From: a virus
Taxonomy: Duplodnaviria > Caudoviricetes
Length of the DNA: 26,397 nucleotides
Virus record (IMG/VR): IMGVR_UViG_3300033067_000794
Span: 1-26,397 of that record
Strand: one strand, 5' to 3'
Below the pieces are notes generated by a model. It was not told the DNA's origin. It was given only the letters and a program-made list of their open reading frames with translations, and made no database searches. Position 1 is the first letter of the stretch. Every line of letters begins with the position of its first letter. The position numbers were made by a program, and so were the translations under genes. This document shows, one piece after another, positions 1-26,397 of the stretch.

Positions 1-2266
1 GCCACTCCTTGAACTTATCCATAGGCATTTCAGTAATTCCACCGAATCCTTTCCATCCTTTAGAATAGTTCCGCAGGTACGCGGGTTTAGCCGCTCTGGC
101 CGTTGGATACCCGAGCATCACTTTATGCTCATCAAAATCCCCGGCGCCAGGGTTATTCTGGTCGACTACATATGCGACCTCGGCCGACTGTTCTTGCTTT
201 TTCGTTAGGTTTTTTGGGGTAAATACATCGAGGTTATCTTTGTCCGCCCCCTGCACGTTAGGGATATGCCCGTAGTTGTCCTTCATGGTGACAGACCATG
301 GATTTCCTTTCTCATCGACCCCCGAACGGACATCTCCGGCCTTGGTTTCCGTGGCAATATGAACCCCGCGGAAGTCCGACCCGATGACTGGGTACGCGCC
401 CTTCGACACTTCTTCCTCTGTTACTTGAGGCTGAAGGGCCGCGGCTTGGGCTACAGGGGCTAACGCTTCCCTTTCTTCTGATGGTTGCGTTTGCGGGGCT
501 GTGTTCTGGCTTTGGTCATTTATGATTCCTGTTTCTTGTGGTAAGGGTGCTTCGGGTGCGACCGGTTGTTGATTCCCCGGTCCGCTGATAATCTCTTGGC
601 CGCCTCGTGCGGGTTCTTGCTGTGCGAGATGTAAGTCATCGCCGCTATTCGTTTGGCTTCCTTCTCCGATTTGCCCTGCTTCTCCAGGGAATTCCTGATC
701 GCTACGTATTGCGCCGGCATCTTCGACCTCCTTAGTAAAGGGTTGACGCTCCGCAGGCAGGTATTCACTCAGAGCAGTATCTAAATCTTCGTCCGGGTGA
801 TCCTGTTCTGCTACGGCCGCATCCTGTAGCATCCTTCGAGAGACGATGGAATTTTCTCTGGCCGCTATTTGAGGCCCAGTTATCTGCTGCTCGGTGGCGC
901 TCAAAGCCGCCCGTTTAAATACGCCATCTGGTGCGGAGGAAAGTTGTTCTTTAATTTCGTCCGTAGCCTTCTCAACCGCTGTTTTTTCAGGGTAAACGGC
1001 GCTTTTAAGCTTCTCAAAAATAGCCGAAGGCGTATCGGTCGGATCATAGACCCCAGCTTTTATGGCCGCATCCTTCAAACTTTTAGTAACGACTGTTGGT
1101 ACGCCGCTGAGCTCCTGATACTTCTGGAATCTGTCTACCACGCTTTTTATTTCCGGATCGACTTCCGCTACGGCCGGTTCGACCGAAGTCGGGGCTTCTG
1201 GGATAACAGCATTTTCCGGTTCTTCTTGTAAATTGGTTTGCGCTTGTTGCGCCTCGGTTCCCGGAATAGCAACGTTTTCCGGTTCTTCTTGTAAATTGGT
1301 TTGCGCTTGTTGCGCCGCGGTTACTTCGGCATCCTCTACAGGAGGCGGTAAATTTCCCCCTGCTATAGCGCCAACCGGTGCTCCCATTCCGGCTCCGGTA
1401 ACTAACCCTAGAGCGGCGGCATTGCCGACCCCTTCGCCAAGAGGTTTTTCCAGTGCCAAATTAGAGGCCGCTTGTTCCTGACCGGACTGTGCTGCTTCTT
1501 GCGCTCCTTCAACGACTCCGCCTTCTACGCCTTTCCTAATAGCTCCTTTACCGGTAGCTGCAAGTGCCGGATTATCGAGTAGTAACGTATTTACGTCCCC
1601 AACGCCTAACTTCTGCGCCGCTTTACCAAAACCGTGCGTAAGGGCTCCGGTTAGCGCTCCGCTAGCGGCTTGTAACAGGGACTGCTTAGGAGTCAACAAC
1701 CCGCTTTCTGTTTGTTGCCGTAATTGTTCAGTATTTTGCCCGGCGGTAACCGCACCTTCTCCAATAGGGCCTGCGGCCAATGACGAGAGTTTAGGGGCGT
1801 ACTTCATAAGCCCTTTGGCCAGGACTTGACCGCCGGCCATTGATGGTAGCGATTCGCCTATCGTGTGGGCGATAACCGACGGATTTTCTACCGCGGCCTT
1901 CAGTGTTGGGGCGAACCCTTCAGCTTCGTGTACCTTTTTAAAAGCCTCTTTCTGCGCTGGAGAATACTGTTCGCTTAATATTTCTTTGGCTCTTCGAAAA
2001 TCTACTCCGGCCTCCTGAACGGCTTTTCCAGCATGCCCCCCTGATACTAAATCGGCGGCGCCTACTAAAGTTTCAGGAACTCCGATAGCCCCTTTCAACG
2101 CGGTTATTCCAACGTCCTTAGCCCTATCTCCTAGTGTTGGTTCTGGAGTCGGTTCAGCCGGAGGAGCCGGGGCGTATTCGGCTAGCATCGAATCTAAATC
2201 TGGAGCCGCTTGTTTTGGAGCGTATTCGGCCAATGCCGAGTCTAGGTCTTGAATACTATCCGCCAT
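1..2266 (-). CDS. Giant internal virion/ejection polyvalent protein, N-terminal 755 codons (continues past left edge), with inorganic pyrophosphatase-like (InPase) domain at ~1-400
   Basis: Hand translation: ATG at 2266 (MADSIQDLDSALAEYAP...) with no stop down to position 2. Gly/Ala-rich N-terminus (NPSVIAHTIGESLPSM; EGAQEAAQSGQEQAASNLALEKPLGEGVGNAAALGLVTGAGMG). Ends in RSGVDEKGNPWSVTMKDNYGHIPNVQGADKDNLDVF...YVVDQ...FDEHKVMLGY...AYLRNYSKGWKGFGGITEMPMDKFKEW, the InPase signature of phage polyvalent proteins. Confidence 0.9.
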   Translation of the reverse strand, partial: MADSIQDLDSALAEYAPKQAAPDLDSMLAEYAPAPPAEPTPEPTLGDRAKDVGITALKGAIGVPETLVGAADLVSGGHAGKAVQEAGVDFRRAKEILSEQYSPAQKEAFKKVHEAEGFAPTLKAAVENPSVIAHTIGESLPSMAGGQVLAKGLMKYAPKLSSLAAGPIGEGAVTAGQNTEQLRQQTESGLLTPKQSLLQAASGALTGALTHGFGKAAQKLGVGDVNTLLLDNPALAATGKGAIRKGVEGGVVEGAQEAAQSGQEQAASNLALEKPLGEGVGNAAALGLVTGAGMGAPVGAIAGGNLPPPVEDAEVTAAQQAQTNLQEEPENVAIPGTEAQQAQTNLQEEPENAVIPEAPTSVEPAVAEVDPEIKSVVDRFQKYQELSGVPTVVTKSLKDAAIKAGVYDPTDTPSAIFEKLKSAVYPEKTAVEKATDEIKEQLSSAPDGVFKRAALSATEQQITGPQIAARENSIVSRRMLQDAAVAEQDHPDEDLDTALSEYLPAERQPFTKEVEDAGAIRSDQEFPGEAGQIGEGSQTNSGDDLHLAQQEPARGGQEIISGPGNQQPVAPEAPLPQETGIINDQSQNTAPQTQPSEEREALAPVAQAAALQPQVTEEEVSKGAYPVIGSDFRGVHIATETKAGDVRSGVDEKGNPWSVTMKDNYGHIPNVQGADKDNLDVFTPKNLTKKQEQSAEVAYVVDQNNPGAGDFDEHKVMLGYPTARAAKPAYLRNYSKGWKGFGGITEMPMDKFKEW
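460..519 (-). CDS. Possible 19-aa highly basic nested peptide MTKARTQPRKRNHQKKGKR
   Basis: ATG directly follows the TAA of the nested 66-aa ORF (TAAATG), in the same +1 frame, with AGGA 7 nt upstream; ends in TAG at 460-462. Confidence 0.25.
   Translation of the reverse strand: MTKARTQPRKRNHQKKGKR
520..720 (-). CDS. Small basic protein (66 aa) overprinted in the +1 frame of the giant ejection gene
   Basis: MPAQYVAIRNSLEKQGKSEKEAKRIAAMTY...; TAAGGAGGT lies 5 nt upstream of the ATG at 720; amphipathic helical pattern. Confidence 0.7.
   Translation of the reverse strand: MPAQYVAIRNSLEKQGKSEKEAKRIAAMTYISHSKNPHEAAKRLSADRGINNRSHPKHPYHKKQES
726..734 (-). promoter_or_regulatory. Perfect Shine-Dalgarno (TAAGGAGGT) for the nested gene
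   Basis: Minus strand reads TAAGGAGGT-CGAAG-ATG. Confidence 0.75.
1212..1316. repeat. In-frame tandem duplication, 42-nt exact core, 63-nt period (AQQAQTNLQEEPEN x2)
   Basis: ttttccggttcttcttgtaaattggtttgcgcttgttgcgcc at 1212-1253 and 1275-1316. Confidence 0.95.
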
Positions 2267-2310
2267 TTATATCGTCCCGGTTATTGTTTTATCGGAGTAT
2301 TGTACACGTA

Positions 2311-4170
2311 TTACTGAGTATTGTCCGCAGCGAAGGGGGACTCGGGGTGCTCAGCGTTATACATTTGAATTACTCGTTGCTTCCACTCGGGGGGCTTATT
2401 CGGATCGTTTACAGCGGCCGTCAACGCCTGTAACCGAGTTTGCTGCTGTTGCTTACGTGCCGCTGGGTCGACTTTTGCCCCGGTTTTCGTATCAAAAGCC
2501 TGGACTTCCTCGTGGGTATCCAGCGGATTGTCCGGATTTGACACCTTAACTTTCTGAAAGGAAAGCGGCTGCTTATTTATCTCTTGCTTTCTCAACTCCC
2601 TATCCGCCTCATCCTTTTGCCGAGAATACGCCTTCTGCTCAGAGGCTATCTGAGCGTTTTGAGATAGCGTTTTATTCTGCAACTCGTTTTGCTTAGTTAC
2701 TTGCAGGTCGCGTATCTTCTCCCCGAGTATCGCCTTGGCATTATCCTGACGGCGCTTAGCGGCTCCGAATTGAGTAGGGGTCATATTACCGGTAGGACCT
2801 CCGTAGAGCGCGATATTCTGTAAGTTACGTATCTCCGTCAGTGCGGGGTCTTCTTTGCCATTACCGTATTTCGCCGCCATATCAGCGGTGTTCTGTGCGT
2901 CCCTTGCGAATCTCGCTTCTTTCTCAGGATTGCTCAATCCGCCGCCGGCTACTAGACCTTTTACACGATTAATCCCTTTAGTATTAGCGGATTCAATGTA
3001 ACTTCCGCCTCCTAAATCCGCCCTCGTATCGGATCCAGGTAGCATTTTTTCTGTTCGTGGGGCTGCAGGTTTAGGAGCCGCTTGCTGTGGGGTAGACGGG
3101 CTAATAGCGGGGGCGGGGGTTTTTGTAGCGGCCGCTTCCTGTTCCGGTTCACTTTCGCTAGAAAGCGCTTTACCGATAGGACTTTGCTGAAAGCCAACAA
3201 CATCGCCGAGTTTTCGTATCCCTGTTACCGCCGCTCTAGTAAGGGGAGGGGCGTTCTCTACCGGCAGACCGAATAATTTACGCTTAGCCCCCTCCGTGTC
3301 CCCTAGGGCGAAAGTCGTTGCGGCGTTTACGACGTTACTGAACGGACTTTTATCCTGCGCGTTATAGGCTACGTTCCCGGCCGCGTTTGCCGCCTCGGTG
3401 GCCAAAGCCCCAGAAGCTAACCCTCTTAAGAGCCCTTTAGCCCCGGAAACCGCTCCTGTTCCTGACGCTTTAGGCTGAGCCACGGGCGCTAAGGATTTTT
3501 CAGGAGGGATAGACCCTTCGTAGTTCGGGCGAGTCGTAAATCCAGGTTCTTGCGCGGGCGCATTGAAAAATCCTTCTTTAACTCTAACCGGCTCCGTGAC
3601 CGGAGGAACAGACCCCTCCCCTGTCGGAACTAAACCCGTTTCAGGGCGGAGGGCAATGGCTTTCTCCGGAGGTATCGTACCATCGTAGTTCGGCCGCATC
3701 GTAAGTTCGTCCCCTTCCACGAGTCCGCCATTAGCGTATCCGGAAAGCAAATTATTTTTCAGAGGAGTATCCACTCCTTTAAGAGCGGCATCCGAATCTG
3801 CAAAAGCCGGGGCGCTAGAATAGGGATTAGACCCGTCCGCTGACGCCGTACTTTGCAAACCCGGCTGAGTTATCGGCTTTACTACTGAGCCTATCTGGGA
3901 TTGAATCCCTGTATCCCCTAGGAACTGTTTAGCGGTATTATTTGGATTCTGGAATCCTTCGAACGGGTCTTTGTACCCGTAGAGTCCTGTGTTCTTTACG
4001 AGGCCTCCGTCCTGATAGCCGGGAAGTTTATTCTGTCTCATTTTAAGCCCCATCTTGTTTGCTTTTTCAAGGTTATCGGCGCCGACTAAGGCGACCGCCT
4101 CTCGGTTCATTACATACTCCCCTGGCGTAAGGAGAGCGGGTTTAGTGTCTGTTGGCCCCGGCTTTGGCAT
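2311..4170 (-). CDS. Putative internal virion/ejection protein (619 aa)
   Basis: N-terminal GPTDTKPALLTPGEYVMNREAV...G..NLEKAN motif seen in phage tape-measure/ejection proteins; two GYxxGGLV motifs; Pro/Ala/Gln-rich with coiled-coil C-terminus; GAGGGA RBS; adjacent to the giant protein. Confidence 0.75.
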   Translation of the reverse strand: MPKPGPTDTKPALLTPGEYVMNREAVALVGADNLEKANKMGLKMRQNKLPGYQDGGLVKNTGLYGYKDPFEGFQNPNNTAKQFLGDTGIQSQIGSVVKPITQPGLQSTASADGSNPYSSAPAFADSDAALKGVDTPLKNNLLSGYANGGLVEGDELTMRPNYDGTIPPEKAIALRPETGLVPTGEGSVPPVTEPVRVKEGFFNAPAQEPGFTTRPNYEGSIPPEKSLAPVAQPKASGTGAVSGAKGLLRGLASGALATEAANAAGNVAYNAQDKSPFSNVVNAATTFALGDTEGAKRKLFGLPVENAPPLTRAAVTGIRKLGDVVGFQQSPIGKALSSESEPEQEAAATKTPAPAISPSTPQQAAPKPAAPRTEKMLPGSDTRADLGGGSYIESANTKGINRVKGLVAGGGLSNPEKEARFARDAQNTADMAAKYGNGKEDPALTEIRNLQNIALYGGPTGNMTPTQFGAAKRRQDNAKAILGEKIRDLQVTKQNELQNKTLSQNAQIASEQKAYSRQKDEADRELRKQEINKQPLSFQKVKVSNPDNPLDTHEEVQAFDTKTGAKVDPAARKQQQQTRLQALTAAVNDPNKPPEWKQRVIQMYNAEHPESPFAADNTQ

Positions 4171-4202
4171 CCGATGTCCCTCAAAATAGAAATATTCTTG
4201 GT

Positions 4203-4208
4203 ATTATA
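4203..4208 (-). promoter_or_regulatory. Candidate -10 element (TATAAT) upstream of the 619-aa gene
   Basis: Consensus hexamer in a 44-nt intergenic gap; no convincing -35. Confidence 0.3.
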
Positions 4209-4214
4209 GCCCAA

Positions 4215-6221
4215 TTATGGGCCGGGAACTATGTAATTGGAGATTATACCGACCGGCTGTTTCACCAATTCATAAGCCCCGGATACGGCATTTATGCGTA
4301 GTATGTAGGGAACGTAGGTTTCAGCGGTACCGTCAAAAGCGGCGCACCTAACGAATACTACGTCTTTTACAGAAGCGTAGGTATTTCCCCTCATTACCTC
4401 CATCATGGCTAACTTTAGTGAGGTATCCCAGTTAGTATTTGACGACAGCATCGGCAGCCCTATTACGTCAGGAACTGCGATGGGGCTTCTGTGTAGGGTA
4501 GACGACCCTAATGAGCTTCCAAGAACAGGGGTTATAGCGGTGTTCACTCCGTTTGCGTATAGCACCGCGGAAGCCACATCCGTAACGGTAGACCCCAGGA
4601 CGGGGAGGTACGGGGCGAACAGTACGATATCCGCTAAATAATCGGCATAGGCTATGGTGTGGTACCCTATTTGTACCCCTGTCCCACCTGGATCTGAAAA
4701 TGTAGTGGTCGGAACTATAGTAAAAGAATCAGCCACTAAATCCAAGGTTCCTGGATCCGTAATGTCGCCTTTTACAGTAAGCGTTTTCGCCGTTAGGTCA
4801 GAGGTGAAATCGGCTCCGCTTATGAAATCCAAATGGCTCATCGTGAAGCCGACTCTATGTGAAGTAGCGGAGGCCATCTGGCAGCGAAATCCGGCGGTTA
4901 TCCTGTCTGCCGGAAAAGGATTAGCAAGTGTCGCTGAAGAAGATAGTAAGTCTATGGTTGCTAGTGTAATCGGGGTTCCTACATTCAGCCCCCCATCGTA
5001 CACAAGCCACCGTCGAATAACTAATTTTATCGAGTCGATAGGTGCCGTAGTACTGTGATCCGTAGTGGCCGTCCAAAACATGGCCACATATAGGAAATTG
5101 GTGTCTGGAGAAAACTCCATCCATATAATAGCCGCTCGTCCGCCGATTCCTTGGACTTCGTCTATCAAGGCGCCGGATTCTACTATTAAAGTTCCGCAAA
5201 GGGAGTGCGATACAACAGCGCCTGTTGACATTAGCACATCCTCTGTTACCGTCGGAGCGGATAAATGCGACAGCCCTACCCGTATCCCTGTGGTGGTTTT
5301 GCGCCCGTAACCTGCGTTATTTCCGGATCTCCCTACGTCTTGTGGGGCCGTAGATACGGCGCTAAGTATCTTTGTAGCTTCCGGGCGGCAAGCTGCTATG
5401 TAGGGTCCGTCCGTGGACGCAGTGTTGGTCACTGCCCCCGTAGCGGCTTGCGTCAACGCAGACGGGAACGTATAAAAGATATTTCCTATGTACACCCCAA
5501 GTGCTAAAGGGGGCGGGTTACTGGTTCCGCTAGCTACCCCCCTGTATTTATGGTGCGGGACAAAGTTATCGTACCGAGAGTCTCCGGGCGGTAAAACCGC
5601 CGAGTGCGCGGTGGCGTCTTTAAAAGCTCGCATAGAGGCGTTTACGATCAGGCCATTCACTCCTACCCAAACATTGTTTACCGGCATATCTGCGAGCCCT
5701 CGGCCGCCGTAAGCATCCGAGAATTCTAAACTGTATACCCCGCCGGAAAACGTACTTAGTTTTACCGCTTTGTCTACGGTAGATCGGGTGAATTGATTAG
5801 ACCCTCTTGTTCCTACCGCGTATGAGGACGACGGATCCGTGAAAAGGACAGATAGAAAATTATTTACGCTGCTAGACAGCACAACATCCCAAGCGTCGTG
5901 AGTTCCGAAATCGTATGCGGGGTCGTCCGGTATTTGAAACGCTACCGGGCCTATGTAAACTATTTCGTTTGCGACGACCGCAGATATAAAAATCCTATTG
6001 GGCCGAGTGTCTATCCGTATTCTTACCCCGGCTATCGGGGCGAAAGTGGCCGATAGGGGGCCTAGAGAATTTTGAAGCATGAACCGAAGCTGGGATTTCG
6101 CGTACCCAAGCCAAGTGACTGCGGCCGCTTGATCTCCTTCGAACAGGGTTGCGGTGGCTAAGGAGTCTTGCCAGGGGCGGGTTTCTCTAATCATGCTGCT
6201 AAGTATATACTTTTCGGGCAT
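4215..6221 (-). CDS. Putative tail/virion structural protein (668 aa; start uncertain, alternative ATG 6194)
   Basis: Long ORF in the structural operon; short helical N-terminal segment (LFEGDQAAAVTWLGYAKSQL) then a beta-rich body; no clear SD at either ATG. Confidence 0.7.
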   Translation of the reverse strand: MPEKYILSSMIRETRPWQDSLATATLFEGDQAAAVTWLGYAKSQLRFMLQNSLGPLSATFAPIAGVRIRIDTRPNRIFISAVVANEIVYIGPVAFQIPDDPAYDFGTHDAWDVVLSSSVNNFLSVLFTDPSSSYAVGTRGSNQFTRSTVDKAVKLSTFSGGVYSLEFSDAYGGRGLADMPVNNVWVGVNGLIVNASMRAFKDATAHSAVLPPGDSRYDNFVPHHKYRGVASGTSNPPPLALGVYIGNIFYTFPSALTQAATGAVTNTASTDGPYIAACRPEATKILSAVSTAPQDVGRSGNNAGYGRKTTTGIRVGLSHLSAPTVTEDVLMSTGAVVSHSLCGTLIVESGALIDEVQGIGGRAAIIWMEFSPDTNFLYVAMFWTATTDHSTTAPIDSIKLVIRRWLVYDGGLNVGTPITLATIDLLSSSATLANPFPADRITAGFRCQMASATSHRVGFTMSHLDFISGADFTSDLTAKTLTVKGDITDPGTLDLVADSFTIVPTTTFSDPGGTGVQIGYHTIAYADYLADIVLFAPYLPVLGSTVTDVASAVLYANGVNTAITPVLGSSLGSSTLHRSPIAVPDVIGLPMLSSNTNWDTSLKLAMMEVMRGNTYASVKDVVFVRCAAFDGTAETYVPYILRINAVSGAYELVKQPVGIISNYIVPGP

Positions 6222-6225
6222 TAAA

Positions 6226-6234
6226 TGCTATACT
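6226..6234 (+). promoter_or_regulatory. Extended -10 promoter (TGCTATACT) for leader RNA and endonuclease
   Basis: TGn-TATACT; predicted start near 6241 coincides with the 5' end of the structured RNA. Confidence 0.6.
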
Positions 6235-6240
6235 AGAAGC

Positions 6241-6321
6241 CCTGTGGATAGCTCGACGGAGCGAAAGTACCCTTCAGTAAGGTATTTCCACGGATTCTCT
6301 TACTGATGAACTTAACTGGAG
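6241..6321 (+). ncRNA. Structured leader RNA (three-way junction) with loop complementary to two downstream sites; C4/CI-like architecture
   Basis: P1 CTGTGGA 6242-6248 / TCCACGG 6287-6293; P2 GCTC-GACG-GAGC 6251-6262; P3 AGTACC 6266-6271 / GGTATT 6281-6286 with loop CTTCAGTAA; targets CTTACTGA 6299-6306 and CTTAACTGGAG 6311-6321. Confidence 0.65.
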
Positions 6322-6328
6322 TTTACCC

Positions 6329-8182
6329 TTGAATACCGAAGACTTCGTAGAAAAGGCGCGGCTAATACATGCCGACAAATACCAATACCCGACTACTAAA
6401 TACATTAGATATGCGGGTAAAGTAGAAATATTGTGCCCGTCCCACGGGATCTTTTTGCAGCGTCCGGCGGACCATTTATACGGCAAAGGGTGCAAGAAAT
6501 GCGCCTCCCCGCTACACGACTCTACGGAAGGATTCATATCGAAAGCCATAGCCGTTCATGGCGACAAATATGATTATTCTGGAGCCGTTTACACCGGAAG
6601 CTCAAACAAAGTTAAAATCATTTGCGGTGAGCACGGGAGCTTTGAACAATCCGCTAGAGCACATCTCAAAGGGAAAGGGTGCCGCGCGTGTTCTATACGG
6701 GCGGCGGAAGGCCGACTAGACTCTAAAGAAGATTTTATCCGTAAAGCCATCGAAACCCACGGAGACCTATACTCTTATAACACTGTGGTGTATGCGACCT
6801 CAAAGAAAGAAGTTACTATCGTGTGTAGAAAACACGGAGCGTTTTCACAGAAACCTAACGCCCATATACAAGGGCACGGGTGCCCTAAGTGCTCTATTAT
6901 AAAGGTAGCCGACGGTAGAAGAACAGAGGTATCCTCGTATTTAGCTAAGGCGCGTGAATTTCATAATGATAAATACGACTATTCCAAAGTTAATTATGTG
7001 AACTCCGGGTCTAAAATAGAAATCGGGTGCCCTGAGCATGGGTACTTTCTGCAGTCAGCTTCACACCACCTATCCCACGGGTGTCGTAAATGCTCCTCAG
7101 ATAAGATCGGTAAAGCTCTGCTAGACACAAAAGAGGATTTCGTTAAGAAAGCTAAAGAGGTACACGGAGACTTGTATTCCTACGAGTATGTTAGGTACTC
7201 TAAATCGAACGTTAAAGTCAGTATAGAGTGCAAAAAACACGGCGTGTTTGAACAAGCCCCGTACAGCCACCTGAATGGGCAAGGGTGCAAACATTGCGCC
7301 AACGTCGGCCCTTCTAAAAATGAAATAGAAATGTCCGATTTTCTATCTTCATTGACCGCCGTAGTCCGCTCCGATAGAATCGCCATAGCGCCGCTAGAGA
7401 TAGATTGTCTGCTCCCAGATAGGAAAACGGGGGTAGAGTTTTGCGGGCTATATTTCCACTCAGCTAAATTTAGGGAGAGGGATTACCATATAAAAAAACT
7501 AACCGCCGCTAACGCTAAAGGGCTGCGCTTAGTGCAAGTATTTGAAGACGAATGGCTAGCTAAAAAAGATATCGTAAAATCCGTACTTAAGAATATAGTG
7601 TCCGCCCCATCCACCGTGCTATACGCTAGGAAAATGGAATTACGAGAGGTATCAAAAGAAGAGGCTAAGAATTTTTTAGACCTATACCACCTTCAGGGGC
7701 ACACCAAAGCCGAAATTAGACTAGGCCTGTATTCAGGGGAGGAACTAGCTATGTTGGCTACTTTTTCAGTCAATAGGCAAATCTTAGGTGATCTTAAACC
7801 CGGATGGGCCGAGTTAGTTCGGCTGTGCTCCGTACCCGGTACTAGAGTAGTCGGGGGATTCGCCAAACTTCTAAAGCGCTTCGTCTCGTGCTACAGCCCT
7901 TCCGGTATAAAAACGTACTGCGACTTGAGGTATTTTACCGGGAAGGGTTACGAGGCCGTTGGCTTTTCCAAAAGTCATGTCTCGGCGCCGGGATATTCTT
8001 ATGTGAAGAACCAAAGACGGTACTCTAGGTACGCCTATCAAAAGCACCTGTTGAAAAAGAAACTAGAGGTGTTCGACCCCAGCCTATCCGAGGAAGAGAA
8101 CATGACGGCTAATAATTTCCACCGGATATACGATTGCGGTAACATAGTGTACGTCATGGATTTAAGCCGTCGTAGCCAGTGA
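6329..8182 (+). CDS. Free-standing Hef-like homing endonuclease: 5 zinc-ribbon (DUF723-like) repeats + Vsr-like/PD-(D/E)xK-type nuclease + C-terminal GNAT-like domain
   Basis: Five units F..KA...H.DKY.Y....Y......V.I.C..HG.F.Q....HL...GC..C; EIDCLLP....GVEFCGLYFHS...YH..K...GLRLVQVFEDEW; C-terminal YARK..FLD.YHLQG..ELVRLC..VVGGFAKLL..TYCDLRY..G.GY...GF..RIYDCG. Antisense to the operon; GGAG 7 nt before a TTG start. Confidence 0.82.
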   Translation: MNTEDFVEKARLIHADKYQYPTTKYIRYAGKVEILCPSHGIFLQRPADHLYGKGCKKCASPLHDSTEGFISKAIAVHGDKYDYSGAVYTGSSNKVKIICGEHGSFEQSARAHLKGKGCRACSIRAAEGRLDSKEDFIRKAIETHGDLYSYNTVVYATSKKEVTIVCRKHGAFSQKPNAHIQGHGCPKCSIIKVADGRRTEVSSYLAKAREFHNDKYDYSKVNYVNSGSKIEIGCPEHGYFLQSASHHLSHGCRKCSSDKIGKALLDTKEDFVKKAKEVHGDLYSYEYVRYSKSNVKVSIECKKHGVFEQAPYSHLNGQGCKHCANVGPSKNEIEMSDFLSSLTAVVRSDRIAIAPLEIDCLLPDRKTGVEFCGLYFHSAKFRERDYHIKKLTAANAKGLRLVQVFEDEWLAKKDIVKSVLKNIVSAPSTVLYARKMELREVSKEEAKNFLDLYHLQGHTKAEIRLGLYSGEELAMLATFSVNRQILGDLKPGWAELVRLCSVPGTRVVGGFAKLLKRFVSCYSPSGIKTYCDLRYFTGKGYEAVGFSKSHVSAPGYSYVKNQRRYSRYAYQKHLLKKKLEVFDPSLSEEENMTANNFHRIYDCGNIVYVMDLSRRSQ

Positions 8183-10063
8183 TACCATCGAATTTAAGGA
8201 CTGTAGCGCCGCACTAGCCATGTTACTGTAGCCAGACGCGATTGACTCACTCTTCTTCAAATCGAGCTCGGTATACCCTTGCTGCAATCTGTAAAAATTA
8301 GATAGCGATTCCACGCTGCCATTAAAGGCCGCGATTCTGGCATTGACGAAAGCGATGTCACGCTGCAACGCGCCTTTATACACCTCAAGATTAGCCTCAA
8401 CGTTTGTTTTATACACGTCAAGTCCTAACCGTTTAAGCTCGGCTTCAGACGCGAATTTCTGCAGGGCGATTTCGGCTACCGTTTTGTAAGTATCCAGTTG
8501 AGCCCCGTATTGTGCTATTCGGGCCACGTTAGTTTTCACATCGCCGTCCAAAATAGTCTTTTGGACATCGACAGTTATTTCTGCGGCCTTTAACTGCGAT
8601 TCGTAAATACGAAGTTTAGAGAGTTCCCCGTCCAGTTTTGCTTTATCTCCATCGATCGCCGCCTTGTAAGCTTCGAAGGCTGCTAAGCGCGCCCGAACAT
8701 TCGTCTCGAAAACCTGAGCTCGTACCGAGTATTCTTTTATTTTCAGTTCGTCGACTGCGGCCCGTTTTGCGATAGCGTCTACGATTGCGCTGTACCTGGA
8801 AACCTCTAACTGCTGCAGCTCTACCTGAACTTTAGCGCCTTCGATCTGCTTAATTTCTACATCGGTGCGTAACTCAAGCGCCTCTAACTCTAGCTTATAC
8901 CCTTCAAGGCCGGACAGAGCCGCTTTTAATTTTACTTCGTACTGATCGTTCAGGGCCTTCATCACCGAAAGGGTGAATTCATGCCTGGAACGTTCATGCT
9001 CGAACAGCGTTATTAGCTTGTTAGCCAATTCAGTAGCCTGTGAATTAGCGGCCTGTATCAATCCTAAACCGGTTTGCGCGTACTGCACCGCAAGCCCTCG
9101 TACACCTTGGATCTGGGCAGACGCTAGGTTTAGGACGAATTGGAGGTGCTGAATCTCGGTTTTGCGGCGTTCGATATAAACGTCCGTTGACTGCCCGGCA
9201 AGGGTTTTTGCGCCCTCGATACGGGCTTTGTTTAGCGCGGACACGATAGCCCCAGGAGGAACTATGAAGCCCCTCTTTTCTCCGGTTTCCAGGATTGTTC
9301 TTTCTGCCGATTGATATTCCGTTTCAGTTCTTGCTCGGGCCCTTGAATAGAGGGCGGCTTCAAACTGGTCAGGCAGGATACCTCCTTCTAACCCGGCCAC
9401 TATTTTTGCGTGGATAGAATCCCGTTGCTCGTAATATTCTGGCGCGAATTTCTGGACCCATTGCTCCGTCAGGTCATCAATGAACGCTTTCATTTCCGGA
9501 AGCGCGTTTTCGTATCTGGCTTTCCAGTAATCTGCGTAATTCGTAGGGGCCGGGATGGCTTCTGGAGGAACCGTGGCCTCGTACTCCGGCAACTCCAAAT
9601 TAGGGGCCGTTCGCAGAGTAATAGGTGTAATCGTCGGTATATCTACCGATCTGAGTACCGGTACCGCAGTAGCAACTAAGTCGTTGTAGATTTCGTCTAC
9701 TTTCAAATCGGGGGCCGCTTCGTTCCAATCTGGCATCGTACTGGACGGGAGTGATTGTTGGAATAGCCCTGTGGTGTTAATGGTTGGAGCTGTGGGTAAA
9801 ACGGGGGCGTCCACCCCATGAAGGTCTTTTAGGGTAGGATTGACCGGTAAAGGCTGAGTCGGCGGCGTATACGTGGGGAACGGAGTCGTATCCGAAGCCG
9901 GAGGAGTATACTCAGCGTCGAACTCTTGCGGGTCTACTCCAAGAGAGGCGTACCCGATCGTTCCGCGCCGGCCGTCTATCTGCTCTATGGCCGTTGCTGC
10001 GGCGGATGCGAAACTATCTGCCCTATTCACTGCTATGTTAACCAACTCGTCTACAGTAGCCAT
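8162..10063 (-). CDS. Virion structural protein with Pro-rich N-terminal third and long coiled-coil (633 aa)
   Basis: Long ORF, start overlaps the upstream stop (TAATG at 10063); heptad-like Ala/Glu/Lys/Leu region. Confidence 0.78.
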   Translation of the reverse strand: MATVDELVNIAVNRADSFASAAATAIEQIDGRRGTIGYASLGVDPQEFDAEYTPPASDTTPFPTYTPPTQPLPVNPTLKDLHGVDAPVLPTAPTINTTGLFQQSLPSSTMPDWNEAAPDLKVDEIYNDLVATAVPVLRSVDIPTITPITLRTAPNLELPEYEATVPPEAIPAPTNYADYWKARYENALPEMKAFIDDLTEQWVQKFAPEYYEQRDSIHAKIVAGLEGGILPDQFEAALYSRARARTETEYQSAERTILETGEKRGFIVPPGAIVSALNKARIEGAKTLAGQSTDVYIERRKTEIQHLQFVLNLASAQIQGVRGLAVQYAQTGLGLIQAANSQATELANKLITLFEHERSRHEFTLSVMKALNDQYEVKLKAALSGLEGYKLELEALELRTDVEIKQIEGAKVQVELQQLEVSRYSAIVDAIAKRAAVDELKIKEYSVRAQVFETNVRARLAAFEAYKAAIDGDKAKLDGELSKLRIYESQLKAAEITVDVQKTILDGDVKTNVARIAQYGAQLDTYKTVAEIALQKFASEAELKRLGLDVYKTNVEANLEVYKGALQRDIAFVNARIAAFNGSVESLSNFYRLQQGYTELDLKKSESIASGYSNMASAALQSLNSMVSLATTA

Positions 10064-12375
10064 TATTTAACCCTTCTTTGTAATAAGTCTGGTAGGTACT
10101 CCATGCCTTGTAAATGTTTTATCCCCTCTATTTTAAATGTCCAATACCTACCTTTACTTCCTCGGCCTAATTTGACCTTTCTCCCCGAGAAGTCAGAATT
10201 CCGGCCCGCTTGCTCTATCCCATCCACGATGGGGGTAACAAGGTAATCGTCGTCCCCATTTAGATATATAAAAGGAACATTTTTTGATTGGAATATCCCA
10301 AAATCTGTATCTTTGGTTACAATTGTACCATTAACTTCCTCGTCTACATCGAGTGAACCATCTAATAGGTACAATCCGTTTTCTTTTACTCCATAGTATT
10401 TTCCGCCGATAGCTGCTATGTGCATAAAAGGGTAGTTAGTATACCGACTTACCTGACCCGTTAAAATGTTCAGTACAAACGCCTCGCTATTTACGCTGGC
10501 GCTAGCAAATTGAATGGCCGGAGTTACTGCAAACCCCCTCCCGGATATTTCGAATCGGTACAATGACGACGCAAAGCCTCGCCCCGTAACGGTTATAGTA
10601 GTTGGAGCCGCCGCATAAGAATCTAAGGAGGCTAAAAATCCCCTACCTTTTATATTAGCGAGACCATCAGTCGAAACTGCTTCAGAACTCAGAGACGCAC
10701 TGAATCCTCGGCCTACTACAACTCCCCCACCAAACATGCTCGGCTTAGAGAAAAGCCCTCTCCCTGAGACCCGTATAAAAGATGTTGGGGTAAAAGAAAA
10801 ATCTAGGCTTGACGTAAATCCGCGGCCGAGGACAGAAAACTCTCCTGTGGAGTCCGACAGGCTTTCTAAAGAAGCGGAAAAACCTTGCCCGGTTACAACG
10901 GCCCCGCCAAATAATTTTGGGATAGCCGCAAACCCTCGCCCAGAAATTACGGTGGGGTGGTCTACCGAGTAAACTATCTGCGGGGATACCGAAAATCCTC
11001 TTCCTACTATCGAGAATACCGTAGGATTAAGCTCCGCATGGAACCCTCTACCCGCCACATTGATTATGTCAGGAGGGGTTATACCCGTCAGAGACATAGT
11101 AAGCTGCCCTGCTGTTAAATCTACCATTTCGGCCACCGTGGGGAGCCCCCCGGTTATGGAAACAGTTCTAAGAAGCGCGGTTGAAATAAAATCCTGTAAA
11201 AGCGTGGGTGCTTCCCCTGTTATGGAAACAGCTCCCTGCAACGCGGTATCAAAATACTGAGAAAATCCTGGTGTTAACCCAGATAAAGGGATATTACGCT
11301 GCCCTGGACGTAGGCTAGCCTCGTAAGTATAAACTGCTCCCTGATTATTTAATGGAGATCCTGCCCAATCGACAATTCCTATTACGAGCTTCCCTCCAGC
11401 GGTGTCTAAACATATCCCTTTCCCAAATTCCCCGTCGGCCAGCGCTGCTGGATCCGTTATCCTAGCTTGACGAGATACCCAAGCAGACCCGGACCAGTCA
11501 TATATCAGGACGCTCCCTTGCCTAGTTAGAGAGGCTCCTGTCCAATCACGAGAACTAATAGCGAGGGTAGTTCCGCTTCCGTTAAGAGATACCCCCTCTC
11601 CGAAATTACCTAGCGATTTAGCCGATGGGTCCTTTAGAACACTGCCGCGTTTTACCCAAGTGGTTCCGGACCAGTCGTATACGTAAACCCCTCCGGGAGC
11701 AGTCAGCGCTTCTCCAGCCCATACCCAAGCGCCTACGGCCATAATACTGCCATCAGAATTAAGACTTACCGACTTACCGAAGCCCCCGTTATCCACTGCA
11801 TCCGAATCCACTAGAGTAGTAGATCGTTTTACCCAAGCAGACCCTGACCAATCGTATATAAGAACGGCACCGAACCCTTGTGGGGCCCCTGACCAAGCTT
11901 GCGTTCCTACCGAAAGGACTAAAGCGTTAGCGCTAAGAGCAACTGCTCGACCGTAGTCCCCATAGGAGACGCCTGCCGCATCAACAATCGTAGACCCCCT
12001 CTTTACCCAAGCAGACCCGGACCAATCGTATACGTCCACTCCACCGGAGTTAGCCGGGGAGGCTCCTGTCCAGTGTTCTTTACCTACTGCTAATACTGTT
12101 CCGTTTGAGTTAAGACTAACTGCCTTTCCAAAAAATCCTTGATCTGCGGCTGTAGCGTCTACTAGTAGCCCCCCGCGCTGGACCCAAGAATCACCGGACC
12201 TGTCGAATATGTACACACCTCCTCTATAATCGTGCGGAGATTGCGTAGCCCAATTAAAGACTCCTACTGCCATAACAGTTGAGTCTCCGCTTACGGCCAC
12301 CGAGGTCCCAAAGGATCCGTTAGCTATGGCCCCAGAATCGACTAATAAGCTATCCAGAAGGGAAAAGTCGATCAT
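10063..12375 (-). CDS. Tail/fibre protein (770 aa): FG-GAP-like beta-propeller, two classes of short repeats, C-terminal anchor-like domain
   Basis: Six blades FG.(S/A)V.L...G..LAVG...W......G.V.(I/V)YDWSG..WV.R; about 4 (I/L)(T/S)G..P repeats (11071-11298); 10 GRGF-type repeats (~10530-11055); C-terminal AFVLN..TGQVSRYTNYPF...YYGV..NGLYLLDG...RKVKLGRGSKGRYW. Confidence 0.82.
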   Translation of the reverse strand: MIDFSLLDSLLVDSGAIANGSFGTSVAVSGDSTVMAVGVFNWATQSPHDYRGGVYIFDRSGDSWVQRGGLLVDATAADQGFFGKAVSLNSNGTVLAVGKEHWTGASPANSGGVDVYDWSGSAWVKRGSTIVDAAGVSYGDYGRAVALSANALVLSVGTQAWSGAPQGFGAVLIYDWSGSAWVKRSTTLVDSDAVDNGGFGKSVSLNSDGSIMAVGAWVWAGEALTAPGGVYVYDWSGTTWVKRGSVLKDPSAKSLGNFGEGVSLNGSGTTLAISSRDWTGASLTRQGSVLIYDWSGSAWVSRQARITDPAALADGEFGKGICLDTAGGKLVIGIVDWAGSPLNNQGAVYTYEASLRPGQRNIPLSGLTPGFSQYFDTALQGAVSITGEAPTLLQDFISTALLRTVSITGGLPTVAEMVDLTAGQLTMSLTGITPPDIINVAGRGFHAELNPTVFSIVGRGFSVSPQIVYSVDHPTVISGRGFAAIPKLFGGAVVTGQGFSASLESLSDSTGEFSVLGRGFTSSLDFSFTPTSFIRVSGRGLFSKPSMFGGGVVVGRGFSASLSSEAVSTDGLANIKGRGFLASLDSYAAAPTTITVTGRGFASSLYRFEISGRGFAVTPAIQFASASVNSEAFVLNILTGQVSRYTNYPFMHIAAIGGKYYGVKENGLYLLDGSLDVDEEVNGTIVTKDTDFGIFQSKNVPFIYLNGDDDYLVTPIVDGIEQAGRNSDFSGRKVKLGRGSKGRYWTFKIEGIKHLQGMEYLPDLLQRRVK
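11470..12210. repeat. Nucleotide-level repeats of propeller blades, period ~175 nt
   Basis: acccaagcagacc(c/t)gacca(a/g)tc(g/a)tata-like core near 11477, 11654 (variant), 11831, 12005 and 12182 (degenerate). Confidence 0.8.
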
Positions 12376-12378
12376 GAC

Positions 12379-12843
12379 TTATACCGTCTTAAACCAGCCT
12401 AAATTCGGCGCATTTATCTTAAATATTGACGCCGTAGACGATACGGAAGCAGATCCGCTAGCAGTATCGAGATCGACATACCACAGCAGTTTACTAGTCG
12501 AGGTACTAAACGTATTTGCTGTAACGGGCTGAACACAAACTAAGTATTTCGCCGTTATGGTTACAGAAGACCCAAAATCCGCATCTGCGCTATCGTAATA
12601 AGTAGTCCCAGCGGTGGTTGTATTATCTATGGCGAGGGCCGTAGCCGCTATTGGCGCACCGTTGCCCGAGGTGATAGTGCCCGCTAGGTTAGCCGTAGTT
12701 GAGTGCGTAGCAGACGGAGTGTACGCATTGGTACACAAGCAGAACATTATATTTCCCGCCGTAGCATCGTTCCATTGACGGTTAGCCGTATCGAATATCG
12801 TCTTTTCTAACGAATTATATTTTGTAACTGTGCCTATAGCCAT
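12379..12843 (-). CDS. Small beta-rich virion fibre subunit (154 aa)
   Basis: Thr/Ala/Ser-rich; N-terminal helix, then hydrophobic strand IMFCLCT, later D.AD..F, TAKYLV, LLWYVDL, FKI..P..GWF; AGGAG RBS. Confidence 0.72.
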   Translation of the reverse strand: MAIGTVTKYNSLEKTIFDTANRQWNDATAGNIMFCLCTNAYTPSATHSTTANLAGTITSGNGAPIAATALAIDNTTTAGTTYYDSADADFGSSVTITAKYLVCVQPVTANTFSTSTSKLLWYVDLDTASGSASVSSTASIFKINAPNLGWFKTV

Positions 12844-12855
12844 TACAGTCTCCTA

Positions 12856-13332
12856 TTAAGAAATATTAGTGACTGGTATATTAAAACTCTGAATAACGCC
12901 GGTTTCGTTTTCCGCATAAGTTACTTTAGTCATCTGCGCGTCCCCAGAGGTTATTCCTACCGAAAAGTCTATCCTAGGCAACGTCGTAGATACACCGCCA
13001 GCATCCGTAGGATTTCCGATGAATCTCCCCCACCCGATGGTCCCGGCTGTCGTACAAACAAACTTCCAGTCTTCCGCCGTCGCTTTATCGAGACTCGCAG
13101 CACCACCGGTCCCATCGACAACGGCTCCAAATTCCAGACCATTTGTAGGTGATCCTGCAGACCATGCTGCTCCGCCTTGTGTAGCCCGTCCTAAGAAAGT
13201 ACCGGTAGGCGCCGCATCGGGGCTAGAGGGCTGCGCCCCAGAATAAAAATTTATTACTCCGTCCGCCAAGTTAGTTTTTACGGCGGTGTTTAAAAAATCA
13301 TGGAATATTTTTGTACTGAATCGAAATGCCAT
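12856..13332 (-). CDS. Small beta-rich virion fibre subunit (158 aa)
   Basis: INFYSGAQPSSPDAAPTGTFLG...AGTIGWGRF...RIDFSVG..SGD motif widespread in phage structural modules; AGGAG RBS. Confidence 0.75.
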   Translation of the reverse strand: MAFRFSTKIFHDFLNTAVKTNLADGVINFYSGAQPSSPDAAPTGTFLGRATQGGAAWSAGSPTNGLEFGAVVDGTGGAASLDKATAEDWKFVCTTAGTIGWGRFIGNPTDAGGVSTTLPRIDFSVGITSGDAQMTKVTYAENETGVIQSFNIPVTNIS

Positions 13333-13352
13333 CGCACCGCTCCTACGTAGTA

Positions 13353-14471
13353 TTATGAAAATGAATTGAAAGCCGGAATACCAGCGTCGTGTAGCGCTAA
13401 AAATCGCTGTATACCGCTATTATACACTAAGGCTGTGGAACAGCTAGTACCCATAGGAAGTGATAATTTTGGTTCTGTGATAGGGGTAAACGGAAAAGCA
13501 CTGCAAACTCCGCGCTGAGTGTACACCAAAAGCCCTCCGGTCGGCAGTTTGGCTACCGATCGACCGGGTATGACACCGTAATTAGCCACCTTATCTAGCC
13601 CGCCGTCCGGCGTGTATGCGTATATTTCCTTCGCCGTACCAATGAGCATAGCCTGCTCAGTCGCCCGCATAACTTCTACTTTACCGGGCACTACAATGTA
13701 GTCTTTATCAAAATTATATAGGTGGTAGTGATACGACTTGCTATACCATATAACCGTGTAGTCCCCTAATCGCTCGCTAATAAATAATCTCGAATTAAAA
13801 TACTCTATTTTATCCGAATTATTAGGTAGCTGAGCAGAATTTGTACAAACCGGAGGTAACTGATTTCCATAGACCACGTCATAAAAAACTTCTCCTCCGG
13901 CTTCTGTCATGTATACGTTAACCGTATGCCCTGGTATCATTAAAGGAGTTACCAAAATATCCCCCTGAGAAACCAATTCAACCGTAACTACCTGAGAAGC
14001 ACCCCCCTCTAAGCCATTCGAATTAGTATAAGTATAGACTACATTGTACAACCCAGGAGGTTTGCCGCCCCCTGTAATAACTATTTCCGGCCCGTTAGAC
14101 GGAGTGGGAACAGATATGTTTATTACTGTGTCCTGCATAACGGATACGCCATCATTAGTAAACAACGTCTTCGAGAAATCGCAGAATTCTGTGGCCGTAG
14201 AAAAAGCTATCCGTACTAAGCTAAGATCCGGTTCTACCCTATATAGGACTCCGGATGATATAATATACGTATCCCCGGAGAGAGTTGTGTACGCATTTTG
14301 TATTGAAATGGACTCCGATAACTGATACCCCTTTCGACCCAATATCCCGCCGGAGTTTGATATGTCCACGTCGATGGCATCGTGTAAGGGAGCCCCTTCT
14401 AATCGAGTAGATGTGCCCAAATCCCTTTGAGATACTAAGTTCTCTATCCCTTTGAACGTGTTTATCTTCAT
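13353..14471 (-). CDS. Virion/tail structural protein (372 aa), possibly tail tubular/nozzle-like
   Basis: N-terminal FKGIEN...AIDVDISNSG....RKG pattern, beta-rich body, IWYSK.Y.Y.L..F; ATGA overlap with the upstream gene. Confidence 0.65.
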   Translation of the reverse strand: MKINTFKGIENLVSQRDLGTSTRLEGAPLHDAIDVDISNSGGILGRKGYQLSESISIQNAYTTLSGDTYIISSGVLYRVEPDLSLVRIAFSTATEFCDFSKTLFTNDGVSVMQDTVINISVPTPSNGPEIVITGGGKPPGLYNVVYTYTNSNGLEGGASQVVTVELVSQGDILVTPLMIPGHTVNVYMTEAGGEVFYDVVYGNQLPPVCTNSAQLPNNSDKIEYFNSRLFISERLGDYTVIWYSKSYHYHLYNFDKDYIVVPGKVEVMRATEQAMLIGTAKEIYAYTPDGGLDKVANYGVIPGRSVAKLPTGGLLVYTQRGVCSAFPFTPITEPKLSLPMGTSCSTALVYNSGIQRFLALHDAGIPAFNSFS

Positions 14472-14968
14472 GCGTCCGCTACCTTAAACTGAAGAGTAAC
14501 ATCGTCTTCCCCTCCATCGCTTTTTATGGTGTGATTAGTGACCGTAAAAAGCGCTACCCCCGCTGGAACTGACGATATGGTAGCTTGTGTAGTCCTAGTA
14601 GAATAGATCTGTGCGGTTAGGACAACGCCATCCGAAGCGCTCCACGTAGAGTCTACAATGTCCTGAGAAGGAGGTAACAAATTGTACGCAACGGCCTCCC
14701 AGGTGGGTCCGTCCGTAACGGTTCCCCCTATTTTAGTCGGCCAATTCGGTTCTGTTTGCCCAGATCTGCCAGGATTGGTTACTTTAAAATACAGCCCCCG
14801 GAATACCGTCGGTATAACAACGTCGTAATCCCCTTCTCCTCTGACATAATAAACAGTGTCCGGCGCCCAGGTATCCGGCCGGTATATTATCCCTATCGGC
14901 CTCTTAGCATCCTTATCGTGATACCCCGGCATTTTAAAAGGGCCTTTACCCATCGCGTTATATAACAT
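14468..14968 (-). CDS. Fibre adaptor-like protein (166 aa) with an inserted Trp-rich carbohydrate-binding-like module
   Basis: Adaptor halves HDKDAKRPIGIIY / LLPPSQDIVDSTW...FTVTNHTIKSDGGEDDVTLQFKV flank WAPDTVY...VIPT...GLYFKVT..GRSG.TEP.WPT..G.TV.DG.TW. Confidence 0.62.
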   Translation of the reverse strand: MLYNAMGKGPFKMPGYHDKDAKRPIGIIYRPDTWAPDTVYYVRGEGDYDVVIPTVFRGLYFKVTNPGRSGQTEPNWPTKIGGTVTDGPTWEAVAYNLLPPSQDIVDSTWSASDGVVLTAQIYSTRTTQATISSVPAGVALFTVTNHTIKSDGGEDDVTLQFKVADA

Positions 14969-14976
14969 GTGCCATC

Positions 14977-17265
14977 CTAATTATATTTTCTCGTACGAAT
15001 TATCGTTCCCGATTTATGTTCTCTGATTACTGTTTGCCCTTTAGAGGGGGCTATGACCCAAGTAATAGCGTCCCTATCGCTGGTTTTTAGAACAGTAACT
15101 CGCCCGGAAGAAGCTTCTATCTGCTGCCCATAAACAGGCCTGTCGCTACCCCAAGACATACCGGCTAGCTGGGCGAATATGTCTTCTCCGGAAATAGACG
15201 GTAGCCGTACCGTAACCTCTCCTACATCCCCGGCCGCCTCCCCGCCTATAAGAGCCCTGTCAGAAGACACCGTATACCTTCCCGTCCCAGATAAAGATTC
15301 GTCGCCTACAAGATTCCAAGTCACATCGGGAGAGTACCCTTCTATAAATCCTGACTCGGTCGGCATTACTTGATATTGTAGCCCCATTCTATGATCTACG
15401 AGTACTATTTTATCTTGTCCAAAAAATAGCAGCCCTGTAAGATTATGCCCCATTTCTGGAATAGGTACGGCGCCTACGGCGTTGATAGCTAAACCGATTG
15501 GTACAGCCTCGATACCCGCTGTCGCACTTCCCTGTGATAATACTGATCGCCCTCCGGATAATGGTACGGTGATTCCGGAAATGCTAATGGACGCCGATGC
15601 TGCCGCGCCTCCGCCGGAGACAGCCGTGGATAAGGAAGCATTAGCGCTGCCTGATAGCGCAGGGCTTCCGGACCCCGATACCGCTGCTGCACTTCCGCCT
15701 AACGGAGATACGCTTCCAGCGCTGGCCGCAACGTTCCCGCCGGAGAGGGCTACGTTTGATAACAGGAGCGGGATGCCGCTAAGAGATAGCTCCGAGGGCT
15801 CCCCTGTTAAAGAGGTTCCGTCACCGGTTATCGCGGTTATTGCTCCGATACCTGTATTAGAAGCAGGGGCCCCCGATAAACCAAAAGCTAGGAGACCGTT
15901 GCTAAAGCCCGCAAAAACAAAAGATTGCTCCCCAGATGTATGGGCCGTAACCCCGCTCGAAATACTCCCCAAGCCGGAAGATACTGGGGTAGAAGAAAGC
16001 GTAAAACTTATCCCTCGGAGTACAGTACCAGGTGAAGCCGAAGATTCTGAACCGATTAGCGCTATGTTTTTAGGCGTGTCCAGATTTGATAATCCGGACG
16101 TTACGAGGAAGCCACTAACGCTTTTAGCCGCATCTGATACGGCTATTCCAGCTGAGATACTCGATACGATACCGGAGACAGGTATAGTCGTCCCTACGGT
16201 CGCTAAGACAGTTCCAGCTAGCGGAACTGCCTGAAGTCCTACAGCGGGTATAGACGAAGCTATTAAAGGGGTTCCGAACCCTAACACTCCGGCAGAAGGA
16301 GAGGAGAGCGCGGCTAAAAATCCGAGTGCCGCGTGCACATCACCGGATAGCGGAGCCGTTAGTATTCCAGACGCATTAGCTGAGGCATCTTTAGACAGCC
16401 CTCCGGAAGCGGATTGAGTTTGAACTCCGGATAGGGAAGAAACTACACCTACCGCTGACGTTATAGACCCTAAAAGAATCTGGCTAATGCCACTGCTTAT
16501 ACTTACATTACTAGACACCGCTACGGGGGTAGCTCCGAACAATACCGCGCTACCGGATATGCCCCTTGATGCGCCTATAATCGGTGATACGGTTCCTACG
16601 TCTGTCTGATCGGATTGTCCCGCTAACGACGTGGATGCCTGGGCCGTTATTGGTGATAAAGATGCCGTAGCCGTTATCCCGGAAATAGCGACCTGATAGC
16701 CTTGAATAGTAGTTATGCTTCCGGTAGCCGTAGAAGTAGACGACCCCACAAGGGCTACTGTCAGTGCGGTAGATCCTGCAGAATTGTTTACCGCAGAGCT
16801 CTGAAATCCTGTTAATTGCCGAATAGTCCCCGCGATAGGGATTATACCGGATAAATCGGAAGTCGATCCGATACCGGGCACAGCAAAGTTCACATCAGCG
16901 GAGATAACTCCCGCTCCTGATGCGCTAAAGAACCCTACTACATTAGCCCCAGTATCCACAACCGGAGATCCTCTGCTAGAAACGAAGGGGGTTCCTACAA
17001 GGCGTTTATTTGGGTTAAAAACGGGGCGCCTAAGCGCTGTGACACTGGCGGCACCTGTCAGAGCAGATGTAGCCCCTATAATGGTTATTACGGATCCAAT
17101 TCCGCTGACGGCCGCGCTACCGATCGCGTCGCGAGGTATTGATATGACCGCCGTCCCGGTTATAGCCGAAGAGGAGACGCCAGACAAATTCAGAACGGTA
17201 TCCGCGCCAGTATCCGCGGAAAATCCCCCGATTGTTGTAGACCCTATCGCTCCAAATCCGGGCAT
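14977..17265 (-). CDS. Long Gly/Ser/Ala/Val-rich fibre protein made of ~20-aa degenerate repeats (762 aa)
   Basis: Recurring (L/I/V)(S/T)G..(A/S)....G.(V/I) motif along nearly the whole length; N-terminal MPGFGAIGSTTIGG peptide; short basic C-terminal tail. Confidence 0.75.
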   Translation of the reverse strand: MPGFGAIGSTTIGGFSADTGADTVLNLSGVSSSAITGTAVISIPRDAIGSAAVSGIGSVITIIGATSALTGAASVTALRRPVFNPNKRLVGTPFVSSRGSPVVDTGANVVGFFSASGAGVISADVNFAVPGIGSTSDLSGIIPIAGTIRQLTGFQSSAVNNSAGSTALTVALVGSSTSTATGSITTIQGYQVAISGITATASLSPITAQASTSLAGQSDQTDVGTVSPIIGASRGISGSAVLFGATPVAVSSNVSISSGISQILLGSITSAVGVVSSLSGVQTQSASGGLSKDASANASGILTAPLSGDVHAALGFLAALSSPSAGVLGFGTPLIASSIPAVGLQAVPLAGTVLATVGTTIPVSGIVSSISAGIAVSDAAKSVSGFLVTSGLSNLDTPKNIALIGSESSASPGTVLRGISFTLSSTPVSSGLGSISSGVTAHTSGEQSFVFAGFSNGLLAFGLSGAPASNTGIGAITAITGDGTSLTGEPSELSLSGIPLLLSNVALSGGNVAASAGSVSPLGGSAAAVSGSGSPALSGSANASLSTAVSGGGAAASASISISGITVPLSGGRSVLSQGSATAGIEAVPIGLAINAVGAVPIPEMGHNLTGLLFFGQDKIVLVDHRMGLQYQVMPTESGFIEGYSPDVTWNLVGDESLSGTGRYTVSSDRALIGGEAAGDVGEVTVRLPSISGEDIFAQLAGMSWGSDRPVYGQQIEASSGRVTVLKTSDRDAITWVIAPSKGQTVIREHKSGTIIRTRKYN

Positions 17266-17286
17266 TTACCGTCTCTTCGTTTGAGT

Positions 17287-17326
17287 CACCAGTAACTGGC
17301 GTAGCGCTCCGCTATATGGCGGAGCG
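17287..17326. promoter_or_regulatory. Intergenic GC-rich hairpin plus weaker second hairpin, no U-tract
   Basis: CGCTCCGC-TATATG-GCGGAGCG at 17305-17326 (8-bp perfect stem); CACCAG-TAA-CTGGCG at 17287-17301. Confidence 0.6.
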
Positions 17327-17347
17327 AATGATGCAAATTAATTCTTG

Positions 17348-17806
17348 TTATGCCAATCGAACAAGGCCGTTGGTGGCATCGTTACTAGGCATGGTCAACG
17401 TGAAGTTTCCTGCCGTTACCGTTTGCGAACCGAATGTAAATACGCCTACCGCGTTTCTTCCAGCAGACGTGTCGTTATAGAGTAGCATCGCGTCGAAAGC
17501 CGTTGACAGGGTAACGTTAGACCAAGACAGTGACGCACTTGGCGTCCAAAATGCTGTGGTGCCGGAAGAAGACGGAGCTGTGGCATTTGTTACGACCGCG
17601 CCGCCGGCGGTATATCCAGTTCCTGAGACTTCTGCAGTAGTAGTGTACGCCGTAGTAGCCGCACCCATAGACCCCGAGACCAAGTACAGGGCGCCTTTAA
17701 AAGAGTCCTTCGAGGTAGAACCCCTAGTAACTGTAGGTCCGAAGGCATGAATGCCGTTTAAAAGATCAACTTTAAAGCTAGTTGCAAGTGCTTGACTGTT
17801 AGCCAT
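17348..17806 (-). CDS. Small beta-rich virion fibre subunit (152 aa)
   Basis: QALATSFKVDLLNG.H.F...FKGALY......ATTAYTTTAEVSGTGYTAGG...LLYNDT....AVGVFTFG....TAGNFTLTMP, a widespread phage structural family; GGAG RBS. Confidence 0.8.
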   Translation of the reverse strand: MANSQALATSFKVDLLNGIHAFGPTVTRGSTSKDSFKGALYLVSGSMGAATTAYTTTAEVSGTGYTAGGAVVTNATAPSSSGTTAFWTPSASLSWSNVTLSTAFDAMLLYNDTSAGRNAVGVFTFGSQTVTAGNFTLTMPSNDATNGLVRLA

Positions 17807-17834
17807 TATATGTACTCCGTTTTGTTACTGGTTA

Positions 17835-18050
17835 TTAAAATTCGCTTTGGGCGGACTCCGATTCTAGCGGCTTGTTAGAATGGACATGGGTGCTCGACTT
17901 GACGAGCTCATCTCCCAAAAAATAAGATTCAGTGAAGGAAATATATTCCTCCGTGATCTGCCATTGGGTTCGATAGTGTAAATCGGAAACCGGGATATTG
18001 CCTTTAGTTGTCCAGATTAAGGGTGCTTCTTCTTTAAATACTTCAGTCAT
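17835..18050 (-). CDS. Hypothetical phage protein (71 aa)
   Basis: ATG at 18050 has GAGG 5 nt upstream, preferred over the TTG at 18083; PLIWTTKGNIPV... Confidence 0.65.
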   Translation of the reverse strand: MTEVFKEEAPLIWTTKGNIPVSDLHYRTQWQITEEYISFTESYFLGDELVKSSTHVHSNKPLESESAQSEF

Positions 18051-18086
18051 TTTGGCCTCAGCGAATATTAGGTTAGGATACAATTA

Positions 18087-18641
18087 CTAATTATATCCTA
18101 GTCTTACTGATTTTTCCGCCCATTTATGGGCTTTTACCCTAAATAAATTACATTTTTTTACTTCAATGTCTGCTCGGGCGGCTTCCTCTTGAAGAAATCG
18201 TTCAGCCTCTTCTGAAAGTTCGCTTCCGTCGTCTCCGGGTCCGTCATTAAAAATACCGGCGGATTCTCTCGCAGTACTTTCGGTGGATTTGCAAGAAGAT
18301 TTTTTGGCTCCGGGGTCGTACAGCCTAGTAACGACAACAGGCTTAGACTTAAGAGCATCGATCTCTGATAGGGCATTATAATATTCCACTTCGACTTTAG
18401 AAGTATCGTGTTCATATTTTTCCTTTAACGCTATGTATTCGGACTGCGCGGCGGCAATCTCTGTTACTCGTTGTAGTTCGGTCTTCGCAAGTTTTTCTTC
18501 ATAGACAGATTTCGTACTCTTTTCCCCGGCCATATAGGAGAATACGGCTATCGCGGAAGCCGCCGAGATTACGATGATAATCTTCGCAGCGAATAAATAC
18601 GCCTTGAATTGCGGGGGGATCAAACTGCTCAAAGAAAACAT
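18087..18641 (-). CDS. Rz: Inner-membrane spanin (Rz-like)
   Basis: Single N-terminal TM (IIIVISAASAIAVFSYMAG), coiled-coil, ELSEEAERFL..EAARAD motif, Cys residues; AGGAGG RBS; contains a nested lipoprotein gene. Confidence 0.88.
   Translation of the reverse strand: MFSLSSLIPPQFKAYLFAAKIIIVISAASAIAVFSYMAGEKSTKSVYEEKLAKTELQRVTEIAAAQSEYIALKEKYEHDTSKVEVEYYNALSEIDALKSKPVVVTRLYDPGAKKSSCKSTESTARESAGIFNDGPGDDGSELSEEAERFLQEEAARADIEVKKCNLFRVKAHKWAEKSVRLGYN
18158..18376 (-). CDS. Rz1: Outer-membrane spanin lipoprotein (Rz1-like), embedded in Rz
   Basis: MPYQRSMLLSLSLLSLLG-C lipobox followed by a Pro-rich mature part; fully nested in another frame; start at 18376 or 18358. Confidence 0.85.
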   Translation of the reverse strand: MPYQRSMLLSLSLLSLLGCTTPEPKNLLANPPKVLRENPPVFLMTDPETTEANFQKRLNDFFKRKPPEQTLK

Positions 18642-18653
18642 CTTATGCCCCTC

Positions 18654-21617
18654 CTATACACGATCCGCTTCGGCCTGAAGCTCGTTGTACAATCCCGCAT
18701 CCACACAGCAGTATACCCTCTTGACGCCCGCACTGAAGTTAACGAAAGCATCCCCGTTAGAAGATTGCTCGCAGATATCTCGGATAAAAGTTCCGTTATC
18801 TTTTAAATGCCCTTGACCGATCTCAAATTCATCCGCGGTTTCATGCTCAATTCCGTATATCATGGATTCATTCAGCGCATACCTATCAGAGATGGCCTTG
18901 TGACCCCTCATTTTACCTAAAAGGGTGAGTGCCCCGGTTCCGGTACTTGTAGTGGTTTCCGCTACTCTATTATGTGCCTTAGAAGGGACAAATTTTTGAG
19001 TCGTCATTTGTAAGCTGAAAACATCGCCGTCATCTCCGGCTCCGTCTATAAAGTCGACGGTTATCGAGTTTATAACCTCAAACGAAATCTCGTAAGAGTC
19101 ATTAGATGGCTCTACATAGTCCATAGTTATGCTGGATCCTGATACGGGAGCATCTACTAAAAAGTTATTAAAATCGGCATCGAACGCGGGGTTAGTCCCG
19201 GCGGTAAGAGCTAGCAGTCCGACAAAGTTAACTGTCATGGCAAAAGTGAACGTTACTAGTGCGGTCCAATTAAATCCGTCATTGGATCTATACGCAGTGA
19301 AATCGTTTCCGACTCTTCTTAGCCTAAGATAAACCGGAAACGTTTGTACCGCTGAGTTAGAATTGTATCGAGTAGTCGCCGCCCCTCCGGTAAATGACGC
19401 GCAGTAAAAGTGACGGGGATTAGCCGTTCCGTTGTACCCAAACGAAAATCTAACCGCTACGTTGGCGTCCTGCTCGATTAAAAAACCTAAACTTTGATTG
19501 GCTAAACTTGGGGTGCTGCCGATATACGTCTGTAGATCGAAATTTGTATTGGCCGATGCCTGTCTTAGCCTAGGGGCATTCAACGCGCCCGTAAAATAAT
19601 CATGATTGGTTCCGGCCGGAATAGATATGCGTAACGCCCCTCCGACTATAGCCCTAGAACAATTGCTTAATGGGTCCACGAAGGTCCAAAGACTCTGCAC
19701 CGTAGATGTAGCGAATACATCTGATACGACCCCGGACAATGAATTAGTCAGTATCGGATTGCGGACAAGTGTACTAACCGCTCCGGAAGAGTTTATGGAC
19801 TCTATTTTTGTATAATACCAAGTGGACGGAGATAGTCCTGGTATGGTGATGGCGTGTGAAGTTACCAAGGTGCTATCGACTACCGATCCTAATTCGTAGT
19901 CCTTCGTTAGGCCATAGTAAACCTTGGTAGTCGCAGCCCCGGATGTGATCCAAGAATACGCTACGGAGGTATTTGTCCTAACCGCAGATACGGCACTTAT
20001 ACCCTCTGGAACTGTTATGGTCGAGAACGTTAAATTGGCCGTTCCCACCCCATCATCCCCTGAGATAATATAATTATACGTAGTGCTGGGCAGAAGGTTG
20101 GTAAGGGTAACGCTGTGAGAAGTAGCTGCCACGGATTCCGATACGCTCTGCCCGTACGACTGGGTAGCGCCGTAATTCAAAACTGAGGTGGTGCTTCTGG
20201 TAGTGTTCCATGTTATCCGTTGAGAAGTAGCGGATAACGATGTGGAAACCACGTTAGTAATTTCCGATAACGTTCTGACGGTCTGATTTGAGCTTAAAGC
20301 GCTTCCGGAAGGGCTAGTACCACTAAGCCCAAAATTATACGTAGTGTACGGCGATAGCCCTGTTAGAACAACCGTGTGGTGCGCAACTAGTGTGGGTACA
20401 CTCACCGTTGTGCCGTAAGCTGTAGTTATTCCGTAATCGACCACAGAACTCATGGGGATTGAGGTATCCCAATCTACCGTGAAGGAGTTCTTTGTTATAT
20501 TAGAAATAGCGATGTTGCTGACAGCCTGGGCGGCGGTAGTTGTTTGGAATGTCCTATTAGCTTCCGTTCTAATGTTCCCGGAGGCATCTACACTTCTTAT
20601 CCGGTAATTGTATACCGTATTCGCCGCCAACCCAGTTAACGTAGCAGAATGCGTGGTGACTAAAGCGGAATTGGTGTACGTAGTCCCATAACTAGTCGTC
20701 ACTCCATAATCAATAATCGTAGTGGCGCTTTCATTGGTAGTAAAACCTATTTGCGCCGTAGATGAAGTGACGTTCTGAGTAACCGCGCTGACTACGGGCG
20801 GGTTTGTATCTGGCGCTCCACCTGGGTTAACCAGTGCGTAACCTCCGGCATCGTCATTACCCGCAATATCTTCAGCTATTTTTACGGTATCAATATAACC
20901 GCGCCGCCTAGATGTGGAGGAAATGTTATTAGGATCAGTAATAGGTATTTTCCAGTCCCATTTATAACACCCCATTGCAAACTGAGGTTTAATAAACCCT
21001 GTTGCTGGAAGGCAGGCCACATTTAATTGATCATCACGGCGATGAGTTTGAGCGGTTCCTGATGTAGGATAACGCGCTTGCTCAACACCGTCATACCATG
21101 TTCGAATGAATCCGGTATTTCCTTGTGAAACCTTTATCTGAATGACTAACGTGTGCCATACATTAAGGTCGATCGGCTTTGTCCATAACGTAACACCGCC
21201 AAATCGCCTAAATTGAAATTGGCCGTTAGAGTTCATGCAAAAAAATGGAGCCGTTGATAGTGCCGATTGTTGGCACGCCCCCACGCCCCAATTCGTCCAT
21301 GATGTTGGCACTTCATGTAATTGAATAGGCCAAGACTCGCCGCTTTTAACGTCTAGGTCCCATTCAGAGCGAATAAACGAAATGCCAACCCAATAAACTC
21401 GCTCAAATTCTGGCCAAAATATCTCCCTTACCTCAGTCCTATATTTAGTTCCAACATTACGATCTAGCACCATTTCATAGGACTTGGTTCCTTGGAATAC
21501 AGGAGAATTGGCTATAAATAATGTATTAGGGCCAGACACTGCTGTTAATGGCAGCGGGACTTTCTGCCCAACAGTTCCATTTTCCGCATTGAATGATGCT
21601 ACGAGAGTGGCTGTCAT
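18654..21617 (-). CDS. Multidomain receptor-binding/depolymerase protein (987 aa): polysaccharide-lyase-like jelly-roll, 4 FN3-like domains, ConA-like lectin domain, C-terminal fibre anchor domain
   Basis: YRTEV...YWVGIS...QLHE...WHTLVIQIK....GFIRTWYDG...MGCYK; four W.T...S.V.YG.T..YG.......H.V.LTGL.P.T.Y units; YLRLRRVGNDFTAYRSNDG.NW; NRVAETTTSTGTGALTL...EIGQG....R....SSNG...VNFSAG.K.V. Confidence 0.82.
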   Translation of the reverse strand: MTATLVASFNAENGTVGQKVPLPLTAVSGPNTLFIANSPVFQGTKSYEMVLDRNVGTKYRTEVREIFWPEFERVYWVGISFIRSEWDLDVKSGESWPIQLHEVPTSWTNWGVGACQQSALSTAPFFCMNSNGQFQFRRFGGVTLWTKPIDLNVWHTLVIQIKVSQGNTGFIRTWYDGVEQARYPTSGTAQTHRRDDQLNVACLPATGFIKPQFAMGCYKWDWKIPITDPNNISSTSRRRGYIDTVKIAEDIAGNDDAGGYALVNPGGAPDTNPPVVSAVTQNVTSSTAQIGFTTNESATTIIDYGVTTSYGTTYTNSALVTTHSATLTGLAANTVYNYRIRSVDASGNIRTEANRTFQTTTAAQAVSNIAISNITKNSFTVDWDTSIPMSSVVDYGITTAYGTTVSVPTLVAHHTVVLTGLSPYTTYNFGLSGTSPSGSALSSNQTVRTLSEITNVVSTSLSATSQRITWNTTRSTTSVLNYGATQSYGQSVSESVAATSHSVTLTNLLPSTTYNYIISGDDGVGTANLTFSTITVPEGISAVSAVRTNTSVAYSWITSGAATTKVYYGLTKDYELGSVVDSTLVTSHAITIPGLSPSTWYYTKIESINSSGAVSTLVRNPILTNSLSGVVSDVFATSTVQSLWTFVDPLSNCSRAIVGGALRISIPAGTNHDYFTGALNAPRLRQASANTNFDLQTYIGSTPSLANQSLGFLIEQDANVAVRFSFGYNGTANPRHFYCASFTGGAATTRYNSNSAVQTFPVYLRLRRVGNDFTAYRSNDGFNWTALVTFTFAMTVNFVGLLALTAGTNPAFDADFNNFLVDAPVSGSSITMDYVEPSNDSYEISFEVINSITVDFIDGAGDDGDVFSLQMTTQKFVPSKAHNRVAETTTSTGTGALTLLGKMRGHKAISDRYALNESMIYGIEHETADEFEIGQGHLKDNGTFIRDICEQSSNGDAFVNFSAGVKRVYCCVDAGLYNELQAEADRV

Positions 21618-21622
21618 GTTTA

Positions 21623-22018
21623 TTATCCGTGAGTGATTTTCATAGAAGGACTTCTAACCTTCTGATCCTGCCGTACTTCTACCACATCTACTATGGCGTT
21701 GGGCGGAGGGACCTCAGTAGCTAGCCCGACGGTCAGCCCATTAATCACCATTACGTTATTACCGTCAGCGAACTCGACCTCCGCCGCTAGCCCGCCGGCC
21801 AGGGCGATAGTTTCTTTAGCGAACCCCGCAAATGTAGCGGCTCCGTTATCCACGGTAGCGCACGGCTTTGATAAGGTGATCGTATACAATAGCGTTCCGG
21901 TAGCTCTTCCGCCGTCGGTATACACGTTGGCTCGCCCGTTTAATCCGGAGACTCCGTCTATTAACGCAATATCGCTTAATAGCCTGTTATTCTTTGCTAA
22001 TATGCTTCTTCCGGCCAT
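21623..22018 (-). CDS. Small beta-rich virion fibre subunit (131 aa)
   Basis: KNNRL..I..ID....G...VY......GTLLYTITLSKP...V..G...F.GF......A.G.AA...F.D.....VI.GLTVG....ITHG; GGAG RBS. Confidence 0.75.
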   Translation of the reverse strand: MAGRSILAKNNRLLSDIALIDGVSGLNGRANVYTDGGRATGTLLYTITLSKPCATVDNGAATFAGFAKETIALAGGLAAEVEFADGNNVMVINGLTVGLATEVPPPNAIVDVVEVRQDQKVRSPSMKITHG

Positions 22019-22056
22019 CGTGCCACTCCAACTAAAAAAATTATTTATTTTTAAAA

Positions 22057-22085
22057 TTAATACTACAATACCCGCGCGCTGTCAA
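22057..22085 (-). promoter_or_regulatory. Candidate sigma70-type promoter before the fibre genes
   Basis: Perfect TTGACA at 22085-22080; -10 imperfect (TATTAA at 17-nt spacing); followed by an AT-rich tract. Confidence 0.35.
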
Positions 22086-22093
22086 CTCAGGGC

Positions 22094-22771
22094 TTATAGA
22101 AGTATCTTGACGCCGTGCGCCGTTATCGGAAGAACTAACATCCAATTGTCATTTTTGATTAATGTAGAAAAGGTATCTGTCCGATAAACAGTCGAGTGTA
22201 GTGCAGGGTTAGCGGCGGTTTTTAACCAATCCCCCCTAGTCTTGACATACTCTCTTACCCATTCTTTTTCAGTACCGCCGTTAGCCGGTATAGGCTCTGG
22301 AAATTTATTCCGTAACCAAGAGGGAACTGAACCGCTATGTATAAACGAATCGTAAATCACTAAAGCCGATAAGGGGAGAAAAAATAAATTATCATCGGCC
22401 CATTTCATAGCGGGATTAAAATACTGTTCTTCGAATATTTTATCCTGGCATCGCCGCATAATAGGATCCGTCCCCGCCGCTTTTAGCAGCCTTCTGAACT
22501 CTAAATCAGTATACAGCGTCCATTTTTTTATTGAGGGTATATACCTCTGAAGCTCATGAGAATATGCCCCGAATTGTTCGGCATACATCAAAAGAAGATC
22601 TTTCAATCCGGCATTTTCTGTAGTCTGCGATCTTCCGTATGTTATTTGTTTATGCCCGTCAGGGGCATCCGCAAAAATAGAAACAGCGCCGTAATCCCCC
22701 TCCGTATCACCCGTTTCAAACACATTAACGATGGCTACTATAGTTCGTTTTTGTTCTGCTGATAGCTTCAT
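22094..22771 (-). CDS. Endolysin candidate, GH46 chitosanase-like lysozyme-superfamily glycosidase
   Basis: IVNVFETG...DYG.V....D......ITYG..Q.T...DP.M..CQD..F...YF.PA...LVIYDSFIHSG; close to holin-like and spanin genes. Confidence 0.8.
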   Translation of the reverse strand: MKLSAEQKRTIVAIVNVFETGDTEGDYGAVSIFADAPDGHKQITYGRSQTTENAGLKDLLLMYAEQFGAYSHELQRYIPSIKKWTLYTDLEFRRLLKAAGTDPIMRRCQDKIFEEQYFNPAMKWADDNLFFLPLSALVIYDSFIHSGSVPSWLRNKFPEPIPANGGTEKEWVREYVKTRGDWLKTAANPALHSTVYRTDTFSTLIKNDNWMLVLPITAHGVKILL

Positions 22772-22822
22772 CCGCCTACCTTATCTGATTTATTTTCTAG
22801 TTACAGATCTTGTTCACGCAGA

Positions 22823-23158
22823 TCACGGGATAATTTCCAAACCACCTGGAGCTGTTAACAGTCCCGGCTTTGTGTAAGTAAAATTTGGCGAAAACACGCT
22901 CTCCACCCTCCCCCAAACAGGATCAATGTTGACGAACTTCGCTTTTAGGGTATGCACGCCTGCTAGGGAGGAGCCGATATCTATCTTACAGCGCTTGCCT
23001 TCAGGTACAGTTTCTACAACTGAGTCTACCTGGGCATTGGCATCTATAACGTACGCGCAGTGCGTTACGGTCTGGGTAGACGGGTCGCTGACTACAAAAG
23101 GCGCCGCGTACACCATGGCGGGCGCGATTATGAAGGGTAATAAAAATAGTCGTTTCAT
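22823..23158 (-). CDS. Small secreted beta-sandwich protein (111 aa) with signal peptide and two Cys
   Basis: MKRLFLLPFIIAPAMVYA-APFVVSDP (Sec signal, VYA cleavage); internal ATG at 23158 of the tracked 194-aa ORF. Confidence 0.7.
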   Translation of the reverse strand: MKRLFLLPFIIAPAMVYAAPFVVSDPSTQTVTHCAYVIDANAQVDSVVETVPEGKRCKIDIGSSLAGVHTLKAKFVNIDPVWGRVESVFSPNFTYTKPGLLTAPGGLEIIP

Positions 23159-23407
23159 GTTATTAAGCCCTGCTAAGCCGGTCTCTTGCCAGTTAAACTC
23201 AGTATGCGCCGGCATGAGCGAGAATTCTGCCGCAAATAGAGCATAAATAGCTTTCAATGTCGCCGGCCTATTGCCTTGAATGTATGCCCATAAGCTGCAA
23301 TCAATCGTTTTGTCGGCATAGCGTTTTTTAACATAGTGAGCGCAAGCGCCGAGAATGCCGATAGTCATAAATAATACTAATATTGCAAATTGAGTTATTA
23401 AGTTCAT
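23159..23407 (-). pseudogene. Truncated holin-like gene fused in frame to the secreted protein
   Basis: GILGACAHYVKK...CSLWAYI.GNRPATL.A aligns by eye with LIGLLYHYYEKK...DTLREYL.HDKRSTL.A of the 107-aa gene but lacks its final AGYGLDNMFNK helix. Confidence 0.6.
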
Positions 23408-24573
23408 TTTAAATGCTGCAATGCACGTTGAAAATTACCAGAATCATATACTGCTTTACAAGCCAACGTAATGGGGTGCGTTCCATCAATCGTATATAAA
23501 TTATTCCAGATTCCAGAATCTCTTGCCGTCTCCATGACATCAGCCACTTCTACAAATCCACAATTGCCATGATTGCCTTTGCGGATATCTGCATTAACAA
23601 GCACTCTCTGAGCATTACTTGCCCCTGTCGTCTGATTGCCTGGCGTTGCGAATCCGTCAGTTGATGATGCTAGTGGTGGTATTGTTGATCTATAAAATGG
23701 TTTTCCTGGAAATAACGCACGAACAGTAAGGGTGTCAGTTTTAATTTGTGCTGCCGTTCTTGAGGCACCAAGATCATTGACGCCATGCTGGCAAAATACA
23801 TGGCTGTAGTATTTAGCTAATGTTAATCTTTTGGCTCCTTGCCCTGTCGCCCAATTCTGTATCTTTTCACCACCAACGCCATAATTACCCGTTGCAAATA
23901 TTGATCCTAAAGACCTGCCGACTTCACCAACCAATAACAAAATATCATTCGGACTATCATACCCGTATCCTATTCTGGAATCGCCCAATAGGAAAAAAGT
24001 TACTTCATCAGTCATGCCGATAATAGCAGAAGGCATAAATTTATTTGATGGGTCATTGGGACTTGGAATTGTGCCAACGCCCATAGAAATATCATCTAAC
24101 GCCGTTGCGCTAAATTTGCACCTTTCAAGATTTGATGGGGTAGTTCCATTATTAGATATTAAAATTCCGCCGGTTTCGTTATATTGATAAGACCAAATTA
24201 AGAATATTTCACCTTTTTTTATTGTCAAATTAATTGGGTCAGAAATAAGCTCATTACCTGGGGTTATTGTTCCTGTATCGCTTCCTGAAAACGTAACGCG
24301 AGTAAAAACACCTGTAGGGTACTCTATGCTTACTCTAATGTCATGACTTACAGCATAATCCACTTCGCTTACGCCGCCGAATGTTGCTGGATTTTGTAAG
24401 CGCCAACCGCAATAGACCAGCTGAAACCAGGAAACATTAGTCATCATATTGTGCTGCGTTACAGACTGGCAATATTTATAACTTGCATTTTCTGAATGTG
24501 AAGGGTTAATTCTTGATGCTACTGCGCCTAAGTATTTTCCTGACGTTGTTCCTATTGATGTAAAAATTCCCAT
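23404..24573 (-). CDS. SGNH/GDSL hydrolase-domain protein (389 aa), probable tail-associated esterase/deacetylase
   Basis: Blocks LLGDSR, NYGVGG, HGVND, DGTHP after a beta-rich N-terminal domain; GAGGA RBS; AT-rich. Confidence 0.85.
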   Translation of the reverse strand: MGIFTSIGTTSGKYLGAVASRINPSHSENASYKYCQSVTQHNMMTNVSWFQLVYCGWRLQNPATFGGVSEVDYAVSHDIRVSIEYPTGVFTRVTFSGSDTGTITPGNELISDPINLTIKKGEIFLIWSYQYNETGGILISNNGTTPSNLERCKFSATALDDISMGVGTIPSPNDPSNKFMPSAIIGMTDEVTFFLLGDSRIGYGYDSPNDILLLVGEVGRSLGSIFATGNYGVGGEKIQNWATGQGAKRLTLAKYYSHVFCQHGVNDLGASRTAAQIKTDTLTVRALFPGKPFYRSTIPPLASSTDGFATPGNQTTGASNAQRVLVNADIRKGNHGNCGFVEVADVMETARDSGIWNNLYTIDGTHPITLACKAVYDSGNFQRALQHLK

Positions 24574-24587
24574 TATTTAAATATCCT

Positions 24588-24794
24588 CTAATTATTTGAT
24601 CTTCCTCTGGAAATCCCAGAATTTTTAATTAACGCAATCCCTGATTTAAAAACCAGCATTTCAGGAATAGTTTTCCCGAATTGCCATGCTCCATTTGCTA
24701 ATGCGCTCGAACCGGCCGTTATAGAATCACCAAGAACAATTGCTGTTCTTTTGTTCTGATAGCCTCCTGGTCTTGATAATACAAAACTACCCAT
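24588..24794 (-). pseudogene. Truncated SGNH hydrolase fragment
   Basis: Has block I (IVLGDSIT) and the start of block II (NSGIS), then stops; no GxND or DxxH. Confidence 0.7.
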
Positions 24795-24818
24795 CACACA
24801 CCGCCAATAAATTTGTTA

Positions 24819-24908
24819 TTAACCATTTCTAATCCTCAAATAAAGGGTTACATCTTTCGTTATGTCGTTAATCGTGCCGTCTGACACGGTTATTCTGATC
24901 GTAAAGAG
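24819..24908 (-). pseudogene. 3' remnant of a fibre-adaptor-like gene
   Basis: Reads LFTIRITVSDGTINDITKDVTLYLRIRNG-stop, similar to the C-terminus LFTVTNHTIKSDGGEDDVTLQFKVADA of the 166-aa gene; no credible start of its own. Confidence 0.55.
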
Positions 24909-24913
24909 GCTCG

Positions 24914-25366
24914 TTATACTGCCCCTACCGACAACACAAAGCTCCACTTAGCGCCTGTACCTGTGAGCCCGGAAGCGGTTACGTAATAGTAATCGTGCTC
25001 CGTAATATCCTCCCCATCATTCGGCCCTAATACCTCGTCCCTATCTGTCCCGGATAGTACGAACGTACCCGCTAAAGTTCCGCCGGTTCCGGAATTATTA
25101 GAATTCCCGTACATCGTAACCGTAGCCGATACCGCACCATCACCCGTGATACTGGCCTTCGCGGACCTCTTCCCTACCGGCAGCTTAGGGCAATTCGCTA
25201 CAGTTCCGTTAGCCGTAACTCCTTTCGCTAACGTGTAATCTCGGCGCTGCAGTTCCAGTCGTCCGTCTGGCATAACGGCAAGAGATACTTCTCGTCCTGT
25301 TCGTGTATCCAGACCCGTTACGATATACGTAGCGACCTTTTCATCTATCCCAATTACCTCAGCCAT
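24914..25366 (-). CDS. Hypothetical beta-rich virion-associated protein (150 aa)
   Basis: Gly/Thr-rich ORF with AGGAG RBS, overlapping the upstream stop. Confidence 0.7.
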   Translation of the reverse strand: MAEVIGIDEKVATYIVTGLDTRTGREVSLAVMPDGRLELQRRDYTLAKGVTANGTVANCPKLPVGKRSAKASITGDGAVSATVTMYGNSNNSGTGGTLAGTFVLSGTDRDEVLGPNDGEDITEHDYYYVTASGLTGTGAKWSFVLSVGAV

Positions 25367-25682
25367 TCTGTTCTCCTACCTTTGGCGGCGCGTCGCTCGC
25401 TTTGTTAAACATGTTATCCAGCCCGTACCCCGCGGCGAGGGATCCACCTATTTCTAAAAGGGATACGCTGTAACTGGCCGGATGGATAATGGCTATCCCG
25501 TATGCTGCGGCCAATATAGCGGAAAACGCGTTGAGAGTAGACCTTTTATCGTGAAAAAGGTACTCTCTAAGCGTATCTTGCGTAGTGAAATGCAGATTTT
25601 TCTTTTCGTAATAATGGTACAGGAGCCCAATTAGGCACAATAAAAGAGAAATCAAAAACATGTAATACTGATACATACTCAT
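25359..25682 (-). CDS. Putative holin (107 aa, 2-3 TM segments)
   Basis: Hydrophobic segments YMFLISLLLCLIGLLY, AFSAILAAAYGIAII, LLEIGGSLAAGYG; charged C-terminus; TAAGGA RBS; upstream of the endolysin. Confidence 0.6.
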   Translation of the reverse strand: MSMYQYYMFLISLLLCLIGLLYHYYEKKNLHFTTQDTLREYLFHDKRSTLNAFSAILAAAYGIAIIHPASYSVSLLEIGGSLAAGYGLDNMFNKASDAPPKVGEQNG

Positions 25683-25690
25683 TTTCCTTA

Positions 25691-26397
25691 TTAATACGAG
25701 CTGTTCGCGAAATAATCTAAGCCGAAGTCAATTCCTATTACAGAAGCCGTGGCGTTATTCGTCCGCCAGTCGGATCTTCTGGCAAAATAAGAGGTAGCCG
25801 AGGGTAACTGCGTACCGGAAACCGTTCCCGTTAGAGTTCCCCTCGTTACATCCCCTGTGTTCAACCGTTTTAACTGGTATCCTACTTTCAGATCCGTCTC
25901 TGCGAATCCGAGCAAAAGTAATTCGTACCAATCCACAGCAGCGGTATTGGCCGGGAAATTAGCGCCTAAATCGATAGGGGTTTGGGCCGCTGATCCTCCG
26001 TAGAATACCATCATGTTAGTATCGGAGGCCCCGTACCCTACGCCTATTGAATTGGTTAGGGTAGAGGGTTCTACATTCGACGGGGCCCCGGCAGCGCCTA
26101 CCCCCGTAAATTTACGTGCCCCGGAGATAGTCTGAGGATCCCCGAACTGGGTAGCCCTTACAAATCCACCTTTGAAAGACCCGTCAGTTCCAAGATGATC
26201 TGAAGCAGCCGCTACCCTAGTCCCACATAACTGCCCTGATGAAGCCGAGGTGTCGTACCCTATCTTCCTTTTCCTGGAATATAAATTGGTAGTAGCGAAC
26301 GCGCGACCTGTAGCCGTACCTGTATTAGTTAATGTGGGAACGCCTATAGACGCCAAAGTAGTTGCAGACCAGCCGAACGGGTGCCAAAAAGCCTCTA
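25691..26397 (-). CDS. Tail fibre protein, C-terminal part (starts beyond right edge)
   Basis: Frame stays open upstream of 26356 to the edge (EAFWHPFGWSATTLASIG...); GTATGRAFATTNLYSR.R.IGY...NVEPSTLTNSIGVG....PIDLGANFPANT pattern of phage fibre tips. Confidence 0.75.
   Translation of the reverse strand, partial: EAFWHPFGWSATTLASIGVPTLTNTGTATGRAFATTNLYSRKRKIGYDTSASSGQLCGTRVAAASDHLGTDGSFKGGFVRATQFGDPQTISGARKFTGVGAAGAPSNVEPSTLTNSIGVGYGASDTNMMVFYGGSAAQTPIDLGANFPANTAAVDWYELLLLGFAETDLKVGYQLKRLNTGDVTRGTLTGTVSGTQLPSATSYFARRSDWRTNNATASVIGIDFGLDYFANSSY

Follow-up and report, generated by a model that had tools for sequence, protein, structure and literature searches.

Overlapping genes of viruses have mostly been attributed to de novo overprinting. 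Genes nested in the +1 frame of a larger gene are already known from Rz/Rz1 of phage lambda, E within D of phiX174, and mycobacteriophage Patience. In lambda, the small gene lies wholly within the larger one, in the +1 frame and over a flexible linker; the authors of that account favoured an origin from separated genes, and in its available part a survey of 528 spanin pairs contained no family whose members were embedded in some cases and separated in others (PMC6139136). In phiX174, the overlap is likewise internal, on the same strand and in the +1 frame, and one of the two frames is disordered (PMC8227390, available part). In Patience, embedded out-of-frame ORFs having strong ribosome-binding sites were found by proteomics to be translated and, in the available text, were generally not conserved (PMC4324244). 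Polyvalent proteins carrying InPase, LPD38, and ddrB-ParB domains were described in PMC5512222, in the main text of which the words 'overlap' and 'disordered' are absent and 'nested' occurs twice, both times for a hairpin fold. A literature search restricted to freely accessible main texts found no account of small genes lying inside giant genes of phages.

The window, i.e., the whole stretch of DNA analysed here (26,397 nt), is a 26.4-kb linear virus record with its long genes on the minus strand, one of which is a giant gene enclosing a small one (Table 1). As in Rz/Rz1, the inner gene lies entirely within the outer one, uses another frame, and has its own start signal. According to the available account, however, Rz and Rz1 act together in one complex as membrane partners, Rz1 having a lipoprotein signal with Cys, whereas the gene described here belongs to a single soluble family occurring both nested and free, in hosts that are mostly unrelated, and its 66-aa product lacks both Cys and a hydrophobic signal. 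Unlike de novo genes of the phiX174 E type, as described in the available text, its inner frame is widespread, structured, and conserved, and it is the outer linker that is locally new; its conservation also distinguishes it from the embedded ORFs of Patience. Like the published polyvalent proteins, the giant of the window has an InPase domain and adjoins virion genes, and 8 other hosts of nested copies match LPD38, InPase, ddrB-ParB, helicase, or methyltransferase families.

The nested gene and its giant host in the window

Table 1. Features of the overlap and their positions in the window
Feature	Position	Strand	Description
Giant polyvalent/ejection-type gene	2..2266	minus	755 aa visible, cut by contig end; acidic linker over small gene
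InPase domain (PF18823), giant residues 619-755	2..412	minus	E 2.3e-40; just downstream of overlap
Nested small gene	520..720	minus	66 aa, basic; helical hairpin (residues about 1-33) and variable basic tail; start ATG 720-718, stop TAA 522-520
Shine-Dalgarno TAAGGAGGT	726..734	minus	5-nt spacer to ATG; codons 511-514 in host frame
99-nt deletion in relatives X2 and X6	601..699	minus	in frame for both genes; small-gene codons 8-40 gone

The small gene lies entirely within the ORF running from position 2266 to 2, in the +1 frame and over host codons 516-583. The net charge and pI of its product, in which the hairpin part is conserved and the tail variable, are +8 and 10.1, respectively, and those of the host peptide read from the same bases are -9 and 4.05, in agreement with the acidic linker that the first-pass annotation had described over the small gene. 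The 9-mer forming the Shine-Dalgarno (SD) sequence occurs only once in the window, counting both strands, and, at a spacing of 5 nt from the ATG, gives an anti-SD match longer than that at each of 22 other gene starts checked. Among 9 long minus-strand genes scanned, no other SD-led out-of-frame ORF of 35-120 aa was found; a search for internal promoters gave none near the small gene, and folding of the SD region gave z=-0.21. Contig X1, which may be the source sample itself, matched positions 1-1241 with zero differences and zero gaps, and contig X5 was gap-free across positions 441-900, by which a frameshift artefact at the nested ORF is ruled out.

The giant matched PHROG 30335 and the DarB-like PHROG 10089 (giant and virion PHROGs), and fits the polyvalent type by its InPase domain (PF18823), the one Pfam domain found in its visible 755 aa, within which the contig stops. 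It sits amid late and virion genes, with matches to virion structural, head closure, and decoration PHROGs upstream on the same strand. The small protein is likely to be translated on its own from the late mRNA that also encodes the giant, and may be highly expressed, as the first-pass annotation had proposed.

Elsewhere in the window, a 617-aa HNH/homing endonuclease-like gene (6329-8182, plus strand; PHROG 559, E 9e-155) sits midway through the structural operon and is encoded on the opposite strand. A 987-aa polysaccharide lyase with FN3 repeats (18654-21617), a GH46 hydrolase (22094-22771), and a GDSL esterase (23404-24573), all on the minus strand, have an Rz-like gene near them (18087-18641). 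The linker of the giant also contains a two-copy repeat at about 1224-1320, present in contig X2 in a shorter, replaced version.

Free-standing and nested members of one family

As the first-pass annotation had proposed, homologs of the 66-aa protein were sought both as free-standing genes and in the +1 frame of other giants, and both forms were found. A single-sequence search recovered 6 called proteins, and a 19-sequence profile recovered 541 (25-128 aa, E<=1e-3). The family has a core of about 31 residues, in which P2, Y5, I8, G16, A26, and A27 were invariant across 124 aligned members, and after which comes a variable basic tail. An HMM built from the 124 members was scanned against the window and loci L001-L172 and gave 80 distinct copies (judged by the first 90 nt, some near-identical copies being left in), namely 26 nested copies including that of the window, 51 free-standing copies, 2 proteins of 108 aa (L037, L038), and 1 ambiguous copy on a short contig (L031). 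L031 was excluded from later counts, and L037 and L038 from the free counts. All of the nested copies were in the +1 frame (26/26), and the lengths of the host ORFs ranged from 593 to more than 2,900 codons. The hidden small gene claimed in the +1 frame of the giant, led by a strong SD, is thus borne out by homologs and by a conserved start, SD, and open +1 frame in other giants.

Later searches added four nested copies (L177, L189, L223, L224), making 30 in total with none in the +2 frame. L177, with the small gene intact, was found by a host-frame DNA pattern as the 1 true member among 15 stretches, the others being chance matches. L189 was reached through the InPase of the giant rather than through the small gene, and holds a divergent copy of 63 aa that has GGAGG and an in-frame insertion, and in which the start, SD, and frame are kept; it is the only one to carry the small gene among 32 InPase-bearing loci fetched through the giant (31 without). 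Application of a DNA pattern to MAG contigs gave 3 matches, 2 of them nested (L223, L224), and a protein-alignment scan of genome contigs yielded no family member. P0009, a 1831-aa repeat protein, was dropped as spurious. The small protein was the starting point of the searches, and one DNA pattern demanded a start codon, so that broken nested copies were under-sampled.

Past the family copy, additional SD-led basic +1 ORFs of 41-51 aa were seen in L066 (codon 801), L114 (codon 621), and L117 (codon 507); that of L066 nearly abuts the family copy and may be a second nested gene. Over 311 kb of giants (L189-L220 and the nested hosts), 44 SD-led out-of-frame ORFs of 35-120 aa were counted in the +1 frame and 5 in the +2 frame, most of them unvalidated.

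An AlphaFold2 model of the small protein (pLDDT 83) had helices at residues 3-14, 19-33, and 37-46 and no strand, the hairpin of the first two being confident. The hairpin also forms the N-terminal domain of YS40_168, a 361-aa protein of Thermus phage phiYS40 (L173:4001-5086), and of Gly/Lys-rich proteins of 174-178 aa (e.g., L008:5001-5522), and the 108-aa relatives L037 and L038 bear a sub-cutoff Rho_N-like tail. No named family was found for the small protein in Pfam, PHROG, or NCBIfam; only positions 1-44 of PHROG 32268 (unknown function) matched 10/10 members tested. The PDB sequence search gave a weak lead to double-stranded RNA-binding motifs over 14 residues (best E 0.013), the BFVD fold search gave no match at E<=0.001, and the VIA fold search was uninformative (best Z 4.3), ChaB not being among the matches listed. 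The likeness to ChaB that had been suggested for this protein is not supported. PF06150 matched 0/124 members at E<=0.1, with a control E. coli ChaB scoring 4.8e-25, and hhalign gave a probability of 0.05 over 3 columns; ChaB is small and mainly helical like the family, but according to the available part of PMC514712 it has a C-terminal beta sheet that is absent from the AlphaFold2 model. DUF7218 (PF23855) matched 8/124 members at E<=0.1 (best 0.0064, below the curated cutoff), with an ESM feature score of 0.83 and no match in its own genome; with regard to DUF7218 and the 108-aa Rho_N-like proteins, the family hairpin aligned to L037 with 97% probability.

Mean net charges were +9.4 for nested and +8.6 for free copies, and terminase, portal, or head genes were often found close to free copies, although the majority of the 141 neighbours scanned had no PHROG match. 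Because of this charge and context and the Rho_N-like fusion, the product may tentatively be assigned as an accessory of packaging or of the internal head that is made late, binds nucleic acid, and is non-essential, an assignment that we hold at somewhat less than even chances. Among the publications listed in a literature search, none gave virion-proteomics evidence for YS40_168 of phiYS40.

Selection on the two frames and loss of the core in close relatives

The codons of the 31-codon core were compared between the 26 nested copies and 43 free copies in register, after removal of 10 out-of-register copies. Identity in the small frame was 0.554 for nested and 0.560 for free copies, and in the host-type frame 0.356 and 0.266, respectively. 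The frame-specific comparison suggested by the first-pass annotation gave pN/pS values of 0.47 (nested) and 0.39 (free) in the small frame and of 1.16 and 1.31, respectively, in the host-type frame, these being uncorrected pairwise counts that are near saturation and not independent. Selection acts mainly on the small frame, which is the more conserved of the two in nested copies. An SD match of at least 5 nt preceded 21/26 nested starts, as against 140/1644 (8.5%) of the other +1 ATG or GTG codons in the same hosts, and the SD was absent from every search pattern; the remaining 5/26 nested copies were without a good SD.

The host frame over the small gene is open and linker-like. At sites where T in the third position makes no host stop, T was rarer in nested than in free copies whichever of the three GC bins was considered (13/82 vs 103/251, 23/177 vs 46/152, and 13/301 vs 117/644; p=3e-5, 1e-4, and 6e-10, respectively), and the host therefore stays open and linker-like through the avoidance of T in third positions. 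Absence of T at host-stop sites in nested copies (0/197) follows from the definition of nested. F, W, Y, and C together made up 0.5% of the overlap and 6.1% of the hosts. Since third-position T and these residues are depleted, the host frame is constrained as well, and needs an open, hydrophilic spacer but no particular sequence. In free copies, the host-type frame was open in 8-9/51 and the other frame in 10/51; because the other frame is open as often, the +1 rule is not accounted for by openness alone.

Among close relatives of the window, X5 keeps the SD core AAGGAGG and has another stop in place of the small-gene stop. In codons 1-40, 3/3 listed changes of X5 were synonymous in the small frame and non-synonymous in the host, and outside the overlap 10/17 listed changes fell at host third positions, a shift that by itself does not reach significance (p=0.078, with 24 of the 33 differences listed). 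X2 and X6, which come from two studies, share the same 99-nt deletion, and X2 additionally holds an undeleted piece (644-803). As the same in-frame deletion removed the core in both, the small gene is accessory and dispensable in this sister lineage, in which it has been lost, and the giant tolerates the loss of 33 linker residues. In the leftover tail of the deletion lineage, 4/6 listed changes fell at host third positions, which hints at relaxed constraint on the tail.

These data bear on whether the nested frame is expressed at all, and how. It might be that the giant protein alone is made and that the +1 frame merely accompanies a conserved motif of the host or is left over from a dead insertion, as the loss of the core from X2 and X6 and the frequency of SD-led +1 ORFs in giants (44 vs 5 in +2, see above) would allow. 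The equal conservation of the small frame in nested and free copies at a host pN/pS of about 1, the excess of SD at nested starts over the background, and the silence in the small frame of the listed X5 changes in codons 1-40 all argue against it, as does a host-frame profile that matched just 9 proteins, of which the 6 examined all keep an N/H-A pair spelling ATG-CC and the remaining 3 equal nested hosts in length; we regard it as very improbable. Still smaller is the probability of a programmed +1 frameshift, by which the segment would serve as the alternative basic C-terminus of a truncated giant. The same strand, the invariable +1 frame, and a small frame that is open for a few codons upstream of the ATG are compatible with it, but the first residue of the family is encoded by ATG or GTG in 26/26 nested copies, the small frame is closed within 16 codons upstream in 16/26, no slippery site common to the nested copies was seen, and their commonest common upstream hexamer is the SD itself (AAGGAG, 8/26). 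It is highly probable that the 66-codon ORF is a conserved small gene in dual coding with the giant.

Origin of the nested copies and what they mean

The hosts of the nested copies are mostly unrelated. With the overlap masked, 24/325 host pairs were linked by BLAST, forming 10 components, and the giants of the window and of L002 aligned over the overlap only. The overlap lies at positions varying from host codon 203 to 1168. Pfam matches in the 25 other hosts were LPD38 (three hosts), histidine phosphatase (two hosts), InPase, ddrB-ParB with GGDEF, SNF2-type helicases, and methyltransferase, 16 hosts being without any. In a tree of the 80 copies (50 columns, unrooted, bootstrap incompletely settled), nested and free copies were intermixed, with 18 changes between the two states (shuffled mean 22.9), at least 7 of them forced by starred branches. 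Nested copies are not monophyletic: they formed one clade in 0/200 bootstrap trees, and a single nested clade was rejected (AU p=0.000123). Repeated switching is shown by this short, unrooted alignment, though not its direction (gain or loss). The giants of L092 and L085 are orthologous (49-56% identity); in L092 the small gene lies inside the linker of the giant, and in L085, which has a different linker, it lies 23 nt past the stop of the giant. In the host of L051 (residues 449-563), L063/L067-like sequence turns L016-like across the overlap, so that the junction of a module exchange may be marked by the nested gene.

Since free copies are more numerous and more varied, the small gene is probably an older gene that was engulfed repeatedly by giants, rather than a new overprint. 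The term 'overprinted' used in the first-pass annotation is probably backwards, because the small frame is the widespread and conserved one and the host linker is the secondary frame. Classical overprinting would require a single de novo birth in the +1 linker frame of a giant, later escape of the free copies, and spread of the overlap by module shuffling. Internal +1 overlaps are the commonest product of overprinting according to the available part of PMC8227390, and one frame is common to 30/30 nested copies, the giants are mosaic (as in L051, from L067-like to L016-like across the overlap), the host-type frame is still open in a few free copies, and the tree is unrooted. Such a course is nevertheless improbable, given the 51 free against 26 nested copies, the varied contexts and fusions of the free ones (YS40_168 of phiYS40, the 108-aa Rho_N-like forms), and the rejection of a single nested clade; moreover, de novo frames are usually homolog-free and less ordered (PMC8227390, available part), a description that here fits the host linker, and the inner frame, with 541 homologs and 51 free copies, is not confined to the overlap. 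A chaperone role of the small protein for the giant ejection protein had also been suggested. A partnership of this kind, with nesting enforcing linkage as in Rz/Rz1, is the chief alternative to a nucleic-acid-binding role, and would agree with nesting being seen in giant genes only, with a free copy directly after the giant in L085 and others after genes of 1042 and 810 codons (L029 and L120, respectively), and with the pairing of an acidic host and a basic small protein. A dedicated chaperone is nevertheless unlikely, because few of the hosts are related and the majority of copies are free-standing: no domain is common to the hosts, 5/52 non-nested copies checked adjoin an ORF of at least 700 codons, and the giant persists in X2 and X6 when the core is deleted.

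We return to engulfment as the preferred reading. A copy with its ribosome-binding site would land in a giant gene's variable linker or be read through by it; third-position T would be purged, leaving no host stops or aromatics, and the host would read an acidic, disorder-type spacer. The small protein would be made late, alongside head, portal, and ejection proteins, and its Lys/Arg hairpin and tail would bind DNA or RNA, probably as an accessory of packaging or of the internal head. Judged from sequence, it is quite probable as a whole that a free-standing gene with its own SD and ATG was engulfed by giants and is independently translated, and that its product is the predicted non-essential helical-hairpin nucleic-acid binder.

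With one family occurring repeatedly in both states, the orthologous pair of L092 and L085, and a natural loss allele, the origin of a nested gene and the cost of dual coding become directly measurable. Gene callers would drop about a third of the copies with context (26/80), and seemingly conserved motifs in the linkers of giant proteins can be echoes of hidden genes. More generally, we lean towards the view that disordered linkers of giant ejection/polyvalent genes serve as landing sites where existing small genes are taken up whole, again and again, one family toggling in unrelated phages between the free and the +1-nested state with its third positions recoded into an acidic spacer of the host; recurrent capture, as opposed to de novo birth, may then be a route to gene overlaps that hides conserved late proteins from annotation.

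Follow-up and report, generated by a model that had tools for sequence, protein, structure and literature searches.

A divergent int-alpA-like leader ahead of a phage homing-type endonuclease gene: a candidate two-copy brake on translation

Organization of the locus

The window, i.e., the whole stretch of 26,397 nucleotides that we analyzed from a virus of the Caudoviricetes (IMG/VR record IMGVR_UViG_3300033067_000794), contains a homing-type endonuclease gene preceded by a promoter-like element and a structured leader. The features are listed here, with the basis for each in brackets.

6195-8161, no strand assigned: optional cassette of promoter, leader and nuclease gene, ends approximate (comparison of occupied and empty loci)
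6226-6234, plus strand: extended -10 promoter-like element, TGCTATACT (sequence)
6242-6293, plus strand: three-way junction with an int-alpA-like core (fold and Rfam RF02996 match)
6242-6248/6287-6293, plus strand: stem P1 (computed fold)
6251-6254/6259-6262, plus strand: stem P2 (computed fold)
6255-6258, plus strand: P2 tetraloop GACG, predicted self-kissing (dimerisation) loop (family comparison, literature analogy)
6266-6271/6281-6286, plus strand: stem P3 (computed fold)
6272-6280, plus strand: 9-base P3 loop, the specificity loop, with complementarity to both of the sites that follow (sequence, fold)
6299-6306, plus strand: site 1, an unpaired stretch that matches the P3 loop, with a predicted role in a pseudoknot or as a parking site (sequence, duplex energy)
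6307-6313/6319-6325, loop 6314-6318, plus strand: P4 hairpin (computed fold; outside the 71-position Rfam model)
6315-6321, plus strand: site 2, a further stretch matching the P3 loop, which includes the Shine-Dalgarno GGAG at 6318-6321 (sequence, duplex energy)
6329-8182, plus strand: free-standing homing-type endonuclease, 617 aa, TTG start (6329-6331), repeated zinc-binding domains (PHROG/Pfam matches)

The 617-aa protein matches phrog_559 (E 9e-155, labelled HNH endonuclease) and phrog_3339 (E 1e-87, homing endonuclease) and carries a Pfam DUF4379 match, which agrees with an earlier reading, made from the sequence alone, that a homing-type endonuclease lies downstream of the leader. The cassette is oriented antisense to the two minus-strand genes that flank it, which are neighbors in the structural region. 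No related viral loci were found with the nuclease as the query, and the related loci described here were found via the flanking gene, which encodes 633 aa. Among nine such phage loci, the flanking genes abut in five, a leader and a nuclease gene lie between them in two, and two end too early. The two occupied loci, L242 and L245, have a promoter-like element, leader and nuclease gene at the same site, with ATG (L242) and GTG (L245) at the position equivalent to the TTG start codon; neither an 18-base pattern taken from the core of the leader nor the Rfam model matched in two complete empty-site phages. By this comparison the nuclease gene occupies a site that is empty in relatives, as a free-standing homing endonuclease cassette would, with cleavage and toxicity as predictions.

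Transcription is likely to start near 6241, judging from the extended -10, an element that is absent from the output of a two-hexamer promoter scan. Directly upstream of homologous leaders, a -10 with at least 5/6 matches is present at 14 of 27 nuclease-linked loci and at 2 of 25 other loci; at shifted control positions it is found in 0-1 of 24. When the leader is folded from 6241 (91 bases; -22.2 kcal/mol, z -0.91), both the minimum-energy and the centroid structures consist of the three-way junction plus a hairpin at 6307-6325. The junction folded alone has a z of -2.15, and the minimum-energy structure of a fold started at 6226 differs from the junction. The fold from 6241 bears out the sequence-only reading, which had placed a three-way junction just after an extended -10, and every string named in that reading was verified at every position. 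In addition, P1, P2 and P3 of L242 each show compensatory changes relative to the window leader. Alignment of 32 leaders by MAFFT succeeded for the junction and failed for the 3' part, and pair counts were therefore restricted to P2, where one pair has both sides changed in 13 of 32 alignment rows; all other tests used per-sequence, cross-locus nulls.

Identity of the leader

The leader matches the Rfam model of int-alpA (RF02996) at 6241-6309 with 31.6 bits (E 0.0054), over all model positions 1-71. Since this score falls below the gathering cut-off of 35.8, we file the leader as a divergent relative of int-alpA and not as a member. Its closest relatives also score below this cut-off (L242, 26.8 bits; L245, 19 bits), and an own-genome Rfam search returned no int-alpA match. 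The same three-way junction, with UA and GAAA linkers, is present across the whole int-alpA model, to which the leader aligns at full length; the window copy differs in its setting, since it lies ahead of a nuclease gene and not of an integrase gene or an AlpA region. The 18-base core is present in at least 120 viral loci (about 310 estimated) and in at least 120 genome loci (about 520 estimated), the latter mostly from Pseudomonadota, with some from Bacillota, Planctomycetota and others. Among the 20 core-sharing viral homologs tested, 18 pass the int-alpA cut-off, with 38-66 bits. The sequence-only reading had allowed for an RNA new in itself, an idea that is not supported, given the full-length, sub-threshold match in the window and the 18 of 20 homologs above the cut-off.

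RF02996 is typed in Rfam as "Gene; sRNA", and its model stops at site 1, so that P4 and site 2 lie outside it. We take int-alpA to come from the survey of Weinberg et al. published in 2017. The main text of PMC5737381 does not contain the string "alpA", and our literature search found neither a functional account of int-alpA or RF02996 nor a description of P4, site 2 or a palindromic loop, some of which may be described in the supplement of PMC5737381, which lay outside the search.

The sequence-only reading also drew a parallel to the P1 C4 and P4 CI RNAs. Comparison with Rfam gave no C4, c4-2 or IsrK match at E<=5, and the only matches in the window at that threshold were int-alpA and a weak CRISPR repeat; the C4 model does match elsewhere, at locus L034. 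We therefore reject membership of the C4, CI or IsrK families. Three further candidates were rejected. A guanidine-II riboswitch is not supported, as the leader has a single GACG hairpin instead of a tandem ACGR pair and gives no Rfam match. A hammerhead ribozyme is likewise not supported, since CUGAUGA (6303-6309) is missing in L242 and L245 and there is no Rfam match. A CsrA-type site, with the consensus ANGGA, was also dismissed, as GGGG stands at that place in many members. Using BLAST against annotated phages, the leader returned chance-level pieces only, and for two homologs a search of E. coli genomes found nothing close to a full match.

The P3 loop and its two target sites

The sequence TCAGTAAG at 6274-6281 and the bases at 6299-6306 (site 1) are exact reverse complements of each other, and 6272-6278 pairs with 6315-6321 (site 2) with one G-U; both pairings, including that with the Shine-Dalgarno, had been pointed out in the earlier reading and hold at their coordinates. 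Because G6281 is a base of the P3 stem, the P3 loop proper gives site 1 only seven pairs. L242 and L245 have exactly the same P3 loop as the window. Both relatives keep the seven bases of site 2, and what they have in common at site 1 is a five-base core; a contig from run X3 carries a fourth version of the leader, in which both sites are present and site 2 is kept. Loop duplex energies favor site 2 over site 1 in all three leaders (-7.7 v -6.8 kcal/mol in the window, -8.8 v -4.4 in L242 and -7.7 v -4.6 in L245).

When the 106 bases are shuffled, 4.3% of the shuffles contain an 8-base reverse-complement pair, 5.1% a loop-specific 8-mer and 38% a 7-mer match allowing G-U; of 526 tiles cut from the window, 26 contain an 8-base pair of this kind. 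Pairings at one locus alone are thus weak evidence, and with chance rates of 4-5% and 38% the support for them is comparative. We removed redundant, short-tailed and long-loop rows before counting, which left 130 non-redundant relatives and 98 loci with two strict sites; 2 of 121 and 18 of 241 matches had not been parsed as a junction. Among the 130 relatives, a 5-mer of the loop is matched twice downstream in 57, against a permuted mean of 3.7. A strict Watson-Crick match to a loop 5-mer is found twice in the 42 nt that follow at 36 of 71 viral non-redundant loci and at 24 of 70 held-out bacterial ones, whereas 2000 permutations of loops against the tails of other loci gave means of 2.2 (viral) and 3.1 (bacterial) and maxima of 8 and 10. 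The covariation between loop and target that the sequence-only reading had suggested looking for in homologs is therefore present, with two mutually exclusive sites, the second of which lies over the Shine-Dalgarno. The Rfam consensus of int-alpA likewise has a loop and tail that are complementary to each other (site 1).

The positions of the two sites are constrained. Among 82 two-site homologs, 61 have the first base of site 1 at 14-17 nt from the junction, a narrow distance that offsets P1 length (rho -0.44), as would fit the needs of a cis pseudoknot; the distance from the end of site 2 to the start codon is 5-9 nt in 50 of 75. The region of site 2 pairs better with the anti-SD (67 against 18). 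Family-wide, the mean energy is -6.2 kcal/mol for site 1 v -5.5 for site 2, with site 1 the stronger at 48 loci, site 2 at 24 and ties at 26.

In the window, site 2 has four bases in the loop of P4 and three in its 3' arm, and P4 itself is weak (about -3.7 kcal/mol). A hairpin of at least four pairs encloses site 2 at 76 of the 98 loci with two strict sites; swapping 3' arms gave a mean of 34 and a maximum of 41 (60 permutations), and the same test at site 1, run as a control, was positive at 19 of 98. These P4 hairpins have 60 different top stems, and the core of the site lies fully in the loop in 59 of 76. On this comparison, site 2 is a predicted loop target displayed over the ribosome-binding site. 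The sequence-only reading had passed over the P4 hairpin, whose loop displays site 2.

The main idea of that reading was a switch or timer acting in cis. The P3 loop would first occupy site 1 and then move to site 2 by strand displacement, and each message would give a short burst of translation with no second copy involved. Both sites share the loop register at 82 of 98 loci, a stronger site 1 tends to go with a stronger site 2 (rho 0.49), and the sites show a toehold-like stagger, with site 1 lying further toward the 3' end of the loop (39 v 4) and site 2 toward its 5' end (26 v 15). A purely cis mechanism nevertheless leaves unexplained the self-complementarity of every non-GACG P2 loop, set out below, as well as the lack of a cis partner for GACG, and we consider it decidedly unlikely.

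Self-complementarity of the P2 loop

The first core pattern had GACG fixed and was uninformative on the P2 loop; its interior was then freed, after which GACG was found in 35 of 45 members. We also scanned the whole viral collection with GACG excluded by design, which gave 92 distinct matches, with membership judged from P1, P3 and the two sites only, i.e., without the P2 interior. A central 4-base palindrome is present in 13 of the 14 members identified in this way vs 15 of the 78 non-members (Fisher p=1.9e-7), a count in which at least one likely true member (L751) was parsed, and kept, as a non-member. In the pooled free-loop scans, with lineages collapsed by identity and not by tree, 16 of 18 non-GACG lineages have a palindrome, drawn from seven different palindromes (mean of 20000 shuffles 5.4, maximum 13). 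The remaining two self-pair via G-U, so that all 18 are self-complementary when G-U is allowed (shuffle mean 8.5, maximum 16). The palindrome is not a mere extension of the stem, because a mismatch or bulge sets it off in 13 of 18, and 14 of the 18 lineages pass the int-alpA cut-off.

GACG itself has no enriched partner in cis, its complement being nearby in 17 of 133, the second lowest of 12 permutations. According to passages in PMC7357161 and PMC5874298, GACG tetraloops homodimerise through two C-G pairs in MoMuSV and MuLV. The P2 loop of the window is GACG, and the kissing known for GACG is that of retroviral hairpins with a different stem context. A P2 loop that stays self-complementary despite sequence change is best read, from this family comparison, as a putative contact between two copies. 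The self-complementary loop, pointing to pairing between copies, had not been seen in the earlier reading.

Two other readings of these loops were weighed. The junction may bind a small molecule or protein that flips the P3 loop between its sites, as in a riboswitch; the junction letters are conserved in the Rfam consensus, CGACGG recalls the ACGR kissing loops of guanidine-II, and those loops kiss via the same C-G pairs, as a passage in PMC7357161 describes. We regard a ligand as highly improbable, since the hairpin is single and not one of a tandem pair, the guanidine-II model is unmatched, unrelated palindromes replace the GACG loop and the downstream genes share no metabolic theme. The element may instead act as DNA, e.g., as an operator, a recombination site or a single-strand hairpin site, with the palindromes as protein-binding sites. 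It does lie at the edge of a mobile cassette, and the 2017 survey warns, in a part of PMC5737381, that ssDNA motifs can resemble RNA motifs. A role as DNA seems scarcely credible to us nonetheless: stems and self-pairing depend on G-U, orientation and distance to the start codons are fixed, and palindromes change in sequence while keeping their symmetry.

Proposed mechanism

Taken together, comparison of sequences among relatives shows the junction, both target sites, P4, the self-complementarity of the P2 loop and the cassette of promoter, leader and nuclease gene. We tentatively propose, with confidence a little short of even, that the leader (6242-6331) is a two-copy, concentration-sensing brake on translation of the endonuclease. 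On a lone message, the P3 loop would be parked in cis on site 1 of the same molecule, and the weak P4 would let some initiation through. As RNA rises, two leaders would kiss through the GACG loops of P2, and the P3 loop of the partner would then bind site 2 in trans, locking the ribosome-binding site, so that translation would drop as RNA accumulates. We infer each of these parts: dimerisation, the use of site 1 in cis and of site 2 in trans, and repression. The partner could be another complete message or a trimmed junction from which site 1 is missing, the latter presumably binding more effectively. Because site 1 is only slightly stronger family-wide, a swap between full-length messages would give little repression in the absence of such a short form. 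An intrinsic terminator after P1 is not general, with at least five U in 8 nt in 43 of 130 relatives and none in L245. In all 7 records in which the core pattern matched, it matched only once, and the kissing partner would therefore be another transcript of the same locus; no multi-copy genome, in which loop orthogonality might be seen, was present among 10 records.

Downstream proteins across the family belong to nuclease families in 28 of 58 cases (one more weakly) and to replication families in 7, and the motif is thus not specific to nuclease genes. Nucleases and replication proteins are both dose-sensitive types, which we counted in favor of the brake. Counting against it, in the window lineage the P3 loop pairs more strongly with site 2 than with site 1, and the default fold of L242 is a lock in cis, with a long helix that connects P3, including the loop, with the ribosome-binding site.

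These two observations fit a monomer that is already off, and thus the same dimer with the opposite sign, in which the P3 loop of the lone message would lock site 2 and dimerisation would shift the loops to site 1 and free the ribosome-binding site. Translation would then occur only at high copy number, i.e., late in infection, when homing can occur. Such a switch would explain the P2 palindromes equally well and has precedents, in that passages in PMC2988022 describe T4-type homing endonucleases restrained until late infection by hairpins over the ribosome-binding site, and a passage in PMC4825925 describes IsrK, a short self-derived RNA that activates its own message. On the other side, site 1 is family-wide the stronger more often (48 v 24), is transcribed first and is spaced as expected of a cis pseudoknot, and display in a hairpin loop, typical of a kissing target, is seen for site 2 and not for site 1. 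We judge the opposite sign to be unlikely.

Both pairings may also repress, with site 1 hiding a ribosome standby stretch, site 2 locking the hairpin, and dimerisation serving only to stabilize the RNA, in which case expression would depend on an outside trigger, e.g., ribosomes from upstream or a late transcript in antisense. An A/U-rich linker precedes site 1, site 1 resembles a Shine-Dalgarno in many members, and the cassette is antisense to structural genes here, all of which would suit this arrangement. We nevertheless hold it to be very unlikely, since constant damping needs merely a plain hairpin, and a trigger common to stand-alone cassettes and operon-internal copies (as reflected in the promoter counts, 14/27 nuclease-linked v 2/25 other loci) is hard to name.

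Relation to known systems and significance

Several systems resemble the proposed two-copy brake in part. The C4 RNAs of P1 and P7, CI of P4 and IsrK of Gifsy-1 are likewise multi-stem RNAs derived from phage leaders that pair with their own transcript, and for IsrK a passage in PMC4825925 has a short form acting in trans on the long form. C4, CI and IsrK use separate complementary regions upstream and downstream, whereas here one specificity loop has two like targets, and a self-complementary loop is present in addition; we saw no upstream target for the leader, unlike in these RNAs. T4-type homing endonucleases (I-TevI-III, segB, mobE) have a hairpin over the Shine-Dalgarno, as here, according to passages in PMC2988022. 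In those genes, a late promoter located within the hairpin allows it to be bypassed, whereas the hairpin described here is weak, comes after a junction and has a covarying target as its loop.

Retroviral dimer-linkage loops (the GACG loops of MuLV and MoMuSV, and palindromic initiation loops) also lie in a 5' leader whose monomer-dimer state is tied to translation, as described in parts of PMC7357161, PMC5874298 and PMC516450. They are of unrelated origin and have a packaging role, while the leaders described here belong to messages of phages and bacterial mobile elements, with predicted control of the ribosome-binding site, so that the likeness is one of working only. In the IncI repZ pseudoknot with its Inc antisense RNA, a cis pseudoknot is opposed to an intermolecular contact (passages in PMC8383071), as proposed here; the competitor there is a counter-transcript, whereas here it would be a sense copy, with no leader peptide seen and no Rfam match. 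The leader belongs to none of these, i.e., IsrK/CI, the T4-type hairpins, the repZ pseudoknot or the retroviral dimer loops, and our literature search did not find translation control by a homodimerising bacterial or phage leader.

The leader is a genuine element and a variant of an orphan motif already catalogued. The proposed mechanism has comparative evidence behind it and, should dimers be confirmed, would be a new one among messages of phages and bacteria. In general terms, we give an even chance to the proposal that phages and mobile elements use int-alpA-type leaders as RNA dosage sensors that need no protein, in which a retrovirus-like kissing homodimer would let the second loop of the partner shut (or open) the ribosome-binding site; the sequences of the two loops would serve as a code keeping the control of one element apart from that of another. 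If this is true, an orphan RNA motif of several bacterial groups and hundreds of viral contigs would gain a concrete and cheaply testable mechanism, which would explain how the output of selfish nuclease and replication genes is buffered against copy number without a protein, and which would offer synthetic biology a compact, re-codable feedback part.

Predicted extended pairing of the leader in the closest relatives

In the window and in L242 and L245, the closest related phage loci with the leader and a nuclease gene at the equivalent insertion site, the helix between the P3 loop and site 2 is predicted to be extendable into the P3 5′ strand, so as to reach the start codon.

Window 6266-6280 with 6315-6328; L242 8553-8643, minus strand: predicted extended loop-site 2 helix
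L245 6877-7416, minus strand: 179-aa product, either the remnant of a nuclease or another, small one, downstream of the leader at the equivalent insertion site

Predicted pairing energies are -19.4 kcal/mol in L242, -11.8 kcal/mol in L245 and -10.5 kcal/mol in the window, and the extended helix could possibly represent an irreversible off state in this lineage. The L245 leader in front of the 179-aa product, at the same insertion site, is nearly identical.

Genes and frames beside the leader

Window 6192-6207, minus strand (L245 counterpart, 7535-7549): -10-like hexamer region before the minus-strand gene beside the cassette
Window 6154-6306, plus strand: 50-aa frame ending at a TGA inside site 1
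Window 6011-6047, plus strand: weak, single-copy hit (E 0.26) on a CRISPR repeat model

The true start of the minus-strand gene is probably 6194 rather than 6221, because the relatives' versions begin at that point. A -10-like hexamer lies 7 nt upstream of this ATG in the window (6 nt in L245), and there is no Shine-Dalgarno, which together suggest that the cassette brings a leaderless restart promoter for this gene, arranged back to back with that of the nuclease. In L242 a Shine-Dalgarno-like run is present instead.

The 50-aa frame is probably not a leader peptide, since it opens upstream of the nuclease promoter and its TGA stop is not present in L242 or L245. The CRISPR-repeat-like match, a single copy within a gene on the opposite strand, is probably due to chance.

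Other loci carrying the leader core

Five loci (L003, L069, L074, L111 and L115) form a subfamily preceding a primase/polymerase-like gene, in which it is apparently the start codon, not the Shine-Dalgarno, that site 2 overlaps.

L034 2681-2771, minus strand: C4 antisense RNA (68 bits)
L034 1458-1526, minus strand: int-alpA RNA

This single element holds both a true C4 antisense RNA and an int-alpA RNA, 1.2 kb apart. Of 5426 E. coli genomes, 35 have a partial match to L012 (1250-1450) with the motif placed after a tyrosine integrase, and these might supply a cultured carrier.
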